This document shows positions 1 to 64,000 of a stretch of 64,000 bases of DNA, one piece after another. The stretch is from a virus (Duplodnaviria; Caudoviricetes), in IMG/VR virus record IMGVR_UViG_3300033067_002502, positions 96,001 through 160,000 of that record. One strand, 5' to 3'. A program made the position numbers and the translations under genes. Every line of letters starts with the position of its first letter. Positions within the stretch are counted from its first letter, which is position 1. Below the pieces are notes generated by a model that saw nothing but the letters and a program-made list of their open reading frames with translations, did no database searches and was not told the origin of the DNA.

Positions 1-1
1 A

Positions 2-3000
2 AAATGTGACAAAATGGGAAATCTTCATATTATTTGGGAATCAGATCGAATAGGTCCAACTCAATTATATTATTCCCTTATTGGTCCTGCATCTAAATAT
101 ACAAGTAATTCTGTATTAATGGCTGTTCTTGATAAAAGCATTATACAAAATAGCGGAGTAGATCTTGTTACTATTTCAGATCCACCTAATTCTATTCAAG
201 ATACTTGGACAAGGGTAATTTCCAACAATGGTAAAGTTTCTATTTCTGATTCTGAATTTGTTGCGATAGAAGGAAGTCCAAGCGAAGATAGTGCTATGGC
301 TCTTTATTCTTTATCTAAAGATGAATTTGGAAATGACATTCCTTGGTCTTTTGGACAGCTCAGTTATCAGTTATCTTTTGATTTATTAATGACATTGCCT
401 TCAACTGGTATTATGAATGAAAAAGATATAGAATCTGAATTCTCAACTTGGAAAGATTCGTTTACTCCTGTTGGTGATTATAAATACGAAAAAGATGGAA
501 ATATTTATACTTTAGATTCTTATTCTAATTTTTATCAAGGTATAATCCCTATTTGTGGTTCTTATAAATTTAATCCATCAAATTTAACTGTATCTTATGG
601 AGAAAAAACTGTTAGCGAAATTGATCATAATTATCCATTAACTTATGTTTCTCTTGAAGGAGCTGTTGCCCTTTCTGAGCCTTCCAATATAAGACATTTT
701 ATGCTGGCAATGATGCCAGAAAAAGTAAGATTTAAGGCTAAGAATATTGAATCACATACACAGTATTGCGAAAGACTTGGGGTTTCAAGTTTTGATTGTA
801 CTGGGTTTATTAATGAAGTAGGTTATGAAATAGATACAGGAAGATATAAATTAGCCTTATTTGTTTCTACAAGCGATAATCCTTCTTCTGGATCTTCTGC
901 AAAGAAAAATTATAAAATATCTCGTTTCTTGTCTGGTTATATTGATTTTAAAAATACAAAAAATATTAAGATTTCAGTTCATTATTCAAAAGAAACTTCA
1001 GATTATATAGAAGGCGTTTCTATTAGGGAAAATAGGTCTATTTCTAATGAGTATAGGTATTCTGGCGACATAATAATTTCTGTAGAAAATAGCATTGTTT
1101 TTGCAACAAGTTTTCTTTCTGATTTTAGTGATCAATATCGTAAATTTGATATAGCTTTAGGATTCCCTCCAGGTCAGGGTATTACTATAAATGAATCAGT
1201 TCCTTATAAAGGGAATATGTATGAAAACGGGTCTTTTAAACAAATATTTAGTCATATCAACATAGGCTCTCATTCTATAAAACTTAATGAAAATTATGTA
1301 GATATTTGTAAATTTGATAGAGATACTTCTCAAATGGTTATTTTGGAAAAAATAAACAATATTATCCCAAATGGAAGTTTTGAGGATACAGTTCTTCCTT
1401 ATTCTAGTAATACTGAATTGCTTAATGGATACAAAGGAGTAACCGGCTGGACTTCTGGCAATTCAGTCAACTATAAACGTTTAATTTCTTCTGATAATTC
1501 TGTTACAAGTTGGATCGAACTAACAGGAAATAGTGTTTCTTCTAAAGGATATATCTATAGAGATTTTCCAACTAGTATTGGTAAAGAGTATATTGTTTCA
1601 TTTGATATTTCTAACCACGTAAATATTTACTTACAGGGATCTTCTGTTACAAAAAAGGTTAGAGTTGTAGCGAATACGACATCTTCTGATTTTTTAATAA
1701 CATCAACGGCTACTGAAGTTTCTGCTTTAGAGTGGCAAACTCGAAGTTTTTCTTTTATTGCAAGCTCTTCTCAAACAACAATAACTTTTACAAATTCCTC
1801 AAATCAATTTGGAGATATAAGGGATATAGAGTATGGCCCTCAAATAGATAATGTTGTTGTCGTTGCAGAAAGCGATCTTAATGACGAATTAAGCTCGTTT
1901 ACTACAGCAGAAAATTTGATGGTAGATCAGTCTGAATTTGATTTAAATTATAGTTTAAATGCTACTGATAAATTTTCTCAATTACCTATTACTCTTTCTT
2001 TAGAATTTCAAAATAAGAATCCTGATATATTTATAGATAAAATTGATAAAGCACATGTTGTTTGGCAGTCTAATAGAGATAATTTTTGGAACATTTACTA
2101 CTCTGGATTTAGATTAAGAGGAGAGCCTTTTGAGTTTGATACAAGAATTTCTCAGTCTGAAAGTAGTAGTGTTAATCCATCTATCTCTGTTGACGGAAGA
2201 GGTAGAAGGCTTGTTTCTTGGCAAGATAATAGATCTGGAGAATATCAAATTTATGCGGCTATCTCAAAATCTATAGATGATAAAATGGTTGACATTTGTA
2301 AACAGAATGAGTCAGATGAATACGTTTATCAATGGAATTCTTTAGTAGATCCTTATTTAGATCCATATGTATTACCTATATCTCAAATGAACTGTTCCGT
2401 TGAATTCACTTTTATTCCTTCTTCGTCAGGCTTATATCATTTTAATTTATTATTTTACGAAGATAGAGAACATACAATACCTTATAAATTTATTAATTCA
2501 AAATCCAGTATAAGTGGATGGTTTGTTGATTCAAATCAAATTCCTTATGAAGGAATATCTGCAGAAGGTGGTTCTTCTTATGTAGTATCTTATAAACCAT
2601 CTTATGAAGATGATTTATCTGATAAGGTTTTATATGTTTTTGTTGAATTTGAAATAAACGCAAGTCCTGTTGATTATAATAATTCTACGAACGTAATAAT
2701 GCTTAGGGCTTATAGCGGATTAAATCTTAATATTAGTAGGAAAGAAGACAATTCTTATAGTTCAATGTTTGAATTCGAAGGATTGTCACCTATTCAAGTG
2801 GATTCTCAAAGCGAAACATCAATAAATGCAGGATCTTTTAATGGAATGATTTTTGAATCTCCTTTATCTAAATTGCCGGGAGTTTCTATTGGAGATAAAG
2901 TTAAAAGCGTTTTGCTTCATTTTGACCCAGTAGGCTTATCTGGTAGCGTTTCTTCAATTATCCGTTTTACTTCTCCAATATCTGCTATATTCTTATCTAA

Positions 3001-5155
3001 TAGCAGTTTAATTACTTCAAAAGAATCTTTTGGATATCCAGGCGTTAAATATTCAGAATCATCTGGTATTGAACTTGAATCTTTAGATAGTGTAACAATA
3101 TCTTCTGATAGAAAAACAATGACAATACTATCTAATATTAATCAGTCCGTTGATGAAATTAGAGTTTTGCTATCTGACAGTTCTTCTGTAGTAGGAGAGT
3201 CTGAATTTGTGTATTATTGTCCATCAGAGCAGAGTTCTAGATGTGATGTTAAATGCGAATTTTCAAATAATCAAGAATCAAATATTTTTGTTCATTTTAG
3301 AGTTTCTTTTTATGCAGATGCTGAAAAAACAGATATAATAGTTTCGTCTTTTACTAAAACAGATACACTTAATTGGCTTGTTGGTAGTAGTTCTTTTCCC
3401 GTAGAAGGATTATTGGTTGATTCAAATCAGTCTATTAATGCTGTTTATAGTCCAGAAATAATTCCTTTTGAACTTTACGAATCACAGGCAAGTTTACTTT
3501 TTTCTAATAATATTTCTAGACAACCTCTTATTTGTGGTTCTATTTACCATGTTGTTATAGAAAGCTATGTTAATGATACCTTTTATGTTGAATCAGAATC
3601 TTCTTTTGTGTGTCCTTGTTATAAAACAGATTCTGATTCTTGGGATTCGGAAAAAGATTCAATAAGTTGGATTTGTAGTGGTCAGGGTTTTGAGGATTTT
3701 AGAATATCTATAACAGATAATTTGTGTTTGTATCCTAAAATATCTGTTACTAGCTTTGATTTGTTTTATATAACATGGCAAGATTTTAGATATTCAAGAA
3801 TTGATAAAAATAAATCTATTATTTCTTCTGATTGTTTTATGGGCATATATGATTCAAATTCTAATGAATTTATTTGTTCAGGACAAGGAGCTTATGATAG
3901 AAGATTAACAAATTTTAGTTCAAGCAAATTGCTGTTACATGATTATTCTGTTTTTGTAGATCCATTTCAAAATATAAACTTAATAACTCATGATGGTAAT
4001 ACTGTTTATCATCAATCATGCTCTCTTGGGTGTGAATTAACTGAAATAAGTAAAAACGTAACTCTTCCTTGCATGTTTACAGATGAAACAGATTCATCGT
4101 TTTTTGTTGTTGGAGGATCTCCAGATAGGAATGTTGATCAATATCAAAAAATAAGAATATCTGATAAGTATGTTGCGTTTTCAACATATGTTGATTTGCA
4201 AAAACCTATTACTGTTATCAATGATTGTTTTTTAGAATTTGATATAATAGGAGTTCCTGGTACTTATGCATATCGTTTAAGAAACGATAACGATCAAAAT
4301 TGGTCAGAATGGCTACCAATTGGTCCTGATATACCTGCTCAAACTCAAACAGATACAAATTCTACAAAAATAGAAAGAGATTTTTTCAAAGCTTACTTTA
4401 CTCAAAGGGATGTTTTTGTTGCTCCTTGGGTTGTTTCTCCTGGAAATGGAACTAAGAGAGTATGCTGTGAAATATTAACGTTTTTTGGAAAAACTGAAAC
4501 TTTTTGTATTGATTTTATGGCTATATATGATGATTTAGAGTATACTATTGATTTATTTTTTGATAGCGAATTATCTCAACCAGTTCCTAAGTATAAAAAT
4601 TATATGGTAGTAAGTGAATCTAAAACAAAAACCATTATAGATGAAAGTAATCTAACTTCTATAAAAGAAGATATTGAAAAAATTTCAACAATATATGCGA
4701 AAATAGAATTCAAAAACAAGAACAAAATAAATATAATTGAAAAGATTCAATCTATAGAAAGATTTAATTATATAAATCCTATAACGATTAGTGTTTACCA
4801 ACAAGGGTTAAATGATCAATTACTGATTCCTTTGACTAAAATAAAAGAAGGTATATATAGTGGATCTTTTTCTGTTGATAAAGATGATGGAGTTGTTAAT
4901 ATAGATGGTTTGGCTATGATTGTCGTTAACGTTCCTGGTCAATGTAAATCTGTTAGTTTTGAAGATCTTTCTATTAGGGCCTCTAATTTTGATGTAACCA
5001 ATACATTAGATCAAAGCGTTAAAATATTTAATGATTTTACAATTTTTAAAGATAAGTATAAAACAGATGACGTTAAAGGGTCTTTTGCTAATCCTAATTA
5101 TTATAAAACGAAGAAATTTGGAATTTCTTCTATTCAGAAACCTTGGCTAGAGTAA
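2..5155 (+). CDS. Large putative virion structural protein, probably 5'-truncated by the window. Contains BNR/propeller-like repeats, a DUF642/choice-of-anchor-C-like jelly-roll and repeated Ig-like domains
   Basis: The frame is open from position 2 (AAA TGT GAC AAA ATG = KCDKM). DKMGNLHIIW matches the repeat DSFGNLHSVW in the 12512 protein, so the ATG at 14 is probably internal. Motifs NGSFE...GW...W..RSFSFIA...GPQIDNVVV at 1361-1866 and HVVWQSNR/LVSWQDNR repeats. Confidence 0.7.
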   Translation, partial: KCDKMGNLHIIWESDRIGPTQLYYSLIGPASKYTSNSVLMAVLDKSIIQNSGVDLVTISDPPNSIQDTWTRVISNNGKVSISDSEFVAIEGSPSEDSAMALYSLSKDEFGNDIPWSFGQLSYQLSFDLLMTLPSTGIMNEKDIESEFSTWKDSFTPVGDYKYEKDGNIYTLDSYSNFYQGIIPICGSYKFNPSNLTVSYGEKTVSEIDHNYPLTYVSLEGAVALSEPSNIRHFMLAMMPEKVRFKAKNIESHTQYCERLGVSSFDCTGFINEVGYEIDTGRYKLALFVSTSDNPSSGSSAKKNYKISRFLSGYIDFKNTKNIKISVHYSKETSDYIEGVSIRENRSISNEYRYSGDIIISVENSIVFATSFLSDFSDQYRKFDIALGFPPGQGITINESVPYKGNMYENGSFKQIFSHINIGSHSIKLNENYVDICKFDRDTSQMVILEKINNIIPNGSFEDTVLPYSSNTELLNGYKGVTGWTSGNSVNYKRLISSDNSVTSWIELTGNSVSSKGYIYRDFPTSIGKEYIVSFDISNHVNIYLQGSSVTKKVRVVANTTSSDFLITSTATEVSALEWQTRSFSFIASSSQTTITFTNSSNQFGDIRDIEYGPQIDNVVVVAESDLNDELSSFTTAENLMVDQSEFDLNYSLNATDKFSQLPITLSLEFQNKNPDIFIDKIDKAHVVWQSNRDNFWNIYYSGFRLRGEPFEFDTRISQSESSSVNPSISVDGRGRRLVSWQDNRSGEYQIYAAISKSIDDKMVDICKQNESDEYVYQWNSLVDPYLDPYVLPISQMNCSVEFTFIPSSSGLYHFNLLFYEDREHTIPYKFINSKSSISGWFVDSNQIPYEGISAEGGSSYVVSYKPSYEDDLSDKVLYVFVEFEINASPVDYNNSTNVIMLRAYSGLNLNISRKEDNSYSSMFEFEGLSPIQVDSQSETSINAGSFNGMIFESPLSKLPGVSIGDKVKSVLLHFDPVGLSGSVSSIIRFTSPISAIFLSNSSLITSKESFGYPGVKYSESSGIELESLDSVTISSDRKTMTILSNINQSVDEIRVLLSDSSSVVGESEFVYYCPSEQSSRCDVKCEFSNNQESNIFVHFRVSFYADAEKTDIIVSSFTKTDTLNWLVGSSSFPVEGLLVDSNQSINAVYSPEIIPFELYESQASLLFSNNISRQPLICGSIYHVVIESYVNDTFYVESESSFVCPCYKTDSDSWDSEKDSISWICSGQGFEDFRISITDNLCLYPKISVTSFDLFYITWQDFRYSRIDKNKSIISSDCFMGIYDSNSNEFICSGQGAYDRRLTNFSSSKLLLHDYSVFVDPFQNINLITHDGNTVYHQSCSLGCELTEISKNVTLPCMFTDETDSSFFVVGGSPDRNVDQYQKIRISDKYVAFSTYVDLQKPITVINDCFLEFDIIGVPGTYAYRLRNDNDQNWSEWLPIGPDIPAQTQTDTNSTKIERDFFKAYFTQRDVFVAPWVVSPGNGTKRVCCEILTFFGKTETFCIDFMAIYDDLEYTIDLFFDSELSQPVPKYKNYMVVSESKTKTIIDESNLTSIKEDIEKISTIYAKIEFKNKNKINIIEKIQSIERFNYINPITISVYQQGLNDQLLIPLTKIKEGIYSGSFSVDKDDGVVNIDGLAMIVVNVPGQCKSVSFEDLSIRASNFDVTNTLDQSVKIFNDFTIFKDKYKTDDVKGSFANPNYYKTKKFGISSIQKPWLE

Positions 5156-5171
5156 GGAGTGGTGGTGAAAA

Positions 5172-6248
5172 ATGGCTGGCAATCCCAATATAAAAGTTTA
5201 TTTTGAAAATTCAGTTGGAGAGGTTTTAGGGAACAAAGGCTCTAGAATTTTTAATTCCATAGTTAAAAATGCGGAAATACAATTTAAGATATATATAGAA
5301 AATTCAGGAGATACTGGCACTACTTTAGTGATTCCTAGAAGCGGTATATCTTTAATTACTAATAGTTCAGGATTTTTGGTAAATAGTCCAACATTAAACT
5401 CTTCTATTGGTATTTTTTACGGAGATAGCGGTTCTTATGTTTCAGTTCTTATTAATTCTTCTAGCATTGGTAGTAAATTTATAACTATTTCTATAGAATC
5501 AAATGATCCGAATATTGATAAATTTGAATATACATTTTATTTTGAAATAATAGGAGTTGATACTTCTGGAGCTATAGATTCTTCAGATATTTCAGTAGTA
5601 TATAATGGCCTTCTTTATCCGTTAAATGGAACTATTAATCTTGGTTTTATTCCTGAGTTTTCGACTATGGATATTCCTTTTCAAATATTTAATTACGGAA
5701 CAGGATCTCTTGTTATACCTCAAAATGGTATAACAATAACAGTATTTGGTAATAATGAAAGTCTTATTTTAGATCCATCATCTACAGAAGAAATTTCTAT
5801 TTCTTATAATTTATTTTCTACTTTTAAAGTTAGAATTGATACTTCTTCTTTAGGATTGAAATCTTTTATTATTACTATTGTCTCAAATGATTCTTTAAAA
5901 ACACCTTTTATTATTACAGTTAATTATATAGTAGCATCTACATTTGATTTATTTGTAAAAGAATCTTCTGAAGAAGTTATTGATCAAGAAGTTTTGAGTC
6001 TTGGATCTTTTGATAAGAAGTCGATAATAAATAGAAATATAAGTCTTAGTAACAAGGGAATATCTTATGGGATTAGGTTACTTAGTTTTATTTCTGATGG
6101 AGACATTACTCTTAGCGGAATTCCTTCTTTGCCTTTTGTTTTGCAGCCAAATGAAAAAAATTCTTTACAGATTGTTGCTAAATTAGGATCTACTGTTCTT
6201 GGTAAAAGAAATGCCTCTTTAGGTTTTCAGTGGGAAGTTTCTGCTTAA
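5172..6248 (+). CDS. Tandem ASH/choice-of-anchor-D-like Ig-fold protein
   Basis: Three repeats of the I.N.G...L.I...I.SND pattern (IENSGD..ISIESNDP; IFNYGTGSLVI..IVSNDS). AAGGAG lies upstream. Confidence 0.6.
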   Translation: MAGNPNIKVYFENSVGEVLGNKGSRIFNSIVKNAEIQFKIYIENSGDTGTTLVIPRSGISLITNSSGFLVNSPTLNSSIGIFYGDSGSYVSVLINSSSIGSKFITISIESNDPNIDKFEYTFYFEIIGVDTSGAIDSSDISVVYNGLLYPLNGTINLGFIPEFSTMDIPFQIFNYGTGSLVIPQNGITITVFGNNESLILDPSSTEEISISYNLFSTFKVRIDTSSLGLKSFIITIVSNDSLKTPFIITVNYIVASTFDLFVKESSEEVIDQEVLSLGSFDKKSIINRNISLSNKGISYGIRLLSFISDGDITLSGIPSLPFVLQPNEKNSLQIVAKLGSTVLGKRNASLGFQWEVSA

Positions 6249-6261
6249 TTAAGGAAATAGT

Positions 6262-8463
6262 ATGGCTGACATTATTTATTCTGAATATCTTTTTTCTGCT
6301 GAAAATCTAGTACAGTCCGGTGGTTTTAGTTGGAGTAATTTAAATAATGCCATAGGAGAAAATTCTTCTTTAACAAGTGCTTCTTTTTCATATGCTGATA
6401 CACCTAATTTTATTACTGACTTTTTTAAAGCGGTATTTGATGATAATAGTCGTATACTTTATTTTCAAACAATTAACGGATATGAGGTAGGAAGTGTAGA
6501 ATATCGTATAAAATATAAAATTATATGGACATCTGCCGCATCAGTTATAGATGTATCTTCTTCTTTCAATCTTGCTCTAAATGATGTTGTTGTAACAGAT
6601 TATTTTCCATCTATAACAAATGGTTCTTTTTATGCAGAATCTGGAAGTGCTGGAGATAGTGAAATTAGAACAATGAGCGTTGTTTTTGAGTCATTAATAA
6701 GCGGGGCTCCTTCTTATGCAGAATTAACAAGCGAAACTTTGAAAGGTTGGATTTCTTTTAATGGCTCTGTTACGGATGACGCTTCTGTAATATGTGAAAT
6801 TTACGAAGTACAGCAAATAATAACTCTTAGAGAGATTGTTCCAGAAATTGTTTATTCTGAGTATCTTCTTGCTGCTGAAAACCTTGCTCAAGGAAGTGGA
6901 ATTATTTGGAATAATCTTGGTAACATAATAGGAGAAAATTCATCTTTAACTGTTTTTTCTAATGCTTATTTTGATATATCTGAAAATTCTGTTTCTGATT
7001 TTCTTGTTGCAAGTTTTAATGACGAAGTTCGTATTCCTTATTTTCAAGCAATTAGTGGGTATCAAATTGGACGTATTGAATATCAGATTAAGTACCAAGG
7101 AATATCTACTGATTATATTTCTGTATTAGATATTGTTGCTGATTATAAACTTTTATTAGAAAATGTTGTTCAAAATAATTTGGTTCCAATTATTGTAAAT
7201 GGAACAATTCATTTAGAAGATTTGGGAAGCGTTGATACTGGAATTAAGACAATGAAAGTGATTTTTGATTCATTGTTAAATGGAGTTCCTTCTTATGATG
7301 ACTTAACGAATAAGACAATTCAAGGCTGGTTATCTTTTAGTCAGTTTAATCTTGATCCGATTAGTCCTGTTTATTGCGATGTTTATGAAATAAAACAAAT
7401 AATAACATTAAGACAGGTTATTTCTGATTCCGTTATATCATTAATTGATGCTGATGCAGGAGTTGAAAGACCTATTCTTATTATGTCTTCTCAGATATCT
7501 GATAGAGGATTTTTTGATCCAGAAACAATACAAACTTTTAATTATATAATAAGGAACGACGGTCCAACAGATTTGATTATAAATTCAATTTCTATTGACA
7601 CTTTAAATATTATAAGATTCGGAATTGCTGGTTCTTTCCCTATTACAATTGAATCTGGTACTAGTTTGTCTTTGTCTTTAGATGTTTCAGTTCCCTATGT
7701 TGGGGCTTTTGTAAATGAACGCATTACTATAAATAATAATTCTAGAAATAATCCTAATTTTATTTTAGCTTTTACCTATTATGGAATTATTTATACTTCG
7801 ACTGTTCCTTTATTAGAGTCTAGATATAATGGAATTTTATTAGAGAAAAATAAAGTTCTTGCTCTTTCTTCTGTTCCATTAAATATATCAAATATAATTT
7901 CAATAGAAGTCTATAATAAAGGAACTAAAGATCTTGCTATTACTTCGTATACTATTGCAGGAAATGCAACAATTGCAGCTGGAACTACTCTTGAATCTGG
8001 TCTTTCTATACAGCCAAATGATTTTAGATTACTTAATTTAAATTTAAATTCAGCTCCTTTAGGAAATAAATCTGCAACTGTAATAATAATATCAAATGAT
8101 GCTGTAAATAATCCTTTTATATTTACTTTTGCATATTCTGTTTTGAATCAGTCAAACGTGGTTCTTTATAATGGATCTAGTATCTTGTCTAACGGAGATA
8201 TTGTTGATTTAACATCTATAGATAAAGGGAAGTCTCTTACAAAATCGTATATTTTAAAGAATAGTGGTATATATAAGACGGTTTCAATTGATTCTATTAT
8301 CGTGGATAGTAGTTTGACTGTTTCTAGTTCTTCTAGTTTTCCTTTTTCTTTATTGCCAAATGCTGAGAATTCTTTAGTTTTTAACATAATGTTTGATACA
8401 GAAAATGCAGGATTAAAAGAAGGGTCTTTTACTATTAATTATAACGAAGGAAGTGTTCCTTAA
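6262..8463 (+). CDS. Structural protein with a duplicated ~190-aa N-terminal domain plus three ASH/choice-of-anchor-D-like domains
   Basis: IIYSEYLFSAENL...IGENSSLT is repeated as IVYSEYLLAAENL...IGENSSLT. C-terminal motifs IRNDGPTDLII, VYNKGTKDLAI..IISNDA and LKNSG. Confidence 0.6.
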   Translation: MADIIYSEYLFSAENLVQSGGFSWSNLNNAIGENSSLTSASFSYADTPNFITDFFKAVFDDNSRILYFQTINGYEVGSVEYRIKYKIIWTSAASVIDVSSSFNLALNDVVVTDYFPSITNGSFYAESGSAGDSEIRTMSVVFESLISGAPSYAELTSETLKGWISFNGSVTDDASVICEIYEVQQIITLREIVPEIVYSEYLLAAENLAQGSGIIWNNLGNIIGENSSLTVFSNAYFDISENSVSDFLVASFNDEVRIPYFQAISGYQIGRIEYQIKYQGISTDYISVLDIVADYKLLLENVVQNNLVPIIVNGTIHLEDLGSVDTGIKTMKVIFDSLLNGVPSYDDLTNKTIQGWLSFSQFNLDPISPVYCDVYEIKQIITLRQVISDSVISLIDADAGVERPILIMSSQISDRGFFDPETIQTFNYIIRNDGPTDLIINSISIDTLNIIRFGIAGSFPITIESGTSLSLSLDVSVPYVGAFVNERITINNNSRNNPNFILAFTYYGIIYTSTVPLLESRYNGILLEKNKVLALSSVPLNISNIISIEVYNKGTKDLAITSYTIAGNATIAAGTTLESGLSIQPNDFRLLNLNLNSAPLGNKSATVIIISNDAVNNPFIFTFAYSVLNQSNVVLYNGSSILSNGDIVDLTSIDKGKSLTKSYILKNSGIYKTVSIDSIIVDSSLTVSSSSSFPFSLLPNAENSLVFNIMFDTENAGLKEGSFTINYNEGSVP

Positions 8464-10025
8464 TGAGTACTATTGTTGTATCATATAGATGGTCTGTTCC
8501 TGATGAGTTTAATCTATCTTATGATTGGAGAATTATCACACCAGCTGCTACTGTATCAATCCCAACTATACTTACTTCAGGCCCACAGAATGCAATATAT
8601 AGACCAACTTTAATTTTCCCTAATGGAGGGGAGAATCTATTAACTAGAGAGATAGAAATATCGTGGAAAGAGGCACTACCTTCTTCAACGGATAATCTTG
8701 AAATTTGGTATGAGATTTATTTTACAGAAAATTATGATTACATGACAGAGCCTGACTGGAAGATGATTGCTTCAATCCCTTCAAAAATTGGAAAATATCT
8801 TTGGAAAGTAGGAAACAGCATAAAAAGTAAAAATGTAAGAGTTGGAGTAAGAGCTGTTAATAGTAGGGGAGAAAGAAGTGATATGTCTATATCTTCGTCT
8901 TCTTTTTCAATAAAGAGATCTCTTCCTGTTACTCCTTCTGTTATTTCTCCTATTCCTAATCAAAGATATGGAAGTAGTGTTAAGTTTATTTTTGACGATT
9001 CGGCTGTTTTGAATAGTTTTGCTCAAAGATCTAAATATTATATATATTTTAGTTCAGATAAGGCTTCAATTCCTTTTACTCCTGTTGCTCAAAAAATACC
9101 CGTTGGTAGTGGTCCTATTGTTTGGGATACAACATTAATACCCCCTTCTGATGATTATGTTATAACAATATACTTAGCAGATGATGACGGAAACAAGTCA
9201 GAAGAAGTAAATATAAAAGTATCAATTATACAAGAAGGATTTTTCCTTATTGATACAAAGCCTCCTTCTGGATATATTCAAATAAATAATTCTGATCAAT
9301 TTACAAAAAGTGAAGATGTTAGCGTAAGATTATATTCTTATGACGAGGTTACAGGTGTTCATTCTATGCAATTTGTTGAAACATCAGAAACAGACGTAAT
9401 TGGACCGCCAGAATCTTTTGCAAATGTAAAATATTGGAAATTAACAGAAAAAGATGGAACAAAAACCTTAAAAGTTAAATTTCAAGATTATGGAGCTAAT
9501 AGAACGTCTGAAAATGTTAGAACTTTTAGAGTGTTATTTGATGTAAATAATGATGATGTTTCTGATATCGTAGTTCAAAAATCAAATAACAGTGTATGGT
9601 TGTCAAAAAATGGAGAAAATCCATCTATTTATAAAATTGATCCTATAAATTCTTTTATAACATATGTTAATGAAAAAATAAATTGTATATCTTTTTATGA
9701 AGATGTGTTATATGTTTCTGTTAAGACTTCAGATAGTACAGCTTTTGTGTATAGGTGGACTGGGTTTATTTTAGAAGAAGCTTTTAGTATGAGTGATATT
9801 GATTCTGAGATAACAAGCATGTGTCAATATGGTAAGAAATTGTTTTTGGGATGTAGGAATGGTAATCTATATGCTTACGATCAGTCATCTTTATCTCTTG
9901 TTAAGTATTTTGCATTTTCTTTTTATAGATTATATTCTGATAATTCTTTATTATACATTATTCCTTCAAATTCTAAAATAATAACTATATATGATGGAAA
10001 TTTATTTTCAGAGGTAACAGTATGA
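8463..10025 (+). CDS. FN3/Ig-like plus beta-propeller putative virion protein
   Basis: FN3-like ISW...YEIY...W...VRAVN..G; DTKPPSG.I.IN...DG.KTLKVKFQD module; C-terminal propeller blades (KLFLGCRNGNLYAYD). TAATG overlap with the upstream gene. Confidence 0.55.
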   Translation: MSTIVVSYRWSVPDEFNLSYDWRIITPAATVSIPTILTSGPQNAIYRPTLIFPNGGENLLTREIEISWKEALPSSTDNLEIWYEIYFTENYDYMTEPDWKMIASIPSKIGKYLWKVGNSIKSKNVRVGVRAVNSRGERSDMSISSSSFSIKRSLPVTPSVISPIPNQRYGSSVKFIFDDSAVLNSFAQRSKYYIYFSSDKASIPFTPVAQKIPVGSGPIVWDTTLIPPSDDYVITIYLADDDGNKSEEVNIKVSIIQEGFFLIDTKPPSGYIQINNSDQFTKSEDVSVRLYSYDEVTGVHSMQFVETSETDVIGPPESFANVKYWKLTEKDGTKTLKVKFQDYGANRTSENVRTFRVLFDVNNDDVSDIVVQKSNNSVWLSKNGENPSIYKIDPINSFITYVNEKINCISFYEDVLYVSVKTSDSTAFVYRWTGFILEEAFSMSDIDSEITSMCQYGKKLFLGCRNGNLYAYDQSSLSLVKYFAFSFYRLYSDNSLLYIIPSNSKIITIYDGNLFSEVTV

Positions 10026-11440
10026 GCGTTTTTGATAATCCTAATATTAATGGTTCTTATGTTCTAAATTCAAATAAAATACCTTTATATATAAAAGAAG
10101 AACTTTCTGTATTAAAAATACAGTTTTCTAAATCAGATACATCTTTTACTTCTTATATTTCTGCAAAATCTTGTATTCTTACAGCAGAAGGAGTTAAAAT
10201 CTTTGCTGTTGTGTTTCAAGACACGAGCGGCAACGAAGTAACAGATATACAAATTCCTTTAATAGGTCAAACTATTGATTATTTAGTCAAATCCATAAAT
10301 AGTTATTCTGACATAGTAGCAGATGTTGTTAATTATTCAGGATTTACTTCAACTTTATTATTAAAAGATACAGCTTTTGTAGATATAACAAATAAGTGGT
10401 CATATTTTAATTCAGAAAACATAGATATAAATTCTTCATATTCTTCTCTTGATGTTGATTTGCGATTCTTTTTAACAACTCCACAGCCTATTTCTATTCA
10501 AAAAAATCTAACTCAGTCTCTTGGCGGTTTTGTTAGTCTTGGGGAAATTTATCAAGGAGCTTTACTTCTTGATTCTTTATCTATTTATGATAGTTCTTTA
10601 TCTATAAATGAAAAAGAAATAAGTTCTGATTTTTCTTTATCTGATTTTCAAAGTAGTCAATATTTACAAATTAATGATGAAATAATTAAAATAGATAAAT
10701 GGATAGGAAGTAAAGCTTACATTTCTGAAAGAAATTCTTTTGATACTCCTTTAAGGATGCATTCAGCAAATTCTGTTATTAGAAAAATAGCAAAAAACGA
10801 TTTTTTTGATAATAAATTGAGTTCTGACAGGAAACAGTATAGGTGTTTAGCTATAAAAAACACAAATAAAACTGATGTTGCTAAAAATATGAAGGTATTT
10901 CTTAGATTATATAGTAGAAATAACTTGTCAGTTATACGTTTAGCTATAGAGTCCCCTATTAGCGATTATTATGAAGGCGTTTCTTCTTCAACAGGTTTAA
11001 CCGCATTTTCTGTTATAGGACTAATAGGAAATTTTGAAAGTTCTCATTTTGTTGCATCTCCTATTGTTTTTACAAGTGGAGTAAATACAGGACAGATTAG
11101 GATAATAAAATCATATAATCCCACAAGTGGGACTATAGAGCTAGATCAAAGATTGCCATTTTCTATAAGCTCGGGTGATTCTTTTTACATAGACACAGCC
11201 CCTTGTCAAAGAGTTAAGTCTGGAACAAAGCCTCCGAGCGGAGATCGTGTTTCTGCTTTTTTTGACGCAAATAGAGAAGAAGATGCTATTTCTATAAATA
11301 TAGGCGAAAATAGGATTAGCGGGAATGATTTGCTGCCAAATGAAGTTATTTATATATGGATAGAAAGAGGCATATCTGATATAAATGATGAATTTATAAA
11401 TAATAGATTTTCTTTAAGTGTAATATACAGTAAAATTTGA
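10022..11440 (+). CDS. Hypothetical protein, probably structural
   Basis: 472-aa ORF with an ATGA overlap, inside the structural cluster. Confidence 0.5.
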   Translation: MSVFDNPNINGSYVLNSNKIPLYIKEELSVLKIQFSKSDTSFTSYISAKSCILTAEGVKIFAVVFQDTSGNEVTDIQIPLIGQTIDYLVKSINSYSDIVADVVNYSGFTSTLLLKDTAFVDITNKWSYFNSENIDINSSYSSLDVDLRFFLTTPQPISIQKNLTQSLGGFVSLGEIYQGALLLDSLSIYDSSLSINEKEISSDFSLSDFQSSQYLQINDEIIKIDKWIGSKAYISERNSFDTPLRMHSANSVIRKIAKNDFFDNKLSSDRKQYRCLAIKNTNKTDVAKNMKVFLRLYSRNNLSVIRLAIESPISDYYEGVSSSTGLTAFSVIGLIGNFESSHFVASPIVFTSGVNTGQIRIIKSYNPTSGTIELDQRLPFSISSGDSFYIDTAPCQRVKSGTKPPSGDRVSAFFDANREEDAISINIGENRISGNDLLPNEVIYIWIERGISDINDEFINNRFSLSVIYSKI

Positions 11441-11441
11441 T

Positions 11442-12509
11442 ATGGAAACAATAAATTTAAATATAAATAAAAAAGAATACTCAAATTCTTTAATTCAAAA
11501 TGTAGAATTTTTAATTAAATTCGAGTCAGTTCCTTTTAAGGAAGAATTAAGCGATCAATTATTACAGTCTAGCGGAAGTCAATATTTTTTTATAGAAAAA
11601 TCGTTACAAGGTAACGGAGCAAGAATGAGACCTCAATCTTCTTTATTTCTTCCTTTGTTACTTACTAAATTAGATGAATTTTCTTTTGGATTTTGGTTAA
11701 ATCCATTTTGGATTTCTCCAACTATAAGTCCTGTTACAAATATGCCTGTTTATTACAGAATGTCTTTATTTGATAAATCTAATTACTCATATTCAAGTTC
11801 TTCTGGATTTGTAAGTCCTGTAGATGGTTCTTTTTCAATATACGAAGAAAGCAGAGATGACGGATTTAATGTTATGAAGATACATCTTATATCTTTTGAC
11901 GGTAAAGAAATTGTAGTTGAAACAGAGTCATATGAATCTAATAAATTCCATCATTTCTGGATAGCGTATTATGGATTAAGTAGAAAATTGAATGTATATA
12001 TTGACGGAAAGCTTGTTAAATTAATTTCAGAAGACGGATTACCTATTCCAGAAAGCTTGAATAATAATTCTTCTGTTTATTTCCATATAAATAATTCTGC
12101 TATTGGATATGGATCTTTACTAAGGCATAATGCTGGATTTATTGATGAATTGGTTTTCATAAGTCAATTTATTGCTAATTCTAAAACAATATCTGATATA
12201 ATAAATTTAGGAGTTGAATATGTTGTTGATCAAAAATTATTATATCAAGGATTGGTAAATAATTGTTTTGTTTTTGATGATCCAACATCTTTAGGAGTAA
12301 CGTCTGTTTTAAGTAATGGAAAGAATTTTTATGCAGGTAGAAGTGATGGATCTCTTTTTAAAGGAGATAGGACTATGTGGCAAGTTAGAAGAGATTTTTC
12401 TAATAGAGAGGAAATCAATTCTGTAAAGAAAAAAATCTTTGATGAAAATTCAGTGGTTAATATTGAGTCCGGTTCTTTAAAATTATTCAAGGCATCTGTT
12501 AGGATATAA
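11442..12509 (+). CDS. LamG/concanavalin-A-like domain protein
   Basis: FSFGFWLNP...FHHFWIAY...LNVYIDGKL...GFIDELVF pattern. Confidence 0.65.
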   Translation: METINLNINKKEYSNSLIQNVEFLIKFESVPFKEELSDQLLQSSGSQYFFIEKSLQGNGARMRPQSSLFLPLLLTKLDEFSFGFWLNPFWISPTISPVTNMPVYYRMSLFDKSNYSYSSSSGFVSPVDGSFSIYEESRDDGFNVMKIHLISFDGKEIVVETESYESNKFHHFWIAYYGLSRKLNVYIDGKLVKLISEDGLPIPESLNNNSSVYFHINNSAIGYGSLLRHNAGFIDELVFISQFIANSKTISDIINLGVEYVVDQKLLYQGLVNNCFVFDDPTSLGVTSVLSNGKNFYAGRSDGSLFKGDRTMWQVRRDFSNREEINSVKKKIFDENSVVNIESGSLKLFKASVRI

Positions 12510-12511
12510 AA

Positions 12512-15500
12512 ATGGCAATAAAGATTACAAAAGTAAAAATTAATAACAAACAAATAGGAGGAGATTTACTTGTTCTTCCTTTTGATATTGTTACTATAAA
12601 TTGGGAAATAAATACAACCACAGCAGCCATAAAACAACTTTCATATGAAATTAGAATAGCAAATCATACCGTTAATTTTGGCACAGATTCTTTTATTCCT
12701 GATGTTATTAGACAGCCATATGCAAGAGATAGATCTCAGTATTGGAGATTGAAAACTAAATTTTTGCAAAGAGGTCATGTTTATTATGGACAAATTAGAG
12801 TCAAAGATACGACTGGAGAGGAAAGTGATTGGGTAACATTTAGCTTTACTATTAATCGTTTACCTTTTTTGACATATGCAAAAATAAAGCCTGAAATACC
12901 TTCTGAAAATGATGATTTAGAATTAGATTTAGGAATTGCGTCGGAGTTAATTTCTATACAAACAAAATGGTTTAGAAACGGAATACATTATAATCAATTT
13001 GATAATTATCAAAAAATATCTAAAGAATATGTAAGATATGGAGATTCTTGGTATTCAGAAATCGTTCCTAATGATGGTATTGAAAAAGGCTCAACTGTTT
13101 TTGCAAAAGCAGTAAAAGTTTCTAAAAAACCACCAATAGTTGATAGTCTTCAAATATTCCCAATTAATCCAAATGTTAATGACATATTGGAGGCAAGTTA
13201 TACAATTAATGATCCAAACACTGCTTCTCTTTTACTTAAAGACAAAAGCCAAATAAGATGGTATATAAATAATTCAGTTATAACAGAGGCAAATGATCAG
13301 AAATTTGTTCGTTTTGCTTTAAAGCCAAATGATAATGTCTTCTTTTCTATAATTCCTAGTGATGGTATATCTTTTGGAGATATGGTGTCTTCTAAGAGTA
13401 TTACCGTACAAGAAGCTGGTTTTAGAGTAACAAATTTAAAAGTATCAAATAGCCTTAATCCAACAGCAAAGTGGAGCGTAATACAGCCTTTTGATAAATA
13501 TTCAAGATATGCAAGTATAAAATTAGGAACAGCACCTGGTTCTGATAATGTATACAGTGAAATTATAGAAACTTATGATAATAAATTTACTATACCAAAT
13601 AAATTAGTAAAAGCAGGTGTTGATTATTATTTATCTGTTGCGTCTAGTGATCAAAAAGATTATTTTCAATATTACGAAACTTCAAAATTCAGAGCTTTAG
13701 GTAATCTTTGGGAAAGAGAAGTTGATAACTTAAAAGGATGGACTATTGAACTTTCTGTAAGCGTTATAGGAGATAATGGTTATCATAGGATTTCAATAGG
13801 AGACGGAAATAGATTTGCCGAAATCAGATTTTATTCTAATAATATACAATTGTTTTTAGGAAGTAGTAATATTAAAACATTTATTATAGATCTTACTAAA
13901 CCTAGAAATATAATAATAGTTGGAAAAGAAAATTCAATAAAAGTATATTATGAAAATTCTTTAATACTAGATGGATCTAATATGTTTTTAGAATTTTCTA
14001 GTGATAAATTTATAGAAATTGGGTCAAATGCAGATTCAGAAGCCGTTGGTTATTTTAAGAGAATTGTTTACAGTGTAGATTCATCTTACGATCCAGGATC
14101 TTCTGTGTATTCTAAAATAAATCTTGAAAAATTTATTGATTTTACAGGAACTTCAATATCTGATATTACTGAACACGAAGGAAATATATTGGTAGCTACT
14201 AATCCAATTAATATTTCAGAAAGTGGGCAGACTTATAAAATTGTAGAAACAGAAAAACCTATTATATCAGCAACAGAAAGCGTTGACTCTTTTGATTTAA
14301 AGGTAAATTCTTTAACATTATCTCCAGATGATAAAATAATGTATGTTTCTCATTCAAAAGGAGCTAGTCTTTTTAATAATTATTTTATCCCAAAATATGA
14401 CAGCGAATCAAAATTTACAGACGGAATTGATCCTGCATTAAATTACTGGGAAAATGTAAAGACAACAGGGTTTGAAGCTTCGAGTTATATTCAAGAAGGA
14501 CTTGTTATAGACACAAGCATCTCCAACAGGACAACCTCTTTGTCTATTGAATCTGCTTTGATAACGGCAAATGTTAATGCTATTAGTTTTTTATCACTAT
14601 ATGATACTATTATTAATTATGATTTTGAAATAGAAATAACAGAAAATAATATACTAAATATTTACCTTGCAGGAACTTCCAATTCCATATATTCAACAAC
14701 TACTATTGATAAAACAATAGAAGATCTTGTTAATGAATTGAAATCATTGACAACTTCTGAGAATTATTTCTTTGCTTTGTTTTATGACATAGTTGTACTT
14801 AATGAAGTTGGCCCTCAAGTTGCTAGTCGTTTATCTCCCATATCTAGTACAAGAATATTCCCTGAGTATAATTTTTCTGGAAGTTATCAAGTTAATGACC
14901 CTTACAATCCAAATCCTTACGGATCTTTGTCAACTGGAAAATGGTTTTATTCTCATAGAAAGAAGGGAACTCCTTGGTTTGATAGAGTTAGTAACGAAAA
15001 AGGATGGACTGTTGATTTTGACTTAAGAATAGATGAAATGGAAGATAGCGACACTCCTTCTAATGTTTCAAATACTAAAGGAATCGGAATTTACATTAAT
15101 GACGGATTGTGTTCGGAAAATATATCTTTCATGTCTCAAGAAATTATACTTGAAGGAACTAATCAGTCTTTCGTATACGACACAACGGCGATGACAAATT
15201 ATAGACTTATTGGTAAAGATAAGAAAATTAAAATATATGGTAAAAAAACAGAAGATTCTTCTTACCAGTTAATAACAGAATCTCCTATTAAAGCAAATTC
15301 AACTAATCAGGGTAATGCTGGTCGTCCTTCTATTGCTTCTGATAGTTTTGGTAATTTACATTCAGTATGGCATGATGATGGTTTTGGAGAAAATAGAAGA
15401 CAATTATATTATAATAAATTTACAGAATCTCTTGGGTGGGGCGAGCCTGAATTAATTCCCACAGGAAATTTCAGTTCTTCAAATCCTAATATATCCATAG

Positions 15501-18500
15501 ATTCTCTTAATAATATTTATGTAGTATACGAAACAACAAGCTCTGATTATACAGATATTTCAGTGGTGTCTAATAATGGCCTTGGATGGTCTGATCCTTC
15601 CTTCTTAACTTCAAATCTTTATGATTCTTTCAACCCTAAAATAGTAATTGATTCAAAAGATAATGCTCATGTTATTTGGGAAGATTATAGAAATTCAAAT
15701 CCTCAAATTTTTTACTGTTCTAGAAGATCTTCTGACGGACAGTGGGATAGTGCTATTTTTGGAGGAGAAGATGTTCAAATAACGGCTGAACACATTGGAG
15801 CAAAAAGACCGTCAATAATTTTTAATAATACAAATATATATGTTTGTTGGACATCTTTTAGCTCAAACGGATCTTCTTCTATTAAAATGGCAAATTATGA
15901 TGAAGGAAATAAAAAGTGGACATCAAGCGGACAGGGAGGATCTGATTTTGCTGTTTCGGGTATTTCTTATTCAAAAGCAGATAATTCTGATATAATTGTA
16001 GATCTTAAGGGGCAAATTGTTGTTGTTTGGAATGATGTATTAGATAATAATTATCAAATTTTTGGAAGATTTATAAATTCAAGATTGGTTTTTGCTAAGA
16101 ATATTACTCAATTAACAAAGGGAGATTTCGATTCAACTCATCCACGATGTGGATTAGATGTAAGAAATGGTGACATTTTTGTTGTTTTTGAAAAACAGCA
16201 AGAAAAAATATCTACTCCTTATGATCCTTATTCTGTAAGAGATTCTGATATTGAATACAAAAGCCCTAGTATTTTTATGCTTAAATGGGACGCTTATCAT
16301 CAAAAATGGATTAGTAGCAATCAGAATGCTCCTACAAATTATATAGATAGTTTTGATTTAGAATTTGATTTCGGTCTTCCTCGTCTTTCTTATAGACCAA
16401 CAATTGCTAGAAAATTTAATACAATTCTTCATATTCTTTTTGAAGGAAATGATGTTTCTTATGTTGGAGAAAATCTTCCTAGTAAGGACTTGTTTGTTCA
16501 AATTAGAGCTATTGATTATAGCAGTAGGGCTTTTTCTCCTGTATTTGTTGTTGACTCTACAAAAGAGCTTTTAATGGATGGAGTGTTAAAAAGAAAAGAA
16601 ATTAGATTTGGAGATTTTTCTGATAATCTTTCTGCTAGAATGGTTATAGGAGGAATCCGTTATTATCTTTCTGATGCAGTTGATCCTTTTTATATTAATT
16701 TGATTTCATCTGCTACAACAAATATACCTAATGATTCTGTTTTGTGTTCTTCTCCAAATAATAATGGAGACGCTTGGTTAGGAACAGAAAATGGATTAAT
16801 TTTTTATAGCAAAATTAATGGAAAAGCTTACATTGTTGATTCCGATGAATCTAACATAAAAGGTCTTTATATAAAATCAATATCTTTTGACAATAAAACT
16901 AATATGTATTTGGCGACATCTTCTGGAGTATATGTAAGCGTAGATCATACTTATTTCTTTAAATTATTATTTGGAGAAAATGATTCGTCTTGTGTAGAAT
17001 CTGATGGATTGAATAATATTTATATAACCACAAAAAATGGTCTTTATATTGTAAATCTTAATAACATATATGATAAATTAGTTATTACTAAAAGCAATGT
17101 CAATCAGATCAGTAGAGAAATTGCTGTAGATGCTTCTGATATTACTAAAATTTCAATAGAAAATGGATTAATTTCTAACAATCTAACGGTTGTTAGGGTT
17201 GATGCTAGTGATGTTGCATGGATTGGATCAGATAGAGGTCTTATTCGTTATTTTAATGGAGAAATAAGTACATTTACTTCTGATGATGGATTGTGTTCTA
17301 ATAAGATAAATGATATATCAATAAGAAATACAGCGATACGATATATTGCTACGTCTTCTGGTGTAAACAAGATGGTTGGTATAAGTATAAATTCTTTGAA
17401 TTTTGATAATACAAATTCACCACCATCTTCGGAAAATCAAGCAAATAAAGGAGATATAAATCTTCCTGTTTTTGTCAACGCTCTTGCTGTCAAGTGGAAA
17501 GAACCTAATATTTTATGGATATCTTCTACTCATAATATTTTTCAAATAACATTTATTGAAGAATCTTTTACTACAGAAAAAACAGAAACAACCAAATTTA
17601 TGAGTAAGGATTTTACACTTACTTCAGTTAATAATTACAAAAATGATGGTTTGCAAACATTCAGAATAGTAGACTTAGATGATAGAATAATTCCAAATAA
17701 TGTTGTTTTTGAAGTATTGCTTAATGGTAATAAAATTACAAGAGGTTATTCTTTTTCTCCAGAAAAGAAACTTATACGTTTTAATTATCCATTATTTGAA
17801 ACAGATATTATAAATATAAACATTCGTTTTGATGTGGAAAAGGTTGGAGATTTTTCTCAAAACAAGGCTCAACAGATTGCAATAGGTAATAAATCAACAA
17901 GAATTGAAAAAATACTATCATCAAATGGAAATATCTATGCGATGACTGGCGGAGATATTAATACTGTTCAAATCAATGATCAAACAACAGATTTGCCTTT
18001 TGATAGAATTATTCTTGATAGGATTCCTCCAGAAGGAAAAATATCTATAGGAGAAAGAAGAGAAAGAAGCATTTTTGGTATTAATATTTCGCCTTTAGAA
18101 TCAGATACTCTTGGTGTTTTTGATGAGGTTTCTGGTATTGATAAGTTGGTTGTTTCAAATTATACAAATTTCACAAGTGATGGAGAAATACCATTAGAGC
18201 CAATGGTATTTACTAGATTTTTACTTCATAATATTGGAGACATGCTAGATAGCGTAAGTAAAGAATTTACCATTTCAAGCGGTAGAGGTAATAGAATATT
18301 CAATTATCATCCTGTTGGAGGAAATTCTTCTATAATGATTGGAACTTCAAATCCTGCTAATGTTTATAAATTTAATGGAATAACTAAAATTTGGGACAAA
18401 ATAGATACTCTTGATAGTATTGGGGGAGTAGCAAATCCAAATGCATCTATTGAATTTTTCATTGAATATCAAGGAAGAGTTTATGTAGGAACCGGAAGCT

Positions 18501-20752
18501 CTAGTGGTTCTGGAAAAATATGGGTCATGAATGCTGACACTATGAAGTTTGACTTATTAAGAACTTTGCCATCAAATACTCACGCTTATTGCGCAATAGT
18601 GTTTGATGGTGTATTATATTTTGGTGGGGGAGGAGGGAGTTATGGAGCTTTATATTCTTTTGACGGAACATCAACAACAGAAATTTTTAAAAATATTAGC
18701 GGTTCTATATATTCTCTTGTTGAGTCAGATAGAGAATTGTATGCAGCAACTGGAAGTGAAGGAAGGATTTATAAACTTGATACAAAGAATAATACTCAGC
18801 AAATAATTGAGGTTAATCCAGATAGAAACGTTACTTGTATAGGAAAGGCTGTTGTAAATGGTCAAGGTTACATATTTGCAGGATTTGGTTCTAGTGGTCA
18901 AATAAAGAGATCTAAAGTTCCTAATAATCCTTTTGTTCATTCATTCAAAACTATTCCTTCTACTGTTTATTCAATTAAAACAATTGGAGATAAATTGTAT
19001 GCAGCAATAGGGAATACTTTGTATTATTTAGATAATGTTTGGAATTCTAAACATGTACATAAAGAAATGATTAAAGATATATCAGAAGGAGAAGATGGGA
19101 ATATTTGGTTTGTATCTGATTCTTACGTTTACAGAATAGGTAAAGTAGAAAATGTTAAGAAAGTTTATCTAAAACTTATTGATAAAGCAGGCAATGAAAC
19201 TAGATTGTATACAGACGAGGCTCAAACAAAGCTTGATGATAATCTATTTGATCAAATAAATATATCTGATTTACAGACATTTATTAATAAAAATAGAATA
19301 TTGCAAGTTGATAATTTCGGAAATTCAATTGCCTTGAGAGAAGGAAATGACAGGTTTTATTCTTCAGATATAATAGAAGAAGAAGTAGGGGAATATTACA
19401 GTGAGATATTTAATGGAACTAACAATCTTGTGTCATGGGATATTATATCATGGGAAGCAACTATTCCAAGTAATACTAGCGTAGATATTTATATAAGAAC
19501 AGGAGCTACAAGAGATGAAATCTTAGATAAAGAATTTAGTTTTTCATCTGGAGGAAAAGATCAAAATAGTGATATTTCTTATTTGTCAGGACAGTTTTTA
19601 CAATTCAAAGTTATTATGACTAGTAGGGTTAGAGGATTGAGTCCTTCTTTGAAAAATGTTGTTATAAAAAGTATTTCTAGCGATTCAACTCATTTCTTTA
19701 CAACAAATTTTGTTTTACCAAGTAGAGTTAAGGGAGGTATTCTTACTTCAACAAAGCTTCTTCCTGTTTCTGCAGATGTTGTTTTTGGAATAAATACAAG
19801 AAATTCTACAGATTTTGCAGAATATCAGATTGTTGACGAAAACAGAATATTTACTACGGAAAATGCTCAGATTGGAGATAATTTAAGAATAGGTATTAGA
19901 CTTATAACTCCAACAAAAGCAGAAGCCGCTACTCCTATTCCTGAAGAATACAATCCATATGGTTCTGCTATATTATTTAATTCCGTAGAGTGGAGCTATA
20001 AAAACAAAAATTCCTTAGAGGGGGTTTATAATTTTATTGTAAGCTTTTATGAAGATGCAAGTCTTTCTAATCTCATCTATACATCTAGTAGTTCTGTTTC
20101 TCCTATAGGTTTTAGTTCTGATGGAGATATAATGCCAACTGGCGGTATTTCTTTCTATCCTGGTCAAGTAAGAGATTTTTCGTTTACTCCTGTTGGAGAG
20201 GTTCCTATAAAATGCAATACATATTATTATACTAAAATAGAAGCAGTAATTGAAAATGATATTTCTTTGATTTCAGAAGATAGTCTTTTTATTGAATCTT
20301 GCGGAACAACGTTTGTCGATATTATAGTGTTTGATTTTTCTAATATGACATCTGATACAGAGACATATCATTTTAGAATAAGATTTTATAAAGATCCAGA
20401 AAGAACTGATTTGAAATATACAGCATTTAGCGGAAATGACTTGTCTAACTGGATAGTTAATGAAGAAAGTCTTCCTGTTGCTGGATTTACATCTTCTCCT
20501 GGACAATTAGTTACCGTAAATTATGTTCCTGTATTGTCTTATATAGATGCGAATACTACATATTATCTTTCTATAGACATATATAATGGTGAAAAGTTTG
20601 AAAACAATAGTAATTCTTTTACCTTTAAGGCAAACGATCTTTCATCTCAGATATATTGTGGGTCTTTTGAAGACGTTCCTGTTGTTAAGAATTTTTCAGT
20701 TATGTTTGAACTTGAAAATAATGAATTTGTTAGCATGAAGGTAAAATTATAA
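12512..20752 (+). CDS. Giant (2746 aa) putative virion/baseplate-associated protein with Ig-like domains and several beta-propellers
   Basis: N-terminal PP.V..L.I.P...W...P.DG Ig repeats. BNR-like GNLHSVWHD/AHVIWED repeats. Regulator-propeller-like blades (GDAWLGTENGL, AWIGSDRGL..DGLCSNKINDI). FLQFKVIM...SPSLKNV motif. Confidence 0.65.
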   Translation: MAIKITKVKINNKQIGGDLLVLPFDIVTINWEINTTTAAIKQLSYEIRIANHTVNFGTDSFIPDVIRQPYARDRSQYWRLKTKFLQRGHVYYGQIRVKDTTGEESDWVTFSFTINRLPFLTYAKIKPEIPSENDDLELDLGIASELISIQTKWFRNGIHYNQFDNYQKISKEYVRYGDSWYSEIVPNDGIEKGSTVFAKAVKVSKKPPIVDSLQIFPINPNVNDILEASYTINDPNTASLLLKDKSQIRWYINNSVITEANDQKFVRFALKPNDNVFFSIIPSDGISFGDMVSSKSITVQEAGFRVTNLKVSNSLNPTAKWSVIQPFDKYSRYASIKLGTAPGSDNVYSEIIETYDNKFTIPNKLVKAGVDYYLSVASSDQKDYFQYYETSKFRALGNLWEREVDNLKGWTIELSVSVIGDNGYHRISIGDGNRFAEIRFYSNNIQLFLGSSNIKTFIIDLTKPRNIIIVGKENSIKVYYENSLILDGSNMFLEFSSDKFIEIGSNADSEAVGYFKRIVYSVDSSYDPGSSVYSKINLEKFIDFTGTSISDITEHEGNILVATNPINISESGQTYKIVETEKPIISATESVDSFDLKVNSLTLSPDDKIMYVSHSKGASLFNNYFIPKYDSESKFTDGIDPALNYWENVKTTGFEASSYIQEGLVIDTSISNRTTSLSIESALITANVNAISFLSLYDTIINYDFEIEITENNILNIYLAGTSNSIYSTTTIDKTIEDLVNELKSLTTSENYFFALFYDIVVLNEVGPQVASRLSPISSTRIFPEYNFSGSYQVNDPYNPNPYGSLSTGKWFYSHRKKGTPWFDRVSNEKGWTVDFDLRIDEMEDSDTPSNVSNTKGIGIYINDGLCSENISFMSQEIILEGTNQSFVYDTTAMTNYRLIGKDKKIKIYGKKTEDSSYQLITESPIKANSTNQGNAGRPSIASDSFGNLHSVWHDDGFGENRRQLYYNKFTESLGWGEPELIPTGNFSSSNPNISIDSLNNIYVVYETTSSDYTDISVVSNNGLGWSDPSFLTSNLYDSFNPKIVIDSKDNAHVIWEDYRNSNPQIFYCSRRSSDGQWDSAIFGGEDVQITAEHIGAKRPSIIFNNTNIYVCWTSFSSNGSSSIKMANYDEGNKKWTSSGQGGSDFAVSGISYSKADNSDIIVDLKGQIVVVWNDVLDNNYQIFGRFINSRLVFAKNITQLTKGDFDSTHPRCGLDVRNGDIFVVFEKQQEKISTPYDPYSVRDSDIEYKSPSIFMLKWDAYHQKWISSNQNAPTNYIDSFDLEFDFGLPRLSYRPTIARKFNTILHILFEGNDVSYVGENLPSKDLFVQIRAIDYSSRAFSPVFVVDSTKELLMDGVLKRKEIRFGDFSDNLSARMVIGGIRYYLSDAVDPFYINLISSATTNIPNDSVLCSSPNNNGDAWLGTENGLIFYSKINGKAYIVDSDESNIKGLYIKSISFDNKTNMYLATSSGVYVSVDHTYFFKLLFGENDSSCVESDGLNNIYITTKNGLYIVNLNNIYDKLVITKSNVNQISREIAVDASDITKISIENGLISNNLTVVRVDASDVAWIGSDRGLIRYFNGEISTFTSDDGLCSNKINDISIRNTAIRYIATSSGVNKMVGISINSLNFDNTNSPPSSENQANKGDINLPVFVNALAVKWKEPNILWISSTHNIFQITFIEESFTTEKTETTKFMSKDFTLTSVNNYKNDGLQTFRIVDLDDRIIPNNVVFEVLLNGNKITRGYSFSPEKKLIRFNYPLFETDIININIRFDVEKVGDFSQNKAQQIAIGNKSTRIEKILSSNGNIYAMTGGDINTVQINDQTTDLPFDRIILDRIPPEGKISIGERRERSIFGINISPLESDTLGVFDEVSGIDKLVVSNYTNFTSDGEIPLEPMVFTRFLLHNIGDMLDSVSKEFTISSGRGNRIFNYHPVGGNSSIMIGTSNPANVYKFNGITKIWDKIDTLDSIGGVANPNASIEFFIEYQGRVYVGTGSSSGSGKIWVMNADTMKFDLLRTLPSNTHAYCAIVFDGVLYFGGGGGSYGALYSFDGTSTTEIFKNISGSIYSLVESDRELYAATGSEGRIYKLDTKNNTQQIIEVNPDRNVTCIGKAVVNGQGYIFAGFGSSGQIKRSKVPNNPFVHSFKTIPSTVYSIKTIGDKLYAAIGNTLYYLDNVWNSKHVHKEMIKDISEGEDGNIWFVSDSYVYRIGKVENVKKVYLKLIDKAGNETRLYTDEAQTKLDDNLFDQINISDLQTFINKNRILQVDNFGNSIALREGNDRFYSSDIIEEEVGEYYSEIFNGTNNLVSWDIISWEATIPSNTSVDIYIRTGATRDEILDKEFSFSSGGKDQNSDISYLSGQFLQFKVIMTSRVRGLSPSLKNVVIKSISSDSTHFFTTNFVLPSRVKGGILTSTKLLPVSADVVFGINTRNSTDFAEYQIVDENRIFTTENAQIGDNLRIGIRLITPTKAEAATPIPEEYNPYGSAILFNSVEWSYKNKNSLEGVYNFIVSFYEDASLSNLIYTSSSSVSPIGFSSDGDIMPTGGISFYPGQVRDFSFTPVGEVPIKCNTYYYTKIEAVIENDISLISEDSLFIESCGTTFVDIIVFDFSNMTSDTETYHFRIRFYKDPERTDLKYTAFSGNDLSNWIVNEESLPVAGFTSSPGQLVTVNYVPVLSYIDANTTYYLSIDIYNGEKFENNSNSFTFKANDLSSQIYCGSFEDVPVVKNFSVMFELENNEFVSMKVKL

Positions 20753-20753
20753 A

Positions 20754-23700
20754 ATGCCTGTTAGAACTCCCCATTTTGGATTAGAAGCTTTTATCACAGG
20801 CGATATTTATTCGTCTTCTGTAGATAAGCGTAGATTTACTATTATAGATTCTAATATGGCCTTTATATCAGAACTTGTTGGTCAAGGGAAAATAAAAGGC
20901 TGGGATTTGTCAATTCCTTCTAGCTATACTCTTATGGTTTCTAGCGGATGGGGTATGATTGACAGATCTATTGTTAGGACTTTTGGTGATTTTAATAAAT
21001 CATTACTTGATAATAGTACTGTTTATGTATGGATGAGAAATAGGCCTGGAGTGATAGGACAAATAAGCGCATTTTCAAATATATCTACTATTAATTATAT
21101 TGATTCTACAGCTCCTTCAAATCCAATTTCTTTATCAATAGTAAGTAAATCCACAGATTCTATAAATATTCAATGGAGTTCTTCTTCTGAAATAGATTTT
21201 AATTACTATGAAGTATATAGAAGTACAGATAATATTTCTTATAGCTTAATAAATAAGGTTTATTTAAATGAATTTACGGATACTGGTTTATCTGAAAATT
21301 CAATTTACTACTATAAGATTAAATCATACGATCTTAGCGAGAATTCTAGTTCTTTTTCTTCATTTTTATTGGCAATAACAGATAAAGACTTAAGTAAACC
21401 CGCAAATCCAAGTTCTGTAAAAATTATTAATTCTAAAAATTCAGTTCATGTTATATGGAACAAAGCACCTTATGGAAATATTTCTAATTATAGAGCTTAT
21501 GTTACTCCTGTAAATGAAGAAAAAATAGCAATAGATTCAGAATTTGTTGTAAATAGTAGCGAAGACTCTGCTGATATGACAATAAAAAATCTTGTAAATG
21601 AACAAAGATATTTAATTGTTTTAAAATCAGTTAGTGCTAGAGGAATTGAGTCGGATGGAGTTTCTCTTCTTGGTATTCCTGTTGACACAGGAGGGCCTCT
21701 TGATGTTTCAGAAATAACTATTATTGACTATGTGGTTGAATCTGGAATATCAACAAACGGAATGAATATTAGCTGGATTTCTGAAATAGATCCATATTCT
21801 TATTTTAATGGTATTTCTGAAATTCTTATTGAAGAGTACAGAAATGATGGAACGGTATTAACTTCAGAATGGATTCCTACTCTTTCAGGATATCAAACAA
21901 GATCTATCGAAGTTTTTCCTTATAAAAAAAATGGGCAATCTTTTTATAAGTCTATTGAATCTAGAACAATTTATTATGTTACTATAAGAAATGTTGATTC
22001 TAATGGAATTAAAAGTGTTGGGAAAAGAGTAAGACACTATACTAAAAATTTCTTATCTCCAGATCCTGCAAGGTTTTTGTCTATAACAGATAACCCTGAC
22101 AAAACTCTTGTTTTTAAATGGGAAAATTCTTCATCTATATTCAGTTACAATCTTATTTCTGTAAAGAAAACAGATTTATCAGATTCTTCTGATACATTTT
22201 TATTTACTCAAAAAAACGTAGGAAAATCAACATTTTTCTCCTTAGATCCATCTTTTTCTAAAGAAAACAACAGATATACTTTTTCAATAATATGTGTTGA
22301 TGAATTTGAAAATGAAAGTATATTATCAAGTATTGTTTATGAAACAAGCGTTTTAGTTAATCTTCCAAAACCTCCACAACCTGCACAGCAGATAGGATTT
22401 GCTGGAGATAAGCAGAATATTATAAATTGGAGTGCTTCTTCTTCTAAAGATGTTAAAGGTTATAAAATATACAGATCTTTAGATAGCGTATCTCTTGATG
22501 CTTCTGCTTTTTCTTTGTTAGAAACAGTACCTGCAAATATATACTCATATATAGATTATGAAGTAGAGAATAATTCTTCATATATTTATTTCGTAACAAC
22601 ACTTAATTTATATGATCAAGAGTCTCTAAATCCAATAGATGATAAGTATATTAATTATTCCTTAATAACATTAAAGCCTACATCTAATTCTTTATTAAAT
22701 CCCCCAATTAATCTATCATCAACTATCATAGGTAATAGTGTTCAGATTTCTTGGCAACCTACTGGTGGTCAATTTGATGGATATGAAATTTATAAATCAA
22801 TTGGAAATAAATATTCATTTGTTCTTATTGCAACTGTTTCTCCCTCTGTAACTTATTATGTTGACTATTTATCTCTTATATATACTGGCAACGTCTATTA
22901 TATGGTTAGAAAATTTAAAAATGAATCAGATTTGTTTATTACAGAAAGTAGTGTTAATGTAACAAATGCAGTGTATCTTGGTAAGGTTACAACATCATCT
23001 GGAGTTTCTTCTATAAATCTTTCTAATGTTAGAAATATATCTTTATTAGAAGATCCGGTTAGGGAAGAAACTAAATCTAGAATTAATGTTCATAAGCATG
23101 AATTTGTAGATGATAATAATGACAAAAGAATAAATCTTGATAATAAATTAGTTGTTTCAGATTGGGAATCTAATGATAATCAGATATACACAACAATAAC
23201 AGACATATCAGATACAACTACTTATATTGTATATATAAATGGAGAAGAATCTTCTAGTTTTGGAATTTTGTATTCTCTTAATAAAGATACAGGAACTCTT
23301 GTTTTTGAGACAAAGTTATCTGCAACTGGATTTGAAATAGATGGAAGTCAGGTTTTTGCTTTTTCAGAGCCTCCGTCTATAACTGTTGAATTTGGAAATT
23401 TAGAAGAAACTCAAAATATAATTCCAGAGAAAAGATTGAAAAGTTTAAGCTCTTCTCAAGTTTCTGTTGGAAAATTAAAGAATCCTCAAATAAATTTGCT
23501 AAATCATGATGGAAGATTAAGAGAAAAAATTGAACCTATTCAAATATCAACAATAAAAATTGATGATGGATACAGATATGCCCCATTTGATAGTAACGAG
23601 ATTATTGGAGATGCTGTTGTTTTTTATGATATAATGCAGGCTGCTGGTGATTTGGATATCTTATTAGCTTCTACAAGCGACGGAATCTATACAAGTGAAG

Positions 23701-25277
23701 ATTTTGGAATTTCTTGGAATAGAAGATTTGAACCAGTTACTCCTGTTATAAAGTTTTTTTATTCAACAAAGTATGATACTTATTTTGCCGGTACTAATAG
23801 AGGAATACTGTTTGGCAGAGGAGGATCTGCTGGCGGCTTTAGCATTTGGACAGAAATAACTGGAACAGAAAATGCTAAAATTATAAGAGATATAGCTGAA
23901 GATCAAAATGGGGAAATTTTTTGCAGTAGCGATCTTGGTGTTTATAAATTAAGAAGGGATATAGGACAGGGATCTTTTATCTTCCAACAAACTCCTATTT
24001 TGGGACCGAGAAGTACTGAGTCTTATTCAATTCTTTTAGATAGTAATCGTGGAAGATTAATTACGAGCAACGAACTTGGCATATTTGAAAGCCATAATAG
24101 TGGGGTTCTTTGGTCTTTTAGCCAAGAATTCCCTGAGCAAAGGCCTATTCATTCTTTTGTTGAAAAGAATGGCTTTATTTATGCAATAACTGATTATATG
24201 TTATGGAGAAGAGGTCCGTCTGATTCTTCTTTTGAAAGAATTGGAGTAATAGAATCTTCTATTATGGCAAGAAAAATTTCTATATGGAATAATAGGATTT
24301 ATATTTCTTCGGACAAAGGGCTTTTTGTAACTAATAGTTCTAATAATATTTTTTCTGATACAAGCGTTTCTTTTGAATTAGCTTTTTCTGGATTTAAAAT
24401 AAATTCAACAGCATTACCTGCAACTTCATTAAATGTAATAGATAATAAATTATTTGTTGGTTCTGAAGATAGATTATTTTTATCTAATAGTCCTGGTAAA
24501 ATATCTTTACATAGTGAATTTAGAAGCGTTGTTATTCCTACTATTTACATAAATGGAGAAATACAGTATATTGGTTATAGATTTACAACTAGTTTAGATA
24601 GATTGAGAAAATATGTATGTTTTGATGTTAAACAAAAGTTTGGGAATGTTGTTACTATTGCTAATCAGTATAAAAAGTTTAAAATAAAAAACGGAGGATG
24701 GGCAGATGCTAATTATCTTTCTTCTGTTTCTTTATTTGTTGATGGAATAAAAATGAATTCAATGAGTCTTTCTGAAAAACCAGCTCAAGAAGTATCTCAA
24801 ATTATTCTTCCTTCTTATTCGGATCGAAACGCTCATAAATCTGGAGCAGATCTTGCTAAGACAAAATTTGAGATTTCAAAAAGCAATCTTCTTGAAGTAG
24901 AAAGGAATGATGCTGGTCAAATTTCTAAATTAAAAGGATTTTCAAAGGACAATGTAGTTTCTACTTTGTATGGAATTGAGAGATTCCTTTCGCAATTGTA
25001 TGAAACAGCGAGAGTTATTGAAATTACAGATGAACAGGGGAAGGTATCCGAAATACCTTTTAAAATTCCAGATTTTAGAGTTATTTTATTAACTCCAGAA
25101 TCAAATAAAAATGCTATAAAAATTAGTAATTTTGGCTCATATAAAAGCTGGTCAAGTAATCAAAATAATTCTCAATCGTCCGTAATAGGACATTTTGGAA
25201 GCGAATTAACTTCTGACGGGAACGTTCCTGTAGAGTTAATTGGAGGATTAGGCGATTTAGGTTCTATGGGTGGTTGA
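20754..25277 (+). CDS. FN3-repeat and beta-propeller tail-fibre-like protein
   Basis: N-terminal MPVRTPHFGL. Several FN3 units (IQWSSS..YEVYRS..FTDTGL..YYYKIKSYD; GYKIYRS). Asp-box-like YTSEDFGISW and ESHNSGVLW. Confidence 0.7.
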   Translation: MPVRTPHFGLEAFITGDIYSSSVDKRRFTIIDSNMAFISELVGQGKIKGWDLSIPSSYTLMVSSGWGMIDRSIVRTFGDFNKSLLDNSTVYVWMRNRPGVIGQISAFSNISTINYIDSTAPSNPISLSIVSKSTDSINIQWSSSSEIDFNYYEVYRSTDNISYSLINKVYLNEFTDTGLSENSIYYYKIKSYDLSENSSSFSSFLLAITDKDLSKPANPSSVKIINSKNSVHVIWNKAPYGNISNYRAYVTPVNEEKIAIDSEFVVNSSEDSADMTIKNLVNEQRYLIVLKSVSARGIESDGVSLLGIPVDTGGPLDVSEITIIDYVVESGISTNGMNISWISEIDPYSYFNGISEILIEEYRNDGTVLTSEWIPTLSGYQTRSIEVFPYKKNGQSFYKSIESRTIYYVTIRNVDSNGIKSVGKRVRHYTKNFLSPDPARFLSITDNPDKTLVFKWENSSSIFSYNLISVKKTDLSDSSDTFLFTQKNVGKSTFFSLDPSFSKENNRYTFSIICVDEFENESILSSIVYETSVLVNLPKPPQPAQQIGFAGDKQNIINWSASSSKDVKGYKIYRSLDSVSLDASAFSLLETVPANIYSYIDYEVENNSSYIYFVTTLNLYDQESLNPIDDKYINYSLITLKPTSNSLLNPPINLSSTIIGNSVQISWQPTGGQFDGYEIYKSIGNKYSFVLIATVSPSVTYYVDYLSLIYTGNVYYMVRKFKNESDLFITESSVNVTNAVYLGKVTTSSGVSSINLSNVRNISLLEDPVREETKSRINVHKHEFVDDNNDKRINLDNKLVVSDWESNDNQIYTTITDISDTTTYIVYINGEESSSFGILYSLNKDTGTLVFETKLSATGFEIDGSQVFAFSEPPSITVEFGNLEETQNIIPEKRLKSLSSSQVSVGKLKNPQINLLNHDGRLREKIEPIQISTIKIDDGYRYAPFDSNEIIGDAVVFYDIMQAAGDLDILLASTSDGIYTSEDFGISWNRRFEPVTPVIKFFYSTKYDTYFAGTNRGILFGRGGSAGGFSIWTEITGTENAKIIRDIAEDQNGEIFCSSDLGVYKLRRDIGQGSFIFQQTPILGPRSTESYSILLDSNRGRLITSNELGIFESHNSGVLWSFSQEFPEQRPIHSFVEKNGFIYAITDYMLWRRGPSDSSFERIGVIESSIMARKISIWNNRIYISSDKGLFVTNSSNNIFSDTSVSFELAFSGFKINSTALPATSLNVIDNKLFVGSEDRLFLSNSPGKISLHSEFRSVVIPTIYINGEIQYIGYRFTTSLDRLRKYVCFDVKQKFGNVVTIANQYKKFKIKNGGWADANYLSSVSLFVDGIKMNSMSLSEKPAQEVSQIILPSYSDRNAHKSGADLAKTKFEISKSNLLEVERNDAGQISKLKGFSKDNVVSTLYGIERFLSQLYETARVIEITDEQGKVSEIPFKIPDFRVILLTPESNKNAIKISNFGSYKSWSSNQNNSQSSVIGHFGSELTSDGNVPVELIGGLGDLGSMGG

Positions 25278-25297
25278 TTTTTAATTGGAGAATTATT

Positions 25298-28200
25298 GTG
25301 CCTACATCATTTTCATTATTTAATTTGAGAGATCCAGGAGATTCTGGTCATCAGTCAAATATTTCTTTGAATCCACAAGATTATGGAACTAATATTGTTA
25401 GAGATTCTTCAAGTGGGATTAATTACGGAAGACCATTGGCTAGTAATAACGCCTGGTCTGTTTCTGTTACTCAGTCACTCAAAGAGTGGAGAGGTATAAA
25501 TTTAACAATATCTATTACGAATAACTCAAACGTAGTGCAGCCAGCTCCTTTCATTAGATTGTTTTCTGGAATGTATCATAAAAATTGGACAGTTTCTCAA
25601 GTAGGAACAGCATATAGACATTCAATAAATTATATGAATCACGATTCATATGGAATGAGAAGTCAATCTGTTTCATACTCATCTCCTTCAAATCCTGCAA
25701 CAGATATAATAGGAAGTACAAATTCGATATATGGATACAATTGGTTTGCTCCTTGTTTTACTATTGACAATTTTACAGGAACTCAAAATGTATTTAATTG
25801 TCAAATGATGTCTGTTTCAACAAATTATCCATATCCATTTAAAATTTATGGAGATTTTAATCCAGTAACTCCAACTGTTGCTGGAGAGCCTTTTGATGCT
25901 CATTATGATGATTTGAAAGCGTTTTTTAGAATGGATGGAAATGTAAATGTTCCAGGAAGAGGGATTTTAGATCAAGTCAATCCTCAAGAAACAAGAAGTT
26001 GGACTATTTGGTTAAGATATGAAAATTATTATAGTAATTTCTTTTTATCAGACGGCCCTCCAAATCAAAACATTATTAGATCGGGAACTCCTACTTATAG
26101 AAAAATTGCAGCCCTTAGATCTTATGAACCTTATTTTGCATGGTATTGGAACGACCCAACAAGTATTGTTTCTGAATTTCCTGTAGTTCCAAGGCCTCCT
26201 ATTAATGGAGATCAAAGAGCGGGGCCTAGAGTAAGTGGAAGAGTTTATGGAATTGAATTAGCAGGAGGAGATCTTCCTACTATACCTAACAATGAAAGAA
26301 GATATTATTTATTTAGAAAATATGTACTTAATGGTACAACTATTTTTGAGAATTTAGGAGCAACAGCTCCTCAAGTTGGTCAGTCTTATATAAATCCCAA
26401 TACAGTTAGTGGGTGGAGAGAGCTTCTTGATGGAATAGTTGATGTTGCTAGTTTAAAAAATAATGGATACAAAGCTGTTCTTATTATAAATCCCGCTGGA
26501 TGGGGAAATGGTAATTCTGGTCAAAATCCTGCTTTCTTTACAAATCTTCCTCCTAATCTTAGAAACACATTATCTGAAATACAAGATTGGGAGAATTCAA
26601 CAAATACAAGTACTGATGTTCATATTAATAACGGTATTAGGATTTTATTTTCTGCTGAAAATGTTTTAAATAAAGTAAATCTTGGTGATTTTAATGATGC
26701 TGCTATTGATTTTAATAGTGAAAATCCTTTGCATAATGAATTTGAAACTAATAATTTCAACGAAGGAGGTTTGCGAAATTTTAGCGGTATTTCTCTTTTT
26801 GGAATTCCCGATGGACTTACTAAGCCTATAATAGATAATTATTTTGAAAATTGGAGAACCAATTATAGAGGATCAACCCTTTCTAGTGGTTTTAGAGTAG
26901 AGAACAAATTAATTTCTTATATGTTTCCTGGCTATCTTGATAGAGATGAATTTTTAAAAGCAACAAATTATTCAGGATCTGGGTCTGGTTGGATAGGAGG
27001 AAGAGACTGGTTTTTAGACTTGTTAACTTCAGGAACAGATCCTTGGGTTTATTGTCCAATTAAAAAATGGAAAGCAGAGTTAATTGGTACGCCTGGAATA
27101 TCTACAATATTAGATGTTGAATCTGCATATGATAAGTATGTTCAAAAAATAGAGTCAGAGCATCAAGCTGTTGCAGTTACTATAGGCAGAATAGTTAGGA
27201 ATAGTTGCCTGTTTCCTAAAAGACTTAATTGGAAAGAAAAATATGAAACATATACAAGTATAGTTGGAGGATTTGGAGGAGTTTGTACTTATCCAGATCC
27301 TGCTTTAGGAGTAACCTCTTGTACAAATTTTGAGATTCATACTCGATATTCAACAGGAATTCCCTCAAGTTTAAATTACAATATGATTGGACTTTATCAG
27401 GCTACTACTTTCGTTGATTATACAACAGATCCTTGTGGGCAGAATTTTAGATTTAGAGGACATAGTTGGATTCCTTTTTTAGGACAATCTAATGAGCCTG
27501 GAGGAAAGTCTGGAGATTGTCTTTTTTGGCTATATGATACAGATACAACAAATCCTAATAGCAAGCTTAGTAAGGCTTTAAAAACTATACAAGATAACAT
27601 AAATGGAGTATATGATGGAGGTAGACTTCAAATCCCTAATAATTACCAAGGAGGTATTTGGCTAAATTGGGAGCCAACAGCAATGGTTGCTTTTGATTCT
27701 TCTCATCCTCCTAGAGTTGATGGATCTTCTACTTTGGGAGGAAACGGTATTCCTAGGAAGTTAAATTTTGTATGTTCAGATAGAGACTCTAATGGAAACC
27801 TTTATAGATATATTGCAAAAGATTCAACAGATCCAACAATCGAAACTTGTACTACTTCGAAAAGAACAATTTTGTCTACAAGTGGAATTGCTGTTGATCC
27901 AGATAGAGAAATTGGAGTTTCTATTGGTGATAGCTTGGTTATGTATTATAAAAATCAAGCGTATCAGTGTAATCCATCAAATGCCTCATCAGTTTCTCCT
28001 AATGTATATCCGAATGAAACTGTAAAAATAAGATCTTTAGATGGTACTGTTTTTAATAGATCTTTAAGGGATTGGTGGGCTTTGGTTTTGAGTACCAATG
28101 AACCTGGCTGGGATTCTGCATTTCCAAGCGATAGGCCGTTACAAGTAGGAGAAACGCAATCTTGGATAGACAAGAGAGATATTATTTTGCAAAGAAGATG

Positions 28201-31200
28201 GAGCGAAAAATGGACTATTTGGCTTAAGGCTATTTGTGCGAAAATAAAAGCAATAAGACCTGGTGTTGATAAAATTGGTCTTTACGGTTCTGTTCCTCAG
28301 TATGGGCAATGGGCCATAGATGGTTTAGATTTTGGTAAAACAGATCCAGAATCACCAGATCCAGATAGAGAATTAGAATGGAATTATTGGGGAGAATGGG
28401 CTAAGACTCTTGAATATCTAGCTCCGTCGTTGTATCTTTGGGATCCAGTTAATGATTACGATGCTCCATATTTGTATAATACGATGGCTTCTTATGGAGT
28501 AAATACAGTAAGAAGACAACAAGATCCAATCCAATCTAGACTTTTTCAACTTCTTACCATAAGGAGTTATCAAGATAAATCAAATAAAGCAGGAAATATG
28601 TTTATTCCATTTATGTGGCAAAAACACTTAAGAGATGATCAGAATCTTGTAAATCCTAATATTATGGAATTTATGAATAAGTCCATATATACATCAGGAG
28701 GAAATGGACTTATTTGGTGGGATAGTATAGGAGGGCCAGCTGATGCAAGAAATTCAATGCAATATATACAGCAGTATTGGTATCCTACGGTTAATACAAT
28801 TATTCAAGGAGATTATTCTGCATACATAACTCCAAGAATACCATCTCTTCCTTTAACTAATCAAAATCCTGTAGCAAATGCAGGTCCAGATGCTACTATA
28901 CAGATTCAAGATGATAGTAATCGCATAACATATATTTTAGACGGTTCCGGTAGCTATGATCCAGAAGGAGGTAGCCTTATTTATCAATGGATGGAAGTTC
29001 TTCCTGCAGGAAGAACTAGTAGTGTTGCTGTTTGGTTAACTGCAAATAATATAGTAAATCCTTCCGTTAGTCTTATCTCTGGTAGTAGTTCAGATCCTTT
29101 AGCAGGAACTTATACTTTTAGATTAGTTGTTACGGATGAAAGAATGGGATCTAGTATGTCTGATGATGTTGTTATTAATGTAAATCCAAAAATAAACAGA
29201 GCTCCAATTCCTTCTGCTGGGCCTAATCAACAGAAAATAATTTCAGATTATACAGGATATGTAAGCGTAACTCTAGACGGATCTTCTAGTTTGGATCCTG
29301 ATGGTAATATAACTTCTTACATTTGGAAAGAAGGTAGTACGACTATTGCAACAGGAGTAAATCCTTCGGTAAATTTTTTTAAAGGACAACATACTGTTAC
29401 TTTAACAGTTACAGATAATGGAGACTCATTTGGAAATAATGTAAGATTTGCTTCTAGTTCTGTTATTGTAGACGTAATACCAAAAGCAAATATTCCTCCA
29501 ACAGCAGAAGCTGGTACAGATCAGAACGTTACAATATCAGATAATACTGGTCATATTAATGTGTCTTTAAATGGATCATCAAGTCATGATAATGAAGATA
29601 CTGGATACAATAAACCTCTTACTTATAGTTGGACACTAAATGGCGTACAAATCTCAACAGAAGCAAGTCCTACTATTTCTTTAGTTGCTGGTATTTATGA
29701 CATACTTCTTACCGTTACAGACAGTGGAGATTTTAGTGAAAATATAAATACAAGACTAACTCACAGTGATTCTGTTCGAATTACTGTAAATCCTAAACCG
29801 AATATAGCCCCAATTGCAAACGCAGGACCAGATGATACTAAAACAATTTCAGATTATACTGGTAGTATGAATTATACTTTGGATGGCTCTTTAAGTTCAG
29901 ATCCTGATGGTTATATAACTTTATATAAATGGGATGAATCTATAGCAGGTTCTATTGTTCATTTAACACAATCAACTTCTCCTACTTCTTTAGTTAATCT
30001 TTCTGTTGGTACTCATACTATTATATTAACAGTTACAGATAATGGCGATTATGCAGGAGCAAAAAAATCAAATAGTGATACTGTTTTTGTTACAATAAAT
30101 CCATCTCCTAATCTGCCTCCAATATGCAATACAGGAAATCCTCAAACAGTTACAGACACGGATGGAGATGGTTTTGTAATTGTTACTTTGGATGGTTCTG
30201 GAAGTTATGATCCTAATCCTCATGGTTCTATAATTTCTTATTTATGGAAAGAAGGATCTACTGTTTTAGGAAGTACTTCAATTTTGTCTCATTCTTTTTC
30301 TGTTGGAACTCATACTGCAACTCTTACTGTAACAGATAATGGAGATTTTTACGGATTAGCTAATTTGAGTACAAGTAAAGATGTATATATTACCATTTTA
30401 CCAAAACCACTTAGGCTTCCTATTGCAAATGCAGGAATAGATCAAGAAGTAACAGATACAGATAATAATTTAATTGAAAACGTTCAATTAGACGGAAGAT
30501 TAACTTACGACCCAGATAATAATATTTCTTCTTATGTTTGGAAAGAAGGAGTAACAACTATTGGAACAGGGTCTTATCCTATGGTTTCTTTTTCAATAGG
30601 AACTCATACTGTAACTCTTACTGTTACGGCAAATGATTTATCGACTACAACTGACGATGTAATTATAATAGTAAATCCAATAGGAATAGATCCTCCACCT
30701 CCAAATGTTCCACCAGTTGCTAATGCAGGACCAGATCAATTAACGGTTATAGATACAGATGGAAGTGGTAGCGAAATCGTTACTCTAGATGGTTCTGGTA
30801 GTACTGATTCAGACGGAACTATTGCAAATTATCATTGGACAGAAATAATTTTAGGAACAAGAACTACTTTAGCAACAACAAGTAGTTCCTTAGTTTCTTA
30901 TAATTTTACAGTAGGAACTCACGTTGTTACTCTTGTTGTTACTGATAATAGTGGAGCCTTGAGTCAGGGAGATGATATTACTATTACAGTGAATCCCAAA
31001 CCTAATGTAGCTCCAACAGCAAATGCAGGACCAGATCAAGAAGTTACAGATACAGACGGAAGCGGTTATGAATCTGTTACTTTAGATGGTTCTGCTAGTA
31101 CCGATTCAGATGGAACTATTTCTTCTTATAGTTGGATATTGAATGAGGTTGAAATATCTACCATATCTAATCCAACAGTATCTCTTCCTGTTGGACAAAA

Positions 31201-33580
31201 CATAATTGTTTTAGTAGTTACAGATAATCAAGGCTTAATTGGATCTGATTCAGTAACTATCAATGTAAAGCAAAAAATTAATATTCCACCAGTTGCAAAT
31301 GCAGGACCAGATCAGTTAAATTTAATTGATACAGACGGAGATGGATATGTATCTGTTACTTTGGATGGTTCTGGTAGTACTGATTCAGATGGGACTATTG
31401 TGGGTTATATTTGGATGGAAGACGAATCTCTTCTTAATACAACTCCTACAGCAAGTCCGTCTATTTTTGTTTGTAATTTTGGGATAGGTATTCATCATGT
31501 AACTCTTAAGGTTGTAGACGATAACGGATCTTTTAGTTTTGATTTTGTTGATATCTATGTTTTTCCAAGAATAAATCACGCTCCTTATGCTGATGCAGGA
31601 CCGGATCAATTGAATTCAATTGTTGATACAGATGGAGGAGGAGGCGAATTTGTCACTTTAGATGGTTCTGGAAGTAATGATAATGATGATTATCCTTATG
31701 GGTACATTGCTGCATATAATTGGTCTAATAACGGGTCTTCTATAGCTTCTATAGTAAATCCTATTCCTTATATTGAGGTTGGGCAGCATTCTATTATACT
31801 TACTGTTACTGATAATGGAGGTCTTACTGCTTCTGATTCTGTTATGATAAGCGTTTCTCCAAAAGAAAATGAAATTCCTATTGCAAATGCTGGAGGAAAT
31901 CAAACAGTTACAGATACAGATGGTAATGGTTTTGTAATTGTTACTTTGGATGGTTCTGGAAGTTATGATCCTGATGGGTCAGTCGTTACTTATTCTTGGA
32001 TGGAGGATGGATTAATTTTATCTACAATAAGCAATCCTTCTATTAATTTTACCATTGGATTACATATTGTTATATTAATTGTTACTGACACTTCTGGAGC
32101 TTCTAGTAGTGATTATATTTTTATTAATGTAAATCCTAAACCTCAAGATCCAATTCCTCCTGTTCCTGGAACAGGCGGTGGTTCGGCAATTGGAGAAAGT
32201 CAGAATTTTTTAGCAAGATTAGGTAAGGTAAAAGTTACATCTCTTGGAGGATCTGAAAGAAGAGATAAAATTGAAGGATTTGGAGTTCAAAGATACACGC
32301 CAACTCCTTCTGGTTCTGTTGGAGATTCTTTCCCAGAAGATTATTCTAATTACTCTGTTGTTGCTATAGCCAATTCTATTGATGGAACTATTGAGCTATC
32401 TGATTCTGTTAGTAAGTATAGTAAATTAGAAGCAAATATAGTTAATCCATCTTTTAAAAACGTAGGTATGCCTCATTGGTCTATAGAGGATACAATGGAG
32501 TGGGTTAATTCAGGAATGCCTTCTCATTTAAGTCAAGTTCATCATTCTAATATAATATTAAGCGGAATCGCTTCTGAAAAGATTGCTCCAGGATTACAAG
32601 AATCTGCAGCTCCTTCTTTTCAAGCAAAATACATTGTTCCTTGTAATAGTGATTGGTATGATAAACCAAATTCTACTATTGATTATAATCTTTCTTTGGA
32701 TAATGGAAATGTAAATTTATCTATTCCTTATGCAAATTGCATATTATCTGTTCCAGAATTAAATTGTGTTTTAGTTGGAGGATTTGGAGGAGTTGTTTCT
32801 ATAGATATAACTACTAAAAATATAACAAAATTTATTATTGATTCTGATAGGGATTTGCTTGTTAAAGATATAAAAAAATATCAAAACACTATATACATTC
32901 TTGATGAATCAAAATTATATTTTTATGATATTACAACAGGTACTGTTTCTAATGATACATCTGTTGGTCTTCCTAGTAAAATACATAGTATAATTAGTAT
33001 TTTTGGAAGTAATATATCTGTTGGAGCAGAAGATGGAATTTATGCAAGAAAATTATCATCTTCTTCTTGGAGTAAAGTAGTTTCAACAGATAAACCTGTA
33101 AATGTAATGTCATCTCCTGATGCTGCTTTGGCTGTCTCTGATGATGGAGGGTGTTATTATTCAACAGATGGTTTTAATTGGAATAAAGTAGGAGTTATAA
33201 GTAATAAGATTGTAAATAAGATAAAGAAACATCGTTCTCAGATTCTTTTTGCAACAACAAATGGACTCTACCAGGACGGCGGTTCTTTTTATACAAAAAA
33301 TATTTCATTACAATTACTAGATGTATTGAATGATATTGAGTCTTCGTCTTCTATATCAGTTAACGACATTGATTCTGATTTTGATAAAGCTGTTATAGGC
33401 TTATCAGATGGTCGATATTCTGTATATACGGATGATTTCGTTATATATTCGGATTCAAAGATGTCAAATATACATAAGGTTCTTATTTTAGGAAATGATA
33501 TTTGGTTATTTAGTTATAATCAGTTTAGAATTATTTCAGAATCATTTATTAGAAAAATAGCAACAGGTACTAAGATATAA
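25298..33580 (+). CDS. Giant adhesin/depolymerase-like protein: GH56-like TIM barrel, 11 PKD/REJ-like repeats and a C-terminal propeller
   Basis: GTG at 25298 has GGAG 7 nt upstream, so it is preferred over TTG at 25274. Motifs IPNNYQGGIWLNWEP, RPG..IGLYG, YLAPSLY and GGNGLIWW, then N.PP.ANAGPDQ..VTLDGSGS.D.DG repeats. Confidence 0.7.
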   Translation: MPTSFSLFNLRDPGDSGHQSNISLNPQDYGTNIVRDSSSGINYGRPLASNNAWSVSVTQSLKEWRGINLTISITNNSNVVQPAPFIRLFSGMYHKNWTVSQVGTAYRHSINYMNHDSYGMRSQSVSYSSPSNPATDIIGSTNSIYGYNWFAPCFTIDNFTGTQNVFNCQMMSVSTNYPYPFKIYGDFNPVTPTVAGEPFDAHYDDLKAFFRMDGNVNVPGRGILDQVNPQETRSWTIWLRYENYYSNFFLSDGPPNQNIIRSGTPTYRKIAALRSYEPYFAWYWNDPTSIVSEFPVVPRPPINGDQRAGPRVSGRVYGIELAGGDLPTIPNNERRYYLFRKYVLNGTTIFENLGATAPQVGQSYINPNTVSGWRELLDGIVDVASLKNNGYKAVLIINPAGWGNGNSGQNPAFFTNLPPNLRNTLSEIQDWENSTNTSTDVHINNGIRILFSAENVLNKVNLGDFNDAAIDFNSENPLHNEFETNNFNEGGLRNFSGISLFGIPDGLTKPIIDNYFENWRTNYRGSTLSSGFRVENKLISYMFPGYLDRDEFLKATNYSGSGSGWIGGRDWFLDLLTSGTDPWVYCPIKKWKAELIGTPGISTILDVESAYDKYVQKIESEHQAVAVTIGRIVRNSCLFPKRLNWKEKYETYTSIVGGFGGVCTYPDPALGVTSCTNFEIHTRYSTGIPSSLNYNMIGLYQATTFVDYTTDPCGQNFRFRGHSWIPFLGQSNEPGGKSGDCLFWLYDTDTTNPNSKLSKALKTIQDNINGVYDGGRLQIPNNYQGGIWLNWEPTAMVAFDSSHPPRVDGSSTLGGNGIPRKLNFVCSDRDSNGNLYRYIAKDSTDPTIETCTTSKRTILSTSGIAVDPDREIGVSIGDSLVMYYKNQAYQCNPSNASSVSPNVYPNETVKIRSLDGTVFNRSLRDWWALVLSTNEPGWDSAFPSDRPLQVGETQSWIDKRDIILQRRWSEKWTIWLKAICAKIKAIRPGVDKIGLYGSVPQYGQWAIDGLDFGKTDPESPDPDRELEWNYWGEWAKTLEYLAPSLYLWDPVNDYDAPYLYNTMASYGVNTVRRQQDPIQSRLFQLLTIRSYQDKSNKAGNMFIPFMWQKHLRDDQNLVNPNIMEFMNKSIYTSGGNGLIWWDSIGGPADARNSMQYIQQYWYPTVNTIIQGDYSAYITPRIPSLPLTNQNPVANAGPDATIQIQDDSNRITYILDGSGSYDPEGGSLIYQWMEVLPAGRTSSVAVWLTANNIVNPSVSLISGSSSDPLAGTYTFRLVVTDERMGSSMSDDVVINVNPKINRAPIPSAGPNQQKIISDYTGYVSVTLDGSSSLDPDGNITSYIWKEGSTTIATGVNPSVNFFKGQHTVTLTVTDNGDSFGNNVRFASSSVIVDVIPKANIPPTAEAGTDQNVTISDNTGHINVSLNGSSSHDNEDTGYNKPLTYSWTLNGVQISTEASPTISLVAGIYDILLTVTDSGDFSENINTRLTHSDSVRITVNPKPNIAPIANAGPDDTKTISDYTGSMNYTLDGSLSSDPDGYITLYKWDESIAGSIVHLTQSTSPTSLVNLSVGTHTIILTVTDNGDYAGAKKSNSDTVFVTINPSPNLPPICNTGNPQTVTDTDGDGFVIVTLDGSGSYDPNPHGSIISYLWKEGSTVLGSTSILSHSFSVGTHTATLTVTDNGDFYGLANLSTSKDVYITILPKPLRLPIANAGIDQEVTDTDNNLIENVQLDGRLTYDPDNNISSYVWKEGVTTIGTGSYPMVSFSIGTHTVTLTVTANDLSTTTDDVIIIVNPIGIDPPPPNVPPVANAGPDQLTVIDTDGSGSEIVTLDGSGSTDSDGTIANYHWTEIILGTRTTLATTSSSLVSYNFTVGTHVVTLVVTDNSGALSQGDDITITVNPKPNVAPTANAGPDQEVTDTDGSGYESVTLDGSASTDSDGTISSYSWILNEVEISTISNPTVSLPVGQNIIVLVVTDNQGLIGSDSVTINVKQKINIPPVANAGPDQLNLIDTDGDGYVSVTLDGSGSTDSDGTIVGYIWMEDESLLNTTPTASPSIFVCNFGIGIHHVTLKVVDDNGSFSFDFVDIYVFPRINHAPYADAGPDQLNSIVDTDGGGGEFVTLDGSGSNDNDDYPYGYIAAYNWSNNGSSIASIVNPIPYIEVGQHSIILTVTDNGGLTASDSVMISVSPKENEIPIANAGGNQTVTDTDGNGFVIVTLDGSGSYDPDGSVVTYSWMEDGLILSTISNPSINFTIGLHIVILIVTDTSGASSSDYIFINVNPKPQDPIPPVPGTGGGSAIGESQNFLARLGKVKVTSLGGSERRDKIEGFGVQRYTPTPSGSVGDSFPEDYSNYSVVAIANSIDGTIELSDSVSKYSKLEANIVNPSFKNVGMPHWSIEDTMEWVNSGMPSHLSQVHHSNIILSGIASEKIAPGLQESAAPSFQAKYIVPCNSDWYDKPNSTIDYNLSLDNGNVNLSIPYANCILSVPELNCVLVGGFGGVVSIDITTKNITKFIIDSDRDLLVKDIKKYQNTIYILDESKLYFYDITTGTVSNDTSVGLPSKIHSIISIFGSNISVGAEDGIYARKLSSSSWSKVVSTDKPVNVMSSPDAALAVSDDGGCYYSTDGFNWNKVGVISNKIVNKIKKHRSQILFATTNGLYQDGGSFYTKNISLQLLDVLNDIESSSSISVNDIDSDFDKAVIGLSDGRYSVYTDDFVIYSDSKMSNIHKVLILGNDIWLFSYNQFRIISESFIRKIATGTKI
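28859..32140 (+). repeat. 11 tandem PKD/REJ-like Ig repeats (~95-115 aa each) within the 25298 CDS
   Basis: I counted 11 P.ANAG.DQ-type starts, each followed by LDGS.S.D and VTD.G-like motifs. A 47-nt identical stretch occurs at 30168-30214 and 31926-31972. Confidence 0.9.
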
Positions 33581-33602
33581 TTAATAAGGTGTTTTAAAAT
33601 TC

Positions 33603-36600
33603 ATGAATACTGCAATAACTAAGGTTTCTGTTTTCTTAAGAACAGTTGGAAATTCTAAAAATACAATATCAATACCGAAAAACGGTGCAGCATTTGACGC
33701 ATCTAATTTTTCAAAACTTGATCAAGGAAACCCAAATGCTATTTTTGATAATTCTATTTCAGGATATTATGGTTCTGGATATATGAAAATTGAACCCAAA
33801 GAGGGTTCTAGTGTTTATTTGTTTCCTTCTTTTACTTATCCAATTAAAGTTGAAGAATATGGGAAGTATAAGCTTTTTATAAGAATAAAATCAGATGAAA
33901 ATTCTTCATTTAGTTTTTCAATTATAATTAATGATATTAGTGTTTCAGATCATGAAGTTGTTGTAACAGATTCTTGGTCATGGATTTATGTTGATTTAGT
34001 TATACCAGATACTAGAGATTTTGATCTTACATTTGTTCCAAAAACAGAAAATTCATATATAGATTCGTTTTATATAACAAAAGAAGAAATTCCTGTAAGT
34101 TTTAGTTATGTTTCTTCTTATATAACTTTACATGAAAGAATATTTAAGATTGAATCAGAATCCGTTGGTGAGTCTTTACCAACTTATCAGTATAAAACAA
34201 CTATTGAAGAAATTGTTGATGATAATTGGTATAATTTTGAAACTACTCCTCTTCTGGGGCATTCTTCTATAGTTTTTGATAGCACCTATGCTATTGCTCT
34301 TTTTTCTTCTGGAGATAGTGAAGAAAGATACTTAATATGGGATTACGGAGATGAGAAAAATGCAGATTCTACTAGTTCTTTTTGTGGTTTAACTTTTAAT
34401 AAAGATAACAATACATGGGATCTTGATTGTAGTAAAAATTATTCTATAAGAGCTTACTCTTTTAGAGATTCTCTAGATGAATCTGCTTGTAAGATAGTCG
34501 TACCTGCTTCTGCTTTAGAAATCAAAAAAATTCAAAGATTTGATACGGATAATTTATTACCTATTTTTGTTCAAACAAAAGTTGTTGATGAAGGTAATAA
34601 TATTAACAAGGTTTCGCTTAGCTTGCCTGACAGAATTGTATCTTTTATTGAAGATCAAAGTGGTTCTATGAGCTGGAATGACAAAGACGGTCTTCGTCAT
34701 ACGATGACGCAAAGAGTTGTAGATCGTCTTGAGTCAACGTATCCTGGCGAAGTTAAGTATAATCTTATTGGCTTTGGTTCAACTCCAATAAAGATAAATT
34801 TTTATGCTGTTGTTGAAAGCGATCAAGTAAATACAAGCAATGCAGCAAATGTTGCAAGTAGTTATTTTTTTGATCAAGAAAGCGGATATGCCGGTGTTAG
34901 GGTAATTAGAAAAAAAGACTCTTACCCAACTAGTCCTTTAGATGGAGAAATCGTAACTGAAGGATTTGTTGAAAGAGCTTATGATGAAGGATTAGATGAG
35001 GGAGAAAACTATTTCTATGCAGCATATACTTTTAATTCTAATGGAATTTTTAGTGACGGAAGGTTTATAAATTCTTTTCCAAGATTAAAAATTGTTCCTT
35101 ATGGAGTTGGTGGTTTTACTTACAGAGTTATTACTGGATCTGGTTCAAGAAGAGATGAAAATCTTATAGGAGCTTGGCATCTTAATGAGTCTTATGGCTT
35201 TGATGCGTATGACTTTAGTGACAATCCTATTTCTTTATCTTCTTCCGAAGATCTTATTTGGCTTAATTCTACAGACGTTCCTAGCGGAGTAAGTGGCATA
35301 AGGTTTGATGGATCTTCTACAAGACTATCTGGGTTAGACTCTGGTAGTAAATTAATTCAAGATAAATATACATTTATGGCTTGGGTTTATCCATTTAATT
35401 TTGCAAGCAAGAGAACTATTATTTCTAGAGAAGATTCTTCTAATAATAAAATTTCATTTAATCTTGGAATAAATTCTAATGGAACTTTGTTCTTTAATAT
35501 GGACAATATTTTAACAGCATCCTCATCTGGATCTCTTGTTGAAAATGAATGGAATCATATCGCTATTACTGTTAATTCTTCTGATGTTAAATTCTATATA
35601 AACGGTTCAATAGAGGGCGTTGGTTCAATAAGCAGATTAGGCAACTATAGTTCTGAGTCAATGAATTTTTATATAGGAGGAGAAGATTCTTCTTTCTTTG
35701 GAAAAATAACAGAAGTAAGCATTCATAACACAATTAAATCAGATGGTTATATTTCTATGATGTCTATTATGCCTCAATCATCTTCTGAAAAAATCAATGA
35801 TAATGGAGATAGGATAATTGTATTAAAATATACAGTTCCAGATGATTTTAATTACGACGGAGGTCAAGTTTCTATTGTTAGAAAAGAAGAAAAAGGTACT
35901 GCAATTTTTGATTATGAATCAAATAATTTAGTTTTTAAGGGTTTTGGAGAAAAGCCTTCAAGTGAAATTGATGGAGAAATGGTTTATAATCAAACAGCTT
36001 CTGTAGGATTTCATTCAGTTGTTCTTCCTTATGATTATATTCATAACAGAACCTATAATTTTAGAATTTATTCTAAAAATTCAATAGGTAATTATAGCTT
36101 ATCTTCTGATTCTCCAATTCTTTCTATAGAAATACCTTCATTTGAAACAAAAGCAACTAGAGATGAAGTAATTCCAATTCCTTCTATAAGTAAAATCGAA
36201 AATGTTACAATTAGAGCAGGAAATCATAAAACTTATATACAATGGAGTCCTTCAACAGATCCAGAAACAAAACAAATTCTTGTTTATTGGTCAAGCTCTG
36301 GATATCCTATAATAAACAACGAAACTGGTGTTGATTCAACAGCTTTACTTGTATTTAGTGGAGATCCTTCTTCTTCTGAATTAGTTGATAGAAATTTAGA
36401 AAATGAAACAGTTAATTATTATGCAATTGTTGCTGCTGATAGGTATGGGAATATGTCTATTCCTGTTTATGTATCAGAGATACCTCTTGATACAGCAGAT
36501 GAATCTGGCATACCTCTTCTAGAAGTTAAGCAATTTAGATATGAGATTGTAGATGAAAATACTCTTAGTCTTGCTTGGGACGCTCCTGTAAAATTCCAAA

Positions 36601-39600
36601 ACGATATACAATCATGGTTTGATCAAAGAGTTGTTTTATATGCAGAAATAACGGACGAATTTGGTTCTCCAATAACAGATGCAAGTAACATATCTTTTGT
36701 TGCAAATGCTTCTATAAAATCTACTGGATTAGCAGAAGACGTATTTGCTGAATCAATAAATAGAGAAGTAGTTGTTCCTAAAGTAGAAAATTGTTATGTA
36801 TTATCTTCAACGGTTATTAGTAATGGATTGATTAAAGGCTTTTTTAGGATGACGACAGACCTTGATATCCTTTCTTCCATTAATTCTTTATCTGCAGACA
36901 TAGTTGTATCTTATAAAATACCTGACAGGAATAATCCATCTGTAAATGTTTTTGAATTTACATCATTACCAGTTCATATAGAAATGCTAAATCCATTTTC
37001 TATGGAACTTGTTAATATTGGAGACAATTCTTTTAATTTTGGAACAATAGCAACTCTTTCTGGAGTTAAGAGAAAATCAAAGAGAAGGAATCCGTTATCT
37101 TCAACAGATCCTGTTTCTCTTCAAAATACAAGAGGAGATCTTGTTAAATTTCTTTGCAAACAAACTGTCCCTTTAGATGATCAGTCTTTTATATCAAGTG
37201 GTGGTTTATTGTTTGATCCAGATAAATTTAAGGAATTTAATGGATGTTGGATAAGAAGAAGTAAGCCTTTTGTTGCTCGTATTGTTGTAACATATAGAGG
37301 TCAAGCAATACCTGCTGGTAATAGTTGTAATGCTGCTGTTTTTGAAGCATTAGACCCTCAGTGCGATCCAGATGAAGAACAGCCAGAAAATCCTTGTTCT
37401 CAATTAGGATCAACTCCTGCCGCTCCAGTTCCTTTTGTTCCTGGTTTTTCTAATAGAAGAAGTAGAACAGTTCAACCTCCTTCTACTTCTATATTGTTTA
37501 AAACAGGATTACAAAGATTGGAAGATGGATCTACTAAGCAGATTTCTTATGCGGATATTCCTCTTACAGTTCCTCGCTCTCCTCATGCTGTTATGTTGTT
37601 TGGAAAGACTTCTTATAATGGATATTATTCTCGCAAAAAAATGTATATTGTTTTTGACAATATATTAAGAATAGAAACAACAGTGGAATCTCCAGAAACT
37701 AATTGTATTGATGTTGCAGAACAAAAATCTATTGTTTATATGATAGATCCTAATAGTCCAAATGTTGATTCTCCAATTAAGATAGCAATTCCAGATCAGC
37801 AAATTGTTCGTTGGAATTTAAGGAAAGGAAGAAATTCAAAAGATAGACCGTTTTATTCAACAGATAATGTTTCTTCCGGTCCTGGTGTTTTTTCTTATAC
37901 TAGATCTGGTTCTGCCAAAAAAGTATTTTTTGGACCAGCCTGCGGTGTTACTTGGGAAGTTTACGTTCCTTGCCCTGGAAATATTATTTATCTTCCAGAA
38001 ATGTATGCAATAAAAGCTTCTGTTGTTTATGACGGTCTTTCTGCTTTTGAAGAAAGGCCTTCAATACTTTATCCTCCAAATTTCACTGGAATAGGTTTTG
38101 GTTCTAGGTTCTTAATGTCAATGACTCAATATGTCAACGTTTTATATGCTGACGGATATGATTTAGCAAGAGTAACTATTTATCATGATCCAAATATAAC
38201 TGGAGGAATTGAGGCAGAATGTTTTAGGGATTGTGCTACAAATTCAAACAGACCTATATTTGTTTTGGATAATGGGCAAATAGTTGATATAGAATCTGGT
38301 AGTGATTTTGAAATACTTTATGGAGACGATTTAGTAACAAATTACGATGAAACGTTAGGAGAATATGTTGTTACCCAAGCAAATCAGACTGTTGGATTTG
38401 CTCAAGTTCCTCTTGCTAGTACAGGTAGTAGTACTTCTTTTTATCTTAGAATTAATAAATTTATAGGAAAACCTAAATCTGAACCACCTGTTGATAACAA
38501 TTCTAGTCCAAGTCCAAATCCGTGTGATTGTATACAAACACCTCCTGGCTTATCTAACAAGAAAGATCTTTTTGTTGTTAATGGAAGAACTACAATTAAT
38601 TTTAATGGAGAAACACGATATCTAAGAGGTGGGGGTGATATTAAAACTGGAGTTCCTCCAACAACTATTGATTTAAGAGAACCTTTAGATATATTAATCG
38701 TTGATATAAGAAGAGAAGGTAAAAGCGTTAATAAAGTTCTTTGTGATGGACATTCTGTTCATGAATTTTTAGTAGAAGTAACATTTAAACACAAGCCAGT
38801 TCCTAATGGAACTCCTATTTTCTTAACAATAGGTGGGAAAAATCCTGAAAAAATAATATTGCTAAGTGATACGATTTATACAGAAAAAGTAAATGACAGT
38901 ATATTAAATCCAACAGGAGATGTTAGAAGTTTTGCTTCTTTTTTCATTGAATCAATTAATTCAGAGTCATCTTTTGAATCTCAAATACAAGCAGAGACTA
39001 ATTATGATAAAAGAGGAGACGTAGAAAGAAGTATGACTACTTGTATAACAATCAAGTATGATTCGTCTCAACCAAAAGAAGAACCAGTAAAGAGTTTAGA
39101 AGGAGAGATTAGTAATATTTATAGTTCTTCTTTAGATATATATGATACAATTGATAATAATTGGACAACAAAATCATCAATGAATTACCCTAGAGGCTGT
39201 TTAACTCTGAATTGGACATTTAGTGCATATTCAGAGATGTTGTACGCAATAGGAGGTATTAACGGAAAATCAATATTGTCATATAATGAAATGTATGATA
39301 TAGATGCCGATTCTTGGACAAGTAAAAAGTCAATGATAACTCCAAGATTTTATCACATGTCAGCTCAAGATGGTAACTATATCTATATTTTTGGAGGAAT
39401 AACTGCAACAGGATCTAATCTTTCTATAACTAATTCCGTTGAAAGGTATAATATAGAAACGGATGAATGGGAATTGCTTGAAGAAATGCCTTCTTTTGGT
39501 CAAGACACATATGGTGTTGCTTTAGGTTCTTGCGTCGTTTCTCTTGGTAAAGCTTATATTATAGGTGGTATTAGGAGAATAGGTCAAAGCGGTTCTATTG

Positions 39601-42600
39601 ATGCTATGAATGACAGAGTTCTTGTATTTGATTTTGATTCATTATCTTGGGAATGGAGTGATGCTTTTGTAGATAACAATCTTGTTCTTTATGAAAGGAT
39701 TTCTCCTTTTGCTTTTGTTTCTTTTGATTCTTCTTCTATCAGGGTTCTTGGAGGAGCTGTGTCTGGTGTGTTAAATACAATAACAGGAGAAATCCCTCTT
39801 GAATTTATTACTGATTCATTTAAATTAGATTTATCTAATCTTTCTATAAGTCTTGATGATTTTGTATACAGTCATCTTCCTTCTCCAAGATATAGAGGAT
39901 CTTCTGTAAGTATTTATGATAAGCATTATTTCCTTGGAGGAACAAATAGTAAATCAAGCGTTCTTAATATTTTTGATATAGTTTCAGAAGGAAGTCCAAC
40001 ATACTCTTATGAAAGTTTAAATAGAATGCCTGTGGCAAAGACTTCTTTTGGTTCATCAAGTGATAATTGGAAAAATATTTATGTAGCAGGAGGACTTACT
40101 AGCGGTCGTCCTGCTGGTTTCTTGCAAATAAAAGCAAAAGTAAATCCTTCTTCTATTAGGCTTGATGGTAAGCAGTCTTCAACAGTTTCTATTGAATTAT
40201 TGAATGATATAGGAGAGCATCCTTCTAAAACAGTAAGAGCTATTGTTCAAGGAATCTTAATGTTTCCTGGTTCTTCTATAGATACAACATTAACTGGAGG
40301 AGATCAATCTCAACAGCAGTCTAGTAATTCTGCATTGAGAGATGCTTTAGTTTATCCAGTTATATTTAGTTCTAATGATTTTAATATTAATGAAGGACTA
40401 GGTTCTACTATAATGTTTCCAAGAGCAGATGATATACTTAAAAAGATTTCAGAGATTCAAAAATCTCTAGGTATAGAAGATACAACCCTTAGTGGAAACC
40501 AAGATAATACATTAAAAATTATTGAGGGAGAAATAAGAAATCCTTATAAGATAAAAGTAAGAATAACAATTATAGATGATTTTTATTATGGACAAACAGT
40601 TGTTGATATTAAGGATAATGAAGATGTTAAAAATTCTACTTCAACACCTACTAGTGGAGCAACTGGGTCTCCAACAAGCACATCAGGCAATACAGGAAAT
40701 CCTGTAGTTGGTGTTGTTTTTGATGGGTGTAGAAGTATAAATGCAAGTCAGTTTATTGAATCGAGTTCAAATACAGGAAATCAGAATACAGGAAGGGACA
40801 ATGAAAATAATCAACCAATAGATCAAACATTAAAAGATGGAGATAATCCTGTTTTTGACTTAAATCCTCCTCAGACTCCACAGTTTGATAGTCCTGAAGT
40901 TTCTTATTATAGTGATATAGAATGGATTCCTCAAGTAATAAATTATGTTAATAATGGAGAATATTCTGATATAACCAATTATATTGGAAAACTTAGAAAT
41001 AGTGTTCCATTTGGAGCTTCTCCTTTGTATGATGCTCTAGTAAAAAATGCTTCTATTTTACTTGATGAATCTTTAGATAAATATGTAAAAGTTATTTATG
41101 TAAATACAGATAATGAAGAGAACCTTTCTGTTTATTCATTGAATACGGTTATAGAAGATATTCAATCAATTGATGGGTTTGGAAGAGTTCCTGTTGTAAT
41201 AAACAATTTTTCAATAGTATTTCCTGTTACTCTTTCTGCTCTAGTAAGCAGGACTGACACTGATTCTCTTGATAGTATTTCAAATGAAACGGGAGGAGAA
41301 AGTCAAACCATTTTAGATGAAAAATTTGTTGATGAAGTTTTAAATAATTCAATTGGAAGAGTAGAGGGGTCTATTGGTTGGGGTTTATATGAATGTATTG
41401 TTGATTTAAATTCAAATAGTATTATTAATAGTATTTCTTTAGATTATGAGCTTTTTTCAAATACAGATGGTAATTGGAGCTTTGCTACAAGTGAAGATGG
41501 ATTTAATTACTCCGAATATAGTGACAATTTTAATCCTAATACAGAGGTAGAATTTACTGGGGTAAATGCAAGATATTTGAAGTTTAAAATTGCATTATTA
41601 AGCGGATTAAGTTCTTCTATTGTTGAAGAATATGAAACAATTCCAACACCAGGATCTCCTTCTTTGACATCTATTAACGTAAAATATAGCATACCAACAG
41701 AGAGCTACATATACTTCAATCCAGAAATACTTGATTATAGCCCTCAGCAAATTGCTGTGTCAATTTCTGCAACAAGACCTGAATTGTCACAAATACAAAT
41801 TGGAGCAACAACAAGCAATTCTCATAATTGGATAGATTATCAAAGCGGAGCCCAACCTTCTGTTAATAGGTACGGAAAAATTGTTATTCCTATTAGATAT
41901 AATCAAGACAATAAAGACTTAAATGAACCTCTTGAAAATATTAATGGATTTATGTGGAGAACTAAATATGGTAGATGGGATTCAACTTCAACAGTAGTTA
42001 TTAGAGATGAAAATAATAATATAATTGATACGTCAATATATAAGACTTATCCGCAAGAAGGAATTGTAGTATTTAATTCTAATCAATCTGGTCCTTTTTC
42101 TGTGTCTATTGAAAATGCCGGGAAATTAAAAATTGGAGTTAAGATAATCAATATGGATTCTGTAAATCCATTAATTATTGATGGATTAGGATACATGTAT
42201 AATACTAATGTATTTTTGCCTCCTCCTTTATCTCAAAGGCCTCCTGCTGTTTCAGAACTTAGAATAACTCCTTCAAATGTAACTGTTTATCAAAAAATAG
42301 GTTTATCTTATAAGTATTTTGATATAAATCAATTGGAAGAAAATAAGTCAGAATCTGAAATAAAATGGTATATAAATGGAGTTGAAATAGAGTATCTTAG
42401 AAATCTTAGAACTTGGAACGATATAGAAAACACAAATGATCCTGTTTGGATATATTCTTTTTCTTTCACACAAAGTGATATACCATCAGGAACAAGCACA
42501 GAACAATTTGCTAGACAAAGACAAGAAAGTTTATTGAAAGTTAATGATTCCATATACGTTACAATGAAAGCAAGCGATGGAGTCCTTTATAGCTCTTTAG

Positions 42601-43295
42601 TAAGGTCTCCGTCTTTGGTTGTTATAGAGGCTCCTCCTTTTGTTTCTAGTGTAGTAATTAAAGGAAAAAAGAATGATGGTTCAGTTCAGAATTCTGTTAC
42701 ATCTGCAACAAGAGCTTTTGCTGAGTTTGCGTATTTTCAAGACAGCAGCGATAGTACTAAATCTCAAATTATATGGTATGTAAATGGTCTTGAGTTCAAG
42801 AGAGGAGACTTAAATGCAACTGTTGGTGGTATTTCAAATAATGAGATTTTAGTTGGAGAGATAAAAAATAATATTCTTGGTATTTCTCTTGGAAATATTC
42901 TTGAAGTTACAATACTTCCTGCTTCTCAAAATATAATAGGTAATCCAGTTTCTAGTCCATCTATTTCTGTAGAAAACGATCCTCCTTCTGTAAGGAGTGT
43001 TACTATATCTCCGAATCCAAAAGTTTTATCATCTTCTTCTCTTCAATTATCTTATACATACGTTGATACAGAGTCTCAAAAACAAGGAGGAACTCAGAAT
43101 GATCAAAGTTCAGTAAGATGGCTTAAGTCTAGTAAAGGCTCTAGTAGTTTTATTGAAGTTCCTTCATTGCAAAATGCGAGAAATGTTTCTGCTGTGAATA
43201 CTTCATCTGGAGACAAGTGGTATGCCGAAATTATACCTTTTGATGGGATAAGTGTTGGAAATGTAGTAAAGAGTAATGTTGTTGAAATATTATAA
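33603..43295 (+). CDS. Giant (3230 aa) putative virion protein: CBM-like N-terminus, discontinuous VWA, LamG, Kelch propeller and C-terminal Ig-like repeats
   Basis: DQSGSMS MIDAS at ~34653. LamG (GAWHLNE..TFMAWVYP..WNHIAIT..FYING) at ~35160-35760. Kelch repeats (LYAIGG, IYIFGG, AYIIGG, IYVAGG) at ~39120-40110. GASPLYDAL/VNTDNEEN/ETGG at ~41010-41300. Confidence 0.75.
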   Translation: MNTAITKVSVFLRTVGNSKNTISIPKNGAAFDASNFSKLDQGNPNAIFDNSISGYYGSGYMKIEPKEGSSVYLFPSFTYPIKVEEYGKYKLFIRIKSDENSSFSFSIIINDISVSDHEVVVTDSWSWIYVDLVIPDTRDFDLTFVPKTENSYIDSFYITKEEIPVSFSYVSSYITLHERIFKIESESVGESLPTYQYKTTIEEIVDDNWYNFETTPLLGHSSIVFDSTYAIALFSSGDSEERYLIWDYGDEKNADSTSSFCGLTFNKDNNTWDLDCSKNYSIRAYSFRDSLDESACKIVVPASALEIKKIQRFDTDNLLPIFVQTKVVDEGNNINKVSLSLPDRIVSFIEDQSGSMSWNDKDGLRHTMTQRVVDRLESTYPGEVKYNLIGFGSTPIKINFYAVVESDQVNTSNAANVASSYFFDQESGYAGVRVIRKKDSYPTSPLDGEIVTEGFVERAYDEGLDEGENYFYAAYTFNSNGIFSDGRFINSFPRLKIVPYGVGGFTYRVITGSGSRRDENLIGAWHLNESYGFDAYDFSDNPISLSSSEDLIWLNSTDVPSGVSGIRFDGSSTRLSGLDSGSKLIQDKYTFMAWVYPFNFASKRTIISREDSSNNKISFNLGINSNGTLFFNMDNILTASSSGSLVENEWNHIAITVNSSDVKFYINGSIEGVGSISRLGNYSSESMNFYIGGEDSSFFGKITEVSIHNTIKSDGYISMMSIMPQSSSEKINDNGDRIIVLKYTVPDDFNYDGGQVSIVRKEEKGTAIFDYESNNLVFKGFGEKPSSEIDGEMVYNQTASVGFHSVVLPYDYIHNRTYNFRIYSKNSIGNYSLSSDSPILSIEIPSFETKATRDEVIPIPSISKIENVTIRAGNHKTYIQWSPSTDPETKQILVYWSSSGYPIINNETGVDSTALLVFSGDPSSSELVDRNLENETVNYYAIVAADRYGNMSIPVYVSEIPLDTADESGIPLLEVKQFRYEIVDENTLSLAWDAPVKFQNDIQSWFDQRVVLYAEITDEFGSPITDASNISFVANASIKSTGLAEDVFAESINREVVVPKVENCYVLSSTVISNGLIKGFFRMTTDLDILSSINSLSADIVVSYKIPDRNNPSVNVFEFTSLPVHIEMLNPFSMELVNIGDNSFNFGTIATLSGVKRKSKRRNPLSSTDPVSLQNTRGDLVKFLCKQTVPLDDQSFISSGGLLFDPDKFKEFNGCWIRRSKPFVARIVVTYRGQAIPAGNSCNAAVFEALDPQCDPDEEQPENPCSQLGSTPAAPVPFVPGFSNRRSRTVQPPSTSILFKTGLQRLEDGSTKQISYADIPLTVPRSPHAVMLFGKTSYNGYYSRKKMYIVFDNILRIETTVESPETNCIDVAEQKSIVYMIDPNSPNVDSPIKIAIPDQQIVRWNLRKGRNSKDRPFYSTDNVSSGPGVFSYTRSGSAKKVFFGPACGVTWEVYVPCPGNIIYLPEMYAIKASVVYDGLSAFEERPSILYPPNFTGIGFGSRFLMSMTQYVNVLYADGYDLARVTIYHDPNITGGIEAECFRDCATNSNRPIFVLDNGQIVDIESGSDFEILYGDDLVTNYDETLGEYVVTQANQTVGFAQVPLASTGSSTSFYLRINKFIGKPKSEPPVDNNSSPSPNPCDCIQTPPGLSNKKDLFVVNGRTTINFNGETRYLRGGGDIKTGVPPTTIDLREPLDILIVDIRREGKSVNKVLCDGHSVHEFLVEVTFKHKPVPNGTPIFLTIGGKNPEKIILLSDTIYTEKVNDSILNPTGDVRSFASFFIESINSESSFESQIQAETNYDKRGDVERSMTTCITIKYDSSQPKEEPVKSLEGEISNIYSSSLDIYDTIDNNWTTKSSMNYPRGCLTLNWTFSAYSEMLYAIGGINGKSILSYNEMYDIDADSWTSKKSMITPRFYHMSAQDGNYIYIFGGITATGSNLSITNSVERYNIETDEWELLEEMPSFGQDTYGVALGSCVVSLGKAYIIGGIRRIGQSGSIDAMNDRVLVFDFDSLSWEWSDAFVDNNLVLYERISPFAFVSFDSSSIRVLGGAVSGVLNTITGEIPLEFITDSFKLDLSNLSISLDDFVYSHLPSPRYRGSSVSIYDKHYFLGGTNSKSSVLNIFDIVSEGSPTYSYESLNRMPVAKTSFGSSSDNWKNIYVAGGLTSGRPAGFLQIKAKVNPSSIRLDGKQSSTVSIELLNDIGEHPSKTVRAIVQGILMFPGSSIDTTLTGGDQSQQQSSNSALRDALVYPVIFSSNDFNINEGLGSTIMFPRADDILKKISEIQKSLGIEDTTLSGNQDNTLKIIEGEIRNPYKIKVRITIIDDFYYGQTVVDIKDNEDVKNSTSTPTSGATGSPTSTSGNTGNPVVGVVFDGCRSINASQFIESSSNTGNQNTGRDNENNQPIDQTLKDGDNPVFDLNPPQTPQFDSPEVSYYSDIEWIPQVINYVNNGEYSDITNYIGKLRNSVPFGASPLYDALVKNASILLDESLDKYVKVIYVNTDNEENLSVYSLNTVIEDIQSIDGFGRVPVVINNFSIVFPVTLSALVSRTDTDSLDSISNETGGESQTILDEKFVDEVLNNSIGRVEGSIGWGLYECIVDLNSNSIINSISLDYELFSNTDGNWSFATSEDGFNYSEYSDNFNPNTEVEFTGVNARYLKFKIALLSGLSSSIVEEYETIPTPGSPSLTSINVKYSIPTESYIYFNPEILDYSPQQIAVSISATRPELSQIQIGATTSNSHNWIDYQSGAQPSVNRYGKIVIPIRYNQDNKDLNEPLENINGFMWRTKYGRWDSTSTVVIRDENNNIIDTSIYKTYPQEGIVVFNSNQSGPFSVSIENAGKLKIGVKIINMDSVNPLIIDGLGYMYNTNVFLPPPLSQRPPAVSELRITPSNVTVYQKIGLSYKYFDINQLEENKSESEIKWYINGVEIEYLRNLRTWNDIENTNDPVWIYSFSFTQSDIPSGTSTEQFARQRQESLLKVNDSIYVTMKASDGVLYSSLVRSPSLVVIEAPPFVSSVVIKGKKNDGSVQNSVTSATRAFAEFAYFQDSSDSTKSQIIWYVNGLEFKRGDLNATVGGISNNEILVGEIKNNILGISLGNILEVTILPASQNIIGNPVSSPSISVENDPPSVRSVTISPNPKVLSSSSLQLSYTYVDTESQKQGGTQNDQSSVRWLKSSKGSSSFIEVPSLQNARNVSAVNTSSGDKWYAEIIPFDGISVGNVVKSNVVEIL

Positions 43296-44033
43296 ATGAG
43301 TCATCCATATACTGCTATAGTTGTTTTGTCACATAATAATGTAGAAGTAACTAAAAAGTTTCTAGAACTATTGTTTAGTAGGACTAAAAATTTTTATCTT
43401 ATTATGATTGATAACGGATCTACAGATTCTACTGTAGATTATCTTGAAACTAAGTCATATATTAGTGAAGATAACCAAAATATATTATTGGTTTATAATC
43501 AGCAAAATCTTGGAGTTATTGGAGGAAGAAATCAAGGACATGCCTTGTATTCTACTTTAGAAAATATTCCTGAATATTTGTGCTTTCTTGACAATGATCA
43601 ATTTGTTAAAGAAGGGTGGCTTGATCAGCATCACGATTTTATGCAAAAAGGCAAATATGATATTGTTGGAATAGAAGCTTGGCTTATGAATTCGGCATAC
43701 AAGCCTGTTCGTATTTGTAAAAAGCCTGGTGATGCTTTTTCCTATGTTGGTTGCGGAGGTATGATGGCTAAAAAATCAGTCCTTGACAAAATTGGATTAT
43801 TTGATGAACAATTCAATCCTGCTTATTTTGAAGATCCAGATTTAAATTTTAGAGCAAAGGAAAATGGATTTAGTATTGGCTGGAATTATTCTGCAAAAAT
43901 AGATCATTTTCCTCATCAAACTTTAGGTAGAGATAAGAACAAAATGATTTATTTCTTTAAAAGTTATGAATATTTTATTAAAAAATGGCAAGGAAAAAAA
44001 ATCCTTCCTACTAGACAAAATCCGATTACATAA
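43296..44033 (+). CDS. Glycosyltransferase family 2
   Basis: IVVLSHN, IDNGSTD, FLDND (DxD), GLFDEQFNPAYFEDPDL. Confidence 0.9.
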   Translation: MSHPYTAIVVLSHNNVEVTKKFLELLFSRTKNFYLIMIDNGSTDSTVDYLETKSYISEDNQNILLVYNQQNLGVIGGRNQGHALYSTLENIPEYLCFLDNDQFVKEGWLDQHHDFMQKGKYDIVGIEAWLMNSAYKPVRICKKPGDAFSYVGCGGMMAKKSVLDKIGLFDEQFNPAYFEDPDLNFRAKENGFSIGWNYSAKIDHFPHQTLGRDKNKMIYFFKSYEYFIKKWQGKKILPTRQNPIT

Positions 44034-44035
44034 AT

Positions 44036-45151
44036 ATGAAACTTCTTATATGTACAAATTTTGCTCAACCATTTCACACTGGAGGAGCAGAAAGAGTAGT
44101 TCAGCAAATAACTGAATCAATGGTTCAAGATGAAAATTTTTCTTGTACAGTATTTTGTCAATACGGTTCATCTCCAAAGATTTTTAATGGAGTCAATGTT
44201 GTTCCTGTTGGTAATCTAAGCGAAAGTCAATTTGTAAATAAGATTATTGAAGAGAACCCAGATCATCTATTTATTTATAGTGATTGGTTTTTTATGTGGC
44301 CTGCAATTTTGAAAAATTTAGATAAATTAGCCATGAAAAAAAGTATTGGTCTTGTTGGTATGAATAGAATGAGATCTCTTATTCCTTCTAATAAGATAGT
44401 CGCAGATTTATTTATAAAAAATCACCAACATTTTAAAGTCTTAGCTCATGCAGAAAGTTATATAGACTTTATTGTTTGCAAAAAATTAGGCATTCCTGTA
44501 ACGGTTATTCATAATGCTATTAATTTGAAAGAGTTTATAAAATCTGATTTTGACTTTAAGAAGCATTATGGGATAAATTCTGAAAAAATGTTACTTTGTG
44601 TTTCTAACTTCTTTCCAGGCAAGGGTCAAGAATTTTTAGTTCCAATAATAAGTAAATTGAGAGAAAAGAACAAAGATTTTACTTTTGTTTTTATTTCTTC
44701 TACTTTGGCTTTTGAACCAGGAAATAGACTTAGAAAAACAATAAAAGATTCTTGCGAAAGAATGAATCTTCCTGTTAAATTTTTAAATGACATACCGAGA
44801 GATCACGTTGTTCAATCTTATTTTGCTTGTGATGCTTTTGTTTTTCCTTCTCAACAAGAATGCGGTCCAATAGTTGTTTTAGAGGCAATGGCTGCTAAAA
44901 AACCGTGGGTTTCTACAAATGTAGGGCATATTAAGGAATTAGAAGGAGGCCTTACTGTTGGAGATCTTCCTCCTAATGGTGAAATGTTAAAATTTAAAAA
45001 TAACGAATTTTATTCTTTTTGTTTGTACATACAAGATTTATTAGATAATAAAGAATCAAGAATTTCTCTAGGAAATATTGGTAGAGTAAAAATTGAAAAT
45101 GATTATAATTGGGAAAAAATAAAAAAACAATATAGTTTGTTTTTTAAGTAA
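44036..45151 (+). CDS. Glycosyltransferase family 4 (GT-B)
   Basis: GGAERVV, VIHNAI, KGQE, DAFVFPSQQECGPIVVLEAMA..KPWVST. Confidence 0.9.
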   Translation: MKLLICTNFAQPFHTGGAERVVQQITESMVQDENFSCTVFCQYGSSPKIFNGVNVVPVGNLSESQFVNKIIEENPDHLFIYSDWFFMWPAILKNLDKLAMKKSIGLVGMNRMRSLIPSNKIVADLFIKNHQHFKVLAHAESYIDFIVCKKLGIPVTVIHNAINLKEFIKSDFDFKKHYGINSEKMLLCVSNFFPGKGQEFLVPIISKLREKNKDFTFVFISSTLAFEPGNRLRKTIKDSCERMNLPVKFLNDIPRDHVVQSYFACDAFVFPSQQECGPIVVLEAMAAKKPWVSTNVGHIKELEGGLTVGDLPPNGEMLKFKNNEFYSFCLYIQDLLDNKESRISLGNIGRVKIENDYNWEKIKKQYSLFFK

Positions 45152-45152
45152 A

Positions 45153-45878
45153 ATGAGTAAAGTAAGCGTTATAACTTCTGTGTATAATTGTGAGTCTTTT
45201 ATTAAAGAATCTATTAATTCAATACTTAGTCAGTCTTTGGAAGATTTTGAATTTATTATAATTAATGATGGTTCGACAGATAAGACTTCTGAAATAATTT
45301 CATCATTTAAAGATAAAAGAATAATTTTTATAGATCATTGTAAGAATAAAGGAGTTATGCTTTGTTCAAGGGAAGCAATAGAATTATCTACTTCAAAATA
45401 TATTGCAATTCATGATGCAGACGACATAAGCATGCCAAATAGGTTAGAAATTCAATATAATTTTTTGGAATTAAATTCTGATATATTTTGTGTTGGAGGT
45501 AGAGCTAAGAAAATAGAAGTAAATGGTTCTTTTATTGGGAATTGGGACTTTCCTCCATTATCTCATAGGGATATCGTGACTATGTTGATTATATATTCAA
45601 AATGTCCGATTATTAATCCAACAGCCATGTATAGGCGATCTGATTATGATGAAATTGGAGGATATTCTCCTGATGGTTCTGTAAAATTTACGCACGATTT
45701 GGATTTTTGGTGCAGAGCTATTTTTTGCAACAAAAAATTTGCTAATTTAGAAGAATACCTAATAAATTATAGGATAAATCCATTAAGTATGAGTCGTAAA
45801 AATAAGTTTGCTCAGTTAGCCGATCATAATAAGATTATGATCGAATTTAAAAAAAGGATTAAAGATGTCAAATTTTGA
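45153..45878 (+). CDS. Glycosyltransferase family 2
   Basis: VSVITSVYN, SILSQS..DFEFIIINDGSTD, HDADD, RL..Q. Confidence 0.92.
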   Translation: MSKVSVITSVYNCESFIKESINSILSQSLEDFEFIIINDGSTDKTSEIISSFKDKRIIFIDHCKNKGVMLCSREAIELSTSKYIAIHDADDISMPNRLEIQYNFLELNSDIFCVGGRAKKIEVNGSFIGNWDFPPLSHRDIVTMLIIYSKCPIINPTAMYRRSDYDEIGGYSPDGSVKFTHDLDFWCRAIFCNKKFANLEEYLINYRINPLSMSRKNKFAQLADHNKIMIEFKKRIKDVKF

Positions 45879-47058
45879 TAAAAAGTGGACGGAACAAGAA
45901 TTAGAAGTCCTTTATACAGAAAGATTAAAGGGTGTTCCTTACTCTGTTATAGCTTCTACATTAGATCGAACTCCTGATTCTTTGAGAAAAAAATACAATA
46001 GATGCACTGATTGGTCTGTATATTCTTTTTACGACGAAGATGCAAAAGAGCAAAAAAAACTTGAAATAGAAGACGCTGCTATAAAAAGAACAGAAAGTAT
46101 AAATAAAAGTCTTGATAAATACAGACTTAGAGCTGATATTATTGGAGATAAATTAGAGCAAGCAGCTCGTAAACTTCCATTAGCTCCTCCTCCTTGTTAT
46201 GTTCCTTCTAATAAAGCTAATAGAACTTCTGAAGATATGGGTCTTATTTTTAGTGATTTGCATGTTGGTCATGAACATACTATGGAGGAAACAGGTAATA
46301 TTTCTGAATACAATATTGATATTTTTCATAAAAGATTAGAAAATCTTAAAAAAGCTATTACTGATATCAAAGAATTGCATTCTAAATTATACAAGATACC
46401 TAAATTGCATATTTTTGCATTAGGAGATATGGTTGAAGGAGCTAATACAGCAGGGGCATGGTCTCAGGTATGGATTGATACTCCAATATACGATCAAGTA
46501 ATGATTGGATATAGAGCTATTTCTGATTTTATCTATTATATGTTGACTTTATTTGATGAAGTTGAATTTTATGGTATTTATGGAAATCATGGAAGAATTG
46601 CCCCAAGTGGAGCCGAAAAGAAATATAACAATTTCGACTTATTTTGTTACAAATATATTGAATTGGAATTTAAAAACAATCCAAGAATAAAATTCAATAT
46701 TGAAAAAACTTGGTGGATGATGACAACTGTTCAAAATCATAATTTTTTATTATTACATGGAGATGACATTAAAGCAAAGAATCCACCTGTTACAACTTTC
46801 TTAGACTTAGAAAGAAAAATGACAGGAATGATCAAACAGATACCAAACTATACTCTTTGCGGACATTTTCACAATTGTTCTGAATATACAACACATAATG
46901 GCAGAGTTCTTATGAATGGCAGTTTTGTTGGTAGCGATGTTTATTCTATAAGCAATTATATGCCAGGCAACGTTCCTGAACAAAAAATATTTGGAATACA
47001 TCCAAAAATAGGCATTACATGGACTTATAATATAAACTTAAACCACGAAAGAGCCTAA
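45865..47058 (+). CDS. Calcineurin-like metallophosphoesterase with an N-terminal Myb-like HTH
   Basis: KWTEQELEVL..RT.DSLRKKY at the N-terminus, then all five metallophosphoesterase motifs: SDLHVG, GDMVEG, GNHGR, LHGD, GHFH. Confidence 0.85.
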   Translation: MSNFDKKWTEQELEVLYTERLKGVPYSVIASTLDRTPDSLRKKYNRCTDWSVYSFYDEDAKEQKKLEIEDAAIKRTESINKSLDKYRLRADIIGDKLEQAARKLPLAPPPCYVPSNKANRTSEDMGLIFSDLHVGHEHTMEETGNISEYNIDIFHKRLENLKKAITDIKELHSKLYKIPKLHIFALGDMVEGANTAGAWSQVWIDTPIYDQVMIGYRAISDFIYYMLTLFDEVEFYGIYGNHGRIAPSGAEKKYNNFDLFCYKYIELEFKNNPRIKFNIEKTWWMMTTVQNHNFLLLHGDDIKAKNPPVTTFLDLERKMTGMIKQIPNYTLCGHFHNCSEYTTHNGRVLMNGSFVGSDVYSISNYMPGNVPEQKIFGIHPKIGITWTYNINLNHERA

Positions 47059-47065
47059 GAGGATT

Positions 47066-47074
47066 TGTTATAAT
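47066..47074 (+). promoter_or_regulatory. Possible extended -10 promoter (TGnTATAAT)
   Basis: TGTTATAAT lies in one of the few intergenic gaps, 18 nt before the ATG at 47093. The AT-rich background lowers its significance. Confidence 0.35.
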
Positions 47075-47092
47075 TTTGCAGAATATTAGTAC

Positions 47093-48133
47093 ATGGAACA
47101 TAAAATAAGTGATTTTGCTATTGTTTATAAAGCTTTGCAGATTTTTTGCAAACAGGTTGATTGTGATTTTGTAGATCTTCCTATTATTTTTGACAAAATA
47201 GAACAACCTAACTTTAAAGACGGTTCTATTTATTTGCAAGAAGGAGGAAATCTTCTTGACACGTTATCTTCTATTTATTCTGTTTATATGAATTATTTAG
47301 GTCAAATATGTGGAAGAAATATAGATAATAATGAATGTAAAAACTCATTAATGAATTTCTTTTTATCTTTATTGAGAGATTTCAAGACAGAATATGGAGA
47401 TAAATCTTCATATGAAAAAGAAGATGTTATTTCTATGAGATTGGATCAATTTCATATTGTATGGATGTTGTTAAAAAATATCTTCTGCCCATACAAAAGC
47501 ATACGACTTAAAAACATTAAAGTTGTTGCAAAATATTCTGAAAAATTTGATGTATCTTTAGCTGTTTGCGAAGTGGAAGATCCTTATGTTTTTGTTAATC
47601 TAAGTATAGAAAAAAATTCAGTTCGTTCTGCTTTTGTTTTAGTTGAATCTTTGAGGGTCTTGTTAGATGGCGATTCTCCAGAACCTATTATTAGAGAAGT
47701 TTTTTCTAATTTCTTTTTAAGAGATAAAATACTAGATTTTTTGGGAATTGCATTTCCTGATGATAAAGAAATTTCTAATTTTTTAGCAACTCTTTCTATT
47801 CTTTGTCAATCTATAGACTTAGAAAATTTAGCATTAGATACGGTAAAGAAAAATAAAACAAAAACAGCACAAAGTAATCCTTTTGTAGGGAATTTTTGGT
47901 TTTTAGGTCTTACTGAAAAAATGATGGATTCTGTAAGAGGAGCAGACTGGTCTACTACAAAGAACATGAAAGACTTTACTAAGGATTTGTGGGATAGAGT
48001 GGAAGACGAAAGAAAAAGCAGAGGTTTGTCCGAACTTCCATTTGAGCTATTACTGAGAGTTCAAAGTGAAAATTTAGAAACACCTCCTAATCAAACAATG
48101 CAAGAGTTGTTATCAAAAACAAGAATATGGTAA
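47093..48133 (+). CDS. Hypothetical protein
   Basis: 346-aa ORF with no recognised motifs. Confidence 0.6.
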   Translation: MEHKISDFAIVYKALQIFCKQVDCDFVDLPIIFDKIEQPNFKDGSIYLQEGGNLLDTLSSIYSVYMNYLGQICGRNIDNNECKNSLMNFFLSLLRDFKTEYGDKSSYEKEDVISMRLDQFHIVWMLLKNIFCPYKSIRLKNIKVVAKYSEKFDVSLAVCEVEDPYVFVNLSIEKNSVRSAFVLVESLRVLLDGDSPEPIIREVFSNFFLRDKILDFLGIAFPDDKEISNFLATLSILCQSIDLENLALDTVKKNKTKTAQSNPFVGNFWFLGLTEKMMDSVRGADWSTTKNMKDFTKDLWDRVEDERKSRGLSELPFELLLRVQSENLETPPNQTMQELLSKTRIW

Positions 48134-48145
48134 AGGATGTAATAT

Positions 48146-48397
48146 ATGGCAGATATTGATTTAAAATCTCTAAATGATGTTGATTTTTTGAAAAAAATGA
48201 TATTTTCTTTACAGAAGCATGTCGCTAATCTTGAAAACGTTGTTAATATGATGAGAATTGGTCATTTTATTGATGCAAATGATAGAGTAAAAGGATCAAA
48301 AGAAGGTCTTACTCATATCAAAATATCTTTGGAAGAAAGAATGCATTCTAAAATGCTATTAGAGGTAAATGATAATGAAAATAATCACAACTCCTAG
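48146..48397 (+). CDS. Hypothetical small protein
   Basis: 83 aa; AAGGA upstream; fills the gap in the operon. Confidence 0.55.
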   Translation: MADIDLKSLNDVDFLKKMIFSLQKHVANLENVVNMMRIGHFIDANDRVKGSKEGLTHIKISLEERMHSKMLLEVNDNENNHNS

Positions 48398-48593
48398 CTT
48401 TGAAAAAATATCTGCATGGGACTTTAATAGAAAGCCAACTTTTTTACCAGAAGAAGAAAACGTTACTCAAGATTCTTTGTTCAATCAAGAAAAAAAAGAT
48501 AAAGATTCCATAATTAATAAATGGAAAAAGAACAAAAGTGTTCCTACTAAGAAGATATATCAATTTGGTTTAGATGTTCCATCTGTAAAATAA
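48375..48593 (+). CDS. Hypothetical small protein
   Basis: GAGGT lies 8 nt upstream of the ATG at 48375, so this start is preferred to 48369. Confidence 0.5.
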   Translation: MKIITTPSFEKISAWDFNRKPTFLPEEENVTQDSLFNQEKKDKDSIINKWKKNKSVPTKKIYQFGLDVPSVK

Positions 48594-48601
48594 GAAATAA
48601 T

Positions 48602-51154
48602 ATGTCAGAAATAGAAATAGAAAAAGAAAATCCATATATATGTTTAAGAGTTACAGATTCTACTACATTTATTATAGGTAAGCTATCTAAAGATATTTAT
48701 AAAGAGTTAAAAACAACTCTTGGTTATAAAGATCCTACTGCTGCGTGGAAAAATATTGATCCTGAAAAATGGGATGGATATGTAACTACGGTTTGTTATA
48801 ATAAACAATGGTGTAGGTGTTCTATAAAGAAAGATGGAGTTCATTTCCCAACTGGTCTATATAGTAGAGCTATTGATTTTTTTAAAGCCTACAGTATTCC
48901 AGTTACTGTTGTTGATGATCGTAGTAAATTTTCTAATAATAAAATTGACATTAGGACTAGTTCTTCTTTTCAGACTAGAGATTATCAACAAACTATTATT
49001 AATGATTCCGTTCAAAGACAAAGAGGTATTATAAAACTGGCCACTGGGGGCGGAAAGTGTTTGGGAAAAGGTACTCCTGTATTAATGCATGATGGTAAAA
49101 TCAAAAATGTAGAAGATATAAAGTCAGGAGATCTTTTGATGGGACCAGATTCCACTCCTAGAAAGGTTCTTTCTACTATTTCTGGTTATGATCAAATGTA
49201 TAGAATTGTTCCTAAAAGAGGAACTCCGTTTATTGTAAATGAACCTCATATACTTTCTCTTAAAATGACTCGCGGCAGTAAAAAAGATGGTCAAATAGTA
49301 AATATATCAGTTAAAGATTATCTTGAAAAAAATAAAACCTTTAAACATGTTGCAAAAGGTTATCGAGTTCCTGTTGATTTTACTTTGAAAAAAGTGCCAC
49401 TTGATCCATATTTTATAGGAATTTGGCTTGGAGATGGTAGATCTGATTCTCCAGAAATTAGTTCTAAAGATTCAGAAATAGTTGAGTATTTGAAGCATTT
49501 TGGTTCTTTACATAATCTTAAGTTAATAACTAAGGTTTATGGCAATAGGTGTCCTCAGCATGCTATTTCTAACGGTCGTAAGGGAGGCGTAGTTGTTAAT
49601 TCTGTTTTGAATTCTTTAAGAAAATTAAATCTTATTAATAATAAACATATTCCATTTATTTATAAAGTTAATGGAAAAAAGCAACGATTGCAATTATTAG
49701 CAGGACTTATTGATACGGACGGAAGCCTTCATAATGGAGGATATGATTATATTTCAATTAGCGAAACACTAGCTAATGATGTTGCTTTTGTAGCAAGATC
49801 TCTAGGTTTAAAAGCCGTGGTTTCTCCATGTATAAAAACATGTTGTAATAATGGTAAAAAGGGTAATTATTATCGAGTATCTATTAGTGGAGATTGTAGT
49901 ATTATTCCTGTAAAAATTGAAAGAAAAAAAGCTCATGTAAGAAAACAAAAAAAAGATTGTTTGATGTTTGGATTTAATGTTGAAAAACTTGGAATTGATG
50001 AATATTTTGGTTTTGAAATAGATGGTGATAGGCTTTTTTTATTAGGCGATTTTACTGTAACTCATAATACGGCAGTAGGAGCAGGAATTATTAGTAGTTT
50101 AGGAGTTGCTCCTTTTATTTTTTATGTTACATCTCAAGATTTGCTTACTCAAGCAAAAAACGAGTTTGAAAAGTTTTTAACAGTAGATGGAAAGCCTATT
50201 GAAATTGGCGTAATTGGAGCAGGACAGTGTAACATTAAAGATGTTAATATAATGACAATCCAAACAGCAATTAGAGCTTTGGGAGAAAAATTTACTAAGT
50301 TTGATGAAGAAGACGAACCAGAGAAAATATCTGAAGCAACAAAATCCAGATACGAAGCAATTGCTGATTTGATTCATAATGCAAAAGCTTTTATTGCAGA
50401 CGAAACACAACATTGGGCTGCTGAAACTTGTCAAGTCATTGCAGATCATTCTTATAATGCAAGATTCAGGTTTGGAATGTCAGCTACGCCTTGGAGAGAT
50501 CTTGGAGATGATCTTTTAATTGATGCATGTTTTGGTAGAGTAATTGCGGATATAAATGCATCTTTCTTGATTAAGAAAGGAATTCTGGTAAGACCAACAA
50601 TCTACTTTGTTCATACAAAAAAGAAATTTGATGATTATGATATTACTTATTCAACTGCTTATAAAGAAGGAATTGCTGAAAATGAAGAGCGTAATTTAAT
50701 TATTGCTAATATAGCTCAAAATATGGTTAAAGAAGGTAGAAATATTCTTATTCTAATAAAGCATATACCTCATGGACTTCTTTTAGAATCTCTTATTCCT
50801 GATAGCATTTTTCTTCATGGATCTCACTCAGGTAAAGCAAGAAAAAAACATCTTGATAAAATGAGAGATAAAAAAGTTTCAGTTACAATAGCTACAAGTA
50901 TATTTGATGAAGGTGTTGATGTTAAGTGTCTTGATGGTCTTATTTTGGGAGGATCGGGTAAGTCTCAAACTCGTGCATTGCAAAGGATTGGTAGAGTTAT
51001 TAGAACTTATGAAGATAACTTAACTGGATTCGTTAAAAAAGATGCATATGTTGTTGATTTTCATGATAACATGAAATACATGTATACTCATAGTAAAGCA
51101 AGAAGAACAATATACGAAACTGAACCAGAATTTATCATTAAGGATTTTAGGTAA
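48602..51154 (+). CDS. Superfamily 2 (UvsW/SSL2-like) DNA helicase containing an intein
   Basis: RDYQ Q-motif; ATGGGK|intein|T Walker A; ADETQH; GMSATP; IFDEGVDV; QRIGRVIR. Confidence 0.9.
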   Translation: MSEIEIEKENPYICLRVTDSTTFIIGKLSKDIYKELKTTLGYKDPTAAWKNIDPEKWDGYVTTVCYNKQWCRCSIKKDGVHFPTGLYSRAIDFFKAYSIPVTVVDDRSKFSNNKIDIRTSSSFQTRDYQQTIINDSVQRQRGIIKLATGGGKCLGKGTPVLMHDGKIKNVEDIKSGDLLMGPDSTPRKVLSTISGYDQMYRIVPKRGTPFIVNEPHILSLKMTRGSKKDGQIVNISVKDYLEKNKTFKHVAKGYRVPVDFTLKKVPLDPYFIGIWLGDGRSDSPEISSKDSEIVEYLKHFGSLHNLKLITKVYGNRCPQHAISNGRKGGVVVNSVLNSLRKLNLINNKHIPFIYKVNGKKQRLQLLAGLIDTDGSLHNGGYDYISISETLANDVAFVARSLGLKAVVSPCIKTCCNNGKKGNYYRVSISGDCSIIPVKIERKKAHVRKQKKDCLMFGFNVEKLGIDEYFGFEIDGDRLFLLGDFTVTHNTAVGAGIISSLGVAPFIFYVTSQDLLTQAKNEFEKFLTVDGKPIEIGVIGAGQCNIKDVNIMTIQTAIRALGEKFTKFDEEDEPEKISEATKSRYEAIADLIHNAKAFIADETQHWAAETCQVIADHSYNARFRFGMSATPWRDLGDDLLIDACFGRVIADINASFLIKKGILVRPTIYFVHTKKKFDDYDITYSTAYKEGIAENEERNLIIANIAQNMVKEGRNILILIKHIPHGLLLESLIPDSIFLHGSHSGKARKKHLDKMRDKKVSVTIATSIFDEGVDVKCLDGLILGGSGKSQTRALQRIGRVIRTYEDNLTGFVKKDAYVVDFHDNMKYMYTHSKARRTIYETEPEFIIKDFR
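49058..50068 (+). mobile_element. Cis intein (337 aa) with a LAGLIDADG homing endonuclease, in helicase Walker A
   Basis: Starts CLGKGTPVLMHDG and ends FLLGDFTVTHN/T. Block B VNEPHILSL. Endonuclease motifs YFIGIWLGDG and LLAGLIDTDG. Confidence 0.95.
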
Positions 51155-51157
51155 TAA

Positions 51158-52261
51158 ATGGCACGTAAAAGAGAACATTATGATAATATATTTGCAGAAA
51201 CAGATAAAGATAAATTTCTTGTTAATGCTATAAACTCGCAATCTGATTTTGCTTCAACATCAAACCCTTATGTTGGGAATAAGAGAAAAATACTTGTTGA
51301 TATAGTTATGACTGTCTACGAGAATCTTCGTTATGACGAGATTAATTATGTATGTGACCTTTTTGCTGGAAGCTCTGTTGTTGGCTCTTTCTTTAAGAAG
51401 TTAGGCAAAACCGTTTATTCTAACGAGTTGCTTAAGTCTTCTTATATGAATGGAGTCGCTTTACAAAATAGCGATGGCTCTGAAATAACTCCTAATGCTT
51501 GGGAGTTTATGCTCAACAATAAAAACAAGAACGCTGATAAGTTTGTTGAGGCTAAGTATGCTGGTAAGAGGTTTACTCAAAAGGAAGCAGAGTTTATAGA
51601 CAACTATTACGCAAATGCGGAAGAGTTGTATGGCAAAACTGATGGCGGTAAGTATTGTATTTTGCAATCCACTATCATGCAGTTTATAATGTCTCATTGC
51701 TTTGTTGGAGGTAGACTCAATAGTGGGCAAGTTATAGCTTCCCTTGACCATAGATTGCAACATCAAAGAAATAATAACTGCGAAATGAATTTTAGTAAGA
51801 TGAAGCCATTTGCTTTCAATTGTGGAGGTCCACAATCTTACTTTTCAAACTCTGATGTTTTTGATTTCCTTAAAAAAGGATTTGACAAGAATCCAGATCT
51901 TATATACATAGATCCTCCTTATGGTGGTCAGCAAAGCGATTATGCTTCTATGTATCAGTTTTTTGAGGAATATTTAGCTAGAACAAATTTTGATAATATT
52001 TCATATTTAAAGGGCACTTCTGATAAGTTTTCTAAGTCCAAAACTTATAAGGATTCTTTTGCAGAAGTGTTAATAGCGTTGCCGAAGGAGTCTTGCTGGA
52101 TGATTAGCTACAATGATAGTAGTTGGGCAGATATTGATATAATCGTAGATATGCTTCGTAAACATAAGACAATAGTAACCGTTAAAGAGATAAAATACTC
52201 ATACAAGCATCGTTCATCAGAAAATGTATCAGGTTTTGAATATTTAATTATTGGACAGTAA
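51158..52261 (+). CDS. DNA adenine methyltransferase (D12/alpha class)
   Basis: YVGNKRK, then DLFAGS (motif I) preceding IYIDPPY (motif IV); ISYN. Confidence 0.85.
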   Translation: MARKREHYDNIFAETDKDKFLVNAINSQSDFASTSNPYVGNKRKILVDIVMTVYENLRYDEINYVCDLFAGSSVVGSFFKKLGKTVYSNELLKSSYMNGVALQNSDGSEITPNAWEFMLNNKNKNADKFVEAKYAGKRFTQKEAEFIDNYYANAEELYGKTDGGKYCILQSTIMQFIMSHCFVGGRLNSGQVIASLDHRLQHQRNNNCEMNFSKMKPFAFNCGGPQSYFSNSDVFDFLKKGFDKNPDLIYIDPPYGGQQSDYASMYQFFEEYLARTNFDNISYLKGTSDKFSKSKTYKDSFAEVLIALPKESCWMISYNDSSWADIDIIVDMLRKHKTIVTVKEIKYSYKHRSSENVSGFEYLIIGQ

Positions 52262-52262
52262 C

Positions 52263-53204
52263 ATGTCAAGAAAGAATAAAAAAATGAAAGTAGAAGATCC
52301 TATGTTTGATTTGATTTCTATTAGTCAAAAAAACGCAATAGAAGGGATTGGTCCTAAAAATAAGAAAAAACAGCCTTCTATTTTTGATGTTATTGGAAAT
52401 AATTCTTTAGAAATCACAAATTCAGAAATATCTGAATCTAAAAATCTTCCAGATAAGAAATTTCTTAAATCAGGAATTTCGGATTGGAAAAATCTTCCAA
52501 TAAAAAGGGCTGTTTCTTCTATGAATAAACCTGTTGAAGATTGGCATTCTGAGCAATTTTATATTTATTTTTCAAGATTATATAAGGAAAAATATCCTCT
52601 ATCTAATCTTGAAACATCAACTAGAGCTGGTATTACTTTTATGAAAAAGTTATTAGAAGATTTTAAAGAAACTCTTAATAGGGAGTTTAATCCAGAAGTA
52701 ATAAAAAAATATCTTGATTGGTTTATTAAAAACGAGCTTGATATATTTATTTCCCAAAAAGGAAAATTTGTATTACAAGATCTTCGTTCAAAAAAAGCAA
52801 TGAGAAGGTTTGATAATCAACACAGAATAGAAGAATCTGCAATTGTCGTTGATGAAGTTGTTTCTGTAGTCCCTGATAATGCATTTAAAAGAATGACATT
52901 GATATTTAAAGCAAGTCGAATCAATTTTATAATGAAATACGGAGTTGTTATATCTCTTTATTGGCTTATAAATGAAAAATCAATAAAACCAGATGAAGCA
53001 AAAGATATTATTATAGCTATACTAAAGGATACAAATAAAGAAGGAGAATCAAGTATTGAAAAAGTAAAAATTATTACTTCTTCTTTTTCTCCTTATCCAT
53101 TGACGTATAATAATAATCTCTTAAAAGATATATTTAGTTTTCTTAAAATGGAAATTAGTGATATTCAATTTTCAGAAAAATCCAAAGATATTATTTTTGG
53201 ATAA
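52263..53204 (+). CDS. Hypothetical protein (replication module)
   Basis: The ATG at 52263 directly follows the upstream stop. No recognisable motif. Confidence 0.6.
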   Translation: MSRKNKKMKVEDPMFDLISISQKNAIEGIGPKNKKKQPSIFDVIGNNSLEITNSEISESKNLPDKKFLKSGISDWKNLPIKRAVSSMNKPVEDWHSEQFYIYFSRLYKEKYPLSNLETSTRAGITFMKKLLEDFKETLNREFNPEVIKKYLDWFIKNELDIFISQKGKFVLQDLRSKKAMRRFDNQHRIEESAIVVDEVVSVVPDNAFKRMTLIFKASRINFIMKYGVVISLYWLINEKSIKPDEAKDIIIAILKDTNKEGESSIEKVKIITSSFSPYPLTYNNNLLKDIFSFLKMEISDIQFSEKSKDIIFG

Positions 53205-53341
53205 CGCTTTTGAGCGTATTAGTTTAAAGTGCATTTAAATATTTTATAAAAACGTGATATACTTTTGACAAGAGATCTCATAAGACGATCTATTTGTAGT
53301 AAATCTTATTTAATTCACTAAAAATAGTAGAAAAGAGAATT

Positions 53342-54352
53342 ATGCCTAAAGAAGAAGAACTGGATTTTAGAAAAAAACATATTAGTATGGCTACGAAAGA
53401 GTTTAACAACAATTTTATAGCGTTGCTTAGAACCAGAACTCAGGTTATTTATATATCTAGTAATGAAGAAAAAAGGCTTATTGAATATCTTCATAGCGTT
53501 TCTATGGATAGAGGATATGAAGCCTTTGAATGGGATTGTTTTTCTCTTTTAAGGAAATTAGGTTCAAAAGAAAAGATAACGATTACTTCGGGTTTAGATA
53601 TTAGATATCCAGAACCAATTCTTACTTTCATTATAGAAGAATTAGAAAAAAGAGAAAAGAAGAAAGAAGATGGTAATGGTGCTTTATATATATTGTGTGA
53701 TTTTTATAGATATCTATCTCCAGATAGGTGTAATCCTCAAATAGAAAGACAAATAAAGCATATCAATAATCTTACTACAAATTGTCATGTTATATTTACA
53801 GGTCCAACTTATATAAACAATCAATCTCTTGAAAAAGAAATATCTGTTTTAGATTTTCCTTTTCCTAATGAAAAAGAGATAAAAGAAGTATTAACAAGTC
53901 TTACAAATGCTGAAAAAGTAAAAACAGGAATACCTGGTATCAGCAAAATAATGGAAAAAAATGAAGAAGAATTGATTAATTCAGTAAAAGGACTTACTTT
54001 GATGGAGTCTCGCCATGCTTATTCTAAGTCTATTGTTATGGCTAATCAATTAGGAATAAAGCCTTTAGATATAAATTTAATATTACAAGAGAAAAAAGAA
54101 ATTATCAAAAAAACTGATATTTTAGAATATGTTGATTCTAATAATACTACAATAGATAATGTTGGAGGACTTGACGATCTTGTTCGTTGGTTGAATATTC
54201 GCAAGGTATCTTTTTCTAAAGAGGCTATTGATTACGGACTAAAACCTCCAAAGGGAGTTTTGCTATTAGGGCTACCAGGATGTGTATTAGGAAATACAAA
54301 AATAAGAATTAGAAAGAAAAAAGAAGGGAAACATCTCATATACGTTTTGTAA
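53342..54352 (+). CDS. Ycf46-like AAA+ ATPase, N-terminal half, fused to a 23-aa split-intein N fragment
   Basis: EEKR, DFPFP, EK.EII.K..ILEY, VGGLDDL..WL and PKGVLLLGLPG are Ycf46-family features. The ORF stops 23 aa after GLPG with CVLGNTKIRIRKKKEGKHLIYVL. Confidence 0.9.
   Translation: MPKEEELDFRKKHISMATKEFNNNFIALLRTRTQVIYISSNEEKRLIEYLHSVSMDRGYEAFEWDCFSLLRKLGSKEKITITSGLDIRYPEPILTFIIEELEKREKKKEDGNGALYILCDFYRYLSPDRCNPQIERQIKHINNLTTNCHVIFTGPTYINNQSLEKEISVLDFPFPNEKEIKEVLTSLTNAEKVKTGIPGISKIMEKNEEELINSVKGLTLMESRHAYSKSIVMANQLGIKPLDINLILQEKKEIIKKTDILEYVDSNNTTIDNVGGLDDLVRWLNIRKVSFSKEAIDYGLKPPKGVLLLGLPGCVLGNTKIRIRKKKEGKHLIYVL
54281..54349 (+). mobile_element. Split intein N-fragment (IntN, 23 aa)
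   Basis: Intein block A (C-V-L-G-N-T-K-I) begins exactly inside Walker A (GLPG|C). Confidence 0.85.
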
Positions 54353-54493
54353 TCAGAATAATTTAGAGTACAGAATGGTTGATGTTAGAATTATAGAAAT
54401 TTCCCAATTAGCTGAAATGTATTTTTCAAAACAGATAAGACTTAATAAAATATCAGAAGAACGATTTTTAACTTTAATTAAGAGAATTAACAA

Positions 54494-54871
54494 ATGAATT
54501 TATATGAAGAAATAGAAATTGAAATACAAGATTTTTTTGCTATGGCAGAAAAAGAAGAAGGAATTTATGAAATAGATACTCCTGACGGTTGGCAAGAAAT
54601 AGGATCTTTGATTAAAAAAAACAAAAAAGAGTGTTATATATTGCGAATGAGTAATGGAATTGAACTAGGATGCTCTAGTGAACATTTGGTTTTAACTGAA
54701 AATGGGTGGAAAAAAACTAAAGATTTGGATGTTCAATTCGATTCGGTTTTATCTAAAAATGGAAGTACTTCTCTAATTGCAAAGGAATATGTTGGAATAA
54801 AAAATACATATGATTTGGAAGTTTTACACGAAAATCATAGATATTATTCTAATTCTATTATTTCACATAAT
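54494..54871 (+). mobile_element. Split intein C-fragment (IntC, 126 aa, no endonuclease)
   Basis: Lacks block A. Has TPDGW, block B LGCSSEHLVLT, block F TYDLEV..NHRYYSN and block G ISHN/C. Confidence 0.88.
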
Positions 54872-56911
54872 TGTGGAAAGTCTCTAACAGCAAAAGCAAC
54901 AGCAAGTGCGTATAACATGCCTCTTCTTCGTTTAGATTTTGGTAAAATGTTTAATTCTCTTGTTGGAGAAAGTGAAAAGATAGCTCGTCATGCAATTAAG
55001 CTTGCTGAAACAGTTGCTCCTTGTGTTAGCGGAGAATCTATAGTATATGATGATAATGGTAAATCTTATAAAATAAAAGATCTTGTAGAAAACGGCAATG
55101 GTGATAAGCCTATGTATACATATTCTTTAAATGAAAAAACATGGAAATTAGAAAAAACTAAAGTAAAAGCAGTTATCAAGCATGCAGAAAAAAAGAAAAT
55201 GCTTAGGATCTCTTCATCTACAGGTTCTATTGATGTTACAGAAGATCACAAGATGATGGTAAATAGAGAAGGAAATCTTTTATGGGTTGAATCTAAAGAT
55301 TTAACAAAGTCAGACGTTCTTGTTGTTTCTAAGACACTTGTTCGTACACAAAAGATTTTGAATATTAGAGAAATATTTCCTAATAAGAAAGACAAGAATA
55401 TAACACTAAGATCTGGTGGGAAAATGCATTCAGCTGATGTTTCTGTATCACTTATTAGTCTTATGCATTTGGCTGTTATATCTGGAATGATTGATTCTAG
55501 CGGTTCGTGTAATGAAGAAACTGGAGATATTTTGTTTTCTCATGCAAATATCTCTATTTTACATTTTTTGGCATCTATGATGAGCGAGGCTTTTTTGACT
55601 GAGCCTCACGTTGGTAAAGATTTTGTTAAATTAAATAACAAAGTTGTTGCAAAAATGATTTCTCATTTTTTAGATAATGTTGGATCTCAAAATGAAGAAA
55701 TAATTGGATGTTATTTGGGTGGGCATTTCCACGCTAGTGGAATCTTTGGCTTTGTTGATAAGGATGAAGATCCTTCAAGAAAACCATATGTTCAATTTTC
55801 TATTTTAACAGAAGGTGTATTTGATAGGATTCGTAAATCTTTGCTTGTTTATGGTATTATATCTTTTAAGTCTTTAAAAACAATGATTATCATAGATAAT
55901 AATCATATTGAAACATTTTTCCAAAAAGTTCCTATTCTTACAAAAAAAAGAGCTGTAGAAGTAAACAATTTTATAAATCATATTGAAAAATATCCTCCAA
56001 AATCAATAAATATGTTTGGATATAAATTTGGTAAATCGTTATTAAGTTTAAAGTCTGATTTTGGAATTACAGATGAAAAGTATGATAGCATATCTATGTT
56101 TGAAGAAAGCAATGCTGTTATGCAATATGATGTTGCTTCTTATTTGAATAGAGAAATTAAGAAAAATAGAAAAGAAAAAATAGATTGTCCTATTACTAAA
56201 TTAGTTGAATCAGATATAGTTTGTGTAAAGATTTATTCAATAGATTCTGTTGAAGAGCAGTGGGCTTACGATTTATCTTGTGAGGGTAATAATAATTTCT
56301 TTGCTAATGGATTTCTTTGCCATAATTGCATTCTTTGGGCTGATGAAATAGAGAAAGGTTTAGCTGGTGGAGTTGGTTCTGGATCTGGTGATAGCGGAAC
56401 AACAAAAAGAGTTATTGGAACTTTTTTGACTTGGCTTCAAGAAAAGACAGCTCCAGTTTTTGTTATATGTACAGCTAATAATGTTCAAGATATTCCTCCA
56501 GAATTTATGAGAGCAGGTCGTTTTGATGAGGTATTTTTTGTTGATTTGCCAAGCAGTAAGGGTAGAGAGCAAATATTCAAAGTATTACTTAAAAAATTCA
56601 AATACGATCCAAATCTTTTTGATATTAAGGAATTATGTCTTTATACAAAAAATTATAGCGGTGCTGAAATCGAAAAAGCTATAGAAAATGCAATGTTTGA
56701 ATGCTTTTGTGATAATAAAAAAGAAATGCAAACAATAGATCTTGTTTTATCTTGCAGAAGCATAACTCCTTTATCAGAAACAAGAGATAAAGAATTCCAA
56801 GAAATGAGAACTTGGGCTAAGACTAGATGCAAATTTGCAAATACAGAAGAGTATGGTGGAAACGAAAAAGTAAATAAAAAAGAAATTGTAGATCTTGATT
56901 TCAATCAGTGA
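54494..56911 (+). CDS. Split-intein C fragment plus the Ycf46-like AAA+ ATPase C-terminal half, carrying a second cis intein
   Basis: ...SHN|CGKSLTAKA...LLRLDFG...VGESE...AP|intein|CILWADEIEK...FLTWLQE...TAN...PPEFMRAGRFDE.FFVDLP...YSGAEIE. Confidence 0.92.
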   Translation: MNLYEEIEIEIQDFFAMAEKEEGIYEIDTPDGWQEIGSLIKKNKKECYILRMSNGIELGCSSEHLVLTENGWKKTKDLDVQFDSVLSKNGSTSLIAKEYVGIKNTYDLEVLHENHRYYSNSIISHNCGKSLTAKATASAYNMPLLRLDFGKMFNSLVGESEKIARHAIKLAETVAPCVSGESIVYDDNGKSYKIKDLVENGNGDKPMYTYSLNEKTWKLEKTKVKAVIKHAEKKKMLRISSSTGSIDVTEDHKMMVNREGNLLWVESKDLTKSDVLVVSKTLVRTQKILNIREIFPNKKDKNITLRSGGKMHSADVSVSLISLMHLAVISGMIDSSGSCNEETGDILFSHANISILHFLASMMSEAFLTEPHVGKDFVKLNNKVVAKMISHFLDNVGSQNEEIIGCYLGGHFHASGIFGFVDKDEDPSRKPYVQFSILTEGVFDRIRKSLLVYGIISFKSLKTMIIIDNNHIETFFQKVPILTKKRAVEVNNFINHIEKYPPKSINMFGYKFGKSLLSLKSDFGITDEKYDSISMFEESNAVMQYDVASYLNREIKKNRKEKIDCPITKLVESDIVCVKIYSIDSVEEQWAYDLSCEGNNNFFANGFLCHNCILWADEIEKGLAGGVGSGSGDSGTTKRVIGTFLTWLQEKTAPVFVICTANNVQDIPPEFMRAGRFDEVFFVDLPSSKGREQIFKVLLKKFKYDPNLFDIKELCLYTKNYSGAEIEKAIENAMFECFCDNKKEMQTIDLVLSCRSITPLSETRDKEFQEMRTWAKTRCKFANTEEYGGNEKVNKKEIVDLDFNQ
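55022..56326 (+). mobile_element. Cis intein (435 aa) with a degenerate LAGLIDADG region, just before Walker B
   Basis: CVSGESIVYD...VTEDHKMM...AYDLSCEGNNNFFANGFLCHN/C. Endonuclease motifs are eroded to ISGMIDSSG and YLGGHFHASG. Confidence 0.92.
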
Positions 56912-56950
56912 TTTTGTGGATATAAACCCTTTTTAATCCGAACTAGAAAA

Positions 56951-57805
56951 ATGGACTTAAGCTCAATAATAAAATTTTATCGTTATAACTTTTATAAAAC
57001 AGTAGGAACAGATCCTTACGGAATGCCTGCTTTTTGCAAACACTACAAAGGAAATGATCAATGCGATAGAGATAAGGGTTGTTATTGTAAAAAACTTGCA
57101 GAAGTTAGGGGTCATATTGATTATGTTATACCCTCTGAATATAGAGATTTGACAGTAGATAGTGCTAGAGGGTGGATAAAAGATAAAAATGGAAAATCAC
57201 AACAAGTTTGGTCTGATGAAAATCAAATTGAAATTCAAGAAATATTAAGATCCTATCTTTTTGGTAATATAGATTCTACTTCATTTAAGTGTAGAGAAGA
57301 TTATAATAAAGCCTCAAAAATGGATATAAGGTTTGCAGAAGGAGAAAATCTTATTATTCACGGAAATGCTGTTCGTTCAAAAAAAGCAGGACTTCCTTCT
57401 CAACCAATGCCTGCTGGTAAGACCTTAATAGGTTGTCTTGTTTTAAAAGAGGCTATATGGAGACGATTGTATATTACAAACAGAGCTGATACTTACGCTC
57501 TTACTTCTTATCAAACGCTAAGACAAGATTTAAAATTAAAAACAGAAAAGGGAAATAATTTAAAAGAATGCGATTGGCTTGTTATAGATGATATAAGTTT
57601 ACCAGTTAATGAAAACGATTTTGCTCATCAGAACTTTCTATCTTTATTTGATGATTTTTTAATGACAAGAATGGAAGCAAAACTTCCAACTGTTCTGATT
57701 TGTGAGTTTAATGTTTTGTCTAAAGATTATACTAATATACTTGGTTATAGTTTTCAAAAAATGGTTACTGCAAAAAATACATGGCTGATATCGGTGGGAG
57801 AGTAA
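56951..57805 (+). CDS. DnaC/IstB-like helicase loader ATPase
   Basis: N-terminal Cys cluster (CYC), IPSEY, LIIHG...GKT, WLVIDD (Walker B) and R...LPTVL. Lies directly upstream of dnaB. Confidence 0.7.
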   Translation: MDLSSIIKFYRYNFYKTVGTDPYGMPAFCKHYKGNDQCDRDKGCYCKKLAEVRGHIDYVIPSEYRDLTVDSARGWIKDKNGKSQQVWSDENQIEIQEILRSYLFGNIDSTSFKCREDYNKASKMDIRFAEGENLIIHGNAVRSKKAGLPSQPMPAGKTLIGCLVLKEAIWRRLYITNRADTYALTSYQTLRQDLKLKTEKGNNLKECDWLVIDDISLPVNENDFAHQNFLSLFDDFLMTRMEAKLPTVLICEFNVLSKDYTNILGYSFQKMVTAKNTWLISVGE

Positions 57806-57806
57806 A

Positions 57807-59384
57807 ATGGCAATAACAGAATCAGAAGCTCAGGAAAAATTAATTAATTTATTAGTCAACAACCAATCTTTTATACCTGAATTCTTATCTCAAGATTTTG
57901 GACCAGAATATTTTGATGCTAAATACAAGCCGCTACTTTCTGCTATAGAATATTCTCATCAGAAATCTCAGCCTTTTACGGAAAATTATTTTTTAGACTT
58001 TATAAGTACTTCTGTTTCTAATGGTAATTATAAAGAATGGACTGGTAACGATGTTTCTAGTATTATAATTTCTCATACAAACGAAAAAAGAATATATCAA
58101 CTTGTTGTTAACTTAGACAAAGTAGATCCAGCTGATTTTCAGTTGATATGTCGTAAAGTTAAAGAATCTTATGTAAAAGAAAAAAGCGGCGACTTAATGA
58201 GTAAATTCCAAAAAGAGCAATCTAATGGATACTTACCAGCATTACAGAAATTCTCTGAAAATTTAAGCAATCTTATTGTAAGTTCTAATGACGGAAACGC
58301 TGCTACGTGGACAACTGTTGATGATTTTGGAGATGAATGGTATAAGAATCTTGAAAACGATATACTTAATCCAAAAAAAGTATTATCTACAGGAATAAAG
58401 CCTTTTGATGAAACTATGCCTATGGGATTAAATATAGGATCTTTAACTTTAATTGTTGCAGATGTTGGTGGATTTAAATCTGCATCTATGATAAACATAG
58501 GTCTAAATGTTTGTAAAGAATTTAATGAAAATGTTCTTTATGTTTCTTTAGAAATGCCAAAAGATATGTTAATGAATCGTATTATTGCCAGAGAGTCTGG
58601 TGTTGATACGGAAAAGATAAATAAGCCTAATCTTCTTTCTACTGTGGAAAAACAAAAGATTGTAGATTCAATATCATCTTTTAGGAATATTAGTCCTAAA
58701 TTTGCTATAATAGATGCTCAAGAGAGAATGGCTGTATCAAAAATTAGAGCCGAACTAGAAAAAAGAAAACATTTCTTTAAGCCAAGACTTGTTATTGTTG
58801 ACTATATTTCAATTCTTAGTCCAGAAACTTGGTATCAAAAACTTGCAGAACATTCCTGGTACGGACAGATGTGTAAAGATCTTCGTACTCTTGGCAGAAA
58901 AATGGGTTTTGGCGTTCTTTCTGCTGTGCAGTTGAATAGAGAGGCAATTAAGTCTCTTAGGGCTCAAAAGGACGGAAAGCAATCTGTTGGTTCTGACGCT
59001 CTTAGGGGTTCTCATGACTTTTCAGCAGATGCTGATAATATTTTTGTTCAGTTTCCTCATCCTGATCAGCCAAAAGAAAAGCTTTATTTATTTTGCGTTA
59101 AATCAAGAAATGGTTCAACAATGTTTGGACCATTTAAAAATCAAACAAAAGCAACTCTTGATGTTTATCCAAGTATAGGTAGAATATCAGCTTGCGTTGA
59201 TGCTTCTGTTTGGCCCAATTCTAGTGATTCTGAAGTTTCTGGATTTATAAAAAAGGGAGATGAAGCTGCTCCTATAAATCCAGATTTGGATTTATCTTTT
59301 GATCCAACTCCTCCACCAGCTCCTTTGGCAAAAAAACCAAAAGTATCTCAAAAGACTAATGACGAATTGTTGGGATTTTTATGA
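57807..59384 (+). CDS. dnaB: Replicative DNA helicase, DnaB family
   Basis: TGIKPFD, ADVGGFKS (variant Walker A), YVSLEM, VIVDY, AVQLNR, LRGS..FSADAD, KSRNG. Confidence 0.88.
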   Translation: MAITESEAQEKLINLLVNNQSFIPEFLSQDFGPEYFDAKYKPLLSAIEYSHQKSQPFTENYFLDFISTSVSNGNYKEWTGNDVSSIIISHTNEKRIYQLVVNLDKVDPADFQLICRKVKESYVKEKSGDLMSKFQKEQSNGYLPALQKFSENLSNLIVSSNDGNAATWTTVDDFGDEWYKNLENDILNPKKVLSTGIKPFDETMPMGLNIGSLTLIVADVGGFKSASMINIGLNVCKEFNENVLYVSLEMPKDMLMNRIIARESGVDTEKINKPNLLSTVEKQKIVDSISSFRNISPKFAIIDAQERMAVSKIRAELEKRKHFFKPRLVIVDYISILSPETWYQKLAEHSWYGQMCKDLRTLGRKMGFGVLSAVQLNREAIKSLRAQKDGKQSVGSDALRGSHDFSADADNIFVQFPHPDQPKEKLYLFCVKSRNGSTMFGPFKNQTKATLDVYPSIGRISACVDASVWPNSSDSEVSGFIKKGDEAAPINPDLDLSFDPTPPPAPLAKKPKVSQKTNDELLGFL

Positions 59385-60016
59385 GTCTAATTTTTGACAC
59401 TATAGTTAAGTCTATTAAAATTACAGACTATCTTTCATCTAAGAATATTAAGTATGATATTCATAATGGAAATAGGTATCGTTATAAATGCCCTCTGCCA
59501 GGTCATAAAAAAGATAATACTCCATCATTCTTTGTTTATGATAAGTCAGATAGACAGGATTTTTGCTGTTTTGGATGTAAAACATCAGGCAGTATTATTC
59601 AACTAGTTTCTGCTTATGAGCAAAAATCAATAAAGGATACAGTAAAGAAATTAGCAGATGGTTTGAATATAAATATAGATGATGTTATTGATACTTTGCT
59701 TAGAGAAATTATAAGTACAATAAATTCAGAAGAAAAAAGCGATAAATCCGAACAGATACTTTCCACTTCTTTGTTTATAGGAGTTCATATTCATGATTTT
59801 CTTGTAAAAGTGAATTTCGACTCAGAAGAGTTAGTAATTGCTGAAAAAGTTTTTTCTTTAGTGGATAGTCTTGTTAAAATACAGAATATTGACGAATTAG
59901 AACAATTGTCGCTTTCTCTTCCGTTAAAAACTAAACAAAGATATCAAATGTATTTAGAGAGAGTAAAATCAGAAGAAATACAAAACTTAAAAAGAATAAA
60001 ATTATATGCAGATTAA
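59381..60016 (+). CDS. DnaG-type CHC2 zinc-finger protein (primase Zn-binding domain only)
   Basis: CPLPGH..DNTPSF...CFGC..SG. Only 211 aa, with no TOPRIM motifs. Confidence 0.8.
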   Translation: MSLIFDTIVKSIKITDYLSSKNIKYDIHNGNRYRYKCPLPGHKKDNTPSFFVYDKSDRQDFCCFGCKTSGSIIQLVSAYEQKSIKDTVKKLADGLNINIDDVIDTLLREIISTINSEEKSDKSEQILSTSLFIGVHIHDFLVKVNFDSEELVIAEKVFSLVDSLVKIQNIDELEQLSLSLPLKTKQRYQMYLERVKSEEIQNLKRIKLYAD

Positions 60017-60773
60017 ATACGAATTACATAATCTTGATTGTAAAGATTTGGTAACAGATCCTGTTTCTCTTGTTTATATGGACCCTCCATATAGTTGTTT
60101 ATCTGAAGATATCTATTATGGGGTAGGAGATACTTTGGATGAATTTGTTGAATACATGAAGGTTAGATTAACTAATATAAAAAGTATAATGGCTAAGAAT
60201 TCAAATATTCTTGTTCATATGGATTATAAAGCTATTCATTATATAAAAGTAATGATGGATGAACTTTTTGGTAGGGATAATTTTAGAAATGAGATTATAT
60301 GGTGCTTTAGCAACCCTGCAAGTACTAAAAGATGGCTTCCTAGAAAGCATAATACTATTTTGTGGTACGGTATGGGCGATTATTCATTCAATCAGCCTCG
60401 TATACCATATAAGACAAAAATGAACGTTGGAGGAGATTCTGCTTGGTCTAAGGAAAAAATTCCTTGGGAACATTATGAAAAAAAGGGAAAGCTGCTTGAA
60501 GATTGGTGGATAGATATCCCGGCTATTTGTCGTAATGAGCCAGAAAAAAACGGATATGCAACTCAAAAACCATTTCAACTTATGAAAAGAATAGTAGATA
60601 CCTGGAGTAATGAGGGAGATCGTATTTTAGATCCATTTTGCGGTAGCGGTTCTTTATTAGAAGCAGGTGCTTCTATTGGAAGAATTGCTGTTGGGAGCGA
60701 TAAGAATCCAGCAGCTATAGAAATTGCAAAAACAAGATTAGAATCATTGAAGAATAATATTTTTTCGGAATAA
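60006..60773 (+). CDS. DNA methyltransferase, beta class (probably N6-adenine)
   Basis: YMDPPY precedes RILDPFCGSGS; also FRNEIIW and YATQKP. Confidence 0.9.
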   Translation: MQIKYELHNLDCKDLVTDPVSLVYMDPPYSCLSEDIYYGVGDTLDEFVEYMKVRLTNIKSIMAKNSNILVHMDYKAIHYIKVMMDELFGRDNFRNEIIWCFSNPASTKRWLPRKHNTILWYGMGDYSFNQPRIPYKTKMNVGGDSAWSKEKIPWEHYEKKGKLLEDWWIDIPAICRNEPEKNGYATQKPFQLMKRIVDTWSNEGDRILDPFCGSGSLLEAGASIGRIAVGSDKNPAAIEIAKTRLESLKNNIFSE

Positions 60774-60775
60774 AA

Positions 60776-61651
60776 ATGACAAATAATATTGAAGAAATTT
60801 TGAATACAATCATATTAGATGATGTTCTTTTAGGTCTTGCTAAAATTCCAGATGAATCTGTTCATTTAGTAGCGTCGTCACCTCCTTACAATGTTGACTT
60901 AAAAGGCTACAAGAATAGAGATGATAATGAACTTTATAGTGTTTATTTAGAATGGCTAAAAGATATTATGATTCATTGTAAAAGGATTCTTGTTGATGGT
61001 GGTAGGTTGGTCATAAATATAGATGCAATGACTAATAGACAAGAAGATTCTGATAAGGAATATGTTAGACCAATATATGCAGATCTTGTTAATATAGGAA
61101 GAGAAATAGGATTGAATTTTCGTACAGAGATATGCTGGTATAAGCAAAATGGAGTAGGAAGAAAGACTGCTTGGGGTTCATATTGCTCTTGTTCTAATCC
61201 TATTATAAGAAGAAATCATGAGTATCTTTTGGTTTGGTCAAAAGGTGATTGGAAACTTGATGGAGATCCTGAATTATCAGATATGACCGCTGAAGAATTT
61301 CAAAAATGGACATTTTCAACTTGGTTTGTTCAGCCAGAAACTAGAAATAGAAACAACCATCCAGCTCCATTTCCAGAAGAGCTAATAAAAAGAGTAATAA
61401 AGCTTTTTTCATATAGAGGAAATACAGTTCTTGATCCTTTTAGCGGAACAGGTACTACGGCTGTTGTTGCAAAGATGTTTGGAAGGAATTATATTGGTAT
61501 TGATAATTCTAAATCAGATGTTGAGTATTCTGTAGATAGAATATCTTCTGTTGTTAATATATTTGACAATTACGTTCCTCGTTCTAAACGAATGGAAATA
61601 GAAAAGTCAGATAAAAATGTCGAAGATATAGGTATGAATGAGGTTTTTTGA
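60776..61651 (+). CDS. DNA methyltransferase, beta class (SPPY, probably N4-cytosine)
   Basis: SSPPYN, HEY, HPAPFPEEL, VLDPFSGTGTT. Confidence 0.9.
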   Translation: MTNNIEEILNTIILDDVLLGLAKIPDESVHLVASSPPYNVDLKGYKNRDDNELYSVYLEWLKDIMIHCKRILVDGGRLVINIDAMTNRQEDSDKEYVRPIYADLVNIGREIGLNFRTEICWYKQNGVGRKTAWGSYCSCSNPIIRRNHEYLLVWSKGDWKLDGDPELSDMTAEEFQKWTFSTWFVQPETRNRNNHPAPFPEELIKRVIKLFSYRGNTVLDPFSGTGTTAVVAKMFGRNYIGIDNSKSDVEYSVDRISSVVNIFDNYVPRSKRMEIEKSDKNVEDIGMNEVF

Positions 61652-62121
61652 TGGAATTTGAAATACAATTTTCAGATCGAACTTTACTTGAAGCAAATGG
61701 AGAATTTGCTAAAGTTTGTAAAATTATGAAAAAAGAAGCAATAGAAAGAGGCTCTATTGGTAGTAGGGAAGAATGGGTTATTCGTTCTAAAATATCTATA
61801 TTAAATCCATTTGGATTTACTATGTTTATTTGTAGTTTTTATAATACTGGGAAGGTTTACATATCTGAATACATGCCTTCTAGTAAAGATATACATAATA
61901 CAGATATTAGATCTCTGACCTATTGGTGTAATGAATTTGGTTGGAAAACTCCAGAGCCAATGCCTTCTATTGTTGAATCATGGCCTGATTTTTGGAAAAA
62001 AGAGTGGGAAACTTTTATTGTTGATTCTTCTTTTTTAGATAAAAAATTTGGTACAAGAAAAGAAATGCAATTTGAAGATAAAACAGATAGTCAAAATGAA
62101 GATAATGACGATAATGAATAA
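61648..62121 (+). CDS. Hypothetical protein
   Basis: 157-aa ORF coupled to the upstream stop; the ATG at 61651 is a likely start. Confidence 0.55.
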   Translation: MMEFEIQFSDRTLLEANGEFAKVCKIMKKEAIERGSIGSREEWVIRSKISILNPFGFTMFICSFYNTGKVYISEYMPSSKDIHNTDIRSLTYWCNEFGWKTPEPMPSIVESWPDFWKKEWETFIVDSSFLDKKFGTRKEMQFEDKTDSQNEDNDDNE

Positions 62122-62347
62122 TATGAGTTTCTTATGTCATTCATGCGGTTTTGAAAACAATAAAAGAGATAATGTTTATGGAACTATTTGTATAAATTGT
62201 AATAAGTATGTTCCGCCAGAAAACAAATCTCAATTAGTTAAAGAATGCGAAAATAGATTTAAGAGAAATCAGTTAATAATATTACAGTATTTGAAGAAAA
62301 AAATATTAGGAGAAAAGAATGGCAATAAAATCAAAAAAGAAGATTGA
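62114..62347 (+). CDS. Small Zn-ribbon protein
   Basis: CHSC...CINC. The ATG at 62114 overlaps the end of the upstream gene and is preferred over TTG at 62048. Confidence 0.45.
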   Translation: MNNMSFLCHSCGFENNKRDNVYGTICINCNKYVPPENKSQLVKECENRFKRNQLIILQYLKKKILGEKNGNKIKKED

Positions 62348-62939
62348 CTTTGAATATGAATTTGAATCACAAAATGTGTCTTATACAATATCTTTGAGAT
62401 TTTATCATACAGATGATTATGGTCCAACTATTGCAGTACTAGATGATTCTGGAGAGCCTGTTATGAATCTCCCAGTTGCTATTTTTCCAGAAGTTTCAGA
62501 TTTTCTTACTGAACAAGGAATAATAGAAAGCAAAAAAACTCTTGCAATACCTAGTATTCCTGCAAGATTACAGAAACCTTTACCTTCTCTTAGTAAACCT
62601 AATACTATTCCAAAACAAAGGCTTATTGCAACAAGGACAGTTATTAATCCTTTAAAAATAGGTAATAAAAATATTGAAAATGCAGTACCAGTTGATCTTG
62701 AAAGTGAAGAAGAAGATCAAATAGATGCTCCAGATGATATGAAAGCAGCTTTAATCGCAGAAAAAAATAGATTAGAAGGAATACAGTCCGCTATTGAAGA
62801 CTCTGTGCCAGCCCAATCTCTTTCTTCTACTGCTAATCAAGAATCGCTTTCTGATGAAGAAATTGAGCAAATGTTAAATGATAGAAAAAAAGCATCTACT
62901 AAGCAAAAATCTACAGAAAGCTCTATTCGTAGGAAGTAA
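62319..62939 (+). CDS. Hypothetical protein
   Basis: 206 aa; AGGAG upstream. Confidence 0.6.
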   Translation: MAIKSKKKIDFEYEFESQNVSYTISLRFYHTDDYGPTIAVLDDSGEPVMNLPVAIFPEVSDFLTEQGIIESKKTLAIPSIPARLQKPLPSLSKPNTIPKQRLIATRTVINPLKIGNKNIENAVPVDLESEEEDQIDAPDDMKAALIAEKNRLEGIQSAIEDSVPAQSLSSTANQESLSDEEIEQMLNDRKKASTKQKSTESSIRRK

Positions 62940-62941
62940 TA

Positions 62942-63166
62942 ATGAGCTTATATAAGTGTAAATTAATTCCCATAGATAGACTTCTTGTTGGGCCAACGGG
63001 AGTTATTACTCCTTTATGTAACGATTGTCAAACAAAAGATTGTTCAAATCCAATTGAGCCAGTTAGTTTTACTGTTTTTGGCAAAAAAGTCTCATGGAGA
63101 ATATATAAGAAATATGCATCTGCTTCTATCGTTGTGCAGTGTGCCGGTCATAGTAGAGATGGATAA
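62942..63166 (+). CDS. Small Cys-rich hypothetical protein
   Basis: CNDCQTKDC..C; tightly packed after the upstream stop. Confidence 0.55.
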   Translation: MSLYKCKLIPIDRLLVGPTGVITPLCNDCQTKDCSNPIEPVSFTVFGKKVSWRIYKKYASASIVVQCAGHSRDG

Positions 63167-63177
63167 GAGAGGTAAGT

Positions 63178-63456
63178 ATTCCTTTATATAAATATGAAAT
63201 TCTAGATGAAAAAGGTAATTCTACAAATGAATTTGTAGAAATTATGCAAAAAATGAGCGAAGACCATCTAACTATAGATCCTGACACAGGAAAACCGATT
63301 CGTCGTGTTATATGCTGTCCAACAGTTAGAGATGGACGACCAGCTTGGGAAAGGTGTTCTGATGTTAGAGATCATATTCGCAGAACTAAACCTAAATGGG
63401 TTAATGATAAAGAAAAAGGCATAAAAGAAAAGTTCGATCCTAAGAAGCATGGATAA
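63178..63456 (+). CDS. FmdB-like regulatory protein (Cys-less variant), probable ATT start
   Basis: The in-frame extension reads (I/M)PLYKYE...FVEIMQKMSEDHLTIDPDTGKPIRRVI. GAGGT lies 4 nt upstream of the ATT. Confidence 0.6.
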   Translation: MPLYKYEILDEKGNSTNEFVEIMQKMSEDHLTIDPDTGKPIRRVICCPTVRDGRPAWERCSDVRDHIRRTKPKWVNDKEKGIKEKFDPKKHG

Positions 63457-63458
63457 TC

Positions 63459-63806
63459 ATGAGATATGTTCGCAAACAAATTACAACTCAAATAATAGCT
63501 GATGAAGTCGTTGATGATGTCGAAGTTATCAAAGGAATACTTAAGACGTTTAATCAAGTAAAAACAGACGTATCAATTAGCTATAGAAAAAATAAAATGG
63601 ATATGCTTTCTTCTCACGAAAGAGTAAGAATTGTGTCTGTATTTGAAGATACTTTTGATATAACCGTTATAAATACAACAAGTAGTATGATAGTTAGAAA
63701 AATACCAATTTCAAATATTGAATATCTTGCTTCTACAATATCTCCTTCAGAGATATTTCTAAAAAAAGATTGTGTTAGCAAGGGCGATACACTAGATATG
63801 TCATAA
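63459..63806 (+). CDS. Hypothetical protein
   Basis: 115-aa ORF starting 2 nt after the upstream stop. Confidence 0.55.
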   Translation: MRYVRKQITTQIIADEVVDDVEVIKGILKTFNQVKTDVSISYRKNKMDMLSSHERVRIVSVFEDTFDITVINTTSSMIVRKIPISNIEYLASTISPSEIFLKKDCVSKGDTLDMS

Positions 63807-63854
63807 AGCAGTGTTTTACAAGAAATATTGCCTAATTATTGACGAATAATAATA

Positions 63855-64000
63855 ATGAGTAAAACGTTATCTAATGCAGATTTTGTACATTTACATTGCC
63901 ACTCGGAATATTCATCTTTTGATGGATTGAATAAAATTTCCCAATTCCCAAAAGCTGCAAAAGAAATGGGATTTAATGCACTTGCTCTAACAGATCACGG
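63855..64000 (+). CDS. dnaE: DNA polymerase III alpha subunit, PHP domain (3'-truncated by the window; not in the ORF track)
   Basis: Translates as [48 protein letters not shown](G), the HLHxHSEYS..DG / ALTDHG signature. A stand-alone PHP protein cannot be excluded. Confidence 0.85.

Follow-up and report, generated by a model that had tools for sequence, protein, structure and literature searches.

A putative S1-type split intein in the Walker A motif of a phage AAA+ ATPase, with an endonuclease gene remnant between its halves

The window, the whole stretch of DNA analysed here, comprises 64,000 nucleotides of a 170,416-bp IMG/VR virus record (IMGVR_UViG_3300033067_002502), and two adjacent genes on its plus strand appear to encode the parts of a single AAA+ ATPase whose sequence is broken at the Walker A motif and interrupted again just before Walker B. 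The record is a metagenome assembly, and the exact window protein occurs on one contig only. The features of the locus, in positions of the window, are as follows.

53342-54352, plus strand: gene 1, 336 aa, made up of a 313-aa N-extein, the 23-aa tail CVLGNTKIRIRKKKEGKHLIYVL and a TAA stop
53342..54280, plus strand: N-extein (313 aa) of the AAA+ ATPase, closing with LLLGLPG as the first half of Walker A
54281..54352, plus strand: IntN, 23 aa (CVLGNTKIRIRKKKEGKHLIYVL), holding block A only, plus the TAA stop
54353..54493, no strand assigned: intergenic gap, 141 nt, 23% G+C, 8 stops in the shared frame
54375..54497, plus strand: 40-codon ORF, assigned by alignment as the 3' remnant of an endonuclease gene; its TGA overlaps the ATG of IntC (ATGA)
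54494-56911, plus strand: gene 2, 805 aa, opening with a 126-aa intein piece without block A
54494..54871, plus strand: IntC, 126 aa, acidic at its N-terminal end and carrying block B (S61..H64), block F (D107, H115) and block G (H125, N126)
54872..55021, plus strand: middle extein, 50 aa, CGKSLTAKA...AETVAP, opening with the other half of Walker A and ending just ahead of Walker B
55022..56326, plus strand: second intein, contiguous, 435 aa (CVSGES...FLCHN), placed just ahead of Walker B and containing an insert the size of an endonuclease (PF14890, E 9.6e-31)
56327..56911, plus strand: C-extein, 194 aa plus stop, starting with CILWADEIEK (Walker B), followed by the AAA lid (PF00004, E 3.6e-19)

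Gene 1 reads GLPG immediately before its intein tail, and in gene 2 the IISHN that ends IntC stands immediately before CGKS. Joining the exteins in silico gives GLPGCGKS, the same pattern as the uninterrupted GMPGCGKS of a relative, L001. An earlier note on this DNA had described the same junctions (GLPG followed by the tail, ISHN followed by CGKS, and a Walker A GLPGCGKS across them), and our reading matches it letter for letter. The note placed the system at 53342-54871, which does reach the end of IntC, but gene 2 continues to 56911 and carries a second intein that is contiguous. Two further observations in the note concerned the many in-frame stops of the gap and the opposite charges of the two intein pieces, and both hold on direct counting. 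The gap is in frame with both genes, 141 being a multiple of 3, and contains 5 TAA, 2 TGA and 1 TAG in the shared frame; with eight stops there, of all three kinds, one nonsense mutation cannot account for the split. Reassignment of a stop codon was also considered and excluded, since TAA, TGA and TAG are all present in the gap. IntN has 7 K/R against a single D/E (net +6), whereas residues 1-35 of IntC have 1 K/R and 12 D/E. The segment KKKEGKHLIYVL belongs to the tail of the window IntN.

The host protein is, by its profile matches, a classical-clade AAA+ ATPase (PF00004; phrog_8638). Along the 568 positions of phrog_8638, gene 1 covers 17-316 (E 5e-38) and gene 2 covers 365-558, and once the inteins are removed Walker A (GLPGCGKS) and Walker B (CILWADEIEK) are both restored (PF00004, E 3.6e-19). 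The product spliced in silico, with both inteins removed, is 557 aa long and colinear across both junctions with L001 and with P0004, an intein-free homologue of 562 aa; it is 72% identical to L001 over 547 aa with one gap, and 49.5% identical to P0004. L001 lies on a 170,562-bp viral contig as a single 1008-aa ORF with uninterrupted LLLGMPGCGKSLTAKA, and the second intein interrupts it at the equivalent position, with 37% identity between the intein of the window and that of L001. The contrast between 72% for the exteins and 37% for the second intein indicates that the exteins are the more constrained, as expected of a gene still in use. In DNA of 31% G+C, the chance of an ORF staying open is ~1e-13 for 336 codons and ~1e-31 for 805 codons. 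Homologues of the N-extein are P0002-P0011, and the name Ycf46 appears among them only as part of the JGI name on P0005. Thus, of the earlier description as a 'Ycf46-like AAA+ ATPase', the AAA+ assignment stands (PF00004, E 3.6e-19), while Ycf46 is a loose label for which no curated cut-off is reached; in NCBIfam no model reaches its cut-off for the host protein, the best being the proteasome-activating nucleotidase with 109 bits against a cut-off of 500.

The neighbourhood of the ATPase is a replication module with a methyltransferase, a weak match to a DnaC-like loader, DnaB and a DnaG zinc ribbon. With the locus as blastn query, 50,697 phage records gave zero matches, and tblastn returned only AAA-ATPases of about 23% identity in mycobacteriophages and a few others, with no cultured relative found. 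A crAss-like identity, suggested by the giant ORFs of the genome, was unsupported by PHROG and Pfam scans.

Turning to the intein itself, the catalytic set is complete: Cys1 opens IntN, IntC holds a His in block B, an Asp in block F and the terminal HN, and Cys stands at +1. A profile built from four IntC pieces and searched against all PDB sequences found VidaL as its best match (6vgv, E 3.5e-16, IntC residues 4-125), followed by DnaX (1.9e-8) and gp41-1 (6.7e-7) and also DnaB inteins, whereas PF14890 applied to IntC alone scored 21 bits, under its cut-off of 35.8. The two pieces lie in two genes, with an IntN of 23 aa that holds block A only and an IntC of 126 aa that holds blocks B, F and G. 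These features support assignment as a class-1, Hint-type intein that is atypically split at S1, in the manner of VidaL.

We then asked how widespread this kind of split is. The IntC profile, searched against 1.84 billion representative proteins, found 2067 relatives at E<=1e-3 and 25 at E<=1e-30. Among the best 142 cluster representatives with a complete C-terminal end, 79 start at the N-terminus of their protein and are thus split at this site, while at least 22 belong to contiguous inteins in which block A can be recognised, examples being P0036 (from another AAA+ ATPase), P0047 and P0044. A Walker-A-like (C/T/S)GK(S/T) follows IntC in 75 of 141 of these representatives, placing about half at P-loops. 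Roughly 15 clusters have an AAA+ protein as host. As judged from these protein matches, the S1-split kind is common in metagenomes, though few of its members have been studied. The rarity originally ascribed to such inteins was therefore too strong a claim, the S1-type split being abundant in metagenomic proteins, mostly at P-loops.

A search of homologues for the same split point, as had been suggested, found it in six other metagenome loci (L010, L013, L015, L016, L017 and L018), together with a conserved basic IntN. Four of the loci came from a search with gene 1, which returned four proteins of 320-350 aa, and two more came from a search on the IntC side; the exteins of these split relatives are ~38-42% identical to those of the window where measured. 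Their IntN tails read as follows.

L010: CVLGNVKIRIKKILNKGKHNIYEE
L015: CVLGDTKIKVKKISDKGNTIILSE
L013: CVCEGTKIRVRKIKAEGKYKIHHE
L016: CVLGKTKIKVKKISNEGRLEIFND...
L017: CVLKNTKVKIKKISNKGKLKIHKK
L018: CVLGSTRIKIKKIKNEGKLKIYEE

Within IntN the residues C, V, K, I, K, G and I are invariant, and Cys1 is kept in 7 loci. The IntC pieces of L010, L015 and L016 are each exactly 126 aa long and 50-60% identical to that of the window; in the alignment of these four, H64, D107, H115, H125 and N126 are invariant, and S61 precedes the block B H64. The +1 residue is Cys, with the exception of Thr in L010. Across the loci, IntN has 5-11 K/R versus 1-4 D/E, and IntC residues 1-35 have 8-12 D/E versus 1-3 K/R. 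Overall, these comparisons identify the split as a conserved feature and not as a one-off lesion. In the window copy, IntN has 23 aa versus 24 in the relatives and a hydrophobic end, YVL, versus an acidic end in most of them. The block B position is Ser where Thr is usual. Given the shorter IntN with the hydrophobic YVL end, the activity of the window intein could differ from that of its relatives.

The relatives also point to the origin of the gap, whose endonuclease content the earlier note did not recognise. In L010, L015, L017 and L018 a free-standing endonuclease gene of 284-362 aa lies between the IntN and IntC genes, and the start of the same gene is seen in L013 and L014. The endonucleases of L015 and L018 have a zinc ribbon and score above the Pfam cut-offs for NUMOD3 and TnsA-like PD-(D/E)xK nuclease (PF07460, PF08722); searched against PDB sequences, the endonuclease of the relatives gave no significant match. 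The gene order of L017 is that of the window. In place of the free-standing homing endonuclease gene that marks fractured genes, the window has the 40-codon 3' remnant only. This ORF aligns over its whole length with the C-terminal 40 aa of the endonuclease in L015 (E 3e-4), and its MVDVRI is identical in L018. Against a five-sequence endonuclease profile it scores 17.4 bits at positions 266-304, the C-terminal end, a score equalled by 0 of 5000 shuffles (maximum 7.4), and against a three-sequence profile it scores 12.1 bits, again at the C-terminal end, equalled by 0 of 2000 shuffles (maximum 7.6). On the strength of these alignments, the 40-codon ORF at 54375-54497 is the 3' remnant of a NUMOD3/TnsA-like homing endonuclease gene. 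Because it matches the C-terminus of the endonuclease, the gap is the scar of a deletion that removed about the first 250-320 endonuclease codons, and the presence of this remnant in turn explains the split.

Two other sources for the 40 codons were considered. The ORF might have been a third piece of the intein, or a stretch of it shifted out of frame, as its IIEISQL resembles IEIQDF, but the match to the endonuclease C-terminus excludes this, and the third-piece idea was dropped also because IntN and IntC already span the whole Hint fold. The dnaE gene of this genome, a fractured gene, carries a second split intein; its Vsr-like endonuclease is a different protein and was rejected as the source. 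The endonuclease was lost in another way in L016, where the IntN gene now overlaps the IntC gene, and among database proteins P0040 is an endonuclease fused to IntC and P0037 an N-terminal endonuclease stump fused to IntC. These three cases indicate that decay of the endonuclease while the intein is still split is recurrent.

The remnant may have been retained as a leader for translational coupling, with the stop/start overlap ATGA tying expression of IntC to upstream translation, although we consider this doubtful. In the relatives, the upstream ORF (endonuclease or IntN) lies close to the IntC start, the extremes being an overlap of 28 nt and a gap of 13 nt, and a 40-codon frame would be open by chance in ~3% of cases at this base composition. 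A recent deletion also accounts for these facts. Were coupling to operate, the split intein would owe one of its expression elements to the exaptation of part of a selfish gene.

Co-folding of IntN and IntC into one Hint domain, which the earlier note had put forward as a check, was carried out with the last 40 residues of gene 1 (IntN plus extein) and the first 136 of gene 2, each with its own alignment. A single domain is predicted with a score of 0.89 (0.88-0.89 in three runs) versus 0.21 for the best of 3 controls, a result that may reflect likeness rather than binding because the VidaL structure is solved. The mark applied is reached by 58 of 80 solved complexes and by 2 of 110 mismatched pairs. 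Agreement of contacts between runs was at least 89%, and the pLDDT of the partner was at least 71. In the predicted complex, IntN touches IntC at residues 8-11, 25-28, 58-65, 103-107 and 124-127: G4-K12 of IntN lies between residues 8-11 and 25-28, and the Cys1 region touches the last three stretches, where blocks B, F and G and the +1 residue lie.

We consider it probable, at roughly 0.8, that the two genes are the halves of one phage AAA+ ATPase whose Walker A motif is broken by an S1-split class-1 intein in what was formerly a fractured gene. The earlier proposal of a natural, atypically split intein is thereby supported by the six loci, the catalytic residues, the homology to VidaL and the co-fold, with trans-splicing itself as the inferred step. 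What the sequence comparisons show directly is the anatomy of the locus, its conservation, its homology and where the remnant came from. Ancestrally, the locus was a fractured gene with a NUMOD3/TnsA-like endonuclease gene between IntN and IntC, and in the window genome a deletion took all endonuclease codons except the last 40. The two genes would be co-transcribed, and in infected cells the acidic start of IntC would capture the basic IntN electrostatically. IntN would contribute one strand, held between two strands from the acidic N-terminal region of IntC, and thereby complete the Hint fold; trans-splicing via Cys1, His64, Asp107, His125-Asn126 and Cys+1 would restore GLPGCGKS. The second intein would then be excised in cis, restoring Walker B and yielding the 557-aa enzyme.

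The main challenge to an active system is decay. Deletion of the endonuclease could also have crippled the intein or its expression, so that the ATPase is no longer made and both genes are becoming pseudogenes. An IntN of 23 aa where relatives have 24, ending in YVL, a gap that is a deletion scar and an IntC without a clear upstream ribosome-binding motif would all suit such a relic, but we regard it as unlikely because both long ORFs are intact in AT-rich DNA, every catalytic residue is kept, the exteins are undisrupted and 72% identical to L001, and L016, also without the endonuclease, has kept both halves. Alternatively, IntN and IntC might act as a dimerisation module only, with the ATPase working as two chains and no splicing. 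Two-chain function has a published precedent in a phage ribonucleotide reductase that a mobile element has broken into fragments (PMC3045599), and charge complementarity together with a confident co-fold shows association at most and no chemistry. Non-covalent reconstitution would, however, leave an intein module of ~150 aa lodged in the P-loop, and every locus conserves Cys1, the His125-Asn126 pair and a nucleophile at +1 (Cys, but Thr in L010), a pattern to be expected only under selection for splicing; we therefore hold this explanation to be highly improbable.

The integrity of the split as read from the DNA can also be questioned. The true genome might hold a contiguous intein or a full endonuclease gene, the gap being a collapsed or chimeric join, and the metagenomic origin of the record and the restriction of the protein to one contig leave room for an error of assembly or sequencing. 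We give this little credence, as the split is seen in six independent assemblies, the gap carries 8 stops of three kinds, and the remnant is in register with the endonuclease C-terminus and retains its natural overlap with the start of IntC, as a clean biological deletion would leave it. A contiguous intein might also arise if the gap were removed or skipped at the level of RNA or translation, by a small intron, ribosomal bypass or frameshift, and the shared frame of the two genes with a gap length divisible by 3 would permit it. This is the least probable of the explanations considered. In scans of the gap, Rfam returned nothing at E<=1, the RNA fold was not stable (z 0.11) and a terminator was absent, so an intron or structured RNA there was excluded, and the gap is under the size of a group I intron. 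Relatives have an endonuclease gene of ~0.9-1.1 kb at this position and the genes of L016 overlap, so that a contiguous reading is not conserved, and the endonuclease remnant accounts for the gap sequence.

Few characterised split inteins have an IntN short enough for peptide synthesis, namely AceL-TerL, GOS-TerL, VidaL and PolB16. The loci described here form a natural series of seven orthologues with a conserved basic IntN and with Cys or Thr variants at +1, and the series also spans endonuclease-bearing, remnant-only, overlapping-gene and contiguous forms. It could serve the engineering of S1-split inteins that are orthogonal or splice faster, and help in probing what the extra basic hairpin contributes. 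As the new tool suggested earlier, the window intein has incremental value, since an even shorter IntN of 15-16 aa is already in use (PMC13014065). In evolutionary terms, the locus represents a stage past the fractured-gene state, in which the endonuclease is deleted and the intein is still split, and it supports the view that inteins can become permanently split by, among other routes, the invasion of a free-standing endonuclease. As regards the biology of the phage, the enzyme would be a replication-module ATPase whose Walker A and Walker B each depend on protein splicing. Among the papers searched there was no relevant report of an atypically split intein in an AAA+ ATPase. What is new is the host protein in which this VidaL-like split intein of the S1 type sits, along with the detail of the endonuclease remnant; the split type itself was already known.

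Comparison with known systems places the window intein among those split early in the Hint fold. Natural IntN lengths known so far are 15-37 aa, and the split falls right after strand beta-2 (S1) in VidaL and PolB16 and after helix alpha-1 (S2) in AceL-TerL and GOS-TerL (PMC13014065). The AAA+ ATPase lies outside the eight host types of that study. The fractured-gene layout was described by Dassa et al. 2009 (PMC2677866), in whose example a terminase is broken after motif N1 and the C-piece has 122 aa. The window intein resembles GOS-TerL and AceL-TerL in that a host gene of phage origin is broken by a split intein, the 122-aa C-piece of GOS-TerL holding all motifs but N1. With these inteins and with fractured genes in general it also shares insertion at a conserved catalytic site and, in its relatives, a free-standing endonuclease gene between the halves. 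The exact fractured-gene layout is found in L010, L015, L017 and L018, from which the window differs in having the endonuclease cut to a 40-codon remnant. Two further differences are the position of the split, at S1 here and at S2 in the TerL inteins (PMC13014065), and the endonuclease, which is NUMOD3/TnsA-like in the relatives and GIY-YIG or Vsr-like in the fractured-gene comparison system.

Compared by features, PolB16 OarG (PMC10189870) is likewise naturally split at S1, metagenomic and equipped with a very short IntN (15 aa). It differs in using Ser1/Ser+1 with a dispensable block B His, whereas the window intein has Cys1/Cys+1 and a conserved block B His. VidaL (PDB 6vgv/6vgw) is the closest solved relative of IntC; in both, the split follows the first beta-strands and IntN consists of block A only, and both are cysteine-dependent (PMC13014065). 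The two sequences are nevertheless clearly divergent, and the 16-aa IntN of VidaL lacks the conserved extra basic segment, KKxxEGKxxI, that follows the first strand in the 23-24 aa found here.

The first extein residue after IntC (+1) is Cys in the window and in the other orthologues examined, versus Thr in the metagenome locus L010, which shares the split point.

L010 7073-7084: Thr +1 nucleophile; VSHN at the end of IntC is followed by TGKS, restoring GPPGTGKS

Variant forms of the intein are found among its relatives. P0036, a metagenome protein of 680 aa, is a different AAA+ ATPase carrying a contiguous version of the window's split intein, in which an IntN-like segment is followed by an 11-aa linker (MIDIGLSGIDK) and an internal Met is retained at the usual IntC start. 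It may have arisen from a split form whose two halves rejoined in frame once the endonuclease had been lost. Another metagenome locus with the same split point, L016, encodes a longer IntN.

L016 1279-1386: IntN of 36 aa with the extra tail DKKMKQLIKSETK

Like the endonuclease genes, this tail terminates with ATGA at the start of IntC; it may therefore represent the final codons of the lost endonuclease, joined to IntN in the same frame. Among the relatives of IntC that sit in other P-loop proteins, many (P0079, P0081, P0099, P0101, P0104, P0105, P0107, P0109 and others) have 30-50 additional N-terminal residues before the IntC homology, and this extension, ...E(I/L)...L(S/T)..EL...F, looks conserved.

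In relatives, a homologue of translation initiation factor IF3 (PF05198/PF00707) lies directly 5' of the ATPase N-half, as observed in L001, L010, L012, L013, L015 and L017. An IF3 gene is absent from the equivalent place upstream of the ATPase in the window.

L001 4391-4948: IF3 homologue
L010 4037-4549: IF3 homologue
Window 52251-53204: unrelated 317-aa ORF where relatives have the IF3 gene, then a 137-nt spacer

The ATPase gene also harbors a second intein, only 37% identical to its copy in the related viral contig L001.

Window 55022-56326: second intein, 435 aa, with LAGLIDADG-like motifs

These motifs, LAVISGMIDSSGS and YLGGHFHASG, look eroded; the latter has His at the expected acidic position. 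A Pfam scan of gene 2 matched no endonuclease family.

The genome is unusually intein-rich, since the intein profile gave nine matches across the whole record.

Window 48602-51154: intein-bearing helicase (ResIII/Helicase_C, 850 aa); the intein has a LAGLIDADG endonuclease (PF05203, PF05204, PF14528)
Whole record (G000:C1) 163844-167113, beyond the window: apparent second split intein

Within the latter, the IntC gene has the junction ...ILVHN followed by CHAAG, and a Vsr-like endonuclease gene (164827-165699) looks intact and overlaps both neighbours. The two split intein pairs would need to coexist within one infection, the second in what appears to be the canonical layout.
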